Shown here in pieces: positions 1 through 64,000 of a DNA stretch of 64,000 bases. The stretch lies in assembly GCA_048938895.1 (NCBI GenBank), contig JBHLLU010000005.1:1-64000 (forward strand), given 5' to 3'. The stretch comes from Promethearchaeota archaeon. Its GTDB lineage: Archaea > Asgardarchaeota > Lokiarchaeia > Sigyniarchaeales > SOKP01. The notes under the pieces were generated by a model, which was given only the letters and a program-made list of their open reading frames with translations, was not told the origin of the DNA and ran no database searches. Within the stretch, counting starts at the first letter, position 1; the number at the start of each line of letters is the position of its first letter. A program made the position numbers and the translations under genes.

Positions 1-810
1 TTTATTATCATGTCGTTCTTTTCTATGACCATCATAATAATACTTACCTGCGGAAGGTTTAAACTCATATGTCTTAACTATTTTGCTTTTTCTGATTGAT
101 TCAATAAGATTTCGATAATTTGATTTATTTAAATCAAAAACATTTGCCTCTCTTCCCAATCTATGAAAGCATGTTGAATGACAATCTGAGTTTGAAATAA
201 TAGTTAGGTTATTTAACTCAGAAATGCTTCTCACCATCATCGGATCAGCACTTAATCCTGTTTCTATAGCATAAATTAAACTCATACTTTCACCTAATGC
301 TTCTTTCAAATTTTTAAAAAGTAACTTTTCCCCAAATATTCCGAAAAAAGGGGTGAAAATATGAGCGGGGATTATTTCAATACTAGAATCTATTGTTTTT
401 AAGCCATATATTATAGACTCGACAGAACAATAAATCTTCGGTCTGCCATTTAGGGATAAGTTTCCATATCTTGATAAAAATATATAACTTTCGTCTAGTT
501 TTTCGAAATTAGGGAATAACAAAATGAAATGGACTCTTTTCAAAAGCCCATTGTGTTTCCAAATTAATTCAATTTCACTCTGTAAAACAAAATGGACTGT
601 AGGTACCTTTTCCAAAAAATAAAAGCCGTCTGTGTATTCAGTTAATTCTATTCTTAATTTATGTAACCATGAAGGATGTAAACAATCTCCAGTACCTAAA
701 ATCTTTAATCCCTTTTTCGCAGAATTTAAAGCTAGTCCAAAAATATCTATATTTCTACTAGCTCCGCTAGAATATTTACTATGAATATGTAGATCACCTA
801 CTATTTGCAT
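1..810 (-). CDS. Endonuclease Q family / PHP-domain protein (TIGR00375-like), partial; runs off the left edge
   Basis: Hand translation from ATG at 810: MQIVGDLHIHSKYSSG...GTGDCLHP...IIPAHIFTPFFG...IETGLSAD...SNSDCHS...RLGREAN...GKYYYDGHR. These are typical EndoQ/PHP motifs. Not in the ORF track because it is truncated. Confidence 0.85.
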   Translation of the reverse strand, partial: MQIVGDLHIHSKYSSGASRNIDIFGLALNSAKKGLKILGTGDCLHPSWLHKLRIELTEYTDGFYFLEKVPTVHFVLQSEIELIWKHNGLLKRVHFILLFPNFEKLDESYIFLSRYGNLSLNGRPKIYCSVESIIYGLKTIDSSIEIIPAHIFTPFFGIFGEKLLFKNLKEALGESMSLIYAIETGLSADPMMVRSISELNNLTIISNSDCHSTCFHRLGREANVFDLNKSNYRNLIESIRKSKIVKTYEFKPSAGKYYYDGHRKERHDNK

Positions 811-1057
811 TAGAAATCAATCCATTCTTAAAAAAATTGTAATAGAATTATGTTAAAATTATTTAAAATCCACGAAAATAATTAAAAATAAAAAAATAGG
901 AAGATTAAGTTTTCCATTCTCTCTGAATTCAAATTTTAACAAAGAACCTATAATCCTATAGAACTTTTTGTATGAATATCTTTATATTTTGCTTAAATTT
1001 TATTTTAAATAGAATCTGATAGTTAAATTGAGAAAAAGTTAATAAAATTCTCTAATT

Positions 1058-2347
1058 ATGAAAAATAACAATTTCCAGCATCCATCTAAGGATATCACGG
1101 AGAGTAAAGGTACCATCCTTAGAGGAAAAACTATTTGCATGTGTCTAACTGGCTCCGTAGCAATAATAACTTCTCCAATTGTAGCAAGAGAACTTATGAG
1201 GTTAGGTGCTGAAGTAATTTGTGTGATGTCTAAAGCTGCCACAGATCTAGTTAACCCGTCTTTAATGGAATGGGCAACAGGAAATAAAGTTATAACTAAT
1301 TTAACTGGTGCTGTTGAGCATGTTTATTTAGCTGGTGATAGACCAAATAAAGTTGGTAAAGCTGATATTATTTTAATCTGTCCTGCAACAGCAAATACTA
1401 TTTCAAAGATTGCTAGCGGTATTGACGATACTCCCGTAACAACAGTAGTATCTACCGCATTTGGATCCTCAATCCCCATTGTGATAGTACCTGCTATGCA
1501 CGAGAGCATGTATAATCATCCAATTCTTAAACAAAATGAATCCAAGCTAAGGAAATGTGGTGTGGAGATATTACGTCCAAGACTTACTGAGGGAAAAGCA
1601 AAAATCGCCCGTATTGATGATATCATTGATAGGGTTATTGACATTTTGGTTACCAAAAAGGATTATGAAGGTAAAAGAGTCCTAATTACCGCAGGTCCTA
1701 CTCGAGAGGCAATTGATTCAGTTCGTTTTGTTTCCAATAAATCATCTGGAAAAATGGGAATAGAAATAGCAAAAGAAGCATCAGCGAGAGGTGCTGAGGT
1801 TATTCTAGTAGCAGGAGAATGCAGAGCTAAGCTTCCAGAATATATAGAAACGATTAATGTAGTTTCTACAGACGACTTTATAAGAGCTGTTAAAGATGAG
1901 ATCTCGTGTAAAGAATATGATTTTTTTATTTCTGCAGCAGCCATAAGTGATTATAAACCAATAGACTGCATCGATGGTAAGATTTCCTCCGATAATGTTG
2001 AAGAATTACAACTTAACATGAGATTGACCCCTAAAATCATAGATGTTGCTCGTAAAAAAGATTATAATCTGTTTATTGTGGCGTTTAAAGCTGAAACTAA
2101 TGTTTCCAGAAGTGAATTGATAAATAGAGCCTTTAATAGACTTAATAAATCTGAAGTCGATTTAATAGTTGCTAATGATATTGGTAGAAAGGATATCGGG
2201 TTTAGTAGTAAATACAACGAAGTATACATTATTGACAAGAAAAAACACATCACTCATGTTGAAAGAAACACAAAAAGATATATTGCATCTAAAATTCTTG
2301 ATGTTGCTTTAGAAGCACAAAAAAATCAGCAAATTAAATCTGAATAG
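1058..2347 (+). CDS. coaBC: Bifunctional phosphopantothenoylcysteine decarboxylase/synthetase
   Basis: TGSVA, PATANTISKIASGIDD, PAMHESMY, ITAGPTREAIDSVRFVSNKSSGKMG, AAAISDY, FKAE motifs. Confidence 0.97.
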   Translation: MKNNNFQHPSKDITESKGTILRGKTICMCLTGSVAIITSPIVARELMRLGAEVICVMSKAATDLVNPSLMEWATGNKVITNLTGAVEHVYLAGDRPNKVGKADIILICPATANTISKIASGIDDTPVTTVVSTAFGSSIPIVIVPAMHESMYNHPILKQNESKLRKCGVEILRPRLTEGKAKIARIDDIIDRVIDILVTKKDYEGKRVLITAGPTREAIDSVRFVSNKSSGKMGIEIAKEASARGAEVILVAGECRAKLPEYIETINVVSTDDFIRAVKDEISCKEYDFFISAAAISDYKPIDCIDGKISSDNVEELQLNMRLTPKIIDVARKKDYNLFIVAFKAETNVSRSELINRAFNRLNKSEVDLIVANDIGRKDIGFSSKYNEVYIIDKKKHITHVERNTKRYIASKILDVALEAQKNQQIKSE

Positions 2348-2652
2348 AATCTGGAGTTCTTACTTCTTATTTAAGACTGTAGGGTTATATAAATAATTTT
2401 CCATTTAAGGAAAATATTTAAATACTAATTTAATTACAGTAAAAAGTGAAGAAAAAAGTTAAGTTTGTATAGCTAGTATAAGAGATAGTTGCAATAGTGC
2501 TAATATCTATTACAATTGAGATTCAATTATTTCTCAATATATTTATACTTGTATTATGTTTAGAAAATTAATCAGAATATAAGAACAAGAGTGCGGTTAA
2601 AATTTCAGCAAAAGAAGAAGGAAGTATTAAACAAGGTACGATTGCGGAGTAC

Positions 2653-5600
2653 ATGCGAAAACGTACCCAACTGGTTGGTTTTGAATTTGGGTACTGGAAA
2701 CATGTCCAATATTGTGCCGAATTTATAGATAATGCACTTGATGCTATTGAAAGTTTTCAATGGAAAGAGTTGCAAAATCCTGATTCAAAAATTAAATTTT
2801 CATTGGATCAAGAACTGTTTTTGGAAAAGTTTTCAATTGTAGAGGCAGCAAAAGAAGAGAAGAAGACCCAACATTTAGATAATGAAGCTAAACATACTTT
2901 GATGCAGGAGTTAGGTATTGAAACTCCAGATTTAGAGGAAAACACTATGGTGGAGCAAGAGACAAAGGAGGAAGAATCAGGAGAAATCAGCGATGGAGAG
3001 GAATTAGAAATAGAAGAGGAGGTACTAAGAATCATAGATGATATGCAGGAAATCATTAAACCTGTTGAAAATATTATTGATGTGGAACCAATTGTTATTA
3101 TAAGAATTAGAGAGTTCGAAGCGGCCTCATTTTTAACTTCTGAATTAAGTCAGAAAAACATTAGAAGTTTTACATTTGAAATATTCGATAATGGAACAGG
3201 TATGTCAAAAATAGATTTAAGAAAATTTGGAAGATATCTTGCCTCTTCGAAATCAATGGAATTAAAACAAACGAGGGGTAGTCAAGGATTTGGCGCCCCA
3301 AGTGCCTTTAGTGATGCACAAAATACCACTGGTAAACCAATTATCGCCGTTTCAAAATCGGCGGAAAATGTATATGCCACTGTTTCTGAATTTTTTACAA
3401 CCTCTAAAAATGAAAAGAAATATTTAATTCATCCAACTGATATAGATAGCCCATTTTTGCATGGCACATATATTAAATTGAATTACCTGAACGTAAAATA
3501 CATTAAAGGGTATGTTGAGAAGTATATTGAAGAAACAGCTTTTATGAATCCTCATATAACAATTATTTATATAGATCCTGATGGAAAAGAAAAGATTTAT
3601 CGTCGTTTAGCAACATCCTTCCCAAAAGAACCTAAATATGCAAAACCACATCCATCTTCAATTAATATCGGGGATCTTCAAGATCTAATTTCAAAATCAG
3701 AAAACAAAACAGTTACATCATTCTTAAAAGAAAATTTCGTGAGAATCAGTTCTAAAACAGCAAGAGAAATTGTTGAAATGGCTGAAAAGGATCTTCAAGA
3801 TAAATTAGATCTTCTTATTCTCAAAGATGGATTTGTCACATGCATCCATAAGAAAAGTGAAGTTCCCTACTATTTAAATTTTGAAAAGAGAGTATATGGG
3901 CGTTCTAGCAAGCCGAGAGATAAGCTTATAATTTATCAATTGGACAAGGAAGATATTTTTGATAAATACTGGAATCTAATAGCAAAGTACAATAAAAATG
4001 GAATAAACAAAGAAAAAGTCAATAAGGATATAAAAAAATTAAATGAGCGGCTCGAAAAAGCTGAAACTTTAAAAGAAAAAAGGGAGTATGAAAAACAAAT
4101 TAAATCCTTGTTGAATAATATTGAAGAAATTGATAAAGATAAAGAAAAGCTTAAAAATGAGTTAAATACTCTTATTAAAACAAATAAAACTAATCTAACT
4201 GAGTTAAAAAAAATTAAAAACAGAACTGATTTTGAAGATTTATTGAATAAAGTTCAGTTATCAAAGATTAAACCTTTAGATATATCCAAAGAACAATTTA
4301 ATTCTCTTTTTCTTGCATTCAAATCAATGAAATATATGTCTCCTCCAACGGAAACAGCTATTCCTGTTGGCGATTCGATATTAGAAAATACTTTAATAAA
4401 AGAAATAGGATTAAGAATTTCAGACGGAATTGACGATTTCGATATTCCTGTAGATAATTTAAATCAAACTATTGAGGAATTAAACGAAGAAAAGATTCTA
4501 ACTTTAAACGAAGAGAACTCTAAAGTATTAATAAAACCAGAAGAAATTGCTAATTTAAGCTCTGAAATTTTAAGAAATATAAATATTATAGATGATAAAT
4601 TAGAACCTCAACAAATTAAAAATTCTATTGATGATCTTTTAACATTTACTGAAACAGAATCTGTCGATAGTTATACCAATGTTTTCGAGTATTTCGTTGA
4701 GAATTACACTAAAGATGATGATTTTGTTTCAGCAGAAACCAGGTCACCTACAAGCGGGAAAGGTTTAGCTTATGTTGTGGAAGCTGTACTAGCTTACTCA
4801 AGAAATATTGAAGTTCCAAAACGCTCAAGAGATGTGTTATCAAGATTTGTGAATAGAACCCCAAAATTAAGAGACAGTGCCGATTGTGCTATTACTAAAG
4901 CAGTTCAAACTGTGAACTGGAAAAATTATAAACTTGAAACTTATGACAATAACTTACCAAAAGGCCCAATAAAATTATTAGTAAATGTGTCTGGACCATT
5001 TGTACATCTTATGTTTAAATCCCAATCTAAGAATGCGTTAGCTGATGATGAAGATTTGATCAAGGAAATTAAATTTTGTCTTGAATCAATAGGAAGGAGA
5101 TTGAGAATTTATCTCAATAGAAAAGCAAATCTTCGTCAAAGTGAAAAACGAGCTAGTTTAATTGACAAGTATATCCCGGTTTTCTCTGAAAGCGTATACA
5201 ATATTGCGTCTAAAGGAGAGAGTAAATATAAAGCAGATCTAAAATTAGAAAACATTATTGTATTAATGAAAGAAGCAATTGGGAAAAAACCTGTCTATAC
5301 AAGCAAGCCTGAGGTAGAAATTAAAAAACCGGAGGAGAAAAAAGAGGATATTGTAGAAGAAATAATGAAGGCTGAACCAATTAAAATAGAAAAAGAAGTT
5401 CCTAAACAAGTAATTGAAAAACCTCAATCAACGTTACCTACAATTTCAAAAAAAACCTTATTAAATTGGACTGTTACTGAACTTAAGGCATATTGCGAGG
5501 AGCATCAAATTGAAATTTCTTCAAGTTTAAGGAAAAATCAGATAATAGAAAAAATCTTAGATTCATTTGTGGTTGAAAGAGTATCAATCGAACCAAAAGT

Positions 5601-5922
5601 TAAACCTCAAGTATCCAAAATTGTTGAAGATAAATTTAAACCAATGAAACCTTCAATAGAACAAAAACCTAAGAAAGAATTACCTAAACCGATTCCCTCC
5701 AAGCCAAAATCAATCCAAACAGCATTACCAATTATAACTACTGATAGAATCATAAAGGTATTATCAAAAGAATGGCAAACAATAAAGCACTTAATTTTCA
5801 AATTAAAAATAAAAGATATGATGGACGCTAGATACCTACAATTGAAACTTAAAGAATTGGAACGTAAAGGAGAAGTATTAGTTGAGGTAAAAATGGGTAG
5901 AAAACAATGGAAATTAAAATAA
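2653..5922 (+). CDS. top6B: DNA topoisomerase VI subunit B, about twice normal size with insertions and a C-terminal extension; true start probably ATT at 2602
   Basis: GHKL motifs EFIDNALDA, DNGTGM, QTRGSQGFG, HGT; KPHP; RFVNRTP transducer motif; directly upstream of top6A. Confidence 0.93.
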   Translation: MRKRTQLVGFEFGYWKHVQYCAEFIDNALDAIESFQWKELQNPDSKIKFSLDQELFLEKFSIVEAAKEEKKTQHLDNEAKHTLMQELGIETPDLEENTMVEQETKEEESGEISDGEELEIEEEVLRIIDDMQEIIKPVENIIDVEPIVIIRIREFEAASFLTSELSQKNIRSFTFEIFDNGTGMSKIDLRKFGRYLASSKSMELKQTRGSQGFGAPSAFSDAQNTTGKPIIAVSKSAENVYATVSEFFTTSKNEKKYLIHPTDIDSPFLHGTYIKLNYLNVKYIKGYVEKYIEETAFMNPHITIIYIDPDGKEKIYRRLATSFPKEPKYAKPHPSSINIGDLQDLISKSENKTVTSFLKENFVRISSKTAREIVEMAEKDLQDKLDLLILKDGFVTCIHKKSEVPYYLNFEKRVYGRSSKPRDKLIIYQLDKEDIFDKYWNLIAKYNKNGINKEKVNKDIKKLNERLEKAETLKEKREYEKQIKSLLNNIEEIDKDKEKLKNELNTLIKTNKTNLTELKKIKNRTDFEDLLNKVQLSKIKPLDISKEQFNSLFLAFKSMKYMSPPTETAIPVGDSILENTLIKEIGLRISDGIDDFDIPVDNLNQTIEELNEEKILTLNEENSKVLIKPEEIANLSSEILRNINIIDDKLEPQQIKNSIDDLLTFTETESVDSYTNVFEYFVENYTKDDDFVSAETRSPTSGKGLAYVVEAVLAYSRNIEVPKRSRDVLSRFVNRTPKLRDSADCAITKAVQTVNWKNYKLETYDNNLPKGPIKLLVNVSGPFVHLMFKSQSKNALADDEDLIKEIKFCLESIGRRLRIYLNRKANLRQSEKRASLIDKYIPVFSESVYNIASKGESKYKADLKLENIIVLMKEAIGKKPVYTSKPEVEIKKPEEKKEDIVEEIMKAEPIKIEKEVPKQVIEKPQSTLPTISKKTLLNWTVTELKAYCEEHQIEISSSLRKNQIIEKILDSFVVERVSIEPKVKPQVSKIVEDKFKPMKPSIEQKPKKELPKPIPSKPKSIQTALPIITTDRIIKVLSKEWQTIKHLIFKLKIKDMMDARYLQLKLKELERKGEVLVEVKMGRKQWKLK

Positions 5923-5936
5923 GGAGGAAGAAGTAA

Positions 5937-7124
5937 ATGTCTCAAAAACAAAAACTCAAAAAATTTGACTTAACAGCAGCGAAAGACTTATTTAATGAGT
6001 ACATAAAAGAAGGTCAAGTTAAAAAAAAAATTGAATTCCCCTCAGATGCTGTAAAAATTGATGATTTACATAGAAAAGAAGTGCTAACCAGAGTATATAA
6101 ACTTGTAGATGATGTCTTAACTCAAATTTATGACTCTGGAAGACCCTCTATTCAATTACCTTCAAGAGCAAGTTCAAATATTAGATGGGATGAAGAAAAT
6201 GACCTTCTACTCCTAGGAAAACAAATAATGGAGAAACAATTTCATACACTCACTAGTGTAGCAGATATAACGCGGTTAATGAGAGTACTTGAAGTTGTAA
6301 CAGAACTTTTGAATGAAAATCTCCATGCTACAAAAAGAGAGGTATTTTATACGGATGTAAATCTTTTTAAAGAGCAAAAAAATAGTGATAAAAGTATTGA
6401 AGATGTTGCTACAATGTTATACACTACAAGAAATTCTACTCATATCGTCGCAGCTCCAAGAGGTTCATGTGTGGGAAGATTGAGAATAAGAGATCAAACA
6501 GATATTATCGATCTTGAGGGACAAGGTAGTGGAGGTTGGACAATTTCCCCATTTTTGGATCAGATAGAGATAATCGAATCTGATGCAGAATTTATTTTAG
6601 TTATTGAAAAAAATGCTGCTATGATGAGACTTTCAGAAGCAAGGTTTTGGCGTGATTACCCCTGTATTTTGATAACTGCGCAAGGAGTTGGAAATGTTGC
6701 TACACGAATGTTTTTAAAAAGATTAAACAAAGAATTAAACTTACCTACCTTTACTTTAGTAGATAGTGATCCCTATGGACATTATATCCATTCTGTCTAT
6801 TTAAGAGGCTCAAAAAGATTAAGTTATGAATCACCTTTCCTCGCCACTCCTAATATAAAACTTTTGGGAGTTTTAACGAGAGATTTAGATGAATATAAAA
6901 TTCCTACAGAGGCAAGAATAAAGATGAACAAACAGGATGAGAAGAGAACTAAAGATCTTTTACAGGAAGATTTTGTAAAAATTAATAAAGCATGGGAGAC
7001 CGATCTTAAATTGGCTTTAAAGAAAAAAGAAAAGGCAGAAATTCAAGCTTTTGCTTCTCATGGCTTTAAATTTCTAACTGATGAATATCTACCAGAAAAA
7101 TTAACTACAGGTGATTGGATATAA
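5937..7124 (+). CDS. top6A: DNA topoisomerase VI subunit A (Spo11 family)
   Basis: TKREVFY catalytic Tyr, VIEK, DSDPYG TOPRIM acidic motif, KAEIQA; SD AGGAGG upstream. Confidence 0.96.
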   Translation: MSQKQKLKKFDLTAAKDLFNEYIKEGQVKKKIEFPSDAVKIDDLHRKEVLTRVYKLVDDVLTQIYDSGRPSIQLPSRASSNIRWDEENDLLLLGKQIMEKQFHTLTSVADITRLMRVLEVVTELLNENLHATKREVFYTDVNLFKEQKNSDKSIEDVATMLYTTRNSTHIVAAPRGSCVGRLRIRDQTDIIDLEGQGSGGWTISPFLDQIEIIESDAEFILVIEKNAAMMRLSEARFWRDYPCILITAQGVGNVATRMFLKRLNKELNLPTFTLVDSDPYGHYIHSVYLRGSKRLSYESPFLATPNIKLLGVLTRDLDEYKIPTEARIKMNKQDEKRTKDLLQEDFVKINKAWETDLKLALKKKEKAEIQAFASHGFKFLTDEYLPEKLTTGDWI

Positions 7125-7507
7125 GAATTTTCCGCAAAAAGGATGGAGGTATTGTTCAATTAATTGATAAAGAAAAAATTGTGGAATGGCCAATTGAACT
7201 ACCACTCAAGTTCGTAGAAGATATAAAAAGTAAGCTTAAAAGCTATAGGGATGAAAAAGTAGAAGAAGAAATTGCCCTCTACCTAGATGATATTCTTAAT
7301 TCTATAGCAATTCCGAATATTAAAGAAATATTTGAAAGTGGGGATCAGGAAACAGTTAATTCTGTTCTCACCTCCTTTGAAGAACTATCAGAATCTAATG
7401 CTGGGGCAGTGAAACCCATCACATCTTTATTAAAAAGTTTGACTAAAAATAATAATAAAAAAGTAATAGAAAGTGCCCAAAGAATTTTAACTAATTTAGA
7501 AGTTTAG
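7115..7507 (+). CDS. Hypothetical helical (HEAT-like C-terminus) protein overlapping the top6A end
   Basis: 130-aa ORF with a TTG start overlapping top6A by 10 nt; amphipathic helices. Confidence 0.75.
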   Translation: MDIRIFRKKDGGIVQLIDKEKIVEWPIELPLKFVEDIKSKLKSYRDEKVEEEIALYLDDILNSIAIPNIKEIFESGDQETVNSVLTSFEELSESNAGAVKPITSLLKSLTKNNNKKVIESAQRILTNLEV

Positions 7508-7529
7508 AACACCTTAAACTTGAGCTATC

Positions 7530-8201
7530 ATGAAGTGGGATAAGGATGAATTTTACAAATTTATATTATCACAAAAAGTATCTGGATTCTTTAAAGAACC
7601 ATTAAAATTAAAGTCTGGCAGATATTCTAATTGGTATGTAAATTGGAGAAATGTCGCTGAAAATGTACATTCAATCGATATTTTATCAGATTTTATCATC
7701 GCGTTTGTAAAAGACATGGGATTAAAACCTGACTGTTTTTTTGGAGTACCGGAAGGTGCTACGAAACTTGGTATAATCTGCCAGTATAAATGGGCTAAAA
7801 GTCAACCCAATTTTAAAAAAAAATTATATATATTACCAATGGGAAGAGCAAAACCAAAAGATCATGGAGATCCAAAGGATCAATTATTCTTAGGGATACC
7901 ACGAGGAAATGTAATAATTTTAGAAGATGTAACTACCACTGGAAGTTCTTTAATCGAAACTATTGAAAAGTTAAACAAAATTGATGTAACTATACTTGCT
8001 GCAATTGGACTTACCAATAGAAATGAAATAAGGGATGATAACAAAAGCGTTGAGCTTGTAGTTAAAGAAATGGGAGTAAATTATTACGCAATGAGTAATG
8101 CATTGGATTTAATTCCCTATCTTAAACCTGACAAAGATATTGCTCAAAAAATTGAAGAATATTTCAAAAAATATGGAACAAGAGAGATTACAATAACCTA
8201 A
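7530..8201 (+). CDS. pyrE: Orotate phosphoribosyltransferase
   Basis: LKSGRYSNWYVN, GVPEGA, KPKDHG, PRPP-binding ILEDVTTTGSS. Confidence 0.9.
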   Translation: MKWDKDEFYKFILSQKVSGFFKEPLKLKSGRYSNWYVNWRNVAENVHSIDILSDFIIAFVKDMGLKPDCFFGVPEGATKLGIICQYKWAKSQPNFKKKLYILPMGRAKPKDHGDPKDQLFLGIPRGNVIILEDVTTTGSSLIETIEKLNKIDVTILAAIGLTNRNEIRDDNKSVELVVKEMGVNYYAMSNALDLIPYLKPDKDIAQKIEEYFKKYGTREITIT

Positions 8202-8239
8202 AATATTAAGGGAATTAATAATCTGTTGAAAATCCTAAC

Positions 8240-8812
8240 TCACTTATGATTAATAAAAAAACTCCGCCATTGTTTTATAAGGTCGAAGAGGAGTTCAAAG
8301 AGTTTTCTCTCTGAAATAGTTAATCTCCTTTCATCGTCAAGTGATAAATCTGTTTTTGCTAATTTTATTAGCTTTAACAATCGATTATCAATAATACTCA
8401 ATAAATATGAGTTATATCTATCTAGATTTATTTGAGGTTTAGTTTTTTTAATGATGTCATCAACCATAAATTGTTTAAATTCCCTAATTTTATTTAGAAA
8501 AAACTGGTCACTCATGAGCATTAATTTTTGATCGTCTCTTTCACTTATAGCATACCTTTGTACATCAACATTATCGCATTTCTCTTGTTGAATTATTTCC
8601 AAAATATCATTTTGTATAAAAGGAACAGCAGAAAATAACTTCATTTTATATTTTTTTCCTTTCTCGTAAGGTCCAAATGATTCGCCTAACAATTTAAACC
8701 CATTATAACTTTTAATGCACTCCGTGGTGATTATTTCATTTTTATAAATAAAATTTATTCTATTTAGTGAATTAATAAAGTGTTCTTCTATGTATTTCAA
8801 AAAACTTCTCAC
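8240..8812 (-). CDS. gins23: GINS complex subunit, Gins23 (Psf2/Psf3-like) type
   Basis: N-terminal B-domain FGPYEKG..MKLFSA, then helical A-domain ER..L..M...F, RLLKLIKLA, LTISERKLF; close to mcm. Confidence 0.7.
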   Translation of the reverse strand: MRSFLKYIEEHFINSLNRINFIYKNEIITTECIKSYNGFKLLGESFGPYEKGKKYKMKLFSAVPFIQNDILEIIQQEKCDNVDVQRYAISERDDQKLMLMSDQFFLNKIREFKQFMVDDIIKKTKPQINLDRYNSYLLSIIDNRLLKLIKLAKTDLSLDDERRLTISERKLFELLFDLIKQWRSFFINHK

Positions 8813-8907
8813 TAGATTTATTAAATTATAAAAACTTTATATACTATACAATGGTAATACAAGAAATATAATTTCAATATTAAATTATTAATATTCTATA
8901 AAAATTT

Positions 8908-11900
8908 GTGAAAATATTGATTATTGAAATAATTCTATTAATAATTTTTCTCTTTTTTTTCGTATTTGGATTCTATATAATTTATCGTCAAGTCGCTTTA
9001 GTTAAAAAAGGTGAATTTAGCAACAAAGACAGATTTCAGTGTCTCATTTACGGTTTTATATTTAGTTTAGCTATTATGCTTGTTGTTTCTATAGGTTTCA
9101 TTTATACTGTACGCACACCTGATTTGTGGCAAGAATCACCTCCTAATATAAATCCTTTAGTCTTATTAATACCATTTATCTTTTGTTTGGGATACATTTC
9201 CGTATATCCCCTTATAGATTTTTTATTCATTGCTGTAAGTAAAGAATCTGATGAGGGATTGACTCCATTTCATGGAATAATTAATTCAAAATTGATTCAT
9301 AGATTCAAAAAAAAACCACTGGCTTTATTAATTGCTATTTCATTCTATTTTTTGGTTTTCGTCTTTCCTCCTATTATTTTATCGCTTTTAGGATTACCAT
9401 TAATAATGATATGGATAAGTTGGGTGCTTGTATACCCATTAATGATACTGACATTCTATGGTTCAAAGGGATACATAGCAGGAATTTCCAATGCCTACTA
9501 TCATATTCCAGATATCAAGAGGTCAATCTTTTTGAATTTCGAAGATTCTAAACGAGGTATGAAACAGTTTCTTTCAGAACCAATTCACTATATTGTTATG
9601 GGTTTAATGTTGTTTGTATTTATCTGGGCGTGGATTTCTTTATTCCAAACAATCGGGTTTTTTTTCACGGGATCATTAGCTATATCTACTATGTCTTCTT
9701 CTTTCGTTTTTGTAACCTTATTTTTTGGTATTATTGGTTATTTTACGCGATTCTGGGGAAGGAAAATTAAATATCGGGGAATTGATATCTATTTTGCAGC
9801 CTATCTGATGGCAGCTATAGGTATTAATGTACTAGTTAATTTTTTAATTGTAAATTATAAAAAATTGTACTATACATTTAATCTTTGGAATATAACGAGT
9901 CAAATTACAGCTAATCATAAAATGTTCGCATGGGCTGCTGTAATTGAAGAAATTGTCTTAATAATATTTACTTCATACTTTTTTTTGACTCGAACAAATA
10001 ATTTTATTAGAAATATTAAGATTTCTAAAATCTCTGGATCAGGTCAATTGTTTGATCCCATACCTTTATTTAATTTCATTAAAAATTCTGATCCGAATAT
10101 AAGTAAACATGCGGAAGATACAATATTATTGATGTTTGAGAGAATTCCTATGAAATCAGAAGTAGATCTAAATAATTGGAGATTTAAGAACTCAATTTTA
10201 GATGGATTGTGTGATTTTAATCCTAAGGCAAGAAATATCAGTTATAAGATTTTAGAACAGCTTAGTAGAGATATTCCAGATATTGTTATGCCTTGGATAA
10301 TAGAAGCTTTAGAATCGCCTAATTATGATAAAAACGTTCCTGTTTTAAAATTACTCTTGAATGCTGATAAGAATCTCCTAAAAAAATTACCTGAGCAAAT
10401 AATTTTTAATCTTTTAGATGATTCAGAATGGAGATTCAAATTACTAGGATTAAAACTATTATCTCGATTGTCAAAAGAGAACATTGATTTAATTACAACG
10501 ATTGATTATAAAAAACTCTTAAATGACCCTAGTAGCATGATTCAAATAGAAATTTTAGAAATATTAGCTAATTCTTCACAAAATTTACCAGATAGCATTA
10601 TAATAGATAAGATTTTTAATACAAATGATGAAATTAGTGCTGCAGCCATAAAAAATTTAAGAAACCTTAGTAAAGAAGGATTTAATGAGAAATTAATATC
10701 AAAAATAATCCCTGCCATGAAATATCCATCGAGTTCTGTGAGAGCTGCAATTTTTAATATACTTGCAGCAGTAGGAAAATTTAAAAAAAATAAAATTCCA
10801 CTTTTACCCCTTTTGGAAGGATTAAGTGATTTCGATGATTACGTAAGAAATTCTGCAATTTCAGCACTTACAAAATATTTTGAGGAGCTTCCAAATCAAC
10901 TAGATTTGGATGAAATAATACATAAAATTGATCCGAATAATACTGAAACATTAAACACAATTTTAAGTTTACTTGGAAGATTATGGAATCATGATCCAGA
11001 AAAAATCTTAACAACGATGCTAATCTTCATAAAATTTAAGGATGATCAGATAAAAACTAATATTTCTAATATCCTCATTAAAAATTATTCTCATGATCCC
11101 GATTTAATCATTCAAAATTTAATTAAGCTACCTGACGATTCTGGTTATCTCACGAAAGGGACTATTACTAAAACGATTATTAATATTGGAAAGAAGAATC
11201 CTACTATTTTAATTAAAAATCTGTTCAACTTCCTGAATAGTGAGAATGAAGATATTAAACTAAATGCTATTAATAGTATTAATGGTTTAATTGAAGAATT
11301 GCCATATGATCTTGATGTTAAACCCCTTTTAAAAATTTTAAACGAGGATCAAAATAACCAACTAAAAAAAGAATCATCAAAATTAATCTCAAACATAGCA
11401 AAATCTAATCCTCATGCTGTAAAATCTTTAGTACCAGACTTCATGAAAGCTATAAATCTTCAAGATTCCTCTGTCCAAATTGTTTTATTTAAATCTTTAC
11501 AAGAAATTGCGGCAATTTCCCCAGAATTAATTCCGTCAGGTACTATTATAGAATATTTATCTGATTCAGATTCTTTTATCCGTGAAACAAATACCAAAAT
11601 ACTCGGACTTATTGGACATATAAATCCTCTAGAAATTTCTGATGCTCTAATAAATATTGCATTAAAAGATGAGGATTGGATTGTTCGGGAAGCAGCAGTG
11701 TCAAGTTTAGGGAAAATTGTTGATCATATTCAAGATAAGAAAAACATTATTGAGAAACTTGTTTCTTTACTTGATGCGGAAGAAAGTTGGGTTCTTAGAT
11801 CTGTATTAATTATTTTATCTCAAATACAAGAAGTTAATGAGAACGTTCTTCCTTTTGAAAAACTGAATAAATGTTTAACTAATAAAGATCCGAAAGTAAG

Positions 11901-12255
11901 AGAAGCTTCAGCAAATTTATTAACTATTTACAGTTCTCAAATTAATAAACTATTTGATAATATTCTTAAATTGCTTGGTGATGAGGTAAAAGAGATAAGA
12001 ACCAGTACGATTAATAGCCTTGTAAAAATTATTCAAGATCAGGGCATAATTCTAATTCTATCGAAGCTTCTGAAAAATCTCAGTGATGAGGGTACGATTG
12101 AAATTCAACGATCTATTGCCTTAATTTTAGGTCGTACCACTCAATACGAAGATGAAAAAACTAAAAAAAGAGTAGTATCACTTCTAAAAATACGATGTGA
12201 AATGAGTCAAGATCCGATAATATGCAGTACCTTTCAAAAGCTTAAAGAAGGATAG
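8908..12255 (+). CDS. Polytopic membrane protein (about 9 TM helices) fused to a long HEAT-repeat solenoid
   Basis: Hydrophobic aa 1-360, then repeats such as DFDDYVRNSAISAL, DEDWIVREAAVSSLG, KDPKVREASANLL. Confidence 0.85.
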   Translation: MKILIIEIILLIIFLFFFVFGFYIIYRQVALVKKGEFSNKDRFQCLIYGFIFSLAIMLVVSIGFIYTVRTPDLWQESPPNINPLVLLIPFIFCLGYISVYPLIDFLFIAVSKESDEGLTPFHGIINSKLIHRFKKKPLALLIAISFYFLVFVFPPIILSLLGLPLIMIWISWVLVYPLMILTFYGSKGYIAGISNAYYHIPDIKRSIFLNFEDSKRGMKQFLSEPIHYIVMGLMLFVFIWAWISLFQTIGFFFTGSLAISTMSSSFVFVTLFFGIIGYFTRFWGRKIKYRGIDIYFAAYLMAAIGINVLVNFLIVNYKKLYYTFNLWNITSQITANHKMFAWAAVIEEIVLIIFTSYFFLTRTNNFIRNIKISKISGSGQLFDPIPLFNFIKNSDPNISKHAEDTILLMFERIPMKSEVDLNNWRFKNSILDGLCDFNPKARNISYKILEQLSRDIPDIVMPWIIEALESPNYDKNVPVLKLLLNADKNLLKKLPEQIIFNLLDDSEWRFKLLGLKLLSRLSKENIDLITTIDYKKLLNDPSSMIQIEILEILANSSQNLPDSIIIDKIFNTNDEISAAAIKNLRNLSKEGFNEKLISKIIPAMKYPSSSVRAAIFNILAAVGKFKKNKIPLLPLLEGLSDFDDYVRNSAISALTKYFEELPNQLDLDEIIHKIDPNNTETLNTILSLLGRLWNHDPEKILTTMLIFIKFKDDQIKTNISNILIKNYSHDPDLIIQNLIKLPDDSGYLTKGTITKTIINIGKKNPTILIKNLFNFLNSENEDIKLNAINSINGLIEELPYDLDVKPLLKILNEDQNNQLKKESSKLISNIAKSNPHAVKSLVPDFMKAINLQDSSVQIVLFKSLQEIAAISPELIPSGTIIEYLSDSDSFIRETNTKILGLIGHINPLEISDALINIALKDEDWIVREAAVSSLGKIVDHIQDKKNIIEKLVSLLDAEESWVLRSVLIILSQIQEVNENVLPFEKLNKCLTNKDPKVREASANLLTIYSSQINKLFDNILKLLGDEVKEIRTSTINSLVKIIQDQGIILILSKLLKNLSDEGTIEIQRSIALILGRTTQYEDEKTKKRVVSLLKIRCEMSQDPIICSTFQKLKEG

Positions 12256-12495
12256 AAAATAGAGTATAAACCCAAAAGACTTACATTACTAAATCTATTC
12301 TCTCATCCATTTTTTAAATTTAATGATTTATTCACAGTTTAATAACCTATCCCTTAATATGAGCATTAAAATAACATAAAATAAATAAATTAAATATTCG
12401 ATTTTATAAAATTAGAGTGATTTAACACGACAACCCCGCTGACTAATCCTACAATTCCAGTAAACAGAATTCAGAAATTTGAGGATTTCTATCGG

Positions 12496-14556
12496 TTGTT
12501 TCAAGAAAAACCGGGAGAATATAAATACTTGGATCAAATAAACAATACATTTTCAAAAGGAGGAAATACCTTAATTATTTTTTATGAAGATTTATTAGCA
12601 TTTGATCCTCAGATTGCTGAAAAACTAAAAAAAGATCCTGAAGCTTTATTGGAGGATGCTTTAGAGGCTTTTAAAAATATTCTAAAATTCCAAGGAACAG
12701 TATTAGCTGATCAAAATTATTTTGTTCGGATAGCAACTAAAGATGATAAAAGTTCATTGTTCACCCATCTTAGAGGGCTAAGAGCAAACAATATAGACAA
12801 ATTAATATGGACCAAAGGAATATTGGTTAGATGTTCTACTATCAGACCAAAATTAGTTAAAGCTCTCTTTGAATGTGCGATATGTGGTAGTCAATTTGAA
12901 GTAATTCAACTAACGTCGAGGATAAAATGGCCTAATTTTTGTATTGGAAAACAATGTAAAGCCAAATCTCAATCAGATTTTAGACTTATATCAAAATCTT
13001 CAGAATTTATTGATTGGCAAAGTATTATGCTCCAAGAAATTCCCGAAGATTTACCACCAGGAAGAATTCCCAGATCTGTTCAGGCTATCTTAACCCATGA
13101 TTTAGTTGATACGGTTAAACCTGGAGACAGAATAAAGACAATGGGTATCTTTAAATCAGTTTTAGCCCAATCAAAACAAAGTTATAATTCAACTTTATTC
13201 AAAACATTTATTGATGTTAATTATATCGATCCTGAAGATAAAAGTGAAGATTTAATTGAATTATCAAAAGAGGATAAAAAAAGAATTGAAGAATTATCAA
13301 AAGAACCTATGATTCAAAAGAAAATCGCGCGGTCAATTAGTCCTAATATTTATGGTCGAGAACAACTAAAAATGGCTTGTGCTTTATGTTTATTCGGAGG
13401 AACAAGAAGAAAAAAACCAGGAGGAGGGTATAAAAGAGGGGATATCCATTTTCTTGTAGTAGGTGATCCTGGTACAGGGAAATCAGAAATCCTAAAAGGG
13501 GCCGTAGATGTTTCACCAAGAGGGTTGTATACTTCTGGAAAAGGTTCAACTGGTGTTGGTCTTACTGCGGCTGTAATAAAAGAAAGTGATACAGGACAGA
13601 TGAATCTTGAAGCAGGGGTCGTTGTTTTAGCAAATGGGGGTGTAGCTGCAATTGATGAATTTGATAAAATGGATACAGCTGATCGATCCGCTTTACACGA
13701 AGCGATGGAGCAGCAAACTGTGAGTATAGCAAAAGCAGGAATAGTTGCTACTTTAAAAGCTCAAACTGCAATAATCGCCGCGGCAAACCCATATTCTGGT
13801 AGGTATGACAGATATAAAACTCCTACTCAAAATATACGTTTGCCTCCATCACTTTTATCTCGTTTTGATTTAATATTTGTTGTTGTCGACCGACCTAACC
13901 CTTCTGAAGATGCCCAGATGGCAGAATTCATATTGACAAATTCTATGGTTAAACCAGAGGAAAATTTTGAGGATCTCAATGAAAAATATGCACCCATACC
14001 AAATGAACTTATCAAGAAATATATTAAACATGCAAGACGAACTTATCATCCTATACTATCAAATGAAGCAAAAGATAGAATAAAAGATTTTTATTTAGAA
14101 TTAAGGAATCAGTATGACAGTGAAGATGCGATTATATCAATATTGGCAAGAAATTTAGACGCTCTTGTTAGATTAAGCGAAGCACATGCAAAAATGGGAT
14201 TAAGAGACAAAGTAAATAAAGAAGATGTAGAAGAAATTATCAAATTGTTTAAAAGGTATCTTAAAGATACAGGGTATGATGAAACATCAGGTAAAATTGA
14301 TATGGATAGAATTTTCGTTGGCCAATCGAGGAGTAATCTTAACAGACTTGAATCTTTAATGAATAGATTGAAGGAAATATTTGAAGAAAATAACTGGAGG
14401 TCCCTTGACAAAAATAACGTAATTCAAGTCTTAGAGTTAGAGGAAAACTTAGATAAGAAGTTTATCGAAAACGCACTTCAAGAACTGGTAAAAGAAGGAA
14501 CACTTTATGAACCAAAGAACAATTTCATTAAATTTACAAATAAGGATTTACTGTAG
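12496..14556 (+). CDS. mcm: MCM replicative helicase; true start probably upstream (ACG 12427 or CTG 12439)
   Basis: CAICG..C....C Zn motif, GDPGTGKS Walker A, IDEFDKM Walker B, SRFD arginine finger, C-terminal wHTH; no intein. Confidence 0.98.
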   Translation: MFQEKPGEYKYLDQINNTFSKGGNTLIIFYEDLLAFDPQIAEKLKKDPEALLEDALEAFKNILKFQGTVLADQNYFVRIATKDDKSSLFTHLRGLRANNIDKLIWTKGILVRCSTIRPKLVKALFECAICGSQFEVIQLTSRIKWPNFCIGKQCKAKSQSDFRLISKSSEFIDWQSIMLQEIPEDLPPGRIPRSVQAILTHDLVDTVKPGDRIKTMGIFKSVLAQSKQSYNSTLFKTFIDVNYIDPEDKSEDLIELSKEDKKRIEELSKEPMIQKKIARSISPNIYGREQLKMACALCLFGGTRRKKPGGGYKRGDIHFLVVGDPGTGKSEILKGAVDVSPRGLYTSGKGSTGVGLTAAVIKESDTGQMNLEAGVVVLANGGVAAIDEFDKMDTADRSALHEAMEQQTVSIAKAGIVATLKAQTAIIAAANPYSGRYDRYKTPTQNIRLPPSLLSRFDLIFVVVDRPNPSEDAQMAEFILTNSMVKPEENFEDLNEKYAPIPNELIKKYIKHARRTYHPILSNEAKDRIKDFYLELRNQYDSEDAIISILARNLDALVRLSEAHAKMGLRDKVNKEDVEEIIKLFKRYLKDTGYDETSGKIDMDRIFVGQSRSNLNRLESLMNRLKEIFEENNWRSLDKNNVIQVLELEENLDKKFIENALQELVKEGTLYEPKNNFIKFTNKDLL

Positions 14557-14580
14557 ATTCTAACAAATAGTTATAACTCT

Positions 14581-15093
14581 TTATATAGCATATTTTGATA
14601 TTAATGAAAAGGCGAATTCAACATTATCACCTGTTTTAGCAGAAGTAAACAAAACTTCTTTCGCTTTAATACGTTTTCCAAGTGAGAATATCTCCTCTTT
14701 TTCTAATTTATTTGATAAATCATCTTTGTTAGCAAGCAAAATAATTGGTATGCTAGAACAATAGTTCATAATATCTAGTACCCAAAACCTCTCAATTTGA
14801 TCAAATGTGTTTTTTCTAGTCAAATCACCTACAATTAGTATGCCTTTAGCCCCTGAATAATACGATCGTCGTATGTTTATCCAACGTTCTTGTCCAGCAA
14901 TATCCCATAATTGAAGGCTAACATTTTTATTATCCTCAAGTGGAATTCTTTTTGTGTAGATATTAGTGCCAATACTTGCCTTATAATCCCTATTAAATTG
15001 ACCTGATACATACTTTTTGACTAAACTAGTCTTGCCTACTGCTGGTTCTCCCACTATAATTACTTTTAGCGTGATTTTCTTGTTATTGGTCAT
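14581..15093 (-). CDS. Rab/Ras-like small GTPase
   Basis: G1 GEPAVGKT, G3 WDIAGQE, G4 NKDD, G5 TSAK; no C-terminal prenylation cysteines. Confidence 0.95.
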   Translation of the reverse strand: MTNNKKITLKVIIVGEPAVGKTSLVKKYVSGQFNRDYKASIGTNIYTKRIPLEDNKNVSLQLWDIAGQERWINIRRSYYSGAKGILIVGDLTRKNTFDQIERFWVLDIMNYCSSIPIILLANKDDLSNKLEKEEIFSLGKRIKAKEVLFTSAKTGDNVEFAFSLISKYAI

Positions 15094-15196
15094 ATATGAG
15101 TAATCCTATGAAGAAACTTTTTTAAGGTTATACTAAATATAAAAAGTATCATAATTTAAAGAATAATTGCTATAAAAAAATTATAGAGAAAGTACC

Positions 15197-16288
15197 ATGA
15201 CCGTAGGAATTGTTTATGATCCAATTTATTTGGAACACCAAACTGGAACTGATCCTGAGAGTCCTAGTAGATTAATCGCTATAATGGACTTTTTAAAGGA
15301 AAAGGGTATGCTGGAAGATCCAAATTATGCCTTTATTAAACCAAGGAAAGCCAGTTTGGATCAAATTCGATATGTCCATGACGATCAAATGATAAAAGAA
15401 ATACAAGATATCTGTGAATTAAGTGCTAAAACGCAACATATTCAATATTTAGATGCGGATACTGCCGTATCTCCTAAAACTTATGAAGCATCCCTTTACT
15501 CTGTAGGAGGTAATTTACAAGCTGTTGATGAAATATTAGATGGAAATATCCAGAATGCTTTTGCTTTAGTTAGACCTCCCGGACATCACTCTGATTCTCA
15601 TAAATTTGCTGGTTTTTGTATTTTCAATAACATTGCTGTGACTGCTGAATACCTCTTCAGAGAAAAAGGTATAAAACGCGTTGCAATAATTGATTGGGAT
15701 TGTCACCATGGTAATGGAACACAATCGATCTTTTACTATGGTTCTGAATCCGAATCAGGAGAACTTGTAATGTTCAACTCTCAACAATATGGCTTTTTCT
15801 ATCCTGGTAGTGGGAATTATGACGAGATTGGTAAGGGAAATGGTGCGGGTAAAATTATTAATTATCCAATGCCCGCTGGAACTGCTGAAGATGCAATCCC
15901 AATATTTTTTGAAGAAATAATATCTCCAATATGTCATGAATTTAAGCCTGAATTTATACTAATCTCTGCTGGATTTGATACTCATTGGACTGATAGCTTA
16001 ACAAACATGAATTGGACATACCAAGCTCCTGCAAGATATTTAGAAATGATAAAAACAATCGCTTCCAAATTTGCAAAAGATAGGATTCTTATTACACTCG
16101 AAGGTGGGTATGCTATTGATAAACAAGCACGAGCGGTATACAATTGCTTAAAAGTCCTTAATAATGAAAACAATAAACTCATTGAAGAAGAATCAAGAAC
16201 ATCAAGAAAAGAGTTATTAGAGTATTTCAATCAAAGATTAATCCCAGCATTAAAAAATAAATTACAACCTTATTGGGATTGTTTTTAA
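15197..16288 (+). CDS. Histone deacetylase (class II/AcuC-like) family Zn-dependent deacetylase
   Basis: RPPGHH, GFCIFNN, DWDCHHGNGTQ, SAGFD, LEGGY. Confidence 0.95.
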   Translation: MTVGIVYDPIYLEHQTGTDPESPSRLIAIMDFLKEKGMLEDPNYAFIKPRKASLDQIRYVHDDQMIKEIQDICELSAKTQHIQYLDADTAVSPKTYEASLYSVGGNLQAVDEILDGNIQNAFALVRPPGHHSDSHKFAGFCIFNNIAVTAEYLFREKGIKRVAIIDWDCHHGNGTQSIFYYGSESESGELVMFNSQQYGFFYPGSGNYDEIGKGNGAGKIINYPMPAGTAEDAIPIFFEEIISPICHEFKPEFILISAGFDTHWTDSLTNMNWTYQAPARYLEMIKTIASKFAKDRILITLEGGYAIDKQARAVYNCLKVLNNENNKLIEEESRTSRKELLEYFNQRLIPALKNKLQPYWDCF

Positions 16289-16404
16289 TATCTTCTATTC
16301 AGAGTAATTTTAGATCACTTTTATACATTAATTTATAAAGTTGAATACCATATTTATGTTAAATAACCAATAAATAATGTTAAAAATAAATTAAGGAGAT
16401 TAAT

Positions 16405-17265
16405 TTGTCGTACGAATATGAGAGAGATGATGAAGAAGAAAAAGAACAAAAACCTTTAACACCACCTTCAATGCCACCTCCTTCACAACCTCCATCATTA
16501 ACACCTCCACCTTCAATGCCGCCTCCTTCTCAACCACCCCAACCTGCTTATGAACCAGCCCCTCAACCTACTTTTGAGCCAACCCCCACTACCTCTGTAG
16601 GACCAAGCCAAACAGATTATGATTCTGTAATGGCTCAACTACAAAATAAAGACTCATCCATTAGTCAGCTTCAAAATCAGTTAAACCAAGTAAAAGCTCA
16701 ATACTCTACATTAAATGCTCAACTTCTCGAAAAGGATAATCAAGTCAATCGATTAACTAGTCAAGTCCAATCACTTCAATCTTCTTTAGAAGGATATCTA
16801 CAACAAGTAAATCAGCTTACAGATGAAAAAGCTCAATTACAAGCACACATCCCAGGACTCCAACAACAAGTTCAAGAATTACAACAGCATAATTCAATGT
16901 TACAACAACAAATTGGACCATTACAATCCCAAATTGCTAAACTGCAAGAAGAAGTTACTTATAAAGAAAAGCGTATTGAGGAATTAAAAGAACCAAAAGC
17001 AGTAATGCCTTCAAGTTTAGCCCAAGGAATTACTTCCCAGGAAACAACTGGTTACGGCACAACACCTTCTTATACAACTCCTAGTCAAGTTTCCACTCCA
17101 AGTCCAGCTATGCCTACAGGAACAGGAAGAAGAATATGCCCTAATTGCGGCGCCTCGGGTTTCGCTGTAAAAGAAGTTGAAGATAAAACTCGTATAATTA
17201 GTTACATTCCCAAACCGATTTATGCGAAGAAACAGGTATGCACAAAATGCGGATTTGAGTTTTAA
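16405..17265 (+). CDS. Proline-rich / coiled-coil / C-terminal Zn-ribbon protein
   Basis: PPSMPPPSQPP twice, about 125-aa Gln-rich heptad region, CPNCG...CTKCG; SD AAGGAG before the TTG start. Confidence 0.85.
   Translation: MSYEYERDDEEEKEQKPLTPPSMPPPSQPPSLTPPPSMPPPSQPPQPAYEPAPQPTFEPTPTTSVGPSQTDYDSVMAQLQNKDSSISQLQNQLNQVKAQYSTLNAQLLEKDNQVNRLTSQVQSLQSSLEGYLQQVNQLTDEKAQLQAHIPGLQQQVQELQQHNSMLQQQIGPLQSQIAKLQEEVTYKEKRIEELKEPKAVMPSSLAQGITSQETTGYGTTPSYTTPSQVSTPSPAMPTGTGRRICPNCGASGFAVKEVEDKTRIISYIPKPIYAKKQVCTKCGFEF
16462..16535 (+). repeat. Two-copy 29-bp intragenic direct repeat encoding PPSMPPPSQP
   Basis: ccaccttcaatgccacctccttcacaacc (16462-16490) versus ccaccttcaatgccgcctccttctcaacc (16507-16535); differences only at third codon positions. 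Confidence 0.85.
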
Positions 17266-17467
17266 TAATTAGAATTTTAGTAAAAACTAAGATAAATTTT
17301 GACTTAGCAATTCTCTTCTTTCTTATTTTTCACAAATGAGATATCATTCATTGTTTAAAAACCACTTTTAAAAAATTAGATCGTTTAAAAGATTTGGTGG
17401 AAAATTATATATAGTATTATTAAGATTATAATTGCAATTGGAAATTTACTGTTCATTTTAGTTTAGT

Positions 17468-20400
17468 ATGTCGGATATACGGGATGAATTGTTAGGGAGC
17501 AGTATTAACAAAAAAAGAGTAATTGGTGTAATATTAGTTGCTCTCTTGTTAGTTTCCGTCTTTGCTTTCTCAACAGCTTTCTTTAGTCTTTTGTTCAACA
17601 CCAGAAGACTGAACCCGAATAAACAAAAAGAAGGAACTGAGTATGAATATGCTGATCCAACCCCCCCTCCTTATCCTTTTGATGAAGATTTTTGGCAAGA
17701 TTTACTTGATCAAGTTGATCCCGAAGATATCCCAGAACTTCTTGATATGTTAGAAGAACTGTTTGATGGGGATATAGATGATTTAGATTTAGGAAATTTT
17801 TCTGAAGGACTACTTGAATTTTTATTTGGGGCGGGAGCAGGCGAGATAGAAGTATTTAGAGTTTATGATTATTTATCCTTTGATAATATGTCAGATGTGT
17901 TGTGGAAGTTTGAATGTTTTGATCAATACACGGGTACAGGATGGGAATCTACCGCTGGTTCTGATTTATATGACTTTATTACCCTTTCAGAATTTTATTC
18001 AAAATATCCAGACACCGCTACTCGTCCGGATATATTAAAATTAAAAATGCCAATTTCCCCTAATATTGGTTCAAATAACATGATTCTACCCTCGTTATTT
18101 CCTATTCCCTATATTATGGATAATACCATATCTGCCCCAAATTTGACACCTGATTCAGAACAATTGTATAAAACTGATTTTAATTGTACAACTGTAGAGC
18201 TTTTTTTTACATCCGATGTTGATGTTAATATGACTTTTGAATTATTTGGAGATCATCTTAAGTCTCCATTCGTAATAAATAGTACCGCCATAGAAGCAAG
18301 TTATACTCCTGCTCCTATACAAAGCAAGTATTTGCAATTACCACCAACAATTGAGGTTTATAGAAGCAATAATCCCTACTTCTCAAATCATGTAGATATT
18401 TTAAATCAAACAATAATAGATGCTAATGATAATGCATTTGAAGTAGCTAATAAGATTAGAATATATCTACAAACTCAATTTTCTTTTCCTACGACTCCTG
18501 AAGATTATAATCCAGCTCCAGATGGTGTAGATATTGTAGAGTGGTTCTGTGAAACAGGTCAAGGAATCTGGTCTGATTTTGCTTCAGCATTTTGTGCGTT
18601 CTCTCGTGTTTTTGGAGTAGCTAGTCGATTTGTTGATGGATTTAATAGTATTTTGATAGAAGAATTTTTTGATAACGATGAGGGTCAAAACGGATTTGCT
18701 ATAAAATACAAAAACCTTTATAATTGGGCTGAGATCTTTATTCCCAGAGATGTATCAGGGAAAGGGAATTGGGTACAATTTGATATTTTTGATACTTTTG
18801 GAGGTGGTGGAAATCCATTATTAGGTGGAAATTATAATATAACAGTTACACTTGATAAACTTATGGTTAATAGACCAGATACAATAAATGTTACCGCTAC
18901 AATGAGTTCTAATATTGGAGATCCAATTGATAATAACAGGATAACATTTACAGATTTGACTACAGGTCAAGAAATAGGTCAAGATTATACAGATTCTTTT
19001 GGAAGTGCTTCAGTTTTATTTAATGTTAACAACACTCATGTAGTGGGTCCTCACATAATTGAAGCAAGATATGATTTTTTTACCGCTGGAGTAAATCTTA
19101 CTACGGTTTTAGGCAATATAGGGGTAAATCTTACAAATGTTAATCCTATGTTAGTGAATCGATCCGATGCTCTTCCAGACACAGTTAATATTCAAGGTAA
19201 TTTATATGATCCAATAAATAATGAAATGGTTACCGATGCTAGTGTAAACATCCTTTTATTTCAAAAAGGGACGAGTACTCTGGAATTTGGAGCATTTACA
19301 CCCTCTGCGATTACAACAGATAGCAATGGAGTGTTTGATGCTGTTCTAGATTTGAATCCTTCGGTTTCAGCAGGACAATATGAGGTTAGAGCAGATTTTA
19401 ATGGAACATGGATATTTTATGGTGTTCCTTGGATTGTTCCATTGATAAATGATTCAAGCAATAGAATGGGTTTAAACGTCACCACCGCATTAACCAGCTG
19501 GTTTTACATCGATGGTATAGCATCCAATTATCCCAATTCACCATCTGTTAGTAGATATCAGACTTTAAATCTCACCGCTAGGGTGGTTGAAGAAAGTTTC
19601 GGTCCCGTATCTAATAAGAGAGTATACTTTTATGATTATACCAGAGGAGGAATACAAATTGGATCAGCGGTTTCAAATGCCCATGGGTTCGCCACGATTA
19701 GTTATATCGCTGGGATTAACAGTTTAGTAGGACCTAATTTATTATTTTCAATGATTGGCTCACAAATTAATTATTCATATTATATATTAAATGAAGAACC
19801 AATAATTCATGCTATTTCAGGACCAAATCCCCAAGTTATCAATCGCACAGGTAGTGGAGCAACCCAATTTAATATCATCGGCAATATTACTGATAATGTA
19901 GATATAACTAAACCACTCAGTTATTCATATATTACTCTTAAATTGTTAAAAGGTGGCACTGATTATTCTTCATACTTAGCTCCCATAGAGGGCTACCCTT
20001 ATCAAACAGGTTTAACAGGTTATTTTGATCTAACATTTGGTGTTGCCCCAAATACACCTCCTGGAAATTACACATTGAGATTAGATTTCAACGGAACTAT
20101 TGATTTAACAAGTTATCCTTACGCAAATTTTTTCAATTTACCTTATATTAACACTTCTTCATTATATAGTTTTGACTTAGAGATACAAGCAGAATCTTCA
20201 TTACTATTCTGGATTGATGGATTTTCTTCTGATGATGCTAACAATCCTGTAATTAATAGAGGTGAAATTTTGGATCTTACAGCCTACATCCATCAAGGTG
20301 GTACTCCGATTGAAAATGGGGAATGGGTTTATTTCTATGATGTCACTCAAGATAATCTATTCATTGGTGCTGATCAAACAACTGCTGGCTTTGCTCAAGT

Positions 20401-21913
20401 CTTCTATACAACAAATTGGAATACTACCTCTGGTCCACATCTAATTTATGCCACGTGGAATAATAGGTTTAATTATTCATATTTTATTCTTGATGCGCCT
20501 TTAGGAATTACTCTTGATACTTGTCCTGAACCGAGAGAAATCTATCGTTCTGGTTCTGTTGGTATTAGCTTTGCTATACATGGATATTTGAATGATTCAT
20601 TTAACGGAAATTCCGTCAAATATGCAGAAATTCAGGTTTACCTTTTAGATGGAACAACAGATGTCTCTTTCTATTTAAATGAGCCTACAACCATACAACT
20701 TGGTACAACTGGTGAGATTAGCTTACTTTACACTGTATCTGCAGCCACACCTGCTAAAAATTATACCCTACAAGTAAATTGTAGTGGTATATTTATATAT
20801 ACAAACCCAAATTATCCTCAATTCTTTGACTTAGGTCTATTAAATAATTTCACTAGTTCAGCAAATGGTTTATTTGATTTAAAAGTGTTAGATCCTGATG
20901 ATATTGATATATTTTTCTATGTTGATGGGAATCCTACTTTATCTTATTATTCAGATGGCAACCCTCCTGAGCGTTATAATCGTGGTGATATCATAAATTT
21001 CAGTGTTTATATTACTCAAAGTGGAGTTCCGGTAAACACTGGTACGGCTTCATTTATAGATATTTTTACCGGCACTCCATTAGGCACTCAATCTGTAGTC
21101 AATGGACGTGCTTATATACTAGTAGATACCTCAAGTGGTCATGCTGGACTCCATCGAATAAGAGCTCAATGGTCTGGGTCGGCAGCATTCAATACTACAT
21201 ATGTTGTTATCAATGAGACAATCAATATCTTCTCATCAATCGATAAATCTTCATTATTACGATTTACTGATAGTTTTCGTGTTTCTGGAACTGCTAGAGA
21301 AAGTGGAGAACTTTTAAGAGGATTAACAGTAAATCTAATCTTATTGGATAGTAGCTACAGTGATGTTTCCGGATACCTCATAGGACCACAATCATATACC
21401 ACAACTGCTGCCGGATATTATCAGTTTGACACCTCAATTGATATTACTTGCCCTCAGGGACAATACTATATTCGGGTAGATTTCAATGGAACTATCAATA
21501 CTCTTGGTATATTCATGAATGACTATATGATTCACAATAGCAGTCTGCTTATTCCTATAGATATAATTGCAGGAGTTACACTAAATGGTAATTATGAAAC
21601 AAATGTGGTTAAGGATGACTGGTATTATGGTGATGAATGTTATGTATTTGGTTATTTAACTTGGGATAATGGAACTGCGATGGCGGGAATGGAAATTAAT
21701 GTTACGATAAGAGATGGTGCAGGGGCGATACTAGATACTCAAACAGGAGTTACTGATGCTTTTGGTTTCTTTAATTTAACCTTTATCGTAGGAGATTGGC
21801 CTGATAACACCGAAGTATGGGTATACTTCTTCCCCGAAGATCCTATCAATTTTGGTACACCCAAGGGCTATTATATCCTTACAATTCAACAAGAATTTTT
21901 TAGAGCACCATAG
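17468..21913 (+). CDS. Large membrane-anchored transglutaminase-like (TgpA-type, catalytically degenerate) protein with tandem Ig-like domains
   Basis: N-terminal TM; WKFECFDQYTGTGW; TGase-like core GQGIWSDFASAF..FSRVFGVASRFVDGF..YNWAEIF..WVQFD; repeated beta-rich domains. Confidence 0.85.
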   Translation: MSDIRDELLGSSINKKRVIGVILVALLLVSVFAFSTAFFSLLFNTRRLNPNKQKEGTEYEYADPTPPPYPFDEDFWQDLLDQVDPEDIPELLDMLEELFDGDIDDLDLGNFSEGLLEFLFGAGAGEIEVFRVYDYLSFDNMSDVLWKFECFDQYTGTGWESTAGSDLYDFITLSEFYSKYPDTATRPDILKLKMPISPNIGSNNMILPSLFPIPYIMDNTISAPNLTPDSEQLYKTDFNCTTVELFFTSDVDVNMTFELFGDHLKSPFVINSTAIEASYTPAPIQSKYLQLPPTIEVYRSNNPYFSNHVDILNQTIIDANDNAFEVANKIRIYLQTQFSFPTTPEDYNPAPDGVDIVEWFCETGQGIWSDFASAFCAFSRVFGVASRFVDGFNSILIEEFFDNDEGQNGFAIKYKNLYNWAEIFIPRDVSGKGNWVQFDIFDTFGGGGNPLLGGNYNITVTLDKLMVNRPDTINVTATMSSNIGDPIDNNRITFTDLTTGQEIGQDYTDSFGSASVLFNVNNTHVVGPHIIEARYDFFTAGVNLTTVLGNIGVNLTNVNPMLVNRSDALPDTVNIQGNLYDPINNEMVTDASVNILLFQKGTSTLEFGAFTPSAITTDSNGVFDAVLDLNPSVSAGQYEVRADFNGTWIFYGVPWIVPLINDSSNRMGLNVTTALTSWFYIDGIASNYPNSPSVSRYQTLNLTARVVEESFGPVSNKRVYFYDYTRGGIQIGSAVSNAHGFATISYIAGINSLVGPNLLFSMIGSQINYSYYILNEEPIIHAISGPNPQVINRTGSGATQFNIIGNITDNVDITKPLSYSYITLKLLKGGTDYSSYLAPIEGYPYQTGLTGYFDLTFGVAPNTPPGNYTLRLDFNGTIDLTSYPYANFFNLPYINTSSLYSFDLEIQAESSLLFWIDGFSSDDANNPVINRGEILDLTAYIHQGGTPIENGEWVYFYDVTQDNLFIGADQTTAGFAQVFYTTNWNTTSGPHLIYATWNNRFNYSYFILDAPLGITLDTCPEPREIYRSGSVGISFAIHGYLNDSFNGNSVKYAEIQVYLLDGTTDVSFYLNEPTTIQLGTTGEISLLYTVSAATPAKNYTLQVNCSGIFIYTNPNYPQFFDLGLLNNFTSSANGLFDLKVLDPDDIDIFFYVDGNPTLSYYSDGNPPERYNRGDIINFSVYITQSGVPVNTGTASFIDIFTGTPLGTQSVVNGRAYILVDTSSGHAGLHRIRAQWSGSAAFNTTYVVINETINIFSSIDKSSLLRFTDSFRVSGTARESGELLRGLTVNLILLDSSYSDVSGYLIGPQSYTTTAAGYYQFDTSIDITCPQGQYYIRVDFNGTINTLGIFMNDYMIHNSSLLIPIDIIAGVTLNGNYETNVVKDDWYYGDECYVFGYLTWDNGTAMAGMEINVTIRDGAGAILDTQTGVTDAFGFFNLTFIVGDWPDNTEVWVYFFPEDPINFGTPKGYYILTIQQEFFRAP

Positions 21914-21941
21914 ATTTTGATTAAAGGTGAAAATTTAGAGA

Positions 21942-23543
21942 ATGATAAAACTAAAAATAAAAAAAACTACTCAAGGCTCTAAAAATAAAATTTTAGTTTC
22001 AATTTTTATCCTTATATTTTTCATATTATCATTGAATTTAACAAACACTTTCAATTTATTTACTCAAAATAATACTTCTTCCAACGAACAACAACCTAAA
22101 ATGTCATGGTTTTGGGCTACTTTAGACCTTACAAATCCGGGAGAGGTAAACAATTCAAGATTCACACATTTTACAGCCATATCCGTTAAGGGTCGTCTTT
22201 ATAATAAAATAGACGGGAGTAATAAATCCGGAGTTAATGTAGCTATTGAAGTTGATGATGTTATAAATATGGCTTATACTGATACCACCGATGGGAATGG
22301 AAGATTTGATATAAATTATGTAATTGATGGAGATCTTGTTGTCACTGCGCGCCATAAAATAAAAGTAAAGGTTACCGACAGTGAACCTGGTGGTCCCGGA
22401 AGTGAAATTGAATATCATCATTTGTATATGATTGATGTTAACGCTACTTCATATTTTGATATTATTTCTCATGATGATCCCTCAATTCCTAAACTAACTG
22501 GGGAAGATTTCAATCTAAATGGGAATTTGAATTTGGATAATAATAATGGGATTCCTTTTGTAAGTGTAAATTATTATTGGCTTAATGGACCCTCAATCAT
22601 TTCTCAGAATTCCTTTCTTACAGATGTATCAGGCTCATTAATAAATCTTCAAGTTCCAGAAACTCTCGTAAGTCAGCTTGATTTAAAATTCAATTATTCA
22701 AATCCTCCCTATATCGGATATTCTGAGGCTTCCATAAATAATATAAGAGTTTTTTCAGATGTAAGTTGGAATTTAAATATAGATTATACAGCCACAGAAG
22801 GAGATGATTATACTTTAACAGGTACACTCTCCTCTAGCACAGATCCATCATTGAAAATAGGAAATAGAGATCTGGATATATATTATAATGGTAGTGTAGA
22901 AGACACTGTAACTACTGCACCGGATGGCACTTTCATATCTTCTTTTCCACTACCTATGGGAAATGGTACAGCATCAATTCAGGTTGAGTTAATTAACTCT
23001 GCTGGAAAAACAATAGCTTCATCAATTCAGTATATAGTTGTTGAAAATAGACCAGTTTCACCTGGTGGGGGGGCCGCAATGCCACCGTTTTTGATGTTTT
23101 CTTTAGTTTTTTTCCCTATATTAATAGCTGTTATTGTTGGATTAGCAATTTATGGATTTTTCTTTTATAAAAAACAAGAAGAAGAATCACGAGTTGTAAA
23201 TATACCTCTTGAATCAAAGATTTTAAATTTGAAGATTCTTAAAGATTCTGGAAGATTAGAGGAATCCTTATCGTATCTATTTAATGCAATTTATATGGAT
23301 TTAGTAAATGCCAAATATAATAGAATGAGAAAAGATAATGAAACAATTCGAGATTTTGCAATAATTTCAGTAAAAGATCTAAAATTAACCCCCTCCTCAA
23401 TATACCCATTTATTCAACAAGTTGAGGAAATAATTTATGGTAAACCATATAATATAACAGAAGAAGATTTTTATAAAACTTGTGAATTATTTTCACCAAT
23501 TTATTTTCAATTAACAGGATATAATTTTGTTTTAAACTTTTAA
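21942..23543 (+). CDS. Exported Ig-like protein with a C-terminal TM and a cytoplasmic DUF4129-like domain
   Basis: N-terminal hydrophobic segment, TTDGNGRF/TTAPDGTF Ig motifs, TM at about aa 385-410, ETIRDFA..EEIIYG. Confidence 0.75.
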   Translation: MIKLKIKKTTQGSKNKILVSIFILIFFILSLNLTNTFNLFTQNNTSSNEQQPKMSWFWATLDLTNPGEVNNSRFTHFTAISVKGRLYNKIDGSNKSGVNVAIEVDDVINMAYTDTTDGNGRFDINYVIDGDLVVTARHKIKVKVTDSEPGGPGSEIEYHHLYMIDVNATSYFDIISHDDPSIPKLTGEDFNLNGNLNLDNNNGIPFVSVNYYWLNGPSIISQNSFLTDVSGSLINLQVPETLVSQLDLKFNYSNPPYIGYSEASINNIRVFSDVSWNLNIDYTATEGDDYTLTGTLSSSTDPSLKIGNRDLDIYYNGSVEDTVTTAPDGTFISSFPLPMGNGTASIQVELINSAGKTIASSIQYIVVENRPVSPGGGAAMPPFLMFSLVFFPILIAVIVGLAIYGFFFYKKQEEESRVVNIPLESKILNLKILKDSGRLEESLSYLFNAIYMDLVNAKYNRMRKDNETIRDFAIISVKDLKLTPSSIYPFIQQVEEIIYGKPYNITEEDFYKTCELFSPIYFQLTGYNFVLNF

Positions 23544-23659
23544 TCAAGATCATCATGATAAATACCAATTCAAATATTATAAAGGAGTACAAAGAATTAT
23601 AAATTCAAAAAAAATTATTAATTAAATTGTTTCAAAAAATACAGAACTAGGTTAAAAAA

Positions 23660-24037
23660 ATGGCAAAAAAGAAAAAGAAAGCACCAGAACCAGAAATAAA
23701 TATAAAGCAGAAATTTGAAAATGTAAAGGTATTAGTGGATACAAATAGACCAAAAGAAGCAATAGCATATATATATCTAGTTTACGACGATCTTATTAAT
23801 GTAAAATTTAAGAAACCCCGGTTAACCCATCAAACTATAAGAGAGTACGCAATTAAATGTGTAAATGAACTAGAAAAAAACTTAAAACCAGAATCAGTAT
23901 ATCCATTCATTAAAAAAATCGAAGATATAATTTATGGTGGGGTAGAACCGACGACAAAAGAATTAAATTTTACTATCGAATTATTCTCCAATTTGTACAA
24001 TGAAATTACAGGAAAAACCGTTAATTTCTCGTTGTAA
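23660..24037 (+). CDS. Stand-alone DUF4129-like protein
   Basis: KEAIAYIY..HQTIREYA..SVYPFIKKIEDIIYG, paralogous to the C-terminus of the upstream gene. Confidence 0.75.
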   Translation: MAKKKKKAPEPEINIKQKFENVKVLVDTNRPKEAIAYIYLVYDDLINVKFKKPRLTHQTIREYAIKCVNELEKNLKPESVYPFIKKIEDIIYGGVEPTTKELNFTIELFSNLYNEITGKTVNFSL

Positions 24038-24091
24038 CTCTATGGATAAATTAAAATTTATAAATTACTAAAAAAACAAAAGAAAGAGAAT

Positions 24092-25861
24092 ATGGCAAAA
24101 TCAGGAAAAACTACAAAGAAAAGTCTTAATATCTCAAAGGGGATAATTTTTACCTTTTTCACGATATATTTCATTATTTTTGGTATTATAATTAGTGAGT
24201 TTTCTATTAGATATCAGAATATTGATCCAGAAGGTTTTCCTGTATTTCTGACTTATATTCCACTACTTTGTTATATTGGTGCTTTATTTTGCGGCGTTGG
24301 GTTTATTATTTTTATAAGGAATGCTACAGCTCAAAAAAGCCGTCAAACCCAGTCAAGAAAGAAAATAAAGTCAGGTTCTATATATAAAAATGCATTATTT
24401 CTCATTATTTTTGTATTTTCTTTTATTCCAATTCTTTCCCCCATAATTGACAAAGGGGAAAATACTCAACACTTTTCTATATATAACGATCGATGGAATG
24501 GTTGTTCCGAATTTAAAGCTAAAATTGAATCAGAAGGATACGACGTAATGACAGTACAATCCAGTTTAAGCGCTACTGAGCGAGCTGCCGAACAGTTAGA
24601 TAAATCTATACTCTTAGTATTGATGGGCCCTAATCAGTTTTATGATCCTATTTTTGAAGTGCCTTTCTTTATTAATTTCCTTAATAATTCTAATTCACTT
24701 TTAATATGCCATGATCATGGTTCGACAAGCACTCTTTTATGGGAAATTCTTATTGCGAGTGTGTTTAATCCAGCTGTAAGTGTTCCTCTAACTATATTTC
24801 CTAATGGCGTTTTACGTGATAATGCGTCCTATGATACTACACCGGAATTTCCTGTTATAACAAATTTTGGGACACATCCAACCAGATCTTATCCAAACCC
24901 AATCTCAAAAGTAATTCTTTCAAGAGCTTCTTGTGCTGTTGGTGGTGAATTTATAACCCAGTTTGGTTGGACGTCTGTTGGGGAAACAACAATATCCGGA
25001 TTTATTGATAAAGATGGTAATAAAAGATATAACTCTCCAGAAGATGATCTTAATCTAGGTTTCATGAGTATAATTGATCTTGGATTTCCACTTCCAGAAA
25101 GATTCCCACTTGGAGGATATGCACAACAAGTCTTTTTAGCCCATGAAATGGGAGGTATAGATCAACCTCGTATTTTTGTGACTGCTGATGCTAGCATGTT
25201 TAATAACGAATTAATTGATGATCCTGCTTATGATAACATGGATTTTGCTGTAAACATTATCGAATGGTTAACTTTTGTAAATGATGGAAGAAGCAAAGAT
25301 GAGTGGATAATCGTTTTTGATGAAGCTCATATTCGTCCTGAGTATTCCCGAGATCTGACTTCGGCAGGTATATTTGGATATATTATGCAATATATTGTAC
25401 ACTTATCAACTAACCCAATAACTGCATGGATTTACCCCGTTTTAGCATTTTATACTTTAAGAAAATATTTACCAAAAAAAGATAAAAAGGAAGAGGAAAG
25501 AAAAATAGCAGAAGAAGAGGAAAAAAAGGAAGAGAAAGCTCGATTTAGAACTTCATCCTTTTTTGCTCAAAAAATTGAAGAATTTAAAGATAAAAGTAAA
25601 TATGCTGAAGCATTAAGATTATTATATCGAAGATTAGAAAGAAAACTCCATAGTCAAATGAAAGGGCAAAGAATTACTACAAAAAGTGTTATAGATTTTG
25701 TAATGATAAAAAATCCCTCAATTACTAAATCAAAAATAAAAAGATTAGCTAAATTTATGGATACAATTTTATCAATTAAAGAAGGAAAATATAAAGTAAG
25801 AGATGAAGAAGATTTTGAAGAATTATTTTTTGAAATGAGTTGGGCAGTAGAAAATGTTTAA
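24092..25861 (+). CDS. Membrane protein with a DUF4350/GldG-like domain and a C-terminal helical domain
   Basis: 3 N-terminal TMs, FSIYNDRWNGCSEF, RIFVTADASMFNNELI..NMDF..NIIEW, IVFDEAH, YAEALRLLYRRL; MoxR operon context. Confidence 0.75.
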   Translation: MAKSGKTTKKSLNISKGIIFTFFTIYFIIFGIIISEFSIRYQNIDPEGFPVFLTYIPLLCYIGALFCGVGFIIFIRNATAQKSRQTQSRKKIKSGSIYKNALFLIIFVFSFIPILSPIIDKGENTQHFSIYNDRWNGCSEFKAKIESEGYDVMTVQSSLSATERAAEQLDKSILLVLMGPNQFYDPIFEVPFFINFLNNSNSLLICHDHGSTSTLLWEILIASVFNPAVSVPLTIFPNGVLRDNASYDTTPEFPVITNFGTHPTRSYPNPISKVILSRASCAVGGEFITQFGWTSVGETTISGFIDKDGNKRYNSPEDDLNLGFMSIIDLGFPLPERFPLGGYAQQVFLAHEMGGIDQPRIFVTADASMFNNELIDDPAYDNMDFAVNIIEWLTFVNDGRSKDEWIIVFDEAHIRPEYSRDLTSAGIFGYIMQYIVHLSTNPITAWIYPVLAFYTLRKYLPKKDKKEEERKIAEEEEKKEEKARFRTSSFFAQKIEEFKDKSKYAEALRLLYRRLERKLHSQMKGQRITTKSVIDFVMIKNPSITKSKIKRLAKFMDTILSIKEGKYKVRDEEDFEELFFEMSWAVENV

Positions 25862-25922
25862 TCATGTTTAATTAAATAAAAATTAAAAAAAAAACAAATA
25901 AAAAAATCAAATAAAATAAAAG

Positions 25923-26915
25923 GTGAGATTAAAAATAGAAACTTCAGATAAAGCTAAGTATTACGAAAAAGAAGAGATTGATGTCACGCCAATTCGTGAG
26001 ATCGCACAGGAAGTTCTCAGTGAAGTAAGCCGAGTTATTGTGGGATATGGCGAGATACTTCAACAACTTTTCATAGCACTCTTAGTAAATGGACATGTTC
26101 TCTTAGAAGGAGTACCTGGGTTAGGAAAGACAGTAATGGCAAAAACTTTCTCAAACACTCTGGGGATTACCTTTCGAAGAGTTCAATTTACACCAGATTT
26201 ACTCCCTGCAGATATAACAGGAACTAAGATATTTGATCAAAATGAGGGTGCTTTTGTCTTACAAAAAGGACCGATTTTTTCAAATGTAGTTCTCGCGGAT
26301 GAAATTAACAGAAGTGCCCCCAAGACGCAAGCAGCACTTTTAGAAGCTATGGCTGAACGACAAGTAACTATTGAAGGGCAAACTCTCCCATTAGAAAAAC
26401 CATTTATTGTAATTGCCACGGAAAATCCAGTTGAAATGGAAGGTACATATCCTCTTCCAGAAGCCCAAGTTGATCGATTTTTGTTCAAACTTTGGCTTGA
26501 TTATCCTGAAGATACAGAAGAAGTAGAAATTATGAGAAGACAATTATCAGGAGAACTTCCTTCAGTCGAAGCAATTACTTCTGGAGATGAAATATTAGCC
26601 GCGCAAAAAATAATGAACCTTGTGTATATAGATGATAGGATACTTAAATATATCAGAGATTTGATAATAAAAACTCGTAATCACCCACAAATCGCACTAG
26701 GTTGCGGTCCAAGAGCAAGTTTAACCCTTATGAAATGTGCTAAAGCACGAGCAGCTATTTTAGGTAGATCTTATGTCACTCCGGATGATGTTCGAGCATT
26801 GATTGTACCCGCTCTAAATCATAGAATCTTATTAAAACCTGAAGCAGAACTTGAAGGATTAGATACAAAATCTGTACTGAAATCAATTGTAGAGGAAATT
26901 CCAGTCCCAATCTAA
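25923..26915 (+). CDS. moxR: MoxR-family AAA+ ATPase; start may be ATA 25935
   Basis: HVLLEGVPGLGKT, RVQFTPDLLPADITG, LADEINR, ENPVEMEGTYPLPEAQVDRF, GPRA. Confidence 0.97.
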   Translation: MRLKIETSDKAKYYEKEEIDVTPIREIAQEVLSEVSRVIVGYGEILQQLFIALLVNGHVLLEGVPGLGKTVMAKTFSNTLGITFRRVQFTPDLLPADITGTKIFDQNEGAFVLQKGPIFSNVVLADEINRSAPKTQAALLEAMAERQVTIEGQTLPLEKPFIVIATENPVEMEGTYPLPEAQVDRFLFKLWLDYPEDTEEVEIMRRQLSGELPSVEAITSGDEILAAQKIMNLVYIDDRILKYIRDLIIKTRNHPQIALGCGPRASLTLMKCAKARAAILGRSYVTPDDVRALIVPALNHRILLKPEAELEGLDTKSVLKSIVEEIPVPI

Positions 26916-26993
26916 GAATCACCATTTTTTTGAATATGGTGAAGTAATATATTTAGTAAATAAGAAAGGTTAACGTTATATAGGTGAAATAGT

Positions 26994-28322
26994 ATATTAG
27001 GTGGAAAGGGTAGAACTTTAGTTTTATTTGCAGTATTCTTTTTAACCGCAGGTTTTGCATTTGAAAATTATTTTCTTCTCTATTTTGGGGTATTGATGCT
27101 ATTTAGTACCATCATTAGTTTACCTGTTTTCTACTATAAAATGAACATAGAAGAACTCCGAGTTCACAGAGAATTAGAAAAAGAGAAAGTCTTTAAAGAT
27201 GACTTTGTTCATATTAAGGTTATAATTGAAAATACAGGAAGAAATAGTTTTGATTTCTTAGAAATTAGGGATATTTATAACCCTCAACTTTTCAGACTAA
27301 TATTAGGAGAGAATTTTATTTCAACAAGGATTGGACCAAAAGAAACCGTAAAATTTTCATACGTACTTGAACCAAAAGTACGAGGTGAGTATGCATTAGG
27401 ACCTTTATCTATAATTGTTAAAGATAGATTAGGGTTCAATTCTGTTGAAAGAATTGTACCCGACAGTGTTACTGATATATTAATATATCCCCCTTATGAA
27501 GATATAAAAAGAATTGAAATACTGGGATCGAAACGATCTCTACAGCTAAATTATGGTTTACAAAGATCAAAACAAAAAGGTCTTGGTTCAGAATTTTACG
27601 GGATGCGTAAATACGTGTTTGGTGATCAATTTAGACTAATTGATTGGAAAGCAAGTGCAAGATCTCAGACATTAATTGTAAAGGAATATGAAGATGAGAG
27701 AGATGTAACTGTAATGATACTTGTTGATTCCTCAGAAACTATGGCAGGGGGAGCAATAGAAAACACAAAATTTGAATATGCAATAAGAGCTTGTATGCTT
27801 TTAACAAAAGTAGCATTAACAAGAAGAGATAATGTTGGAGTGTTCACTTTTTCTGATAGAAAAAACTTTAACTTTCTAAAACCAAATAGCGGTGATGATC
27901 ACTTTTATCAAGTTTTAGATTTTGTAGCTCGAGTTAAACCTGAAGGAAAATGTAAAATCGGGGAAGCAATGGAATTTTTTACTAGACGCTTTCAAAAACG
28001 AAGTCTAATTTTTCTTATTTCAGATCTAGAAGCTGATCCTAAGGAAATTAGCCAGTCAATAAAAAAACTTGTACCTTTCAACCATACTATAATTGTAATC
28101 AACCCTTTTAGCCCATGGTTTGAAATCCATGAGATTGACTTATCTTCTACTGATAAAGCTCTAGCAGAGGCAATAAGCGAAGCAATGATGGAACATATCT
28201 TAACTATAAAACAAGAAGTTCGTAATGTTGGAATAAATCTTATAACGTGTGGGCCTGATGATATGATGAATCAAGTATTAGGCACTTATATGGAAGCAAA
28301 AAAGAAAGGCTTAGCATATTAA
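26994..28322 (+). CDS. DUF58 / vWA-domain protein (MoxR partner); ATA start at 26994 inferred, ORF track start 27093
   Basis: GSEFYGMRKYVFGDQFRLIDWKASAR, VKEYEDE, MIDAS-like DSSETM, LISD; N-terminal TM hairpin. Confidence 0.92.
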   Translation: MLGGKGRTLVLFAVFFLTAGFAFENYFLLYFGVLMLFSTIISLPVFYYKMNIEELRVHRELEKEKVFKDDFVHIKVIIENTGRNSFDFLEIRDIYNPQLFRLILGENFISTRIGPKETVKFSYVLEPKVRGEYALGPLSIIVKDRLGFNSVERIVPDSVTDILIYPPYEDIKRIEILGSKRSLQLNYGLQRSKQKGLGSEFYGMRKYVFGDQFRLIDWKASARSQTLIVKEYEDERDVTVMILVDSSETMAGGAIENTKFEYAIRACMLLTKVALTRRDNVGVFTFSDRKNFNFLKPNSGDDHFYQVLDFVARVKPEGKCKIGEAMEFFTRRFQKRSLIFLISDLEADPKEISQSIKKLVPFNHTIIVINPFSPWFEIHEIDLSSTDKALAEAISEAMMEHILTIKQEVRNVGINLITCGPDDMMNQVLGTYMEAKKKGLAY

Positions 28323-28339
28323 AAGAGGTATATTCGAAT

Positions 28340-29782
28340 ATGGTGAGAAGTTATTTATTAACACTAAAAATAATAAACTTGGGAGTGTATACTTGGTTAT
28401 TAACCATCTTCTTATTATCAATTTTTGACTTTGACGCGGTTATTACTACAGCAGATAATGAATATGTAATTTTTGCTTTTTTCGGAGCGATTAGAAATGT
28501 TTTTTCTTACCTTATATACGGAGGAGGTCTACTAATAGCTTATTTTTTTGCAATAGCTACAGCTGGACCTTATAGTCCATATTTGTTTAGATTTCTTGAA
28601 GGATTTTTTGAAAGATATTTAAGTGGCTGGTTTTCGATTGGATCACCTAATTTAAAAGAAATTCCTGACTTGATGTTAAATGAATTAGAGGTATTGTTTA
28701 ATGATCTCTACTTATTTTCATTTCAGATCTTAATTGTAATTTCAATTCTTTATGCTATAAGAGCTTTCTTTAAAAGCGATCCAAAGAACCATCTTACAGC
28801 AATGGGAGCAATAATACTCATGATTGTACTTCCATTAATCGTATTTGGATTAAGGGAGATGTTAGCCCTCTTTAATTTGCAATTTGATTATTTAGATGAA
28901 ATGGTAGATCCAATTGATCCAAGTTTATTTGAAATTCCCTTAGATAATTTTTTCCTCTTTATAGCAAGTCCTGTTATCGGTTTTGCTATTATCTCCTATA
29001 TTTATTTAGAATTAGCATTTCAAGTTAATTATACTGATACGGTTACAAAACCTTCCTTAGAGAGGAGTGACAGACTTGAAGCTCAACTAGATATTTTAGC
29101 CCGGGAGTCACATTTTATAACAGCCAATGTTGACAAGATAAGAGAAGAAGCTAAAAAAAGAATGGAAGAAATTGAACTTGAATATGAAGAAGGACTTGCT
29201 ATTGGTAAATTTTTTGCGAGAACAGGTAAAAGATTTTCTTATGTAAAGGAAATGATTGAGAGAAGAAAATTAGAGGAAGAAGAGAAGAAACTGGTTACTG
29301 CTGCGTCAAAGACTAGAAGACTGGGAAGATACATTAGTCGTCTCTTTCAAGAGGATAGTGAAGCGCGAGATACTTTAACTGCAAGTTCTTCTGCCCCTCG
29401 AGCCGGAAATCTCGCAATATCGACATTAATAAATTTTGCTTATCGGATGGGATTATTACTAATAATTAGCTTCATTATAATCCATCCCCTCTGGTTTCTA
29501 GATACGGTTATTCAGTTACCTCCAGCAATAACGGAAAGCGTTGTAATGTATTCCCCAGAAGTGATTATCATCATATTATTGCCAATTATGTTGACTTTTC
29601 CTGTCATTTCACAGCTAATTTCTTTTATTAAACATAGAAATTTGATAATACGTTTACAACAGGAAGGAAGGATAAAAGAACTTCTTACATCTGTTGGAGA
29701 TTATGTAAAAATAGAACAAGCTGAAAAAGAAGAAAAAGAGGAAGAAACGACCGAAGTAGCAACATCAGAATCTACTACTTAA
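28340..29782 (+). CDS. Polytopic membrane protein with a cytoplasmic coiled coil; last gene of the MoxR operon
   Basis: About 7 hydrophobic segments and a charged helical loop; 17 nt after the DUF58 gene, SD GAGGT. Confidence 0.8.
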   Translation: MVRSYLLTLKIINLGVYTWLLTIFLLSIFDFDAVITTADNEYVIFAFFGAIRNVFSYLIYGGGLLIAYFFAIATAGPYSPYLFRFLEGFFERYLSGWFSIGSPNLKEIPDLMLNELEVLFNDLYLFSFQILIVISILYAIRAFFKSDPKNHLTAMGAIILMIVLPLIVFGLREMLALFNLQFDYLDEMVDPIDPSLFEIPLDNFFLFIASPVIGFAIISYIYLELAFQVNYTDTVTKPSLERSDRLEAQLDILARESHFITANVDKIREEAKKRMEEIELEYEEGLAIGKFFARTGKRFSYVKEMIERRKLEEEEKKLVTAASKTRRLGRYISRLFQEDSEARDTLTASSSAPRAGNLAISTLINFAYRMGLLLIISFIIIHPLWFLDTVIQLPPAITESVVMYSPEVIIIILLPIMLTFPVISQLISFIKHRNLIIRLQQEGRIKELLTSVGDYVKIEQAEKEEKEEETTEVATSESTT

Positions 29783-29803
29783 TATCTTAATATCCAATTC
29801 ATT

Positions 29804-30736
29804 CTAATTTAGATTTATAATAAACTTTGCTAAATCCACTTTTTTCTTTAAATTTACCATTAATGTATCATAACAATAACAATTCATTCCTAACTCTTCG
29901 ATTTTAGGTTTTAACTTACAATCCTTATTATCTATGACAAAATGACCTAGAAAATCATGATAAAACTTTGCAACTCCAACACATGAAACTTCTAAACCTA
30001 AACATTTCATTAATTTATCAGCGGGGCCTTTAACTGTTAAACCTTCAATAATCGGGCTTATCCCATAAACCTTATCCTTAACTTCTGAAAGTGCTTTTCT
30101 GATACCTTTTATCCCTAGGATTGTTCCAATAGATACAATTGGGTTTGAAGGGCATATAATGATTTTTTTAGCCTTTTTTATATATTCAAATGTTTGTTCT
30201 ATAGGTAATGCCTCTTTAATTCCCCTGAATTCTATATCCAAGACCTCTGGTTTGCATTGATATTTTATAAAATATTCTTCGAAATGCATCCAATCACTTG
30301 GAGTTTTTATATAAGTCTCCACAGGCTCATTACACATTGGAATAAGCTCAGCTTTTATTCCTAAATTATTACATATCAATTTTGTGATTTGAACTTTATT
30401 AAATCCTTTACTGAATAAGTCTGTACGATAAATATGAGTTGCTATATCCTTATCACCAGCATTAAACCACCCATAATCATAATAATATTTAAGAACACCT
30501 AAACAGTTAAATGAATCATCTTGATATCCCCATCCTTTCTCAGTATCCACTACTTTTGCTAAAGTATAAGTTATTATATCCAAATCAGGGCAAATTTTAA
30601 GACCAAAAAGTTCAATATCGTCTCCCGTGTTTACAACAATTTTTAATAAATCTTGCTCTACACAATTATCTATTCCTTCTATTAACTTTGCAGCTCCTAC
30701 ACCGCCAGCTAATATTAGATAATAGTCTTCACTCAT
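29804..30736 (-). CDS. cofD: 2-phospho-L-lactate transferase (F420 biosynthesis)
   Basis: LAGGVGAAK, VNTGDD, ICPDLD, GDKD, HFEEYF, PSNPIVSI, GPADKLM. Confidence 0.96.
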   Translation of the reverse strand: MSEDYYLILAGGVGAAKLIEGIDNCVEQDLLKIVVNTGDDIELFGLKICPDLDIITYTLAKVVDTEKGWGYQDDSFNCLGVLKYYYDYGWFNAGDKDIATHIYRTDLFSKGFNKVQITKLICNNLGIKAELIPMCNEPVETYIKTPSDWMHFEEYFIKYQCKPEVLDIEFRGIKEALPIEQTFEYIKKAKKIIICPSNPIVSIGTILGIKGIRKALSEVKDKVYGISPIIEGLTVKGPADKLMKCLGLEVSCVGVAKFYHDFLGHFVIDNKDCKLKPKIEELGMNCYCYDTLMVNLKKKVDLAKFIINLN

Positions 30737-30751
30737 TATTCACAACTTATG

Positions 30752-32164
30752 CTAAATTTTTGGTTCAAAGATTACTTCATGAAGCTCTTTACGAGCAGGG
30801 GCATTTATATTCTTTAAAGGATATCCTACAGTGAAAAATGCCATAGGTACATAAGTTTCAGGAAGATTAAGAGCTTGCTTCACTACATCCTTAGCAAATA
30901 AAGGAGCACAATACCAACATGCAGCCAACTTTTTAATTTCAAGAGCAAGCAGTAAATATAATGCTGAACTACTAATACTCTGTACACCTAAAATAAATTC
31001 ATTAAATATTCGTTCTTCATCTGTATAGGGTTCTAATACTCGTTTATCTAAGCATAATAATATAAGTAGAGGTGCTTCGATGAATTTGTCTCTAGTTTTA
31101 TTTATTTTAAAATTAATGAAATCTTCTCCTTTCCTATCTTTTTTGAGATCGTCTTTTAATTTTTCATTCATTTTATCTATTAGTACCTTTCGTAAATCAT
31201 TATTTTCTAAAATTATATACCTCCAATGCTGTCCATTATGCGCACTTGGAGCCCATCGAGCTATTTCAATACATTCCTCTACCGTTTTTCTTTCAACTCT
31301 TTTTTTTTCAAATTCAAATTTATAACTCCTACGATTTTTCATAACATTAATCAAGTTTTCCTCTATTGGTTCTCTAAATAAATCAAGCTCTTTTTTTCTT
31401 AAAATAGATTCAATTTTAGCTTCTTCATTTAAATTAAATTTATATCCTCTTATTAACACAACTGGAATGCCTTCATCAGCTTCACCCATAACCAATTGAG
31501 CTGCTGAAGCAAGACTATCCACTTGAGCAATCATAGTTGTTTGAAGTTCATACCCAAATAAATCCTTTTTACCTCGCATATCTAAAATAGGATTTATTCC
31601 CGAAACACCTATAGCAACTCCAACCGCTCCAATTCTAAATGGTCTTCCAAACGAATCCGATATGATTACACCAATATCTTTAGATGTCTTTTCCTTAATA
31701 GCATTCCTTATTTTCTCAGCATCCTTATCTGGGTTTTCCGGTAATAATGAAATTGTATCTTTTCCTTCTATATTGGATTTATCAATTCCTGCATCAGCAC
31801 AAATAAATCCATGTTTTGTTTCAGTAATTAAAACATGCTCTGTTTTTATTATGTCTTCAGATTCCTCTAAAATCGCTTGAATTAGCCTAGGATCTTTTAA
31901 GGGCAGACCTTGATTTCCTGATTTTGCAGAATAGATTCTATGTAATTCAATAGCTTTCTCACTACATTCGATTTCATTTAGATTTCTGGTTCTACCATTG
32001 CTTTTAGAGATTAGAGTTTGTGCAATTACTAATATATCACCATCACATATATTAAGGTCTTTTTTTTTTATACTCTCTAAAATAAGTTTTGGAATATTAT
32101 CACCTTTTTTGACAAGGGGAATATCCTCAAGTCCAACAATATTAATCTCTTTCGTTATATCCAT
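30752..32164 (-). CDS. cofE: Coenzyme F420-0:gamma-glutamyl ligase fused to a C-terminal nitroreductase (FbiB-like)
   Basis: ISKS.GR, ETKHGFICADAGIDKSN, SDSFGRPFR, GEADEGIPVV; C-terminal RRSY..WAPSAHNGQHW. Confidence 0.94.
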   Translation of the reverse strand: MDITKEINIVGLEDIPLVKKGDNIPKLILESIKKKDLNICDGDILVIAQTLISKSNGRTRNLNEIECSEKAIELHRIYSAKSGNQGLPLKDPRLIQAILEESEDIIKTEHVLITETKHGFICADAGIDKSNIEGKDTISLLPENPDKDAEKIRNAIKEKTSKDIGVIISDSFGRPFRIGAVGVAIGVSGINPILDMRGKKDLFGYELQTTMIAQVDSLASAAQLVMGEADEGIPVVLIRGYKFNLNEEAKIESILRKKELDLFREPIEENLINVMKNRRSYKFEFEKKRVERKTVEECIEIARWAPSAHNGQHWRYIILENNDLRKVLIDKMNEKLKDDLKKDRKGEDFINFKINKTRDKFIEAPLLILLCLDKRVLEPYTDEERIFNEFILGVQSISSSALYLLLALEIKKLAACWYCAPLFAKDVVKQALNLPETYVPMAFFTVGYPLKNINAPARKELHEVIFEPKI

Positions 32165-32170
32165 ACTAAA

Positions 32171-33232
32171 TCAATCTATAACATTTAAATATCTTTTAAG
32201 ATCAGTTTCCTTGCTTCGTGCTAGCTCTTCAAATTTGGAAGGAATAGCACAACAAGCAGAATAAAATTGAAATTTTATTTCAGAATTTTGCTTTTTTAGC
32301 CACTTGAGTGTATTCTTCGAAGGAATCTCAATTCTTGTAATTCCCGCTTTTAATGCATTTTTTTCCACTTCTAATTTAATAGTACCACGAGGTCTCATGC
32401 ACCCAAGCGAAATTTCAGTTGAAGGAAAAATAAACCGAATCAATGCAATTATTTTTGCTATTGCCTCTGGTTGTGGGGTTTCAAATTTTATTTTAGAATT
32501 TTTTGGAGGGATTAATGCAATAATAACTATTAAAGGAGGGGATCCCAAATTTTCTTGAATGAATTTTACTGAATCTAATTCTTTATTAAGCTTGCCATAA
32601 TGTAGTCCGACACAGATATGAGGTACTATATTTAGATTATGCTGTTTTAATAAATCAAGTGCAATTTTATATTCATTTAACTCAATGTCTAAATGATATA
32701 TGTCTCTAACCACTTCATTATCCATATTAATATCAAAAGAAATTATGTCCACATTTGCATCTGCAAGTTTTTTTGCTGTTTCCTCTTTCAATAATCCTGT
32801 ATGTGTATTTATTATTAACTCTGTTTCTTTTTTTATTTTCTTAATGGCATCTATAAAATTTAATAAGGGAACAGAACCATCTGATTCACTTCCGCCCGAA
32901 ATTAATGCTCCTACTCCATTTTCTTTATAAAGATCTAATAAAAATTGCTCTAAATCTTTATTGTCCAAGATTGCTTTCATTCCTTTTAAATATTTTTTAT
33001 TGCAATGCTCACATTCTAACGCACAATTACTACCTGTTATGCTAATTGCGGGGAATTTCTTGGTAGGATTATAAATTTTTAGTAAATTTCCAAAATTATT
33101 TTTAGTAATATTCTGCGCTAATCGATAAAAGGGCTCTAAGTCTTTAGATTTTAATGATAGAAATTCAGAATAATCTGACCATGATGCATTTCCAGATTCT
33201 ATCTTTTCCAATAACTCTTGATTTCTACTCAT
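32171..33232 (-). CDS. lipS1: Archaeal lipoyl synthase component LipS1 (radical SAM)
   Basis: CALECEHC radical SAM motif plus GCMR and CC motifs; adjacent to a lipoate ligase and LipS2. Confidence 0.8.
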   Translation of the reverse strand: MSRNQELLEKIESGNASWSDYSEFLSLKSKDLEPFYRLAQNITKNNFGNLLKIYNPTKKFPAISITGSNCALECEHCNKKYLKGMKAILDNKDLEQFLLDLYKENGVGALISGGSESDGSVPLLNFIDAIKKIKKETELIINTHTGLLKEETAKKLADANVDIISFDINMDNEVVRDIYHLDIELNEYKIALDLLKQHNLNIVPHICVGLHYGKLNKELDSVKFIQENLGSPPLIVIIALIPPKNSKIKFETPQPEAIAKIIALIRFIFPSTEISLGCMRPRGTIKLEVEKNALKAGITRIEIPSKNTLKWLKKQNSEIKFQFYSACCAIPSKFEELARSKETDLKRYLNVID

Positions 33233-34004
33233 ACTTATTTAACCATTCGAAACGTGAATATTTATCATATACTAATCTCTTAGCTAAATTTAATTCTTCT
33301 TCTGAAAATAATTTTTCTTTAACTTTTATCCCTAAAGTCTGCTGGAAGCCACATTTTAATGAGTTAATAAGATTTTTTTCATTAAAGTTAGGGATCTGAT
33401 TTTTAATCCCTACACATTTTGCTCGAACAGACCTTACCATCCGAGATTTCCCTATGTGTTCAGGTGCTCTTAATACAGAATACATCAAATCAGGATCTAT
33501 ATCCAGTAATATAGTTCCATGTTGAAGAACATATCCTTTTTTTCTTACTTGTGCGTTCCCGGAAAATTTTTTACCATCAAGTAAAATTGCAGGACAATGA
33601 ATAACATCTTTTTCAGTTTTTAATCCATAAATTGTAAGTCCTTTAATAATTCCTTGAGTTATAATTTCAAATTGTTCTATAACTCTTCTAGCACCTAATT
33701 TTTCTAAAAATTTAATAGGGCAAACAATTGAATAGGTAATTTCATTTGTTTCATCATGAAAAACTGCACCCCCTCCAGTTATTCTTCTTACAATATTAAA
33801 TCCTCTATTTTCAGCAAAATCAGTGTTTATCTCATCATTTAGACTTTGATTTCTCCCAATACTGGCAGTTGATGGCTTCCATTTATAAAATCGTAATGTG
33901 TTTGGGGATTGATGTTCAATTACCTGTCTTAATATAGCCTCATCTAAAGCCATATTCCAAAAACCATTTCTAACCTCTAACGGTAAATAGCGCCAAGTAT
34001 CCAT
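33225..34004 (-). CDS. lplA: Lipoate-protein ligase / octanoyltransferase family protein
   Basis: NMALDEA, SIGRNQ, VRRITGGGAVFHD, GKKFSGNAQ, QHGT. Confidence 0.9.
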   Translation of the reverse strand: MDTWRYLPLEVRNGFWNMALDEAILRQVIEHQSPNTLRFYKWKPSTASIGRNQSLNDEINTDFAENRGFNIVRRITGGGAVFHDETNEITYSIVCPIKFLEKLGARRVIEQFEIITQGIIKGLTIYGLKTEKDVIHCPAILLDGKKFSGNAQVRKKGYVLQHGTILLDIDPDLMYSVLRAPEHIGKSRMVRSVRAKCVGIKNQIPNFNEKNLINSLKCGFQQTLGIKVKEKLFSEEELNLAKRLVYDKYSRFEWLNKYE

Positions 34005-34022
34005 TTTTATTAAATATATTTT

Positions 34023-35033
34023 TTAATTAACTAAATTTAACAATATTTCATAGATTTCTTGTTTTTCGTTTTCACCCAACTCCCGTGGGTAATTATAAAT
34101 GGGACCTGATGGTTTTGAAGTATAATATGGACGATTACAGCCTGGACAACCTGAAGTGAAGAAAGCATCAGTATCATCTATAATATTTCTTAATTCTCTC
34201 TTACTTATATTAAAATTAATAAGATCTCCTTTCATATTAAAAGTGAAATCTTTTATATCTTTATCTCTATCAACAATAAGATATCTTCCTAGTTGTAACT
34301 TTCTAAAACTTAGAAGAGGTGGTTGACTTTTACTTTCTAGTTTTGTTCCTTTTATAGGTGTAAAGGCAAAAAGGGAAACTAAAATATGTAAACTATTTAA
34401 CTCAATAATTCGTTCTATCACATCTTTTTCTGTTTCACCCAATCCAATTATTAAATGAGTACTTACAAAACCTTCTGAGAAAATTTCCAAAGCTTCCTTC
34501 AATTTGTAAATATGATCATCCCATTTATAAGGACCGTTTACACCAAGCCCCTTGATATCATCAAAAATCTCGGGAGTAACCCCGTCTAATGCTATCCCTA
34601 CTCTTTCAACTCCAATTAATTTTAGTTCTTTCAGATTTTCCCTCGAAAGAGGAGGAATCGCAACTGAAATCGGTGTATCAGTATGTTTTTTAATTTCGGT
34701 AATGATATTTATGAGATCTGTTACATTTTCGGGATAATTAAGAGTTTGAATACATATTCTATCAAATTTTTGTGATGTGCGCAAATATTTCAACTTTGTT
34801 AAGAAATCCTTAAATAAAAAAACAGGCCAATTGATACGTGAGAGCATTTCCTCCGAACCTTTAGAAGAACGTGCTTGTGGACAAAATCCACAATTAGCAG
34901 TACAATACCCTTCTTTATAGGTCATTATATAACATGTAGTGGGAAGATCTTTGAATTTAGTTATTGAACCTAAACTTAAAACTGAAGCACTTCCAATAGA
35001 CACTCTAATTTTTTCTATATTCATAACTCTCAT
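34023..35033 (-). CDS. lipS2: Archaeal lipoyl synthase component LipS2 (radical SAM)
   Basis: CTANCGFC radical SAM motif and TSGCPGCNRP. Confidence 0.82.
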   Translation of the reverse strand: MRVMNIEKIRVSIGSASVLSLGSITKFKDLPTTCYIMTYKEGYCTANCGFCPQARSSKGSEEMLSRINWPVFLFKDFLTKLKYLRTSQKFDRICIQTLNYPENVTDLINIITEIKKHTDTPISVAIPPLSRENLKELKLIGVERVGIALDGVTPEIFDDIKGLGVNGPYKWDDHIYKLKEALEIFSEGFVSTHLIIGLGETEKDVIERIIELNSLHILVSLFAFTPIKGTKLESKSQPPLLSFRKLQLGRYLIVDRDKDIKDFTFNMKGDLINFNISKRELRNIIDDTDAFFTSGCPGCNRPYYTSKPSGPIYNYPRELGENEKQEIYEILLNLVN

Positions 35034-35221
35034 TAGTAAGAATAGAAAATTAAGTTTTATTGCTTCGTATTATAATACACAAATTCAATATAATTAAACC
35101 TATTTTATGAAATATCCAGATTTTCCAACGGAAAATGTCTAGATAAAAATTTTATTGAACCAATTATTTAAATATTAAATAAGAAGTATACACCTCAACT
35201 TAAAAGAAGTGTTTTTGGTAA

Positions 35222-38011
35222 ATGGTTGAATATGATGCTCAGAAAATAGAGTTAAAGTGGCAAAAAAAGTGGAAAAAAGATAAAATTTTTGAAGTCAAAG
35301 TAGATCCAAAAAAGGAAAAATATTATGTGTTAGAAATGTATCCATATCCGTCGGGTAAACTACACATGGGCCATCTGAGAAATTACACTATTGGTGATTG
35401 TTATGCCCGGTTTAAGCGAATGAATAATTATAATGTCATCTACCCGATGGGGTATGATTCCTTTGGTATGCCAGCTGAAAATGCAGCAATAGATCATGGA
35501 GTTAATCCAGAAGAATGGACTAATAAAAACATTGAAACTATGAAGGAACAACAAAAAAGGATCGGTCTGTCATATGATTGGACAAGAGAAATATGTAGTC
35601 ATAACCCACACTTCTATAAATGGGATCAATGGTTCTTTCTTAAAATGCTTGAGAAGGGTCTTGCTTATAAACAAGAAGGTTATGTTAATTGGTGTCCAAA
35701 ATGCATGACCGTATTAGCTAACGAACAAGCACAAGGGGGGAGATGTTGGCGCTGTACCAGTATCGTTGACCAAAAATTCCTTTCACAATGGTTTTTAAAA
35801 ATAAGAGACTACGCTGAAGAGTTATTGGATGGATTAAATGTTGTGGAATGGCCAGAAAGAGTAAAATTAATGCAACGGAATTGGATCGGTCGTTCAGAAG
35901 GTTCAGTTATTAAATTCCCAATTGTAGGAGAAGACCGTACAGTGGATATATTTACTACTCGTCCAGATACACTTTATGGAGTCACATTCATGGTTTTCGC
36001 CCCAGAACATCCATGGGTCTTTGAATGGGTTAAAGATACAGAATATGAAGCAGATTACAAGAAGCTCTATGATGAAGTTATGCATCAAGATAAATTTGAG
36101 AGAACTGATATTGAGATCGAGAAAAAAGGTATGTTCATTGGGAAATATGCAATCAACCCTGTTACCAATGAAGAAGTCCCGATTTATATTGGGAATTTTG
36201 TAATTTATGAATATGGGGCTGGGGCTGTCATGGCGGTACCTGGTCATGACCAACGAGATTTCGAATTTGCCAAAGAATATAATATTCCTATTAAAATTGT
36301 AATCCAGCCACATGATTATGAATTAACTGCAGATAAAATGACTCGTGCATATGAAAGTGATGGAGTTTTAGTAAATTCAGAAGAATTTAATGATATAGAG
36401 AATATAAATGCTATTAATGCTATCACCGAGAAATTGGAAAAAATTGGAAAGGGATATGCAACTATCAATTATAAATTAAGAGATTGGGGTATTTCGCGTC
36501 AAAGATATTGGGGGTGCCCTATACCAGTTGTTTATTGTGATGAATGTGGTACTGTACCAGTGCCCTATAATGATTTGCCAGTTTATTTACCTAAAGATGT
36601 GCAATTTACAGGTGAGGGAAATCCTTTAGAAACAAGTGAAAGTTTCATAAATACAAAATGTCCTAAATGTGGTAATAACGCTAAACGCGAGACGGATACA
36701 ATGGATACTTTCGTCGATAGTTCATGGTATTTCTTTGCATTTTGTGATCCTCCTTCAGTTGAAGCAGAAGTTCCATATCATAAAGACATAGTTAATTATT
36801 GGGGTAATGTTGATCAATATATTGGGGGAATAGAGCATGCTGTTATGCATTTAATTTATGCTAGATTTTTTACAAAAGTAACAAGAGATTTAGGGTTACA
36901 TAAATTCGATGAGCCTTTTCAATCTCTGCTAACTCAAGGGATGATCAATAAACTACAACCTTATTGCTCGAACTGTAATGCTTTTCTAATGAAAGCCGAC
37001 TTGGAACAAATGAAGTGTAAAATTTGTGGTAGAAGTGATTTAATCTATAAATCGGTAAAAATGAGTAAAAGTTATGGAAACACTGTAAATCCTGGGGAAA
37101 TTATCGAAAAATATGGAGCAGATGCAGCAAGATTTTTCATTTTATTTGGAGCAAGTCCTTCCTCAGGTTTAGAATGGTCCGATGAAGGTGTTGACTATGC
37201 TTATAGATTCATAAAAAATACGTATATGCTTGTAACTGACCCTCCTGAAATAATGAGAAACAAAATAAACATTAGAGATAAATTAATCCAGTATTATTTA
37301 AATAAAACAATCAAAGAATTTACAGAAAACATGGAGAACATTGAAATAAGAAATGCGGTTAACAATATCATACAATTCACCTCAGAATTTAGTAAATATA
37401 AAAGTGAAGGTGTAAATGGAGATATTTATAAAGAAGGTATTGAAAATTTGATTTTATTACTTCATCCAATCGCACCTCACATGACTGAGGAAATCTGGGA
37501 AAATCTTGAGAAGAAGGGATATTTGAGCTTAGCAAATTGGCCATCTTATAAAGTAGAATTACTAAATAATGAATCAGATTATAAATGGAAGTTAATGAAG
37601 AATATTATAGAAGACATAAATAATATAAAAACTGTAATGAAAAAAGAAACCTTAGATACCATTTCATTAATCGTCGCTGATCCTTGGAAATTAAAGTTTT
37701 ACAATGCTCTTATGATACTTTTAGAAGATTATATAAATCAAGGAGATATTATGAAAGAATTAATGAAGAACAATGAATTTAAGAAACACACTTCACAAAT
37801 AGGTAAGATCGTAAGTAGAATATTGAAAAATATAGGAAAATATCCCAAATTTACACTTTCATCAAATGATGAATTTCAATTTTTCACTGAGATTAAGCCT
37901 ATTATTGAAAATAAATTTGATTGTCTGGTTAATATTGTTTTTGAAAAAGAATCAAAGGAACAAAAAGCATCTCTAGCACTTCCTGGTAAACCTGCCATTG
38001 TTGTCATCTAA
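35222..38011 (+). CDS. leuS: Leucine--tRNA ligase (bacterial-type core, archaeal-type C-terminus)
   Basis: YPYPSGKLHMGH, FTTRPDT, GAGAVMAVPGHDQRD, SRQRYWG, KMSKS; ends ALPGKPAI. Confidence 0.97.
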   Translation: MVEYDAQKIELKWQKKWKKDKIFEVKVDPKKEKYYVLEMYPYPSGKLHMGHLRNYTIGDCYARFKRMNNYNVIYPMGYDSFGMPAENAAIDHGVNPEEWTNKNIETMKEQQKRIGLSYDWTREICSHNPHFYKWDQWFFLKMLEKGLAYKQEGYVNWCPKCMTVLANEQAQGGRCWRCTSIVDQKFLSQWFLKIRDYAEELLDGLNVVEWPERVKLMQRNWIGRSEGSVIKFPIVGEDRTVDIFTTRPDTLYGVTFMVFAPEHPWVFEWVKDTEYEADYKKLYDEVMHQDKFERTDIEIEKKGMFIGKYAINPVTNEEVPIYIGNFVIYEYGAGAVMAVPGHDQRDFEFAKEYNIPIKIVIQPHDYELTADKMTRAYESDGVLVNSEEFNDIENINAINAITEKLEKIGKGYATINYKLRDWGISRQRYWGCPIPVVYCDECGTVPVPYNDLPVYLPKDVQFTGEGNPLETSESFINTKCPKCGNNAKRETDTMDTFVDSSWYFFAFCDPPSVEAEVPYHKDIVNYWGNVDQYIGGIEHAVMHLIYARFFTKVTRDLGLHKFDEPFQSLLTQGMINKLQPYCSNCNAFLMKADLEQMKCKICGRSDLIYKSVKMSKSYGNTVNPGEIIEKYGADAARFFILFGASPSSGLEWSDEGVDYAYRFIKNTYMLVTDPPEIMRNKINIRDKLIQYYLNKTIKEFTENMENIEIRNAVNNIIQFTSEFSKYKSEGVNGDIYKEGIENLILLLHPIAPHMTEEIWENLEKKGYLSLANWPSYKVELLNNESDYKWKLMKNIIEDINNIKTVMKKETLDTISLIVADPWKLKFYNALMILLEDYINQGDIMKELMKNNEFKKHTSQIGKIVSRILKNIGKYPKFTLSSNDEFQFFTEIKPIIENKFDCLVNIVFEKESKEQKASLALPGKPAIVVI

Positions 38012-38137
38012 TAAAACACATTTATATCCATGCTTTTTCTTAAATTACATATGCTTCTTATTAATTTAAGATTAAAAAAATTATTTTTATAATTAAAACA
38101 TTAAATCAAATTAAAAATACCTGGGACTATAATAGAC

Positions 38138-39007
38138 ATGACAATATATGAACTTAGTATCATTTCAACTACAGGATTTCCATACTACAATCATATCATT
38201 AAACCCGTACCTGAAGGTGTAAAAATCTTTCTTAGATTTTTCGATTTCTCTAAAGATAAATCTATAGTTCATGAGCCATTAGACTCTGACTCAAAATTTG
38301 ATCTTACTGCTGGTTTAATATCAGCATTATTTGAATTTGCTCGAAATATTGATAAAAAAATTGAAAGACTTGAATTTAAGGCTAAAAAAGTGTCTGAAGA
38401 CTCCCAAAAGATCCAGGCTGAAAATCCTTTTGAGGGAGATGTATTAATTACCACTCAAACAGAATCGTTCTTATTGCACAAGTCCGTAAAGGAAAAAATA
38501 AAATTAATTTATAATAATTTTATAAATATCAAAACCCCACTTGATTCCGCTGATACAATTGTAGAAAATGAAGAAAAAAAAATAATAGATATATTAACTG
38601 ATTCAAAAGCAAGAAAACATATTTCTGATCATCAAAATGATATTAAACGTGCTGCAAACGGATTTCTCAATGAAATGAAAGAATATGGACTATGGGGAAT
38701 ATGTTTAACCTCTTTTGATCTCTCACCAATTATTGCCTATGGGAAAAAGTATTCTTTAAGGGATGTAAATGAGATTCTAAGACACATCGGATTTATTCCA
38801 AATATAGCTCCATTAGAATGGATTTATAGAACTTCATTTTTCTCGGATGAACAGATTCAAGTCTGTATTATTAAATCAGGAGTGGGTATTACCGTAGAAG
38901 AATCTCTTTTTGAACCCTATTTCTATTTATTATTTGCAGATCCACAAAGCTATTTTGGTGAATTTCCAGAAAAATTAACAATAGTATTTAATAATATTCT
39001 TGGTTAA
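38138..39007 (+). CDS. Longin-like domain protein, possibly with a second roadblock/longin-like domain
   Basis: IYELSIISTTGFPYY..LTAGLISALFEFARNI..IERLEF resembles Asgard longin N-termini. Confidence 0.55.
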   Translation: MTIYELSIISTTGFPYYNHIIKPVPEGVKIFLRFFDFSKDKSIVHEPLDSDSKFDLTAGLISALFEFARNIDKKIERLEFKAKKVSEDSQKIQAENPFEGDVLITTQTESFLLHKSVKEKIKLIYNNFINIKTPLDSADTIVENEEKKIIDILTDSKARKHISDHQNDIKRAANGFLNEMKEYGLWGICLTSFDLSPIIAYGKKYSLRDVNEILRHIGFIPNIAPLEWIYRTSFFSDEQIQVCIIKSGVGITVEESLFEPYFYLLFADPQSYFGEFPEKLTIVFNNILG

Positions 39008-39008
39008 T

Positions 39009-39779
39009 CTAATTCATTGTTTTTTCAGCGGCCTTAATAATAAGAGCTAATGAATCTGCGTTAAGGGATGCGCCCCCAACCAAACCACCATCAATATTCT
39101 TTTGCTTAAATAAATCTTCAGCATTACTTGGTTTAATAGATCCCCCATATTGAATCCTAATGGAATTAGCTGTCTCTTCATCATACTCTTGTGATATTAT
39201 TTCGCGGATGAAAATATGAATTTCTTCTGCTTGTTGTGGTGTAGCTGTTTTCCCCGTTCCTATTGCCCAAATTGGTTCATATGCAATAACCGTCTTACTA
39301 ATCCCTACTCTGTCAATATCATTAAATGTATTCTTAAATTGATGCAAAATTATATCCTCTGTATTCCCCGCTTCTCTTTCCTCTAAATGCTCACCAATGC
39401 ATACTATTGGTTTTAAACCTATTTGTAATGCTTTCTTCAATTTTTTATTAACTAAATCATCCGATTCATTGAAAATGTTTCTTCTTTCACTATGGCCTAG
39501 AATTATATATTCCACCCCTATTTCTTTTAAAAATTTCGGTGAGATTTCGCCCGTAAATGCTCCTGATTCTTCATAATACATGTTTTGAGCACCTAATCTT
39601 ATGTTTTTTCCTTTTATAGTTTTTTTTGTTTCGATTAAACTAGTAAAAGGAGGAGCAATCACAATTTCTACATTCTTAATCGACTTTACCAATGGAATTA
39701 AAGTTTTAAGCATTTCTTTTGATTCATTTGGGGTTCCTCGATTCATTTTCCAATTTCCCCCAACTATTGGTATTCTCAT
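39009..39779 (-). CDS. tpiA: Triosephosphate isomerase (bacterial/eukaryotic type)
   Basis: GGNWKMN, GAFTGEIS, GHSERR, AYEPIWAIGTG, YGGS, DGGLVGGASL; 256 aa. Confidence 0.98.
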   Translation of the reverse strand: MRIPIVGGNWKMNRGTPNESKEMLKTLIPLVKSIKNVEIVIAPPFTSLIETKKTIKGKNIRLGAQNMYYEESGAFTGEISPKFLKEIGVEYIILGHSERRNIFNESDDLVNKKLKKALQIGLKPIVCIGEHLEEREAGNTEDIILHQFKNTFNDIDRVGISKTVIAYEPIWAIGTGKTATPQQAEEIHIFIREIISQEYDEETANSIRIQYGGSIKPSNAEDLFKQKNIDGGLVGGASLNADSLALIIKAAEKTMN

Positions 39780-39902
39780 TTTCTATTTCTCTAATTCTTA
39801 TTTAACTACTACTATTTCTATAAATAATTCAATTAAGGTTTAGAGAATATAAAATTCTACCGCAAATTATAAAAAATAAAATCAAAAAGAAGAAAAATGA
39901 GC

Positions 39903-40406
39903 TTACTCCGCTTTTGGGAGTTTTTCTGGTAATTTTGTTGCTTTTAAAAGTTTCTTCACTTCATCTACATCCGGAGCCATTATGGCCGGTAAGCCTAATT
40001 GAGTACGTCTCCTTTCTATAGCAGGTTGCATCGGAATTGCTTTGCCATGTTCTAGGACAGTCGATGCTTGGCCTGTATAATGAGCTGGAGCTTCTCCTCG
40101 TACCACACTCATATTTTTTAATATTGTAAAAATCTCTGTTAGTTCAACTTTTTGAGGGCACACCTCATCACAAGTATCACATACAGTACATCCCCAAATA
40201 TTAAACGCATTTTCTGGCCCAAATATTTTTTCTTTAAGTCCTAATAACGCATCAAGAATTAGCCTTCTTGGATTATATTTACCCTCAGTTACTTGTGCCA
40301 CAGGGCATGCACCACTACATGTAGCACACTGGTAGCAATATGCTAGCGTATTCCCTATTTCATTTCCAAGAATTTGGTTTCTAAAATCAAAATCTATAGT
40401 TGCCAT
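39903..40406 (-). CDS. hdrC: Heterodisulfide reductase subunit C-like 2x[4Fe-4S] protein
   Basis: CYQCATCSGACP, YNPRRLI, WGCTVCDTCDEVCPQ, RRTQLGLP. Confidence 0.88.
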   Translation of the reverse strand: MATIDFDFRNQILGNEIGNTLAYCYQCATCSGACPVAQVTEGKYNPRRLILDALLGLKEKIFGPENAFNIWGCTVCDTCDEVCPQKVELTEIFTILKNMSVVRGEAPAHYTGQASTVLEHGKAIPMQPAIERRRTQLGLPAIMAPDVDEVKKLLKATKLPEKLPKAE

Positions 40407-40643
40407 ATCTTTAATTCAGTTTATCTTAATATTAGGTAGTATAACTTATTGTCGATTTTAAAATTAATTCTTTTAATTTTCAATTTTTAAATAGCTTATA
40501 TCATTTCAAAATTCTTTTTGTTAAGTTTTGCTTGATTACATTTTTAGTTTGTAAATGAAATTAATAAAAGGAATTAAATATTTATTATCCTAAATTAAAT
40601 TCAATACAATCAAAATAGCTCAAAATATAAAATAGTATTTATC

Positions 40644-41000
40644 ATGACACATATTGAGGAATTAACAGAATTTGGTCTTGAGATCCCGGATACAATGAAA
40701 GAGGGAAAAGTTATTTTAGATGTCTATACTGAATGGTGTGGTCCCTGCAAATTCGTGAGCCCAATACTAGAAAAGCTAAAAAATGAAGGCTTAATCAAGC
40801 TGTTAAAAGAGGATTTAGATAAAAATAGACCCCTTGGTGAAAAATTTGGAATTACAGCAATACCTACGCTTCTATTTTTTAACAATGGTGTACTCTTGAA
40901 TCATCCAATAGAAGTTCAGGGACAGATGCTTGTACGAAACGGAATGATGGTTGGTGCTAGTGGGGAACAAGTCTTAAGAGAAATTATCTCTAAAATGTAG
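40644..41000 (+). CDS. trxA: Thioredoxin
   Basis: WCGPCK, AIPTLLFF cis-Pro loop. Confidence 0.93.
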   Translation: MTHIEELTEFGLEIPDTMKEGKVILDVYTEWCGPCKFVSPILEKLKNEGLIKLLKEDLDKNRPLGEKFGITAIPTLLFFNNGVLLNHPIEVQGQMLVRNGMMVGASGEQVLREIISKM

Positions 41001-41219
41001 GTTTTTGAATACTTATACATTCCATTATTATATTTTTATTTCTTTTTCTTAAGTAGATTATTTAATAGGAAAAATAGTAAGTTGATGCATTTCGGAAAAT
41101 ATTTGAATAATTCAATAATTAAGAAAATCATACAAATAATCGATTAATTGAATTAAAAATTTTTTATTTAATGAAATTTTTACAATACTAAATTTAATTA
41201 GGTATTTTTAAATAGAACT

Positions 41220-41732
41220 ATGAATTTTTCAAGAAAGGAGTTAATCCAATCAGATGCAACTATGAACCAGATGAGGAATGCCATTTATGAATTAGCTCGA
41301 TTGATGGAAAGAAATGGAACTGCAGATTTAAGTAGTAGATTAAGGAGAATGGGACAAGAGATTGCTAAGACTTTTATTAATTATTGGAAACCTACTGAGA
41401 GTGTTACTCTTATTAACATAAGAGATTTAATTACAACAATTTATCAAAAAGTGTTGAATAGTTCAATTTCGATTGAAGTAGAAGAAAAGAGCAATTCAAT
41501 AAAAGTTCGAGATAATAATTGTGCATTATGTAAGTATCATTATGAGGACATCGAAATTGCTGGTTGCGAAATTGTAATAGGGATGGTTTCAGAAATTATA
41601 TCTCAAATAAATAGAGAATCAAATAAGCCATCCTCCCTCTATCTTGAACCGTTAGAAATAGAAGAATCTCGAGCATATGGTAATAATACTTGTATTCAAG
41701 TATATAAATATAAAATTGGAGGAACTGATTAG
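41220..41732 (+). CDS. V4R / Bet3 (TRAPP)-like domain protein
   Basis: LRRMGQEIA, CALC, CEIVIGMVSEI, ESRAYGNNTC. Confidence 0.7.
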   Translation: MNFSRKELIQSDATMNQMRNAIYELARLMERNGTADLSSRLRRMGQEIAKTFINYWKPTESVTLINIRDLITTIYQKVLNSSISIEVEEKSNSIKVRDNNCALCKYHYEDIEIAGCEIVIGMVSEIISQINRESNKPSSLYLEPLEIEESRAYGNNTCIQVYKYKIGGTD

Positions 41733-41734
41733 AA

Positions 41735-43207
41735 ATGGGCGCTTTTCAGTGGTTAATGAAGAAAATTACAAAAGCTTTTGGACGTTCCACTAATGCTTTA
41801 TTTTATACATTGCTTTACAGGGAAATTCTTAAGGAAATTAATGAAATTGCTAAAAATGAAGAAGAATCCCTTATTATTCTTAGAGAAATTGGAAAGAGAT
41901 CTGCTTATGAATCCTGTGAAAGACACTCGAATATTTTCAAATTTATGCCTGGCTCACCAAAAAAAGTTTTAGATTACTTTGAAATCTTGTGGGTTGTTGT
42001 ATTTGGGAGAGAATTAGATGATTATTCCTATGAAGAAATTCCCAAAGAAGATTCAAAATATAACGATTACCTCATAAAAATTAGTAAATGTCCAATATGT
42101 GTAGACTATAGTCAAGATAAAGAAGATACATTTGATTTTAGCAAGATAAAAAAAATGAATACTGAAGGACTGGCTTGTGGATTATGTGGTATGTTGGAAA
42201 CCGTTGCTAACTACATATTGAAAATTAAAAGGAATGATTATCGCATTGAAATAGTGGAGCAAGCTTGTATTGCTAAGGGAGGAGATTGCTTACAATTTAT
42301 ATGTAAAATCCACGATTATAAAGAATGGAAAGAAGTCATGGATTCAAGAATAAATACTTTAAAATCATTAGGGATAAATCTTGGGGGAGATTTAGAAGAG
42401 CAAGAGATTGTTCAAGAAACTAAACTTGATATTATTGATAAACTCCAAGATGTTATATCAATTGATAAATTAGAAGAATATCTTGATGAACCATTAGAAA
42501 CTATAAAGGAAAAAGTTTCTGATATTATAAGAGATAAACTAAGCATGGAACCGGAACATTTTTTCGACTATTTCAGAAATTATGAGGATGATATGATTAA
42601 AATTATTGGTTACTTATCTATTCACCTTTTAAATGAATATGGGGGTTTGTTAGAAAAATCTCTAAAGAACGAGTGGTTCTCGAAAGTTTTTGGTTATATT
42701 TTTAAACAATTTAAGGAGATGACGTTATTATTTATACCTCTTGATGTAATCCGAGATTATAACGAACTACTAGTTAGTTTTCTCGAGGATTTAGCACCAT
42801 CAGAAATGGTTGATAACGTACGACAATTCACAGGAAGAGATACGATTAATTATTTATTTGAAGGTGCGCAGATAGCTCTTGAAAACTTAGGTATTGAATT
42901 TTCTGAATTAAAGGAAAATGTTTGGGAAGAATTAAAGAAAGAAAGAGAAAATGGGTTAATATCTTCTGAAGAATCTACAATAGATAAAACTCGTGAAAGG
43001 GTACCACAAATTATTAGTATTGTCCAGGAACTATTAATGATTATTAATGATATACTCACCTTGCCGATTAGAGTACTAATCTCTGAAACTCATTATGGAC
43101 TAAAAACAGCCATCAATTCTGTTGTTTCTGAAGAAGAAGGTTTATATGGATCTATAAGAGAGCGATTTGATCATATTTTTGACCAAATTGAAGAAATAAG
43201 AAAGTAG
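41735..43207 (+). CDS. V4R-domain protein with a long helical C-terminal region
   Basis: LREIGKRSA, CPIC, CGLCGMLETV, EQACIAKGGDCLQF; 2 nt after the upstream V4R gene. Confidence 0.72.
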   Translation: MGAFQWLMKKITKAFGRSTNALFYTLLYREILKEINEIAKNEEESLIILREIGKRSAYESCERHSNIFKFMPGSPKKVLDYFEILWVVVFGRELDDYSYEEIPKEDSKYNDYLIKISKCPICVDYSQDKEDTFDFSKIKKMNTEGLACGLCGMLETVANYILKIKRNDYRIEIVEQACIAKGGDCLQFICKIHDYKEWKEVMDSRINTLKSLGINLGGDLEEQEIVQETKLDIIDKLQDVISIDKLEEYLDEPLETIKEKVSDIIRDKLSMEPEHFFDYFRNYEDDMIKIIGYLSIHLLNEYGGLLEKSLKNEWFSKVFGYIFKQFKEMTLLFIPLDVIRDYNELLVSFLEDLAPSEMVDNVRQFTGRDTINYLFEGAQIALENLGIEFSELKENVWEELKKERENGLISSEESTIDKTRERVPQIISIVQELLMIINDILTLPIRVLISETHYGLKTAINSVVSEEEGLYGSIRERFDHIFDQIEEIRK

Positions 43208-43213
43208 ATTTTT

Positions 43214-44635
43214 TTAATTTTTTTTCAGTCTTTCAATATGAAAAGCATACATCTGGTCTATCATATATTGCCAGAAAAATCTTTCTCTTAAGACATCATA
43301 ATGGGATTTTCCTTTTAAACTCGTTAATTTAGCTATATCTTCTGATTTAATTTTACCATCTGCCACTAAATCCATGCGAGTAATGAACTGATCTTTAAGT
43401 TTAATATCTCTTAAAATAAGAGATATGGCTTTTGAAATCTTTTTAATTATCTCTGAAACTTCAGGATGATCTTTTTGTCGAAACTCATCAATCTCATCTA
43501 AAATTATTTTTACTCTTTCTAAAATTAAATTCCTATCATAATAATCAATTTTCTTTTGTGGATTCAGAGTGTCAGACAAATAATCAATAATTTTCTTAAC
43601 AACTTCATCTCTAATGTTAAAATTTGACAATTCATTCTGTAATTTGATTAAAAATTTCCTTTTTAAAAATTGCTTAAATTTAATAACTATAGCTTCAGTT
43701 TCTTTTTGATCAGAACATATTTCAATAATTTCTCCTTTAGGGGTAGAATATGTGAAACCCAATCCTTGCGGACCTAAGCCTCCAATAAGAACCATTGAGA
43801 TACTGTAAAATTTGTATTCTTTTTTACTAAATATTTTATCTTTATTCATCAAAATATTTTTTATCGCAACAAAATGAATTTTCCTCTCTATATATAGACG
43901 ATCCTCTTCTAAATCATAGAAACGGTATTGATATGGGATCTCAAAGGTCAAATATTTATTTTCCTTGTCAAAAGATTTTAAACGATCTTTATCACCTTTT
44001 ATCTTTTCAAAAATCTTAATAAACTGTCTTGTAGAGCTTAATTTTCTAACACTTAAACCATAAATAGTGTACTGGTTGAAAAAACGAGTCTTGATATTGT
44101 ACATTAGATTGTCTAAATCAGAGAAATATTCGTTTGGAACCTTTTTGAGGTAATTATAAATAATACGTGGAAATTTTAAGTATACATAATAAATAAACGA
44201 GTCTGAGATCTTACCAAATAAATCATTTAAGTTCTCTAAAAATAGATTATCATTTTTAATTAAATTAACTCTATGTAATTCTTCTTTTGAGAGTGTATTT
44301 TCTAATAAACCAAATTCTTTACACTCTCTTAAAATATCTATTTGATCTCCTAAAGCAGATATTTGAAATTTATCAATTATTCTTTTAGTACAGTTTAAAA
44401 GCAATTCAGAAATAGATTCCATTCTTTCAGGAATTTTATTGACATCTATGAATATATCTAAATCAACTGAGGCATTGAATAAATCCTTGAAACTACTGAA
44501 ATCACCTATTTTAAGAGTTCTTGCTAATGCTTGATAGTAATATTTTTCAATAGAATCTTTATCGTTTGAAACTGAAATGCTTACTTTGAGTTGCTTTAAA
44601 AATTCGTCTGAATGCTTCATAAAACTATTATTCAA
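43214..44635 (-). CDS. Hypothetical protein downstream of the roadblock gene
   Basis: 473-aa ORF with a conserved-looking core GGLGPQGLGFTYSTPKGEIIEICSD and GKSHYDVLRERFF. Confidence 0.8.
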   Translation of the reverse strand: MNNSFMKHSDEFLKQLKVSISVSNDKDSIEKYYYQALARTLKIGDFSSFKDLFNASVDLDIFIDVNKIPERMESISELLLNCTKRIIDKFQISALGDQIDILRECKEFGLLENTLSKEELHRVNLIKNDNLFLENLNDLFGKISDSFIYYVYLKFPRIIYNYLKKVPNEYFSDLDNLMYNIKTRFFNQYTIYGLSVRKLSSTRQFIKIFEKIKGDKDRLKSFDKENKYLTFEIPYQYRFYDLEEDRLYIERKIHFVAIKNILMNKDKIFSKKEYKFYSISMVLIGGLGPQGLGFTYSTPKGEIIEICSDQKETEAIVIKFKQFLKRKFLIKLQNELSNFNIRDEVVKKIIDYLSDTLNPQKKIDYYDRNLILERVKIILDEIDEFRQKDHPEVSEIIKKISKAISLILRDIKLKDQFITRMDLVADGKIKSEDIAKLTSLKGKSHYDVLRERFFWQYMIDQMYAFHIERLKKN

Positions 44636-44648
44636 ATTAAAAAAACTC

Positions 44649-45020
44649 TTAATCTAATAGAGCAGCAATCTTTTGAGAAACACTCTGTATATTTAGAAAC
44701 ACCATCCCAAGAGAGGCATCAGCTTTGCATAGAGTGCATAATATAGCATTTTCTCCGCTTTTTGATAAGATAATGATCCCTTCAACACCTTCTATAAGTA
44801 TACGTTTTAAGTCCCCCCTTGCAAGTTCTTCTACAGCACGCTCAGATACACTTAGGATTGCAGCGCTCATAGCACTCACGATACCATCGTTTACATCTCT
44901 TGCAAGAGCAGAACATATTGGAAGGCCTTGTACACTCACGATCGCTGAACCTTGGATGTCGGGGTTAACTGCTTCCATCTGTCTTAAAAGATCAGTGAGT
45001 TCAGCGATATTTTCACTCAA
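44649..45020 (-). CDS. Roadblock/LC7 (MglB-like) protein
   Basis: IQGSAIVSVQGLPICSAL, VSAMSAAILSVSERAVEEL.RGDL..ILIEG..G, SLGMVFL. Confidence 0.93.
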   Translation of the reverse strand: MSENIAELTDLLRQMEAVNPDIQGSAIVSVQGLPICSALARDVNDGIVSAMSAAILSVSERAVEELARGDLKRILIEGVEGIIILSKSGENAILCTLCKADASLGMVFLNIQSVSQKIAALLD

Positions 45021-45178
45021 AAATTAATCAACTTGAATAAATAAGTGTTAATATTCTAATAATAAAATTATATTATAAAATTATTTTTATTTTTGATTTA
45101 ATTTTAATGTTAACTTTAATATTAAAGTTAATAATTATTTAAAAAATATTTTTATCGAAATCCACATTAGTTATTTCA

Positions 45179-46153
45179 ATGACTGAGAATCAAAATTCAA
45201 ATAGTAAACCTAAAGAAGAAAAAAGTAAAGAAGAATTTGATAAAGAAGAAGAGAGAATTAAAATAGAATCTCTTAGAAAAGCGGGAGAAATAGCAAAGGA
45301 AGTTAAGAAAGAAGTTAAACCAAAAATCAAGGTAGGAACAAGTGCGTTAGATATAATTAATATGGTTGAAGGTAAAATTGAAGATTTAGGTGGTATATGT
45401 GCATTTCCGGTAAATTTATGTATAAATAATATTGCTGCACATTATACATCGCCCCTAAAGGACGATGGGTTAATTATTAGTGAGAGTGATTTAGTTAAAA
45501 TCGATTTGGGAGTACATATTGAAGGATATATTGTCGATACAGCCTTCACAGTTAATTTTAATGAGGACGAATCACTTGAAAATATAATCCAGGCTACAGA
45601 GGTTGCTCTTGATGCAGCAAAAATGATGGTAAAACCCAAAGTAAATACGAAAGATTTAGGAAAGAAAATTGAAGATATCGTAAGAGGTTTCAAATTCAGT
45701 CCGATTAAAGAACTCGGTGGTCATCAAATAGAAAGATGGACTGTTCACGGGAAAAAACAACTGCCTGAATTAGGATCTCAAGGGGGAGATATAATGGAAG
45801 AGGGTGAAGTATTCTCTATAGAAATTTTCGCTAGCACAGGTGAAGGCTCAGTCCATAATACCCAATATTCACATATTTATGAGCTGAATCCATACTCTGG
45901 TAGAGTTCCATTACGGAGAAAAGCCTCGAAACAACTATTAGGTTATGTGAATAAAAATTATAAAACATTACCTTTTGCTGAAAGATGGTTAGCTAAAGAA
46001 TTTAGAATGGGTGTAGCGTTTGGGATACATGAATTAGTCCAGCAAGGAAAATTGCAAGCTCATTTTGTCTTAGCAGAAAAAAAAGGTGTCTATGTGGCTC
46101 AATCTGAGGAAACTATTTTAGTCACAGAAAGTGGATGTGAACAGTTAACCTAA
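45179..46153 (+). CDS. map: Methionine aminopeptidase type II
   Basis: AFPVNL..NNIAAHYT, KIDLGVHIEGYIVDTA, LGGH, IEIF, LPFAERW, VAQSEET. Confidence 0.96.
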   Translation: MTENQNSNSKPKEEKSKEEFDKEEERIKIESLRKAGEIAKEVKKEVKPKIKVGTSALDIINMVEGKIEDLGGICAFPVNLCINNIAAHYTSPLKDDGLIISESDLVKIDLGVHIEGYIVDTAFTVNFNEDESLENIIQATEVALDAAKMMVKPKVNTKDLGKKIEDIVRGFKFSPIKELGGHQIERWTVHGKKQLPELGSQGGDIMEEGEVFSIEIFASTGEGSVHNTQYSHIYELNPYSGRVPLRRKASKQLLGYVNKNYKTLPFAERWLAKEFRMGVAFGIHELVQQGKLQAHFVLAEKKGVYVAQSEETILVTESGCEQLT

Positions 46154-46194
46154 ATCTAAAATTACTCAAAGCAGATCTTATAGTTGTATTTATT

Positions 46195-47301
46195 ATGGAT
46201 AAGTTAAATATATGTCTTGTTTCTTTAACGATCGCACCAGATAGTCAAGATGGTGCAGGAAAAAGCTTCAGAGGGATTTTTGACTATCTTAGAAAACAAG
46301 GACATAATGTGAAATTGATTACTGGCAAATGGAATACCGATTTAAATGATCCCGATATTATTCAATTAGATCTTATACCAAAACGGTTTCTTTGGGCACC
46401 TCAATTTATGTTAAAGGCAATAAAATACTTGTATTCTCATAAATTTGACATTTTTCATGGAAACGCACCTAAAGGAACGTTACCTATAATTTTATCCAAT
46501 AAAAAAAAATTTCTAACCACAATACATGATATGGGACCATTTGAAACAAGTTTTACTAAAATCCCTATTGAAAAGTATTTAATAAAGCTTACCGTGCAAA
46601 AAGCAACAGTTATAACCACCGTTTCAAATTTTATTAAAAAGGAAATTAAATATTTTGTACCAAAAGTAGATAATAATAGGATTTTTGTTCATTATAATGG
46701 TATAGAAGAAAACTTCAAACCATATCCAAAAGAAGCCGACAGACTGAAAAAGAAGTTAAAGTTGGATGGGCCAATAATTCTATATATTGGTAGAATAGCC
46801 TTTTACAAAGGTGTTGAAGATATAATTAAAGCCTATAAAATTGCGAAAAAAAAGATTTCTGACCTTACCTTGGTCATAGGGGGAAAGCCTGATTTTCAAA
46901 TGGAAAAAAAATATGATGAATGGAAAAAAACACATAAAGACATTCATTTCATTGGCTTTGTAGAGGAACAGGAATTACCTTATTATTATTCTATGGCCGA
47001 TGTTTTTATTACCTATTCATACGCATCGGAAGGTTTTGGCTTAACTCCAATCGAAGCAATTGCCTGCGGGACTCCCGTAATTTGCTCTACAATGGTAGCT
47101 TATAAAGAAATTTTACATGAGAATGCGATATTTGTTCCCCCCAGAAGTCCCCAAAAACTTGCGTTAGAAATTATTAATTTATTAAGAGATGAGTTAAAAT
47201 ACAAAGCTTTACAAGAAAATGCTCGCACTTTTATTAAAAGATATACTTGGGATTCAGTAGGAAAGAAACTTGAACATGCTTATTCAAGACTATTGGAATA
47301 A
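46195..47301 (+). CDS. Glycosyltransferase family 4
   Basis: TIHD, VSNF, GRIAFYKG, EGFGLTPIEAIACGTPVI. Confidence 0.93.
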   Translation: MDKLNICLVSLTIAPDSQDGAGKSFRGIFDYLRKQGHNVKLITGKWNTDLNDPDIIQLDLIPKRFLWAPQFMLKAIKYLYSHKFDIFHGNAPKGTLPIILSNKKKFLTTIHDMGPFETSFTKIPIEKYLIKLTVQKATVITTVSNFIKKEIKYFVPKVDNNRIFVHYNGIEENFKPYPKEADRLKKKLKLDGPIILYIGRIAFYKGVEDIIKAYKIAKKKISDLTLVIGGKPDFQMEKKYDEWKKTHKDIHFIGFVEEQELPYYYSMADVFITYSYASEGFGLTPIEAIACGTPVICSTMVAYKEILHENAIFVPPRSPQKLALEIINLLRDELKYKALQENARTFIKRYTWDSVGKKLEHAYSRLLE

Positions 47302-47331
47302 ACTTTTACTATTCATATAATTTGGTATTAT

Positions 47332-48441
47332 CTATTTTGTACTTATCTTTCTTTTAATAAATTCAAAGCAAATTTCTATTGGATTTTCATATTGTTTAAT
47401 TCTATCTTTAAATGAGTCTATATTGAACCTTCCTGGAAGGGGTCCCTGCTTTAGTATTTCTTTTGCCCTTTTAATTATTTCATCAGGTGCTCTAATATGT
47501 TCTAAAGGGAAACCATTCTTAATTAAAAATATTTCTTGAGGTGCTGAATCACCAGGAAAAAATTCAATACTTGGAACATTTAAAAGACTTGATTCCCTCA
47601 CAATTGTTCCACCCCCACTTATAATTAAAGCACCATAGAAGCATAAATCCACAATATTCGGTAAATATTGAGTTATTATAATATTGTCACCCTTTTTTAA
47701 TTCTTTTAATTTTCTAAAAAGGAATTTTTCTTGTTTTGATGATCGAACTAACAGAAGATATTTATGATTTGGGAATTCCTTATATATAGCTGGAAGAAAT
47801 TTACTTATTAGTGTCTTATCAGGCTTTAATTTATTAATGAAATAACTAGCATAAGCAGGTTCGCTCCTAATTAAAACATAATTACCTTTTTTTAGATTGA
47901 ATTTATCAAGGATTTTTGGATTAGGAGTATAATCTGAAAGCCACGCGATTTCATCTAATCCATTATATCTAATAATTTTACTTGGATCAGCATGGAGTTT
48001 AATATAATTTTCAATGGGTATACATTCAGGAGTTATAATGTTATCTAAGAAAGGATGAAGTAATTTACAAACAGGTTCATTACGGGGTTCATCATTCATC
48101 CCAATTGAGGGGATTTGTAAACCATATGCGATTCTAGTACCTTCAATTGATAAAAACGTAATGAAGTAATCAGGAGAAAATTCTGTAACTAAAGGAAAAA
48201 GATCCTTTAGTCTATTAATGTATGTTTCTAATTTATCTTCCAATCTTTCCCCACCATGTTTCCCCACCCTCCTATAGTTAGTTTCGTTATCATCTAAAAT
48301 CTGATAGGTAGAGTCATAATCTCTAGCAGTCACTAAAAGTTCTGCACCCGCATTCTCAAATCTCTTTATTAAAGACTGAAACATTATAGCTGTTTTAGGT
48401 TGCTCAATATCAATCCATAGTTTCTTATTTTTAAGGGACAT
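47332..48441 (-). CDS. DUF354 family GT-B fold protein
   Basis: LWIDIEQPK, VTARDY, VGKHGG, YNGLDEIAWL, SGGGTIVRESSLLNVPSI. Confidence 0.85.
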   Translation of the reverse strand: MSLKNKKLWIDIEQPKTAIMFQSLIKRFENAGAELLVTARDYDSTYQILDDNETNYRRVGKHGGERLEDKLETYINRLKDLFPLVTEFSPDYFITFLSIEGTRIAYGLQIPSIGMNDEPRNEPVCKLLHPFLDNIITPECIPIENYIKLHADPSKIIRYNGLDEIAWLSDYTPNPKILDKFNLKKGNYVLIRSEPAYASYFINKLKPDKTLISKFLPAIYKEFPNHKYLLLVRSSKQEKFLFRKLKELKKGDNIIITQYLPNIVDLCFYGALIISGGGTIVRESSLLNVPSIEFFPGDSAPQEIFLIKNGFPLEHIRAPDEIIKRAKEILKQGPLPGRFNIDSFKDRIKQYENPIEICFEFIKRKISTK

Positions 48442-48555
48442 TTTGAAACCAGAAGAAATTTCAGAATTAGTTCAATATGATTATTTAAATTTGTAAAATA
48501 TTGAGGACTTAAAGGATTTTCTAAAATTTTTGATATTATTATCAATAAGAGAGTT

Positions 48556-48855
48556 TCAAATATTTTCACCACAGATACAAGGATTTGAATTACACTTGAT
48601 ACATTTATATGGATATTTTCTTAATATCGCTGATTCGAGATCTATATCTAATAAATTTGCTAAAGATGTAGTCCAGGCTATAATATCTGCTAATTCTTCT
48701 GACGCTCTTTCTTCATCAATTTCTTGAGTCTTTAAAACATTTGCTAACTCCCCAATTTCTTCTATTAGCCAGATAAAAGTACGACTTTTTCCTCTTTTCT
48801 GATCTTGTTTGATGTAAAGATCTTTAATTAATTTCTGAAAATCTGAAATTTTCAT
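48556..48855 (-). CDS. MazG-like nucleotide pyrophosphohydrolase with a C-terminal Cys cluster
   Basis: WLIEEIGELA, EELADIIAW, KYP.KC.KC...PC.C. Confidence 0.9.
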   Translation of the reverse strand: MKISDFQKLIKDLYIKQDQKRGKSRTFIWLIEEIGELANVLKTQEIDEERASEELADIIAWTTSLANLLDIDLESAILRKYPYKCIKCNSNPCICGENI

Positions 48856-48901
48856 GTAAAACTAAAATGGGTATTTAATTAATAATTATTACTCTTGGTT
48901 A

Positions 48902-49123
48902 TTATCCTCCTCCTGGAGTAAATAACCAGTTAAAAATCCCAACATGTGCTAAAATTACTAATATTATTAGAGTAACCGCTAATATCATTGTACTTACTGG
49001 CCCAACCTTAATCCCTATTGAACTATCTTCAAAAAATCTCATTAATCCTGCACCCCCCATAGGCATAGGAGCGCTTCCACTTCTTCTTTTTTTCCGTCGT
49101 GATTGAGTGCTTCTTGTTGACAT
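48902..49123 (-). CDS. secG: Preprotein translocase subunit Sec61beta/SecG
   Basis: Basic N-terminus, GAGLMRFFED, IKVGP, single C-terminal TM ending in LAH. Confidence 0.93.
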   Translation of the reverse strand: MSTRSTQSRRKKRRSGSAPMPMGGAGLMRFFEDSSIGIKVGPVSTMILAVTLIILVILAHVGIFNWLFTPGGG

Positions 49124-49274
49124 AATATAAAAAATCTAAATTATTTTGATATTGTTGTGTAATAATAAGTCAAAAAATTTAAAATTTTATCTAAAAGTTT
49201 TAAAAAAATATTATAATAAATCTTTATAAAAGCAATTCATTATTTTAGATAATTTTACGAAGATTTTATATATT

Positions 49275-51119
49275 ATGCTAAAAAAAACTAAAGCTTTCAT
49301 AGCTTTCTCAATTTGTGTAGTAATCTTTTTTAATTTCATTTTTCTTCCTAATTATTCTGATTCGAATCAAAGTATAAATGATAATTTTCAATATCCAGAA
49401 AATTCAGCAAATCTGGAAGGTATAGATAATATAATTGTAACAAATGTAGAAAGACTTGCTAATATAAGCGGATATGGAGTAGTAAGCTTTACAGATTATA
49501 TTTCCATTAAAAATCTTAATAGTAATCCAATCACTTCAATGTTTATTGCAATACCGCTAAATTACTCAGAATTATTGATATATTATGAAGCAAAGGGAAG
49601 TGATGCTAACTCTTTACTCACAGAACGTACTCATCTAATAATGAATGGATTTGAAATGATAACAGTCTATTTTGAATCACCTCTTTTACCATATCAAACG
49701 AAAAAAATACTTTTTATACAGCAATTCAAAGATCTCTTGAAATATTATACACTTAACGAGCATCAGTTCATTGATTATAATGGATATGTTTTTCCTCTTT
49801 TACCATATAGATCTGAGAGAAAAATGGATGCCCAATTTCATCTACCGCTAAGAGCACAAAATATTGAAGGAGGATGGGGTTTTGAACAACCTGATCTATA
49901 CTTCGTCAAGTATGATTTAGCCTATATTAAAGACTCTGTTGAGGGACCTTACATTGAGCCTTTCTTGGAAAATTTAGATGAATTTAAGAGAATTACAGTG
50001 TCTTTTTATCAAGATGATGTTACTTTATTAGAATTTGAAGAAATCGATAGACAGATTTTTATATCTCCTTGGGGTGTGATCAAGGTGACGGAAGAGTATA
50101 TCATTACTAACTATGGTGTAACATCGAATCAATACATTTTTTTAAACCTTCCTAAATCCGCAAGAGATGCATATGTTTCTGATGATATTGGTGAAATATT
50201 AGGGATTAGAATTCTTAAAAAAAGTAATCATAAGGAACTAAGAATTAATTTATTAGAAAATCGTGTAAGATTAATACCAAATTCATCATTTCGGTTTAAA
50301 ATAAGATATTATTTGCCTTTTGAGAAACACTATTCATTAAATTGGCTTCAAGAGTCAATTGAAATTGATCTCTATACCTCAACCTTCGAATATGCTGGGA
50401 AACAATTAACTATTAAATTAATTATTGATGGATGTTATAGTGTAGATCATATTACTTCATCTCCTGAATCAGTAAAAAAATCACATGGGAGAATGAGTTT
50501 AATTTTTACATCAGACTCTGTTGCCTCCTTAGAAGCCAAGATTATTCAGTTTACTTTTACGATCGATTTTTTTGATCTACTATTAAATCCCATCATTTAT
50601 ATTTTAATAATTGCCTCAATTGCATCTATTTATGTATTTATAATTAAAACGAGAAAGAAAGAATCTGGTACCCAAATATTAAAAAGAGAATTCATACCTG
50701 TAAACGAAATTCGGGAATTTTGCGCTTTATATGAAGAAAAAAATGCATTAATTTTAGAATTAAGGCAAGCTGAAGAGGATGCAAAAAGAAGGAAAATTGC
50801 AAAAAAGAATTATAAAAGCATTTTAAATAAAAATACAGCGAAAGTTGATGAAATCCAAAAAGAAATCGCACCTTTCAAAAAAATATTAATGGAAACAAGT
50901 GAGACTTTTGAAAATATTGTGAAAAGACTAGACGTACTTGAAGCGGAGAGAATCAGTATTAATGACAGTTTAAACCTATTAGAATCTAGATATAAAAGAG
51001 GTAGATTACCTTCTAGAGCTGCATATATGAAATTATCAGATGATTTCTTGAAAAGAAGGAAAAAAATCGACAGGACCATTGATAGATTTTTACAGCAATT
51101 AAGAAGTTACCTTCTTTGA
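49275..51119 (+). CDS. Ribophorin I (OST1/RPN1)-like oligosaccharyltransferase accessory subunit
   Basis: Signal segment; IDRQIFISPWGVIKVTEEYIITN, LPKSA.DAYVSDDIGEI; TM at about aa 435-457; cytoplasmic coiled coil. Confidence 0.75.
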   Translation: MLKKTKAFIAFSICVVIFFNFIFLPNYSDSNQSINDNFQYPENSANLEGIDNIIVTNVERLANISGYGVVSFTDYISIKNLNSNPITSMFIAIPLNYSELLIYYEAKGSDANSLLTERTHLIMNGFEMITVYFESPLLPYQTKKILFIQQFKDLLKYYTLNEHQFIDYNGYVFPLLPYRSERKMDAQFHLPLRAQNIEGGWGFEQPDLYFVKYDLAYIKDSVEGPYIEPFLENLDEFKRITVSFYQDDVTLLEFEEIDRQIFISPWGVIKVTEEYIITNYGVTSNQYIFLNLPKSARDAYVSDDIGEILGIRILKKSNHKELRINLLENRVRLIPNSSFRFKIRYYLPFEKHYSLNWLQESIEIDLYTSTFEYAGKQLTIKLIIDGCYSVDHITSSPESVKKSHGRMSLIFTSDSVASLEAKIIQFTFTIDFFDLLLNPIIYILIIASIASIYVFIIKTRKKESGTQILKREFIPVNEIREFCALYEEKNALILELRQAEEDAKRRKIAKKNYKSILNKNTAKVDEIQKEIAPFKKILMETSETFENIVKRLDVLEAERISINDSLNLLESRYKRGRLPSRAAYMKLSDDFLKRRKKIDRTIDRFLQQLRSYLL

Positions 51120-51138
51120 ATTTAATTTCTAGATATGT

Positions 51139-51771
51139 GTGAAATTTATGAAACCTTGGTTGTTTGACATTTTAGCATGTCCTATTGATAAACATTTTCC
51201 ATTGAAATTGTACATTTTTTCATTTGAAACCGATTCAAACGAATTCAATTCTTTTTTAGATATTTTGGAAAAGAGAGACCTTGACTTCATCAAAAAAGAG
51301 GAAATTGTAAAAATTTATCAAAAAAATGATATCTTTTTCCTTAAAGATAACATTGTAATTGAAAAAACAGAACTTAAGAAGTATGTCGATCTGATAATTT
51401 CAAGTATTAACGAGTTAGATAATATCTATAATAGAAGTTCTTCAAAGGAAAGCAAGAAATGTTTTGAAATTATTGCCGCGCAAATAAAGCCAAAGATCTC
51501 AAATTTCAGAGATTTTCTTGATCCAAATAAATTAGATAATATACTTCCTGAGTTAAATTTCTTGAATAAATTTAAATTAGATACTGAAATTGATAGGGGT
51601 CTACTCTTCTGTACAAAATGTAACCGATGGTACCCCATAATTGAAACAATTCCCCAAATGCTACCAGATGAATATAGAGATGAGACAAAGGATATCGAAT
51701 TCCTTAAAACCATTAAAAATTTAATTGATGAAGAATTTTTTAATAAAGATTTAAAACCTTTCAATCTTTAA
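51139..51771 (+). CDS. trm112: Trm112-family methyltransferase activator with a large central insertion; start likely ATG 51148
   Basis: MKPWLFDILACPIDK.FPL ... GLLFCTKCNRWYPIIETIPQMLPDE. Confidence 0.85.
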   Translation: MKFMKPWLFDILACPIDKHFPLKLYIFSFETDSNEFNSFLDILEKRDLDFIKKEEIVKIYQKNDIFFLKDNIVIEKTELKKYVDLIISSINELDNIYNRSSSKESKKCFEIIAAQIKPKISNFRDFLDPNKLDNILPELNFLNKFKLDTEIDRGLLFCTKCNRWYPIIETIPQMLPDEYRDETKDIEFLKTIKNLIDEEFFNKDLKPFNL

Positions 51772-51788
51772 AACCTTAATAAAAACAC

Positions 51789-51920
51789 AGCCCGGTAGTG
51801 TAGAATAATACATTCATAATGTATTATGCTTAATGGCCAAGCATTTAGGGCTTTGAACCCTGAGACCACGGTTCGAAAATTTACGAGATTGCTCGTCAAT
51901 AGAAACTCCGTGCCGGGCTA
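51789..51920 (+). tRNA. tRNA-Gln(UUG) with two introns (51804-51833 at position 15/16; 51878-51906 at position 59/60)
   Basis: Removing the two inserts gives a 73-nt cloverleaf: acceptor AGCCCGG/CCGGGCT, D-stem GTGT/GCAT, anticodon arm TAGGG-CTTTGAA-CCCTG, T-arm CACGG-TTCGAAT-CCGTG. Confidence 0.92.
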
Positions 51921-51923
51921 TAC

Positions 51924-51939
51924 TTTTTATTTTTTTTTT
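51924..51939 (+). terminator. Oligo-T archaeal terminator after the tRNA
   Basis: tttttattttttttt immediately downstream of the tRNA 3' end. Confidence 0.6.
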
Positions 51940-52050
51940 GAATTAAAAATTTCATAATATACCAAATCATATAACGTAAGAGAAAAACTTATTTTAACTA
52001 CCAAATCTATATTCTATACAAAAAATAAGACTCAACTATTGCATATTACC

Positions 52051-52380
52051 ATGGCTATCCTAACTAAGTTAAGAAATGATAAGATAAGACGTATTGTCAT
52101 TGTAGCAATTGCCATTGCAATTGTTTCAACAGTGGCGCTAGCGATAATTTTTGCAGTGTTAAACATAAAATTTGTAATTGATGAAGGTGATGATGATGAT
52201 GATTGCAAAATATGAAAACGGACGTTAAATATCAAACCATCTCTAAAAAGAAATGAATCAATAGATAATCAATTAATGAAGTTAAACGAGGAAACTTTAA
52301 TAAATAAAATTTTTACAAAACTGGATGAATCTTGTAAAAAAATGCTAGTTACAAGAGGACAACCCTGTGAAGGTATTTGA
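52051..52380 (+). CDS. Small single-TM protein with CxxU, candidate selenoprotein (54 aa if UGA 52213 is a stop; 109 aa if it is read as Sec)
   Basis: MAILTKLRNDKIRR-IVIVAIAIAIVSTVALAIIFAVL-NIKFVIDEGDDDDD-C-K-I-(TGA); frame stays open to TGA 52378-52380; not in the ORF track. Confidence 0.6.
52325..52360 (+). promoter_or_regulatory. Candidate eukaryote/Loki-type SECIS (kink-turn core) element
   Basis: ATGAA-TCTTGTAA-AAAAATGCTAG-TTACAAGA-GGAC: AUGAN/NGAN core, perfect 8-bp helix, A-rich apical loop. Confidence 0.5.
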
Positions 52381-52450
52381 TTATAAAATTTTTCTTTTTT
52401 TACTAATCAATCAAATAGGTTTTTAGGTTTTAAATATAATCTCTAAATTC

Positions 52451-53119
52451 TCAGAAGTAAATTAAAACAATTTGATTTATGAGGAGATATATTGCTAAAA
52501 ACACCAAAATTGCTCCATTCAAAAGCCTTAGTTTAGTGCGATGCTTTATTCGAAAATCATTTATTTTTGATGATTCTAATCCTAACCGAATTAATATTAA
52601 TATTACAATAATTGGTAATAACATTCCTATAATGTATATAAAGATAAAAACATAAAGCAGTGGATTTGCATAAAGATTAGCAAGAATAGATAAGTAAATT
52701 CCCCCAAAACAAGGGATCTTAATTAGAACAAAAATAATTCCAACTAAAAAAGCATAAAATCCAGAATTTTTTTGTATAAAACTATTTAATACTGTTTTTA
52801 CCTTCTCAGGCGTTCCAAAGATTAAGCTTTGTTCTTTTTTACATTCTACTATTTGCCACAATCCCAAAAAGATTAAAATCCCTGCGAAGATAAAACTAAT
52901 AAAAATCAACTCTTCAATTAAAGGCAAAAACAGAATTGAAACTAGAATATAAGCAAGAACCATCCCAGTAATTAATCCTATTGAAATGATAAGAAATTTA
53001 TTTTTCTCTTCTATTAGAACTACAGAGGTTCCAAAAACACTAAGCATTAATAATATACAAGGTGTAATCCCTACGGCTAAACCTGACAAAAAAGTAATTA
53101 GGATATTAACTTCTTCCAT
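52451..53119 (-). CDS. CcdA/DsbD-beta family transmembrane disulfide electron transporter
   Basis: 6 TMs with two redox Cys in GITPCIL and IKIPCFG; YIIGMLLP. Confidence 0.85.
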   Translation of the reverse strand: MEEVNILITFLSGLAVGITPCILLMLSVFGTSVVLIEEKNKFLIISIGLITGMVLAYILVSILFLPLIEELIFISFIFAGILIFLGLWQIVECKKEQSLIFGTPEKVKTVLNSFIQKNSGFYAFLVGIIFVLIKIPCFGGIYLSILANLYANPLLYVFIFIYIIGMLLPIIVILILIRLGLESSKINDFRIKHRTKLRLLNGAILVFLAIYLLINQIVLIYF

Positions 53120-53339
53120 TACAGTATTCTGTTTAAGTTATATAAAATTATATTATACAATTGTTTAAGCGGGAAAATATAAAAAATTTATCACATCCAA
53201 ACTAAAATTTTGGAAAATCAAATATTATTTCATTACTTCACAATCAAAAAATCAAAAATAAAAGAATTTAATATATCATGAATTTATTTCTTCATCGTTA
53301 AATTGAGACTTCGGATAAACGACTTAAGAATTAAAAAGA

Positions 53340-54728
53340 TTGTATAAACTTATGAGACTATTATCTAAAATGAATTGGGGATTTGTAGAAATATTATTTC
53401 TAATAGTAATTTTTGTAGTGGGATTACTATCTACTTACTTTCTTCTCCCATATGTTATAAAATTAATGAAAAAGAAAAATTACATAGGATATGATATACA
53501 CAAGAATTCTCGACCTGAAGTGGCTGAATCTGGAGGACTTAGTTTTGTTTTGGGATTTATTATTACTTCCATATTCTTAATGGTATTTTTTATTAATTTT
53601 TTGAGTGAAATTTTGATCTTTGTTTTAACAGTACTATTAGCTGCAATAATTGGATTTATAGATGATCGAATAAAATTAAAATCTCGCTATAAAATAATTC
53701 TTTCTATATTTTCGGGAACAATAATATTTATTGCAAATTCTGTTGGTTTTGTTAAGATATCCTCACCTACAATTCCCATACTAGATCGAACCAGATTGAG
53801 CATTATATATCCTTTTATGATACCCTTACTTGTTGCTATTTTTGGAAATACAGTAAATATGTTAGAAGGATATAACGGAGAAGGTTCAGGAACGTGTTTA
53901 ATTGCTGTTATTTCTCTTCTCATTTGTGCAATAATATGGGATTCTGCTCAGGGAGTGCTTTTTTCAATTCCAGTCATTGCTGTTTTAATCCCTTTCTTTC
54001 TTAAAAATAAATTTCCCGCTCAAGTTTTTCCTGGAGATATAGGAACATTGAGTATGGGAGCAATGATTGCGTGTATTATGTTGTTTGGCTCACTCGAAGT
54101 TGCTGCTTTTTGTGCTCTTCTAATTCATATATTTAATAGTTTTTATGTAATTTATTCTGTAAGAGGTTTTCTTGAAAGTGATAAAATAAGGGAAGGTAAA
54201 GATGATATCATTTTACTAGAAAACGATTTAATCAAAGCATCTGATCAAAAAGATGCGGCATTAACATTGCCTAGATTGATATTAGCAAGAGGACCATTAT
54301 CTGAACCAGAGTTAGTCAATAAATTTTTTATTATATCAATAATTTGTGGTATTTTTGCCATTCTTTCAGTGCTATTTACACAACTGACAAGGGGAATTTT
54401 AAACATCGGTCTTTTTATCATAATTTTTATACTATTTCTGATACCGATTGCATTTTTTTTAATAAAATACCCCAGAATTCGAGGTACTATTGTATTAATG
54501 GTAATTCTTTTAATTGCAGCTATCATATTCTTTCTTTTAGTAGAGCTTATTATAATGCCCTTACCAATTGCAGATATTAGATTAGGTATAATTTCCATCC
54601 CAGTAAATCTAATATTTACTTTGATCATCGGTCTTATTGGGTTGATTGGATGGTATTTTATTACGATTAAGTATTTTTGGTTTCAAATAAATTCTATGAA
54701 AAAAGAAGAAATGAATAAACAAGGTTAA
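53340..54728 (+). CDS. aglH: UDP-GlcNAc:dolichyl-phosphate GlcNAc-1-P transferase (AglH/Alg7, MraY superfamily) with extra C-terminal TMs
   Basis: GYDIHK..RPEVAESGG, IGFIDD, NTVNMLEGYNG, FPAQVFPGDIGT, LTLPRLIL. Confidence 0.85.
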   Translation: MYKLMRLLSKMNWGFVEILFLIVIFVVGLLSTYFLLPYVIKLMKKKNYIGYDIHKNSRPEVAESGGLSFVLGFIITSIFLMVFFINFLSEILIFVLTVLLAAIIGFIDDRIKLKSRYKIILSIFSGTIIFIANSVGFVKISSPTIPILDRTRLSIIYPFMIPLLVAIFGNTVNMLEGYNGEGSGTCLIAVISLLICAIIWDSAQGVLFSIPVIAVLIPFFLKNKFPAQVFPGDIGTLSMGAMIACIMLFGSLEVAAFCALLIHIFNSFYVIYSVRGFLESDKIREGKDDIILLENDLIKASDQKDAALTLPRLILARGPLSEPELVNKFFIISIICGIFAILSVLFTQLTRGILNIGLFIIIFILFLIPIAFFLIKYPRIRGTIVLMVILLIAAIIFFLLVELIIMPLPIADIRLGIISIPVNLIFTLIIGLIGLIGWYFITIKYFWFQINSMKKEEMNKQG

Positions 54729-54732
54729 AAAT

Positions 54733-57273
54733 TTGAAGATAACAACAAGGTACTTACTTTTCTTTATTTACATATTCTGTGCCTTTTTTATATTTTATTC
54801 TCTTACTATTTTATTACTCGAAATCCCACTTCTCCAATTACTCACAGATTGGAGTTTTATCTTAACACTGGTACTATTTTTCTTAACTATTGAAGAATTT
54901 TATCAATGGGCTAAGAATGGAAAGAGGAGTGAAATGTCCGATATAGTAGCTATCTTGTTTTTCTTCTTTTTCATCTTCTTTTTTTCGAAAGATTTTCTAA
55001 CCTCATTAATGGGGGCTTTCTCAATATATTTATGGATTGGTATTTTTGAACTAAGAGATTATCCTGTATTAAATAAAGTATTAATTATATCTTTAGTAAC
55101 CTACAATATAATCTTCATAGCGGGTGTGCTATCTTTTTACCTCGATGATTCTTTTTTCATTGATACTAGTTTCGCCTTTTCTTTCTGGATTATTCTTATT
55201 ATGGGATTTATTCTGTTTGGTAGAAAATATTTTGTTGTGTGGCGCTTTTTAAGCCCAGAATATTTAATACTATTCATATACATTATAGCGTGGCTAGCAG
55301 TGGTATTTGTCAATAGTTATACACCTATAAATTTTATAACATCTAGCCCATTTCGTTTACCTGAGTTTAAATTAGTTGACTTCTTTTTGAACATTTACAT
55401 TATACTGATCTTAGTTAATTGGTTGGTATATTTTATTTCTGGACCTATTTTAGACAAAATGTTGGGAATTAAAACTGTCAAAAATACAAAATTATTAGGA
55501 ATAGTTCAGAATGTAAAAGAACACATTGGAATATCAGGTAAAGTCAAAGTTGGCTTTGGGAAATATCCAATATTGAATGCTATGGCATATGGATCAATTT
55601 TTGATAAAAGGATAGCTGTTATTGCTGAGGATCTAAATCAAATTCCTGAAGACGAACTAAAGGGAATAGTCGCTCACGAATTAGCTCATACAAAAGGAAA
55701 ACATACGCTGATATTGACATTAATTACCACATCTGATCTTATAATAAGAATGATTTTCGGGATTCCTGCAACTTATTACGATTATACTTTTGGTAATCCT
55801 TCAATTCCTTTATTCATTTTTATTCTATTAAATCTATTAATTTACTTTTTCCTCTTTATTTTTGTAAGAATTTTAGAAGGAAAGGCGGATTTAAGAACAA
55901 AAAAAGCAGGTTACGCTATTGAGCTAGCAAAAGCATTATACAATTTAGAAAGTTTTTATGCCTCAGGGAGAGAAATTGGATTTAATACTATGTTATTATG
56001 TGAAGAGAAAATTTCAAGGGACAATCTGTTATTAGATTATATGAACACAGCTACTTATTTATACAGTTCGATGATAAAACCTTCAAAAGCTTCTCTTTTA
56101 GGTACATTTTTAAATTCTCATCCCCCAAGTTACTTTAGAATAGCCGCAGTATTAGGAGATAAATTAAAACCGGGTAAAGAGGCTATTTTACCATTTATTT
56201 GCTTAAAAAAGGCAAAACAGAAGAAGTATGGCAGATTATTTGAGACTACTCGTCAGAGTTTTAAAATAATTGCTAACGACAAATTTAAAGAGTTTTTTAA
56301 AGTCAATCAAATTTCTTCATTACTAGATAATTTACAGAGAAAAGAAACCTATAAGTATGATCTCAAAAAAGATTACATTTTCATAAACAAAACAACAGAC
56401 GACATTTTATTGGGACATCTCGAGGATATTGCACTGCAAGATGATATTTGTGCTAGTGATCGGTTTATCATTAGAAATTTAATTACTCATGAGGAACAAA
56501 GAATAGAAGCTATTAAATATTCACTTACTCGAGTTAATTTAAATGAAATTTATTATTTCCAAAATGAGACTCCACTTATCTTAAAGCAAATTGATATTAA
56601 TGAAAATTCAAATGATTCTAATTATGTCTTTTTAGATAAGAACAATAATCAAATTCAAAAACCAATTTTAAAAACGAAAATGCCGAATTCAATGGCAATT
56701 ATAAACAACTTAAAGAACACAGAGATATTTCTAAAGAGTAAAGGTAAACTAAAAATATTAAAGTGTGTGGATGTTATTAAAGCTACTAAATTGGACGATT
56801 ATGAAATAATCCTTTCTGAATCTGGCGTAAATAATAACCAAAATCAAAAAAAATATACAATTAAAAACTTAATTATTAAACCTCAAAGGATCTATTTACC
56901 TATAAGCAAGGATCGTCGTTACAGAAAATCAGAATTGAGAATATTTAATTGGACAAAAAATAATCATATTTTACTTTATTTATATCTAAAAAAACCAGTG
57001 AATAATTTAGAAATTGGCTACGTTCAAGATTTAGATGTATTTAATGAAGAAATTCATAATAAATCTGAATATAAAGAAAGGACAAAAACCGATTTTATCC
57101 ATCTAAAAAATATTTTTGGATCCGAGATTGATATTCCTTATGATAAGATAGAATCTATTAGCTTTAAATATAAGAGCGCTATAATACAAATCAAATCTGC
57201 AACAAGTCTTTCCAGTCGGTTAGGCTACAAATTATTGAAGAAGGTTAAACCTGAAAGAATTATAATTACTTAA
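54733..57273 (+). CDS. M48 (HtpX/Ste24) family membrane zinc metalloprotease with N-terminal TMs and a large C-terminal soluble domain
   Basis: NAMAYG, VAHELAH (HExxH), EGKAD, SHPP. Confidence 0.88.
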   Translation: MKITTRYLLFFIYIFCAFFIFYSLTILLLEIPLLQLLTDWSFILTLVLFFLTIEEFYQWAKNGKRSEMSDIVAILFFFFFIFFFSKDFLTSLMGAFSIYLWIGIFELRDYPVLNKVLIISLVTYNIIFIAGVLSFYLDDSFFIDTSFAFSFWIILIMGFILFGRKYFVVWRFLSPEYLILFIYIIAWLAVVFVNSYTPINFITSSPFRLPEFKLVDFFLNIYIILILVNWLVYFISGPILDKMLGIKTVKNTKLLGIVQNVKEHIGISGKVKVGFGKYPILNAMAYGSIFDKRIAVIAEDLNQIPEDELKGIVAHELAHTKGKHTLILTLITTSDLIIRMIFGIPATYYDYTFGNPSIPLFIFILLNLLIYFFLFIFVRILEGKADLRTKKAGYAIELAKALYNLESFYASGREIGFNTMLLCEEKISRDNLLLDYMNTATYLYSSMIKPSKASLLGTFLNSHPPSYFRIAAVLGDKLKPGKEAILPFICLKKAKQKKYGRLFETTRQSFKIIANDKFKEFFKVNQISSLLDNLQRKETYKYDLKKDYIFINKTTDDILLGHLEDIALQDDICASDRFIIRNLITHEEQRIEAIKYSLTRVNLNEIYYFQNETPLILKQIDINENSNDSNYVFLDKNNNQIQKPILKTKMPNSMAIINNLKNTEIFLKSKGKLKILKCVDVIKATKLDDYEIILSESGVNNNQNQKKYTIKNLIIKPQRIYLPISKDRRYRKSELRIFNWTKNNHILLYLYLKKPVNNLEIGYVQDLDVFNEEIHNKSEYKERTKTDFIHLKNIFGSEIDIPYDKIESISFKYKSAIIQIKSATSLSSRLGYKLLKKVKPERIIIT

Positions 57274-57311
57274 TAATATTTAATATTTATGTCTCTTTTA
57301 AGAAGTTAATA

Positions 57312-58229
57312 ATGACGAGTAAAATTCGGAGTATTTTAAATCTCCTACGAATACGACAATATTATAAAAACACTATGATTTTTGTCGGAGTTTTTTTTAG
57401 TGAAAAATTATTTGAGACCTCTCTCTATTTTACTCTTATACTGGGATTTATTGTACTATGTTGTGCTTCTTCATTTAATTATATTATAAATGATATTAGG
57501 GATATTGAAAACGATAGATTACACTCTGAGAAGCTGAAAAAAAAACCACTTGCTTCTGGTGAACTCACCCTTTATTTTGCTATTGTAATTTTAATTGCAT
57601 TAATTTTTATAATGGTTTTTTCCCTGATATTTCTCATTCCTAATTTAGGTTTTACGGTTATTATAATTTTAATGATTATAACCGGTCAACTCTATAATCA
57701 TCTTTTTAAGAATTATTCTTTTATTGATATAATTATTTTATCTACGGGATACATTTGGAGAGCCTTAGCAGGGTGTGCTATCATTAATGAATTTGTTTCA
57801 GCTTGGTTATTTTTGGCTATTTTTGAATTAGCTATGTTCCTAAGTATTGCTAAAAGAAAAGGAGACTTAGAATTTCTTGGAAAAGAGAAAGCAGTGAATC
57901 ATAAGAAGACCTATGACCAATATTCACTAAAACTGCTTGATGATTTTAACATTATCATAGCAGGATCATTATTTATGACATATGCTCTGTATCTGATAAT
58001 TCGTTTCAATTTAGCCGAACCAGGAATCCCTGAGCTTTATGAATATATAGTAATAATCACTATCCCCATTTCTTTATATCTTCTTATGAGATATATGTAT
58101 TTAACTTCAGCAAGACCAAAAATCGCTCGAAATACAGAAAGGGCATTTTTAGATAAAGGAATAATAATAGCAGGAGCAATATTAATGGGAATTCTCTTTT
58201 TTTCCTTTTATTTTGAATATATTTTTTAA
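57312..58229 (+). CDS. UbiA-superfamily protein, decaprenyl-phosphate phosphoribosyltransferase-like
   Basis: LLRIRQYYKN, YIINDIRDIENDRLH..K.KPLASG, SIAKRKGDL. Confidence 0.85.
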   Translation: MTSKIRSILNLLRIRQYYKNTMIFVGVFFSEKLFETSLYFTLILGFIVLCCASSFNYIINDIRDIENDRLHSEKLKKKPLASGELTLYFAIVILIALIFIMVFSLIFLIPNLGFTVIIILMIITGQLYNHLFKNYSFIDIIILSTGYIWRALAGCAIINEFVSAWLFLAIFELAMFLSIAKRKGDLEFLGKEKAVNHKKTYDQYSLKLLDDFNIIIAGSLFMTYALYLIIRFNLAEPGIPELYEYIVIITIPISLYLLMRYMYLTSARPKIARNTERAFLDKGIIIAGAILMGILFFSFYFEYIF

Positions 58230-58513
58230 TAATGAATTTCTCAATTTATACCCATCGATTTCCCACGTTAAGAAAATTGATTCGATTCGTATAGTTAGAT
58301 ACATTCATTATCTTATTTACCTTTTTGACTAAAAATGAAATAAAAAAACCAACTTTTGAAAAACTATAAATAAATGCTTATGAAGCTCTAAACTTACTTT
58401 TATGATTTCAAAGAATAATGAGAAAAAAAGGATAAAACTTATAAGCTTACGAATTTAAAAACATATTTAACAAATATCTAAATAAAATTAAAAAAAATTT
58501 TAGTGAATTCAAT

Positions 58514-60334
58514 ATGGAAATGGAAAAGAAAAATTTGGCTATAATAATCTTAGCCGTTGTACTTGCCGCTTCCGGTATTGGTAATGTTATTCTTGCTGTA
58601 ACTTCTGGTTTGGTTACTAAACCACCAAGTGGTACAACAGTAGTATATGGTTACGGCTCAAATCCCGCAGCTCTTGACCCTGTCGATACGTGGGATGTCC
58701 CTTCACATGTTATTCAACATCAGATTACCGAATCTTTAGTTGAATATGATTTATCCTCATATATTAGAACAGGTATCCATAATTATACCTTAAAACCTGT
58801 ATTATGTGAATATTGGATTAGGGAATCTCCTACACGATGGTCATATAAGTTAAGAGAAAATGTATATTTCCATGATAATACAAAAATGACTGCGGAAGAT
58901 GTAATGTGGAATTTTGAAAGGGTTCAATGGTTTATTAACTCAACTGGAAATCTTCCTGCAAACGCTACATCTTGGGAAGCCTTTCCATCCTCACTTTATT
59001 TCCTAAGTAATGGTGATCCTATTTTTGACCATTTTGAGGCAAATGATGCTGTTGACCCATACAACTTCACCATAGTTACAACCGCACCTTTTGGTGCATT
59101 AAATGACCTACTCGCTTTTGGTGCAACCAATATTTTATCCCCTGAATCTACTCCTTTCTATAAGTATTTAGATTTGGCAAAAGATAAATTAGTTGGTACT
59201 GGTCCTTATGAATATGAGCACTTTAAAAGAGATAAGGAAGTACGATTGACCAGAAGTAGTGTTTACTGGGGTTTTGCGGGATATTTTGAAACCGCAGTAA
59301 TAAGAATCATTGAAGATGATACAGCTCGAATGACCGCAGGTTTAGCTGGACAATTTGATTATGTCGGCGGTGTTCCAAAGACATACATCGATACGTTTGA
59401 TGCTGATCCTAATTTCCATGTAGAAGATGTCGGCGAGGATCTATGTTATTTCTATCTAGAAATTTACTGTGGTCCACGAGACATCAATGGAGATATGATT
59501 GTACCTGGTGATTATCAATATCAGAAAAACCCAGCATACTTAAGAAGGGCTCTTGCGTTAGCTATCAACTACACATACATTTATAATGAAATTCAGAGTG
59601 GTTATGCTGTCGAAGGAACAACTGCTGTTCCTCGTGCAATGCCTGGTCATAATGCATCAGTAGTTCAGGCGAGTGCTGGAGCTTATGCAACCAATTTAGT
59701 AGCAGCAAGACAAGTTCTCTTAGATAATGCAGGAGATATTCTAGCTCGAGGTGGTCTCGACATTAGTAGTTTTGATGTTAATACTGATTCCGACTGGACT
59801 GGGAAAAACATCATTGGCAGATCCTTAGAAATTAATAGACACTTTGGTTCTACCACTAATCTACGGATGAATCAATTAATGGAAGCTAACTTTGACTTGA
59901 TTGGAATTCAAACTGTTGAGACGATAAGAGAATGGGGAGATTATCTAGATACAGGAGAGCAAACTCCATGGGAAATGGATATTGGGTATATTGGATGGTG
60001 TCCAGATTACCTCAATCCTTTCAACATGATAGATCCTCTTTTTAACTTGGCTTCTCATTCATGCTTTTCACGGATTAACGATACTACTCCTGGTACTGGA
60101 TTAACAGCATTGATGAATGCTGCCGCAGCTGCTTCAGGTCCGACACAACTTGATTTATATGGAGATATTCAATCATTAATCTATGATATAAATAGACCAA
60201 TAAATCCTGCAAGTCACGCCCATATCAGTGGTTGGGTATACTTAGTACAACAAACTCATAAGACTTCCTTAAAGGGAGTTCAATACAACGTTATGACAAT
60301 GGTTGAGATTTCGAAGTGGTATAGAGAAGATTAA
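58514..60334 (+). CDS. dppA: ABC transporter family-5 (dipeptide/oligopeptide) substrate-binding protein
   Basis: N-terminal anchor, LDPVD, ESLVEY, LRENVYFHD, VGTGPY, LRRALALAIN, GWCPDY. Confidence 0.9.
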   Translation: MEMEKKNLAIIILAVVLAASGIGNVILAVTSGLVTKPPSGTTVVYGYGSNPAALDPVDTWDVPSHVIQHQITESLVEYDLSSYIRTGIHNYTLKPVLCEYWIRESPTRWSYKLRENVYFHDNTKMTAEDVMWNFERVQWFINSTGNLPANATSWEAFPSSLYFLSNGDPIFDHFEANDAVDPYNFTIVTTAPFGALNDLLAFGATNILSPESTPFYKYLDLAKDKLVGTGPYEYEHFKRDKEVRLTRSSVYWGFAGYFETAVIRIIEDDTARMTAGLAGQFDYVGGVPKTYIDTFDADPNFHVEDVGEDLCYFYLEIYCGPRDINGDMIVPGDYQYQKNPAYLRRALALAINYTYIYNEIQSGYAVEGTTAVPRAMPGHNASVVQASAGAYATNLVAARQVLLDNAGDILARGGLDISSFDVNTDSDWTGKNIIGRSLEINRHFGSTTNLRMNQLMEANFDLIGIQTVETIREWGDYLDTGEQTPWEMDIGYIGWCPDYLNPFNMIDPLFNLASHSCFSRINDTTPGTGLTALMNAAAAASGPTQLDLYGDIQSLIYDINRPINPASHAHISGWVYLVQQTHKTSLKGVQYNVMTMVEISKWYRED

Positions 60335-60372
60335 ATGTCTTCTTAATATACAAATAAAATTTTTAATTATCC

Positions 60373-60400
60373 TTTTTTTTTCTTTATTTTTTCTTATTTT
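60373..60400 (+). terminator. T-rich terminator after the substrate-binding protein gene
   Basis: tttttttttctttattttttcttatttt about 40 nt after the stop codon. Confidence 0.55.
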
Positions 60401-60681
60401 AGTAATTAGTTAATAGAGAGTAAGACGTTAATTTCAACCTACAAGCTTATAACAAAGTACCAGCCAATTTACTTCAGAGAAAATAAGTTATGAAATATTT
60501 AGCCCAACATAAATAATTACAAATGAACACACTAAAGTTATATTAAGCGGACTTTTCACAATAACTCAATACTTCTTAAACCAAATGGAATATTTAATAA
60601 GGGATCAAATCTAAATAATTATAATTTTCATATTACTGTAAAAATTTACGTGAAAAGATACATTTATGAAGTGAGAAAACG

Positions 60682-61155
60682 ATGAAATTTTCAAGAATTA
60701 AAATCGGGAGACAAGGCAACTTTTTACTGGGGATTATAATGATTTTTTTTATATTTTTCGGATATATTGCTAATGAATACCCAAGAAGTTTTGAAGGAGA
60801 TATTACGATTGGAAACGAGTTACTTTTCTTATATCAAGTACTTTTTAATCAAAAAACCTTTTGGTCTTTTGTTATTCTATTTGTTATCATGTTTTTCTTA
60901 GCATTGAGAGAATCATTTTACGAATATGCAATTAGAAATAGTATTTGGTATATTCCTGTAATAATTATAATATCGTGGTTTTGGTACTGGTTACTTTTTG
61001 GATTTGATCCTTCTGTATTTTATATCTATTTTATTACTATTGAAGGTTATCTAACAATTGCAACATTGTTATGCATTAATCTCTTAGCAGCAATCTCAGC
61101 ATCTGTAATCAACGAAAAACGTAAAGAGTTATTACAAATTGAAGATTTAAAATAA
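60682..61155 (+). CDS. Four-TM hypothetical membrane protein within the Dpp locus
   Basis: Four hydrophobic segments; LRESFYEYAIRNSIW. Confidence 0.8.
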   Translation: MKFSRIKIGRQGNFLLGIIMIFFIFFGYIANEYPRSFEGDITIGNELLFLYQVLFNQKTFWSFVILFVIMFFLALRESFYEYAIRNSIWYIPVIIIISWFWYWLLFGFDPSVFYIYFITIEGYLTIATLLCINLLAAISASVINEKRKELLQIEDLK

Positions 61156-61185
61156 AAATTTAATTAAAAAAAGGACTAAATTATC

Positions 61186-62217
61186 ATGAGTTTGCTTAAA
61201 TATATAATTAGAAGATTAATTATAATGATCCCGGTACTATTTGGAGTGTTAACTTTAACATTCATACTTTCTAGATTAATGCCAGGAGATCCTATTGCGG
61301 CACGATTAGCTGCTGCAGGAATTCATAATCCCTCGCAAGGATTATATCATCAGATGAAATGTCAGCTCGGTTTATGTGATCCAATAATAGTTCAATATTT
61401 TAGATATATGGGAGAGTTGTTTACAGGACATTGGGGTAAATCAGTGTCGATTGTAAGAAATCAACCCGTCTGGAATCTTATTATGGATAGAATGCCCTTA
61501 ACTATTGATCTTACCATATTTTCATTAACAATAGCATCCTATTTCGGAATTAAAGCAGGAGTAATTTCAGCTACTCACAGGAATAAAACACCTGATACAG
61601 TTGTAAGAGGATTTGCTTTAGTTGGAGTAGCATTACCAGTATTCTTCCTAGGCATGCTTCTTCAATACTTTCTAGGATATCAATTAAATTGGTTTGAACC
61701 GACCGGATATTTGAGTGCAAAATACCAAGATCCTGAATATACAACGGGTTTCATAATCATTGATGCATTACTATCAGGTGAGTGGTATCTAATCGGAGAC
61801 TATTTATGGCATTTAATACTTCCCGTCTTCTGTCTATCATTCATTATGCTTGCTTCAATTACACGACAAACTCGTTCAAGTATGCTGGAAGTACTAGAAC
61901 AAGATTTCGTTAGAACTGCCAGAGCAAAAGGTTGTAAAGAAAAATCAGTAATACATTCCCACGCTTTAAGAAATGCTATGATTCCGACTGTTACCATAAT
62001 AGGAATGAGTATTGCAGGATTATTGGGAGGCGCCGTTCTAACTGAAACCACATTTGGACTAACTGGGATGGGAAAATTATTTGTTGATGCAATTTTGTTA
62101 TACGATTACTGGGTGTTATCCGCATTGGTCTTTATGATTACAATATTGTTTATCTCAGCAAACTTGCTAACTGACGTAATTTATGCTGTACTTGATCCAA
62201 GAATTAGATATGGATAA
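61186..62217 (+). CDS. dppB: Peptide ABC transporter permease
   Basis: YIIRRL, PGDP, TRSSMLEVLEQDFVRTARAKG (EAA loop), LDPRIR. Confidence 0.95.
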   Translation: MSLLKYIIRRLIIMIPVLFGVLTLTFILSRLMPGDPIAARLAAAGIHNPSQGLYHQMKCQLGLCDPIIVQYFRYMGELFTGHWGKSVSIVRNQPVWNLIMDRMPLTIDLTIFSLTIASYFGIKAGVISATHRNKTPDTVVRGFALVGVALPVFFLGMLLQYFLGYQLNWFEPTGYLSAKYQDPEYTTGFIIIDALLSGEWYLIGDYLWHLILPVFCLSFIMLASITRQTRSSMLEVLEQDFVRTARAKGCKEKSVIHSHALRNAMIPTVTIIGMSIAGLLGGAVLTETTFGLTGMGKLFVDAILLYDYWVLSALVFMITILFISANLLTDVIYAVLDPRIRYG

Positions 62218-62245
62218 AAATTACTAAAAAAGATGTGATAAAAAT

Positions 62246-63256
62246 ATGGAAAAACCTTATGTAGTTGTTGAAAAAGAAATAGGAGAGGAACTATTAGAAG
62301 AAGAAAGCCATTCAAGAAATATTATATCTTGGTTCTCTAAAAACCTTAAGTTTCTTGTACTGCCAGGGTCAAGAATAGAAGAATTAACAATCCGCGAATT
62401 TGAATATGAGAAAAATATTAGCAAAAGATCCCTCGTTAGGAGATTAAAAAATCCTTTAACAATTTTAGGCTTCTCTATAATATTTTTTATTGTGACATTA
62501 GCTATATTTGCACCTTGGATTTCACCCCAATCATTTAATTTTGCATTATTACCCCAACCAGGTTCATGGAATCCACCATCTCCCGAACACCCATTAGGAC
62601 AAACAGTAATGGGGGGAGATGTCTTTTCGAGGTTAATATGGGGTGCTAGAACTTCCCTTACAATATCCCTACCATCAATTTCTATTAGTGTTATTGGAGG
62701 TGTCGCTTTTGGAGTTATTGCCGCATATTATGGAGGGTGGGTTGATTCCCTAATTATGAGAATTTGTGATGTATTCCTTGCATTTCCTTCACTAATCCTC
62801 TCATTGGTGTTTATTGCAATATATGGACCTTATATTGAGATTATTTTAATGGTATGGGGATTTTTAGGAATTCCTATATATGCTCGATTAATCAGAGGAA
62901 ATGTATTACAAGCTCGGGAATTACCGTATATTGAAGCAGCAAGAGTTGCTGGAGCGGGGAATTGGAGAATAATGTTTCGACATATACTACCTAATGTTAT
63001 TCAACCGATTATTGTCTTCTTCACTTTCGATATAGGTGCTTACATTTTAGGTCTAGCAGGTCTGTCTTTTTTGGGCGTGAATCAATCTATATTAATTGAA
63101 TGGGGAAATGATATCAATGTGGCTAGAGAAAATCCCTATGAGGCACCATGGGCGGGATTATGGCCAGGTTTTATGATATTTCTAACAGTATTAGGTTTCA
63201 TGTTAGTTGGGGATGGTTTACGAGACGCATTGGATCCAAGATTGAAAAACTTATAA
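62246..63256 (+). CDS. dppC: Peptide ABC transporter permease
   Basis: HPLG...G.DVFSRLIWGARTSL, YIEAARVAGA, HILPN, GDGLRDALDP. Confidence 0.95.
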   Translation: MEKPYVVVEKEIGEELLEEESHSRNIISWFSKNLKFLVLPGSRIEELTIREFEYEKNISKRSLVRRLKNPLTILGFSIIFFIVTLAIFAPWISPQSFNFALLPQPGSWNPPSPEHPLGQTVMGGDVFSRLIWGARTSLTISLPSISISVIGGVAFGVIAAYYGGWVDSLIMRICDVFLAFPSLILSLVFIAIYGPYIEIILMVWGFLGIPIYARLIRGNVLQARELPYIEAARVAGAGNWRIMFRHILPNVIQPIIVFFTFDIGAYILGLAGLSFLGVNQSILIEWGNDINVARENPYEAPWAGLWPGFMIFLTVLGFMLVGDGLRDALDPRLKNL

Positions 63257-63302
63257 TATCTTTAAATATTTTATTTTTTAACGATAGGAAATAAAAAACA
63301 CA

Positions 63303-64000
63303 ATGAACATTGCTGAAAATAATAAAAGTACTATTGGTACGGACACTAAACCTGATGCATCACAAAAATTATTAGAAGTTAAAAATCTAAAGACGTACTT
63401 CTATACAGAAGAAGGTATTGTTAAGGCAGTAGATGGCGTATCTTTCGATATTTATGAAGATGAAGTACTTGGACTTGTAGGGGAAACAGGTTGTGGTAAA
63501 TCAGTGACAGCATTATCAATTTTACAATTAGTAAGAGCTCCGGGTAAAATTATTGACGGTTCAGTAATTTTTAAAGGTAAAAACCTTTTAAAAATGAAAG
63601 AATCTGAAGTAAGAAATTTTCGTGGGAAAGATATCACAATGATATTTCAAGATCCATTAAATTCACTTAATCCTGTATTTACCGTTGGAAGGCAAATTTC
63701 TGAAGTATTCTATTTGCACCAGGAAACAGAATTAAAGAAAGAATTAGACAAACTATTATTAGAAAGAAGAACTAGATTAGAAGAAAAGAAAAATCTTGAA
63801 CAAACTATAAATGATGAAGAAATTCAATTAACTGAAGAAGAAAGAGAAGAAGTCGCTTCTAAAATAGAAGAATTAAAAGATCTTACAAGACATATCCCAA
63901 CTTTAAAAGATGTTGCTCTAAAAAGATCAGAACAAATTATTAAAGAAGTAGGGATCCCAGATGCAAAGGGGATTTTAAAAAGATATCCTCATGAATTAAG
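63303..64000 (+). CDS. dppD: Peptide ABC transporter ATP-binding protein, partial; runs off the right edge
   Basis: Hand translation: [49 protein letters not shown]. Confidence 0.93.

Follow-up and report, generated by a model that had tools for sequence, protein, structure and literature searches.

SelK and SelS, two selenoproteins of the eukaryotic ER membrane, are small single-pass proteins that are largely disordered outside their helix, with Gly-rich or charged segments; their flexible C-terminal tails face the cytosol and carry selenocysteine (Sec) within a few residues of the end. In SelS, Sec and Cys form a selenylsulfide. Mammalian thioredoxin reductase possesses a C-terminal Gly-Cys-Sec-Gly redox arm, while ResA and the CcmG-type thioredoxin-like proteins are extracytoplasmic thiol-disulfide proteins that depend on CcdA/DsbD. 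The archaeal selenoproteome has been portrayed as small and composed of soluble redox enzyme subunits (PMC11227280, PMC13188914), with seven selenoprotein families in Asgard archaea (Huang et al. 2024, PMC11227280) and 11 in all archaea (May 2026 review, PMC13188914). The lokiSECIS and the Lokiarchaeal selenoproteins were described by Mariotti et al. in 2016 (PMC4989117): a type-I lokiSECIS consists of an AUGA, a 9-bp stem, an 11-nt loop (the first five nucleotides A-rich, the last a G preceded by an A) and then GA or AA, and the elements described so far in that paper lie just past the stop, downstream of the coding sequence.

The locus that we analysed, 52051-52380 of the window (the whole stretch of DNA under analysis, 64,000 nucleotides), is similar to the Lokiarchaeal VhuD/FrhD, HdrA, VhuU and Prx-like genes in its recoding signal and Sec machinery (PMC4989117, PMC11227280), and in both the SECIS sits right at the ORF end. 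Its product, in contrast, would be a small single-pass membrane protein where the listed archaeal families are soluble redox enzyme subunits and, in agreement with the original prediction that it would not look like the known Loki selenoproteins, it has no similarity to the families listed in PMC11227280 and PMC13188914. Judged from the sequence evidence, it is very probable that the small gene is genuine and that its product is a membrane-anchored protein with selenocysteine; we further hold, with good confidence, that it would specify a type-A selenoprotein of ~109 residues with a SECIS-decoded UGA and an extracytoplasmic Cys/Sec redox arm.

The small ORF and its product

The original prediction had described an ATG-started ORF with a basic N-terminus, one transmembrane (TM) helix, the acidic run DEGDDDDD, the codons TGC AAA ATA TGA and 54 further codons, and all of these features are present:

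52051-52380, + strand: whole candidate selenoprotein ORF (ATG 52051, Sec codon TGA 52213-52215, stop TGA 52378-52380)
52051-52092, + strand: basic N-terminal segment MAILTKLRNDKIRR (residues 1-14, 5 K/R versus 1 D/E), putatively cytoplasmic
52093-52161, + strand: single transmembrane helix (residues 15-37) by hydropathy scan; AlphaFold2 helix 3-39
52162-52203, + strand: linker past the helix, predicted disordered, including DEGDDDDD at 52180-52203 (residues 44-51)
52204-52215, + strand: putative Cys/Sec pair C52-K-I-U55 (TGC AAA ATA TGA)
52216-52324, + strand: hydrophilic tail from Sec to the SECIS, 36 codons, with an open frame and weak conservation

Read through the UGA, the product has 109 residues with U at position 55, and 54 sense codons separate TGA 52213-52215 from the stop TGA 52378-52380. 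An alternative table-11 start exists at TTG 52039, and the orthologues and the metagenome protein P0002 start at the position of ATG 52051. The AlphaFold2 model has a mean pLDDT of 57.3, with a block of 82-90 over residues 11-30, values of ~40 over residues 40-80 and a low-confidence helix at residues 69-102. Neither Pfam nor NCBIfam contains a model that matches the small proteins: the whole ORF product hit no Pfam family at E<=0.01, and the table-11 halves and the Cys form from G068 returned only chance-level DUF7248, COX6C and Sigma_reg_N matches at E<=10. A homologue search with the full protein retrieved two metagenome proteins only, 64-70% identical over 98% of the length. The variants listed in contigs of other samples comprise three synonymous changes and one Ala-to-Ser replacement, with none at the TGA.

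Family range and conservation across the UGA

The ORF represents the longer, type-A branch of a larger family whose core form is type B, a shorter and commoner paralogue with a TM helix, a Gly-rich linker, a U-x(1-3)-C arrangement (motif GGGGU-G/A/P-C), a short tail and its own SECIS, found in five genera of the same taxonomic family. A type-B profile matched 70 of the 161 genomes of the class (68/134 in family f1, G000 excluded, and 1/27 elsewhere), and an in-frame TGA is present in 69 of the 75 type-B profile matches listed. Of 16 distant matches that were retrieved, 12 combine a TM helix with a SECIS and a U that has a Cys close by. Two distant members, G119 and G121, lack a SECIS and carry TAA where the Sec codon would be, and G146 has a TM helix and a UPC motif but no SECIS by the strict pattern. 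The tail is very short in G084, which ends one residue past U, and in a second copy in G000, which ends seven residues past it. Phylum-wide profile matches outside family f1 were long ORFs without a TGA and were treated as spurious TM matches, and G040 was rejected as a family member. As a separate lead, two Cys-only look-alikes from other families of the phylum, G249 ('GCCTSCGTSCGESCSESC') and G200 ('CANACGTACSNSC'), begin with a similar N-terminus and TM helix and continue with CxxxC repeats (weak matches, E 2.9e-6 and 2.4e-4). A literature search at the level of article text and search listings found no published description of the family.

Type A itself is present in 13 of the 54 genomes of the genus, a restricted distribution that, together with an ORF that is short, of low complexity and without a family match, would suit a chance ORF or decaying pseudogene in the AT-rich spacer that separates a tRNA gene from ccdA. 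Several observations make this hardly credible. At 21-45% identity, the orthologues still agree in start, TM helix, linker, Cys, TGA, reading frame and SECIS; the N-terminal part has a dN/dS below 1 in 14 of 17 pairs, although these values are noisy too; and the two metagenome proteins align over nearly their whole length. Moreover, from U to the SECIS, frame 0 contains no stop in 444 codons (13 members), whereas the other two frames over the same stretch in 25 members have 0.097 (82/845) and 0.115 (96/835) stops per codon. At such a rate, about 10% per codon, simple arithmetic gives a probability of ~0.003 for 54 open codons, and a chance ORF is therefore unlikely.

The selenoprotein reading is likewise favoured by the behaviour of the codon itself. 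Where the original prediction proposed to look for TGA or TGY in the orthologues, we found the TGA beside a Cys in 12 of the 13 type-A copies, never replaced by TAA or TAG in those 12, while the thirteenth (G068) has TGC, encoding Cys, aligned to the Sec column. A U versus C difference also occurs at the second position, with UPCU in G065 where G021 has UTSC; G068 and the G065/G021 pair are the only cases of Cys/Sec exchange. The further expectation that the downstream frame would be conserved with a dN/dS below 1 was borne out in part: the frame is open throughout, while tail values range from 0.24 to 1.41 and, of the 16 pairs for which a value was obtained, 12 fall below 1 and four reach at least 1.0, the pairs being non-independent. 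The tail between U and the SECIS thus appears to be weakly constrained. Over the last ~18 codons (DESCKKMLVTRGQPC), the conservation seen in the amino acids is that of the SECIS RNA, and G004 reads this stretch in another frame.

These results also bear on the reading in which the UGA is an ordinary stop and the gene encodes a 54-residue membrane peptide, the SECIS-like element being a leftover or serving another role. The table-11 ORF of 54-58 aa fits it, as does the plain TAA at the equivalent place in G119 and G121, which indicates that truncated forms can persist; the single RNA run (0.04 of sampled words) covered only 51834-51922 and a 34-nt piece, and is uninformative about expression of the ORF. 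Against it stand the stop-free downstream codons, the invariant TGA of the 12 copies and the TGA-to-TGC exchange in G068, to which the RNA element and the Sec machinery have to be added.

The lokiSECIS and the Sec machinery

The putative recoding signal, which the original prediction did not mention, comprises three parts at the end of the ORF:

52325-52359, + strand: lokiSECIS core (AUGA 52325-52328; stem 52329-52337 with 52349-52357; loop 52338-52348; GA 52358-52359)
52362-52374, + strand: 3' mini-hairpin ACC-CUGUGAA-GGU immediately past the SECIS core (3 pairs, 94.7% of cells paired)
52315-52380, + strand: outer (lower) helix closing the element (CAAA 52316-52319 with UUUG 52376-52379)

The nine positions of the stem form eight standard pairs and an A.G pair at the base, and the 11-nt apical loop, AAAAAUGCUAG, begins with AAAAA and ends with AG; as read from the sequence, the element fits every structural feature of the lokiSECIS given in PMC4989117. 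A pattern scan of the whole 4.65-Mb genome returned 27 matches, nine of which had a 10- or 11-nt loop ending in AG. Five of these nine lie directly past genes with an in-frame TGA, namely three VhuD genes, HdrA and PrxL; of the remaining four, two follow small TM ORFs with a TGA (52051-52380 and C102:8674), one follows an ORF on contig C99 and one is ambiguous. We then scored the element with a covariance model, R1, trained solely on the five SECIS of the known genes of this genome (VhuD x3, HdrA and PrxL). The element at 52325-52359 obtained 45.2 bits (E 6.8e-6 genome-wide; training set 54.7-62.8 bits) and the other two candidates 41.8 and 36.8 bits, while the next match, at 21.8 bits, marks the start of the genome-wide noise; the search with R1 scored 150 of 4955 first-look candidates. 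The same model pointed to a UU protein on contig C99 as a second unreported selenoprotein candidate.

The structure is maintained across the family. In an alignment of 25 family SECIS, 93% of the cells are paired, compared to 82.5% in shuffles (0/500 reach 93%), and compensatory double changes occur in seven of the nine stem pairs, with slid controls pairing at 30-54%. The pairs of the 3' mini-hairpin barely vary and hence indicate conservation rather than covariation. The outer helix is weak in the window copy, with five contiguous pairs as opposed to 7-10 in most relatives; across members, the two flanks of one copy pair better than swapped flanks (0/5000 permutations reach the observed mean). 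Both accessory elements are common to the VhuD, HdrA and PrxL SECIS of this genome. None of the Rfam SECIS families matches the element, and the Loki SECIS likewise have no Rfam SECIS match according to PMC4989117. ARAGORN and Rfam at gathering thresholds gave no match across the window, and at E<=10 the region around the site gave only a RAGATH-1 hammerhead (18.7 bits) and snoRNA models, which were set aside as chance matches; the stem of the RAGATH-1 match did, however, point to the hairpin.

The position of the SECIS relative to the coding sequence varies. In the window copy it begins 109 nt past UGA 52213-52215 and lies inside the ORF, overlapping its last 18 codons, with the stop 53 nt past the SECIS start, in contrast to the placement downstream of the coding sequence reported for other lokiSECIS. 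Ten of the 12 type-A copies with a TGA have an ORF that extends at least 14 nt into the SECIS; when the Cys form G068 and also G034 are counted, the stop falls at least 14 nt past the SECIS start in 12 of 14 long-tailed copies. The G009 and G006 copies terminate at the UGA within AUGA itself, as does one VhuD copy of this genome, and type-B reading frames end 14-38 nt ahead of the SECIS. For 17 of 25 members, 109-118 nt separate the UGA from the SECIS, the range over the family being 44-118 nt.

The original prediction named the Sec machinery as a further check, and the genome contains it. The tRNA-Sec (61.1 bits, above the Rfam cut-off) adjoins SepSecS (393.5 bits), and both share a contig with SelB (243.3 bits, above cut-off); there are, in addition, a PSTK-like gene (151 bits, below the equivalog cut-off of 290.5) and two selD genes (190 and 169 bits), each with one in-frame TGA. 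With complete machinery and a SECIS kept through compensatory changes, an ordinary stop becomes quite improbable. We favour instead a model in which UGA 52213-52215 would be decoded as Sec by the organism's own tRNA-Sec/SelB system in response to a type-I lokiSECIS made up of the core, the 3' mini-hairpin and the outer helix. The assignment of the UGA as Sec in the original prediction is thus backed by the 45.2-bit element, the TGA of the 12 copies and the TGC of G068.

Predicted topology, the proposed Cys/Sec arm and the neighbouring genes

In all 26 members, the flank that precedes the helix carries +3 to +8 K/R and 0 to 3 D/E. By the positive-inside rule, this distribution suggests an N-in/C-out topology with the Cys/Sec arm outside the cell, the orientation that had been proposed at the outset. 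The product would then have a cytoplasmic basic N-terminus, one TM helix, a flexible acidic linker and, outside the cell, C-K-I-U and the tail. N-x-S/T sequons were considered as a tie to the neighbouring ribophorin-I-like and GT4 genes and rejected, as they are inconsistent after the helix.

Cys and Sec on such a flexible arm could form a reversible selenylsulfide, giving a membrane-tethered extracytoplasmic redox centre by analogy with the Gly-Cys-Sec-Gly arm of thioredoxin reductase. As in that arm, Cys and Sec are a few residues apart and, in type B, lie in a Gly-flanked flexible segment; here, though, the arm is borne by a membrane helix, outside any flavoenzyme. The idea of CxxU as a set redox motif did not survive the comparison, as the spacing ranges from one to four residues on either side of U (CxU, CxxU, CxxxU, CxxxxU, UxC, UxxC and UxxxC), and G019 ('GVUPGA') has no Cys nearby. 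Such variable spacing argues against a thioredoxin-type redox box.

Compared to SelK and SelS, to which the original prediction claimed no homology, the protein is likewise small, crosses the membrane once and is for the most part disordered beyond its helix, with Gly-rich or charged segments and Sec on a flexible region. It has, however, no match to the family models of these proteins in Pfam searches; the likely topology is the opposite, N-in/C-out with Sec facing outside; and the type-A Sec is located mid-protein, 54 residues from the C-terminus.

A third comparison is suggested by the adjacent gene:

52451-53119, - strand: putative CcdA-family membrane thiol-disulfide electron carrier, 222 aa, convergent, with two conserved Pro-Cys motifs

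This protein matches PF02683 below the cut-off (E 0.025; 14.3 bits against 27.1), its residues 6-175 aligning with profile positions 5-183 of 219. Its homologues are named CcdA by NCBI and JGI, two of them carry PF02683, and among them C21 is invariant and C140 near-invariant. The small protein would be similar to the ResA/CcmG type as a membrane-anchored putative extracytoplasmic redox pair beside a probable CcdA-family gene. Unlike that type, it has no thioredoxin fold in its AlphaFold2 model, where a disordered loop joins the helix to a second one of low confidence; no thioredoxin-like Pfam family matches, and the Cys/Sec region is predicted to be disordered. The Cys-Sec spacing is variable, and ccdA is convergent and missing from several loci: at least 6 of the 13 type-A loci have it next to the small gene, and it is absent from those of G005, G030 and G026. 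The CcdA-type neighbour is a possible partner of the small selenoprotein, and the arm may be kept reduced through this electron carrier. The conserved type-A neighbourhood comprises Trm112, CcdA and GT4. That of type B differs, consisting of an ARMT1-like phosphatase and an upstream conserved membrane protein of ~345 aa without a family name, which has no Pfam match and only unnamed Promethearchaeota clusters as protein-atlas matches.

The same features can be read differently. In a real selenoprotein, the Cys/Sec site might bind a soft metal or metalloid at the cell surface, with the linker and tail as spacers, for sensing, sequestration or delivery instead of electron shuttling. The acidic run directly before C-x-x-U would suit this, and a chelating loop would account for the disordered linker and the changing distance between Cys and Sec no less well than a redox loop; some members (G084 and the second G000 copy) dispense with the tail, and there are the distant CxxxC-repeat look-alikes. 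We nevertheless regard metal binding as rather unlikely: the conserved neighbourhoods of types A and B showed no gene for metal handling, the acidic run is wholly missing from P0003, and the link to the Cys-repeat proteins consists of the weak N-terminal and TM matches mentioned above.

If the redox-arm interpretation is correct, the family would add a new architecture to the archaeal selenoproteome, a membrane-tethered and probably extracellular Cys/Sec arm. At its most speculative, and we consider this a long shot, these could be the first archaeal cell-surface membrane-tethered selenoproteins, Asgard-specific swinging-arm Cys/Sec peptides that would be a prokaryotic forerunner or an independent twin of the SelK/SelS type, with the ORF-end SECIS an intermediate between the bacterial in-ORF and the eukaryotic 3'-UTR placement. 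The UGA-to-SECIS spacings (44-118 nt) and ORF-SECIS overlaps offer a natural series for testing eukaryote-like archaeal SECIS. Gene callers end such genes at the UGA or use a code in which TGA is Trp, and the family, which has no Cys-rich enzyme relatives, was found only through its SECIS and conserved UGA. Homology-based surveys would consequently miss lineage-specific selenoproteins of this kind, and those missed here are in the closest relatives of eukaryotes.

The reading frame and its SECIS element

The original observation, an open reading frame (ORF) interrupted by an in-frame TGA for which decoding as selenocysteine (Sec) had been proposed, was confirmed by direct reading: the TGA is there and the frame stays open for 54 codons beyond it. 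The features of the locus are as follows:

52051-52380, + strand: selenoprotein ORF, reading MAILTKLRNDKIRR-IVIVAIAIAIVSTVALAIIFAVL-NIKFVIDEGDDDDD-CKI-U-KRTLNIK...DESCKKMLVTRGQPCEGI-stop
52213-52215, + strand: in-frame TGA (Sec codon), read from the sequence
52325-52359, + strand: core of the Lokiarchaeal SECIS (lokiSECIS), reading ATGA-ATCTTGTAA-AAAAATGCTAG-TTACAAGAG-GA
52360-52380: 3' extension of the SECIS
52378-52380, + strand: closing TGA (stop), read from the sequence

Under translation table 11 the locus falls into two ORFs, one of 58 aa starting at TTG 52039 and another of 34 aa. The G+C content of the region is 24-30%, and the two other frames of the homologous stretches in the family carry one stop per 9-10 codons, a rate from which simple arithmetic gives a chance of ~0.003 that 54 codons past the TGA stay open. 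The variants listed for contigs of other samples comprise A21S and synonymous changes at K11, V42 and L65, with none at the TGA.

According to section 11 of Mariotti et al. 2016 (PMC4989117), a lokiSECIS consists of AUGA before a 9-bp stem, an 11-nt apical loop and GA (or AA) after the stem; the first five loop nucleotides are mostly A, and the loop ends in an ultraconserved G, usually with an A before it. The core in the window fits this definition. Scanning both strands of the whole genome (G000, 4.65 Mb) with the pattern gave 27 matches, nine with a 10/11-nt loop ending in AG. Five of these nine lie 4-14 nt past, or overlap, the stops of VhuD (three), multi-Sec HdrA (one) and a Prx-like gene (WUSHC, one), and the other four are the window site, a match following a small transmembrane (TM) ORF with a TGA on contig C102, a match following an ORF with two adjacent TGAs on contig C99 and one ambiguous match. 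A covariance model trained on the five known-family elements alone (VhuD x3, HdrA and Prx-like), with the window site left out, scored its training set at 54.7-62.8 bits genome-wide, followed by the window site (45.2), C102 (41.8) and C99 (36.8), and no other score exceeded 21.8 bits among the 150 of 4955 first-look candidates scored. Across the whole window, with filters off, the site again reached 45.2 bits and the runner-up 21.8. Like the known-family elements, the window SECIS also has a 3' mini-hairpin (ACC...GGU) and is closed by an outer helix; this architecture recurs at the VhuD, HdrA and PrxL loci of the genome (L032-L036) and is not described in the sections on Loki SECIS of PMC4989117 and PMC11227280.

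The Sec machinery presupposed by the prediction was found in the genome: tRNA-Sec (61.1 bits, above the Rfam cut-off) lies on the window's contig directly adjoining SepSecS (393.5 bits), SelB (243.3 bits, above its cut-off) is on the same contig, and selD occurs in two copies with one in-frame TGA apiece. A PSTK-like gene reached 151 bits, short of the strict equivalog cut-off.

Directly upstream of the ORF, a tRNA-like gene (51790-51912, + strand), undetected by ARAGORN and Rfam, appears to be split by two non-canonical introns, at ~51804-51834 in the D-arm and ~51878-51905 in the T-arm. In contigs from other samples an intron-less 5' half joins at 51835 and the 3' end follows after 51877; depth at the locus is maximal at 51836-51903. 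Its anticodon loop, judged by eye to be CUUUGAA, would make it a candidate tRNA-Gln(UUG).

Conservation across the TGA and within the SECIS

Sixty relatives were searched in six frames, and 54 genomes of the genus were then searched with a profile; the longer branch of the family (type A) was found in 13 genomes of the genus. As expected of a selenoprotein family in the original prediction, these orthologues either keep the TGA or exchange it for Cys: TGA is retained in 12 (G000, G004, G025, G018, G005, G030, G026, G061, G064, G009, G006 and G069), and the 124-aa ORF of G068, which lacks it, reads DDDDGCNC, with the second Cys aligned to the Sec column. All 12 TGA-bearing copies have a Cys 1-4 residues N-terminal of the TGA (CKIU, CDIFU, CKRU, CFU, CDLPIU, CGGRU). 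The proposed CxxU motif is present in the window protein (CKIU), but its spacing varies across type A, from CFU to CDLPIU. Identity of the window protein to these orthologues is 21-45%. Two homologous metagenome proteins, P0002 and P0003, are 70% and 64% identical to it and carry W at both the Sec codon and the final TGA, so a TGA=Trp code was evidently used in calling their short contigs; the acidic run is missing from P0003.

Conservation of the downstream frame with dN/dS below 1 had also been proposed as a check. From the Sec codon to the SECIS, frame 0 contains no stop in 444 codons of 13 members (the twelve TGA-bearing type-A copies and G034, whose long-tailed copy lies in a type-B neighbourhood; G068 is not among them). 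The Nei-Gojobori estimates, made on 17 non-independent pairs, lend weak support: tail values could be calculated for 16 pairs, range over 0.24-1.41 and fall below 1 in 12 of them (N-terminal part, 0.09-1.36). Of the two, the open frame speaks more strongly for constraint on the tail. Since some members (G084 and the second G000 copy) end 1-7 residues after the U, the conserved functional core comprises the anchor and linker together with the U/C pair.

Among 25 family SECIS, standard pairs occupy 93.0% of cells versus 82.5% in shuffles (0 of 500 reach the observed value), and seven of the nine stem pairs show changes on both sides (e.g., G-C 11, A-U 8, G-U 4); when the partners were slid by 1-3 columns as a control, pairing fell to 30-54%. 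Outer helices formed from an element's own 5' and 3' flanks average 7.5 contiguous pairs versus 5.7 with swapped flanks (none of 5000 permutations gave a mean that high), the window copy having just 5. Type-A ORFs end at, inside or beyond the SECIS, depending on the member.

Stops of type-A ORFs relative to the SECIS
G009 and G006: UGA of the AUGA motif
G005 group and G069: TAA in the SECIS loop
G004: UAG of the loop, with the SECIS read in a different frame
G025: UGA formed with the 3' GA
Window gene: 19 nt past the SECIS core
G018: far beyond the SECIS

Because the members' ORFs end so variously in the SECIS, and that of G004 in a different frame, what looks like amino-acid conservation in 'DESCKKMLVTRGQPC' is in fact conserved RNA.

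Type-B paralogues and a second candidate family

The second SECIS-linked small ORF of the genome, which reads MDSEIKGLRKRKVKK-TM-GDGGGTUGCLTNLF, was the starting point for the shorter, type-B form. This member (C102:8486-8713, locus L037; 54 residues, GDGGGTUGC) has its own SECIS 23 nt past the stop and just 44 nt past the UGA. Type-B proteins carry MSE..LRKGKIKK at the N-terminus, followed by a TM helix, a linker rich in Gly, U-x(1-3)-C and an amphipathic tail of 7-33 residues; their ORFs stop 14-38 nt upstream of the lokiSECIS. A profile built from 12 sequences matched 70 of the 161 genomes of the class (by genus: g1 44/53, g28 18/42, g27 2/10, g29 2/7, g18 1/5, g19 1/1), the g19 match (G085) being regarded as spurious; outside family f1 it matched one of 27 genomes, a non-member. 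An in-frame TGA is present in 69 of 75 rows among the matches listed. Twelve of 16 weak matches examined combine a TM helix, a U adjoining a Cys and a SECIS; G146 has the motif and no SECIS by the strict pattern, and G119 and G121 have TAA at the Sec place without a SECIS. UPCU in G065 versus UTSC in G021 is a second Sec/Cys exchange. Phylum-wide (400 genomes), TGA-bearing matches are confined to f1, bar G040, which was rejected as unrelated. Most type-A genomes also carry a type-B copy, which makes type A an extra paralogue.

Two loci in other families of the phylum, L122 (G249) and L123 (G200), encode small proteins whose N-terminus is very similar, with an acidic start, a K/R block and a TM helix. 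Cys repeats follow in place of Sec (GCCTSCGTSCGESCSESC...; CANACGTACSNSCNDAC), and these proteins may be distant Cys-only relatives.

The C99 ORF (C99:40422-40956, locus L038/L116; ~160-170 aa) contains two adjacent in-frame TGAs ('...ITIVVHADUUADVMKERL...') ahead of its 36.8-bit lokiSECIS and matched no Pfam family. Homologues occur in 47 of the 53 other genomes of the genus, with at least two TGAs in 59 of 60 rows among the matches listed, and the ORF probably represents another unreported family of selenoproteins, one that has a Sec-Sec pair.

Topology, possible function and novelty

In all 26 members, the N-terminal flank of the helix carries 3-8 K/R versus 0-3 D/E and the 15 residues after it 0-1 K/R. 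By the positive-inside rule these charges predict an N-in/C-out topology, in agreement with the earlier placement of the Cys/Sec pair outside the membrane. An AlphaFold2 model run on a nine-row alignment predicts the TM helix with confidence (block pLDDT 82-90 for residues 11-30) and disorder at residues 40-68, where both the acidic run and C-K-I-U lie; a further helix, at residues 69-102, has low confidence. A thioredoxin-type redox box is disfavoured, as the Cys-Sec spacing varies and the pair sits on a flexible Gly- or Asp-rich arm. The two residues could instead form a mobile selenylsulfide and act as a redox pair; the same variable spacing on a flexible arm would equally suit a soft-metal site. 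We regard the redox role as a reasoned guess, about evenly balanced against metal binding and something unforeseen taken together.

One neighbour may bear on this question:

52451-53119, convergent to the small gene: probable CcdA-family carrier, from homologue naming and family comparison

It adjoins the small gene in at least six of 13 type-A loci. As CcdA is absent from the G005 group, and the type-B neighbourhood is different (the gene lies between a ~345-aa membrane protein of no known family and an ARMT1-like phosphatase), we treat this link as a lead. Also in the conserved neighbourhood (49275-51771 and 53340-54728) are genes for a membrane protein resembling ribophorin I (PF04597, E 8e-17), for a Trm112-like protein (PF03966) and for a glycosyl transferase of the GT4 type (PF00953). 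The ribophorin I and GT4 genes are eukaryotic in flavour and of the N-glycosylation type; no link to the small gene was found.

No Pfam or NCBIfam model matched the window protein. Section 13 of Huang et al. 2024 (PMC11227280) gives seven families of Asgard selenoproteins, identified through homology; section 17 of Mariotti et al. 2016 reports no further candidate from a SECIS-based search of Loki contigs; the accessible text of a May 2026 review (PMC13188914) counts 11 archaeal families, none a small membrane protein; and that of Sun et al. 2021 reports HdrA, Prx and MvhD and no others. A full-text literature search, supplementary tables apart, returned nothing closer to a small membrane selenoprotein.

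The SECIS, the Sec machinery, TGA retention, the open frame and the Cys exchange together support, computationally, the original reading of the UGA as Sec, and the window gene is very probably real, encodes Sec and belongs to a family not yet described. Recoding would follow the mechanism already known; as far as could be checked, supplements aside, the novelty lies in the protein family, in its membrane-tethered architecture and in the overlap of ORF and SECIS.

Follow-up and report, generated by a model that had tools for sequence, protein, structure and literature searches.

The window, by which we mean the whole analysed stretch of 64,000 nucleotides, corresponds to bases 1-64000 of contig C51 of a metagenome-assembled genome (4.65 Mb, roughly 30% G+C, estimated contamination 7.5%). 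The locus examined here contains a small gene, an interrupted tRNA-like gene upstream of it, and a convergent gene for a CcdA/DsbD-like membrane protein downstream (Table 1). The open reading frame (ORF) of the small gene is interrupted by one in-frame TGA and then continues to a second TGA, and this second part contains a hairpin that a sequence-only reading had likened to a eukaryote-type SECIS element. The tRNA-like gene was called neither by ARAGORN nor by Rfam, and ARAGORN found no tRNA in the window.

Table 1 Features of the locus and first stop codons in the related loci. For the related loci, the position is given relative to the start of ATGA.
Feature	Position	Strand	Basis or remark
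tRNA-like gene, interrupted by two insertions	51790-51918	+	syntenic context, upstream
ORF, first part	52051-52215	+	ATG to in-frame TGA, codon 55
TGA, predicted to be read as selenocysteine	52213-52215	+	TGA kept in 12/13 syntenic loci, open frame behind
Putative read-through extension, 54 codons	52216-52380	+	to TGA 52378-52380; traverses the whole candidate SECIS
Competing pairing, exact 9-bp complement	52310-52318 with 52332-52340	+	not conserved
Basal helix (helix I), weak, 4 bp	52316-52319 with 52376-52379	+	homology with flank helices of relatives
Candidate SECIS core, 5' half, ATGA	52325-52328	+	sequence; part of non-Watson-Crick quartet
Single base between ATGA and helix	52329	+	
Candidate SECIS stem, perfect 8-bp helix	52330-52337 with 52349-52356	+	sequence, RNAfold, model R1
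Apical loop, 11 nt, starts AAAAA, ends AG	52338-52348	+	
Candidate SECIS core, 3' half, G-GA-C	52357-52360	+	G 52357, GA 52358-52359, C 52360
Second small hairpin, 3 bp, 7-nt loop	52362-52374	+	directly 3' of core
T-rich run, 12 T and 1 C	52389-52401	+	likely archaeal terminator just past the element
CcdA/DsbD-like membrane thiol-disulfide electron transporter gene, putative, convergent	52451-53119	-	context only
First stop after predicted Sec codon, TGA of ATGA	+1		G009, G006
First stop after predicted Sec codon, TAA in loop	+14		G005, G030, G026, G069, G064, G061
First stop after predicted Sec codon, TAG at loop end	+21		G004
First stop after predicted Sec codon, TGA in 3' core	+32		G025
First stop after predicted Sec codon, past element	+53		G000
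First stop after predicted Sec codon, past element	+167		G018

Read through the first TGA, the small gene would encode a protein of some 108 residues that spans the membrane once. Its basic N-terminus is followed by one hydrophobic helix, then by an acidic linker and a Cys52-x-x-Sec motif in which Sec is predicted. The positive-inside rule would place its N-terminus inside and its C-terminus outside. As the Cys-x-x-Sec motif lies directly behind the acidic juxtamembrane linker, the Cys/Sec pair is probably an extracytoplasmic thiol/selenol redox site. The read-through protein matched no Pfam family at E <= 0.01, and the comparison with NCBIfam gave chance-level rows only (E of at least 0.069).

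The unbroken stretch 52325-52360 reads ATGAATCTTGTAAAAAAATGCTAGTTACAAGAGGAC. The ATGA, the perfect 8-bp helix, the A-rich loop, and the GGAC that had been pointed out from the sequence are all present, and so is the in-frame UGA upstream, with the T of TGA 52213 lying 112 nt before the A of ATGA. The stem consists of eight Watson-Crick pairs and a non-standard A.G position at the base, giving nine positions; the basal position is U.U, C.A, U-A, or A-U in the four established elements of the genome. With RNAfold, the hairpin was part of the minimum free energy structure (-13 kcal/mol, z = -2.43), and 3 of 200 shuffles folded equally well. The span of 52310-52368 originally given for the hairpin has to be corrected, because the element is longer and extends over 52316-52379 when the second hairpin and the basal helix are included. 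A second small hairpin occurs at the same place in seven other SECIS elements of the genome, as judged by folding, with differing sequences; of its three pairs, two do not vary among the orthologues and the third changes on one side. T runs are found at the matching place in the orthologues.

In the published accounts drawn on here, the lokiSECIS (Mariotti et al. 2016, PMC4989117), which is the same as the Asgard type I eSECIS-like element (Huang et al. 2024, PMC11227280), is defined by ATGA before a 9-bp stem and GA or AA after the stem. Its loop has 11 nt, of which the first five are mostly A and the last is an 'ultraconserved' G usually preceded by A, and the element lies close to the end of the coding sequence (CDS) (PMC4989117). 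A looser Asgard model has a GA_[G/A]A core, a stem of 7-15 bp, and a loop of 8-20 nt (PMC11227280). The candidate shows every published sequence feature of the lokiSECIS and also agrees with the looser Asgard model, and it overlaps the ORF end (UGA 52213, stop 52378) rather than following it. The sequence-only reading had noted as a caveat that the helix is shorter than that of eukaryotic elements. The length of 8 bp stands, whereas the objection drawn from it does not, since a short stem is a defining trait of the lokiSECIS as described in PMC4989117.

Sequence patterns alone were of limited use in locating such elements. The loose published Asgard pattern gave 7199 matches in the 4.65-Mb genome, and a stricter one ([A/G]TGA, GA, loop starting with AA, stem score >= 7) gave 17, the candidate included; the fixed-geometry scan misses the selD elements and several frhD elements and is too unspecific to use. 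A covariance model, R1, was derived from the four elements behind established selenoprotein genes of the genome (three frhD and one Prx-like; alignment A2) with the candidate excluded. R1 matched the candidate with 46.9 bits and an E-value of 8.7e-10 in the window, where the next match reached 18.7 bits. In the genome-wide search, for which 150 of the 8543 first-look candidates were scored, the candidate was the best match outside the training set with an E-value of 6.3e-8, the E-values of R1 being rough owing to a short calibration. A check with a covariance model from Loki-type elements, which had been proposed together with the SECIS reading, thus returned a significant match. It is the fit to the genome's own SECIS elements that places the candidate beyond chance, and the hairpin belongs to the same RNA family as these elements.

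At E <= 1, the same genome search gave eight matches, four of which were the training elements, and all eight of them stand behind ORFs with an in-frame TGA (150 of 8543 candidates scored). Besides the candidate, they include an element behind a long ORF that has a single in-frame TGA, contains Cys motifs of the ferredoxin type, and is HdrA-like by eye; one behind a paralogue-like ORF for a 55-residue membrane peptide on contig C102; and one behind a 160-residue ORF with two adjacent TGA codons on contig C99. Type II selD elements are not captured by R1.

Rfam at gathering thresholds yielded nothing in the whole window, and none of the Rfam SECIS families matched within 52150-52480 at E <= 10. 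These families equally missed the four established elements of the genome, so that the miss says nothing about the candidate. Models of the Rfam type have also been described as failing on Loki elements (PMC4989117). Among metagenome DNA contigs from four runs, 10 pieces from three studies matched only about 52322-52374, mostly 52325-52360, at >=80% and with unrelated flanks; the summed metagenome depth also peaked at the element region, about 52322-52374. Such short matches to the element alone fit a multi-copy element family. A strain-variant contig (depth 3.1) had four differences in the coding parts, none of them listed in the hairpin or the TGA.

The genome, that of a Loki-type Asgard archaeon, carries the machinery for selenocysteine. 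The contig with the small gene also encodes a tRNA-Sec that exceeds the Rfam cut-off (61.1 bits), SepSecS at 499.7 bits, and a SelB-type factor that narrowly passes its cut-off with 243.3 bits. The genome also contains two selD genes with one in-frame TGA each, a PSTK-like gene (151.4 bits, below the curated cut-off of 290.5), four frhD/mvhD genes with two in-frame TGA codons each, and two Prx-like genes with one. In one frhD gene, the ATGA of the element also provides the stop codon.

When the read-through protein was used as the query of a six-frame search, the small gene turned up in 13 of the 54 genomes belonging to the genus, in G006 only at E 0.002. These 13 loci share the order of a Trm112-like gene, a tRNA, the small gene, and then a GT4 gene; a fourteenth related locus, in G034, is syntenic with the paralogue-like gene on C102 and not with the window. 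The same query did not find the gene in 24 genomes of other genera, where the one weak match had no internal stop and no R1 match, and a related-locus search of genome contigs with the small protein as the query gave no relative. R1 detected the element in 14/14 related loci with 30.2-53 bits, all UGA-containing orthologues among them, which bears out the earlier reading of the hairpin as a SECIS, here of the Lokiarchaeial type. No R1 match was obtained in a close relative, L062, whose neighbour gene is 83% identical; in that genome, no small gene lies between the tRNA and the CcdA-like gene. P0002 and P0003, two proteins from metagenomes, are 70% and 64% identical to the read-through protein. 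At both TGA positions they carry a W, evidently because a code with TGA as Trp was used to call them; accordingly, they show an open frame and not translation. One orthologue, G068, has no TGA. Judged by eye, the Cys-x-Sec of its close relatives is Cys-x-Cys here, adjacent to a 30-nt duplication, and the element is retained at 40.7 bits; this looks like either a replacement of Sec by Cys or an assembly fault.

The conservation of the element was examined with alignment A3, which comprises 13 elements in 12 distinct rows (12 syntenic elements and that of G034). The TGA of the core, the TAG at the loop end, and the GAC of the 3' core are each invariant in 13/13 aligned elements, and the base before the core TGA is either A (11 elements) or G (2 elements). 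Positions of the stem and the mini-hairpin pair in 96.2% of the cells of A3, compared with 28-58% when the partner was slid. Covariation in the orthologues, for which a search had been recommended, was found in two of the eight stem pairs as compensatory changes (GC 6/AU 5; UA 10/CG 1/UG 1). As the rows of A3 are related, the support from this covariation is moderate. Stronger structural support comes from the elements of other genes in the genome, whose unrelated stems are wholly different in sequence and yet pair in the same geometry.

The basal helix had been described as weak, and it is: here it has 4 bp and no net energy gain (-5.6 with and -6.9 without it), and its 3' strand overlaps the stop codon 52378-52380. 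In a flank-swap comparison, 5 of 15 mismatched flanks paired at least as well as the element's own. In contrast, the helix has 8-9 bp in most relatives (10 of the 14 related loci), where it keeps a constant place and encloses the second small hairpin. Flank-swap and shuffle scripts were used for these comparisons, as the MAFFT alignments A1 and A4 misalign the strands of the helix across columns. Among 16 elements, matched flanks scored a mean of 16.3 versus 12.2 for mismatched ones, and the observed sum was reached in 0 of 20000 permutations; with the comparison restricted to the small-gene family (nine elements), it was reached in 86 of 20000. The support from shuffles was modest, with 31-205 of 2000 shuffles as good in nine of ten loci and 336 of 2000 in G018, and the flank helices of G000, G025, and G026 were not above chance.

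In 12 of the 13 syntenic loci, the in-frame TGA comes after Cys-x(1-4). In 12/12 TGA-bearing loci, the same frame then continues for 26-93 codons before a stop, compared with 0-19 in the other two frames; these loci represent about five lineages, and their post-TGA sequences hardly align. The post-TGA peptide is weakly constrained, with 2-4 synonymous to 3-14 non-synonymous codon differences in seven pairs, and no third-position bias was found behind the TGA (codon-position differences of, e.g., 6/4/5; synonymous to non-synonymous about 1 to 3) in a comparison that covers the post-TGA part, as indels leave the pre-TGA sequences unaligned. With the amino acid constraint so weak, it is the retention of an open frame and of its length that argues for translation. 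If TGA 52213 were an ordinary stop, the gene would encode a 54-residue membrane peptide and the hairpin in its 3' UTR would be a SECIS-like remnant, inert or in decay. The almost unconstrained appearance of the post-TGA peptide would fit such a remnant, as would the hairpin without a TGA in G068 and the dispensability of the gene, which is absent in L062. However, a frame held open across diverged lineages, the retention of the TGA directly behind Cys-x(1-4), and a hairpin that is the best-conserved block of the locus and carries compensatory changes all argue against an ordinary stop, which we regard as very unlikely. The block could also encode a C-terminal peptide motif that is conserved, contains two Cys residues, and resembles a hairpin by accident, and it is indeed in frame and would be translated in G000, G068, P0002, and P0003. 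This is contradicted by the relatives, in which the block contains TAA in the loop (six loci), TAG (one), TGA in the 3' core (one), or the TGA of the ATGA core (two), others being frame-shifted. Furthermore, unrelated genes (frhD, Prx-like, and others) are followed, outside their ORFs, by the same architecture, and the stem changes are compensatory, so that a peptide motif seems extremely improbable. The conservation of the hairpin block is that of an RNA and not of a peptide.

A transcript-end or stability hairpin of the terminator kind, unrelated to recoding, would suit the position of the hairpin just before the T-rich run. Archaeal termination needs T runs and not such hairpins, though, and both the core and the loop match a SECIS, in a motif that was found only behind TGA-containing ORFs (8/8, with 150 of 8543 candidates scored); a role of this kind is scarcely credible. 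The last alternative is a riboswitch-like toggle, in which the pairing of 52310-52318 with 52332-52340 competes with the SECIS stem and regulates Sec insertion. The sequence-only reading had left open whether this mutually exclusive fold is a switch or due to chance. The pairing itself is correct, since the complement is exact over 9 bp, and at -4.1 kcal/mol it is just 1.8 kcal/mol worse than the SECIS stem at -5.9. Across the relatives, however, it pairs in 39.3% of the cells, no better than the 34-50% of slid controls, and in seven of the nine pairs all departures are unpaired cells. Its upstream arm sits in fast-evolving coding sequence, and a 9-bp A/T complement arises easily in DNA of 28% G+C. 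The competing fold, not conserved beyond the controls and A/T-rich, is thus taken as a chance complement, and the switch that had been suggested is very improbable.

Taken together, the element is very probably the lokiSECIS (Asgard type I) of the small gene starting with ATG 52051, a reading based on comparison of sequences. In the mechanism that we infer, ATGA (52325-52328) and GA (52358-52359) would form a kink-turn-like core at the base of the 8-bp stem with its 11-nt A-rich loop, and the second mini-hairpin and the weak basal helix would flank this core. The element would recruit the archaeal Sec-specific elongation factor with Sec-tRNA(Sec), both of which are encoded on the same contig. 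A ribosome at UGA 52213-52215, 112 nt upstream, would then insert selenocysteine rather than terminate, and would read on through the element to stop, in this genome, at UGA 52378-52380 in the 3' strand of the basal helix. In the relatives, it would stop within the ATGA core, the loop, or the 3' core, or further on. As a counterpoint, an element inside an ORF would be unwound by every passing ribosome.

The UGA-to-SECIS distance is 80-115 nt in the syntenic orthologues. This stretch might be taken for a translated spacer imposed by a minimal distance, an idea weakened by the gene on C102, in which the distance is 47 nt.

The location of the element within the recoded CDS, as claimed from the sequence, was confirmed, the frame being open through the hairpin to TGA 52378-52380. 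Calling this location unusual was right with respect to the inclusion of the whole element. The overlap as such, on the other hand, is a trait of the family, as the ORF ends in or after the SECIS in 12/12 TGA-bearing syntenic orthologues. Partial overlap of SECIS and CDS is known for Loki genes, the extreme being VhuU.1, in which ATGA is the stop codon (PMC4989117). The candidate shares with the lokiSECIS its sequence signatures, the position at the CDS end, and a host with Sec machinery of the archaeal/eukaryotic type and no known SBP2; likewise, the text of PMC11227280 considered here reports no SBP2 in Asgard archaea. It differs in that the whole element is inside the ORF, whereas only the first bases are in the cases described in the sections of the literature considered, and in that it serves a gene family absent from the Asgard selenoprotein lists published there.

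With the eukaryotic type I SECIS, a kink-turn bound by SBP2, the element has in common the AUGA...AA...GA core logic, the distant upstream UGA, and a probable minimal-distance rule; its stem is shorter, it has no Rfam match at E <= 10, and it is not in a 3' UTR. A working in-ORF SECIS of the kink-turn type downstream of the UGA has been reported for GPx4 of fowlpox virus (Mix et al., PMC1802603, in the part drawn on here). That case concerns one gene of a viral eukaryotic system, whereas the present one concerns an archaeal family with overlap in 12/12 orthologues. Bacterial SECIS elements are likewise in the reading frame downstream of the UGA, but they follow it directly and have another fold without the AUGA/GA core, according to the account in PMC4989117, while the elements described here lie 80-115 nt away. 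The euryarchaeal SECIS (GAA_A bulge type) also has an archaeal host and an upstream UGA; on inspection, the present element has neither the GAA_A internal bulge nor the G+C-rich upper stem.

The SECIS of Asgard archaea has been proposed as a link between archaeal and eukaryotic selenocysteine decoding. In the literature considered, it has so far been described for seven protein families, all of them found by homology: SelD, FrhA/VhuU, HdrA, FrhD/VhuD, a Prx-like protein, a homologue of the AhpF N-terminus, and a DsbA-like protein (PMC4989117, PMC11227280, and others). The published Asgard selenoprotein lists in these sources, supplementary tables aside, contain no small membrane-anchored Cys/Sec protein, and such a selenoprotein is apparently undescribed. 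The present candidate is a new lokiSECIS instance that was found from the RNA side, and it would serve a small membrane protein without a described family. Its novelty lies in the degree and constancy of the overlap: the ORF reaches the element in 12/12 cases, and here the whole element would be translated, basal helix included. The stop positions in the relatives (core, loop, 3' core, and beyond) form a natural series with which the role of translation through a kink-turn SECIS can be tested, as can the UGA-to-SECIS distance needed by the archaeal system.

Furthermore, a model derived from the genome's own elements finds further selenoprotein candidates with high specificity (8/8, for 150 of 8543 candidates scored). 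Three candidates in this genome are unannotated, namely the small gene, the 55-residue gene on C102, and the ORF on C99 with two adjacent TGA codons. It is conceivable, although we would stop somewhat short of calling it probable, that the genus possesses lineage-specific families of tiny membrane-anchored selenoproteins (N-in and C-out, with Cys/Sec at the outer face) that were missed by homology surveys and whose eukaryote-like SECIS is translated in frame. If this were true, SECIS-first searches could uncover a hidden Asgard selenoproteome.

The convergent neighbour of the small gene probably encodes a CcdA-type thiol-disulfide electron transporter, as judged from sequence motifs and a predicted fold. 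It has two invariant Pro-Cys motifs and a below-cut-off match to Pfam DsbD_TM (E 0.025), and the top fold match of its low-confidence model (pLDDT 65.6) was CcdA 5vkv with a TM of 0.60, versus 0.34 for the next, at a Foldseek E of 0.078; a sequence profile search of the PDB gave nothing. The CcdA-like gene is present in 10 of the 14 small-gene loci, at 60-100% identity in nine and diverged (35-40%) in G061. It was not found at the loci of G005, G030, G026, and G064, and L062 has it without the small gene. Since the linkage of the two genes is partial, a redox partnership between their products is only a lead. A Ribophorin I domain protein is also encoded nearby.

Besides the element in the small membrane selenoprotein gene, SECIS elements of the same genome were found to share further structure. 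A second small hairpin lies directly 3' of the core and is common to these elements, as is a basal helix that surrounds both hairpins in an arrangement resembling a three-way junction. Neither the second hairpin nor a basal helix of Loki elements was described in those sections of the Asgard and Loki SECIS literature that were consulted. For the frhD gene on contig C43, the stop codon is the TGA within the ATGA core of its SECIS. SelB, tRNA-Sec, and SepSecS were clustered less than 8 kb apart at C51:99651-107184, outside the window but on the contig that contains it.

Features located in the window and elsewhere in the genome (R1, covariance model built from four SECIS elements of this genome)
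Feature	Position	Strand	Remark
SECIS elements with extra hairpin and basal helix	C43:3638-3685; C33:52353-52400; C33:123244-123291; C162:1276-1323; C102:52821-52867		
Candidate membrane selenoprotein, 55-residue ORF	C102:8486-8718 (L052:1315-1547)		Architecture and R1 match
160-residue ORF, two adjacent in-frame TGA codons	C99:40428-40961 (L053:1015-1548)		R1 match downstream
Second-best R1 match in window	15160-15201	+	18.7 bits, E 0.038
Ribophorin I domain protein	49275-51119	+	Flanks selenoprotein locus
Long Trm112-like protein	51139-51771	+	Flanks selenoprotein locus
tRNA-like gene interrupted by two insertions	51790-51918	+	Upstream of selenoprotein gene
Membrane protein, 222 residues, two invariant Pro-Cys motifs	52451-53119	-	Best fold match CcdA
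Family 4 glycosyltransferase	53340-54728	+	Flanks selenoprotein locus

The ORF on C102 has a basic N-terminus, a single hydrophobic helix, and a Gly-rich linker, followed by Sec-x-Cys 8 codons upstream of the stop; a lokiSECIS (36.8 bits with R1) lies downstream, only 47 nt from the TGA. It had no Pfam family match, and its locus is syntenic with one in the related genome G034. This ORF is a candidate for a second small membrane selenoprotein of the genome. Likewise, the ORF on C99, which is followed by a lokiSECIS of 35.2 bits (R1) and matched no Pfam family, may be a double-Sec selenoprotein of unknown family. The second-best R1 match in the window lacks the TGA/GA core, and its loop consists of an A run and nothing further; as a SECIS, it is probably a chance match.

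In the orthologue from the related genome G068, the TGA was absent and the SECIS was kept (40.7 bits), which could reflect either replacement of Sec by Cys or an error in the assembly. A 30-nt direct duplication surrounds the Cys motif at this locus (L054, about 1620-1720).

Upstream of the small selenoprotein gene, the D region and the T loop of the tRNA-like gene each carry an insertion of about 29 nt, and the T-loop insertion is absent from the copy in the related genome G006 (L022, about 974-1073). Neither ARAGORN nor Rfam called the copy in the window; TTG in the anticodon loop, read by eye, suggests a Gln type. For the 222-residue protein, the DsbD_TM score was under the Pfam cut-off, and the predicted fold was closest to that of the electron transporter CcdA (5vkv, TM 0.60). 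N-glycosylation-type genes, which are typical of Asgard archaea, made up two of the three flanking genes.
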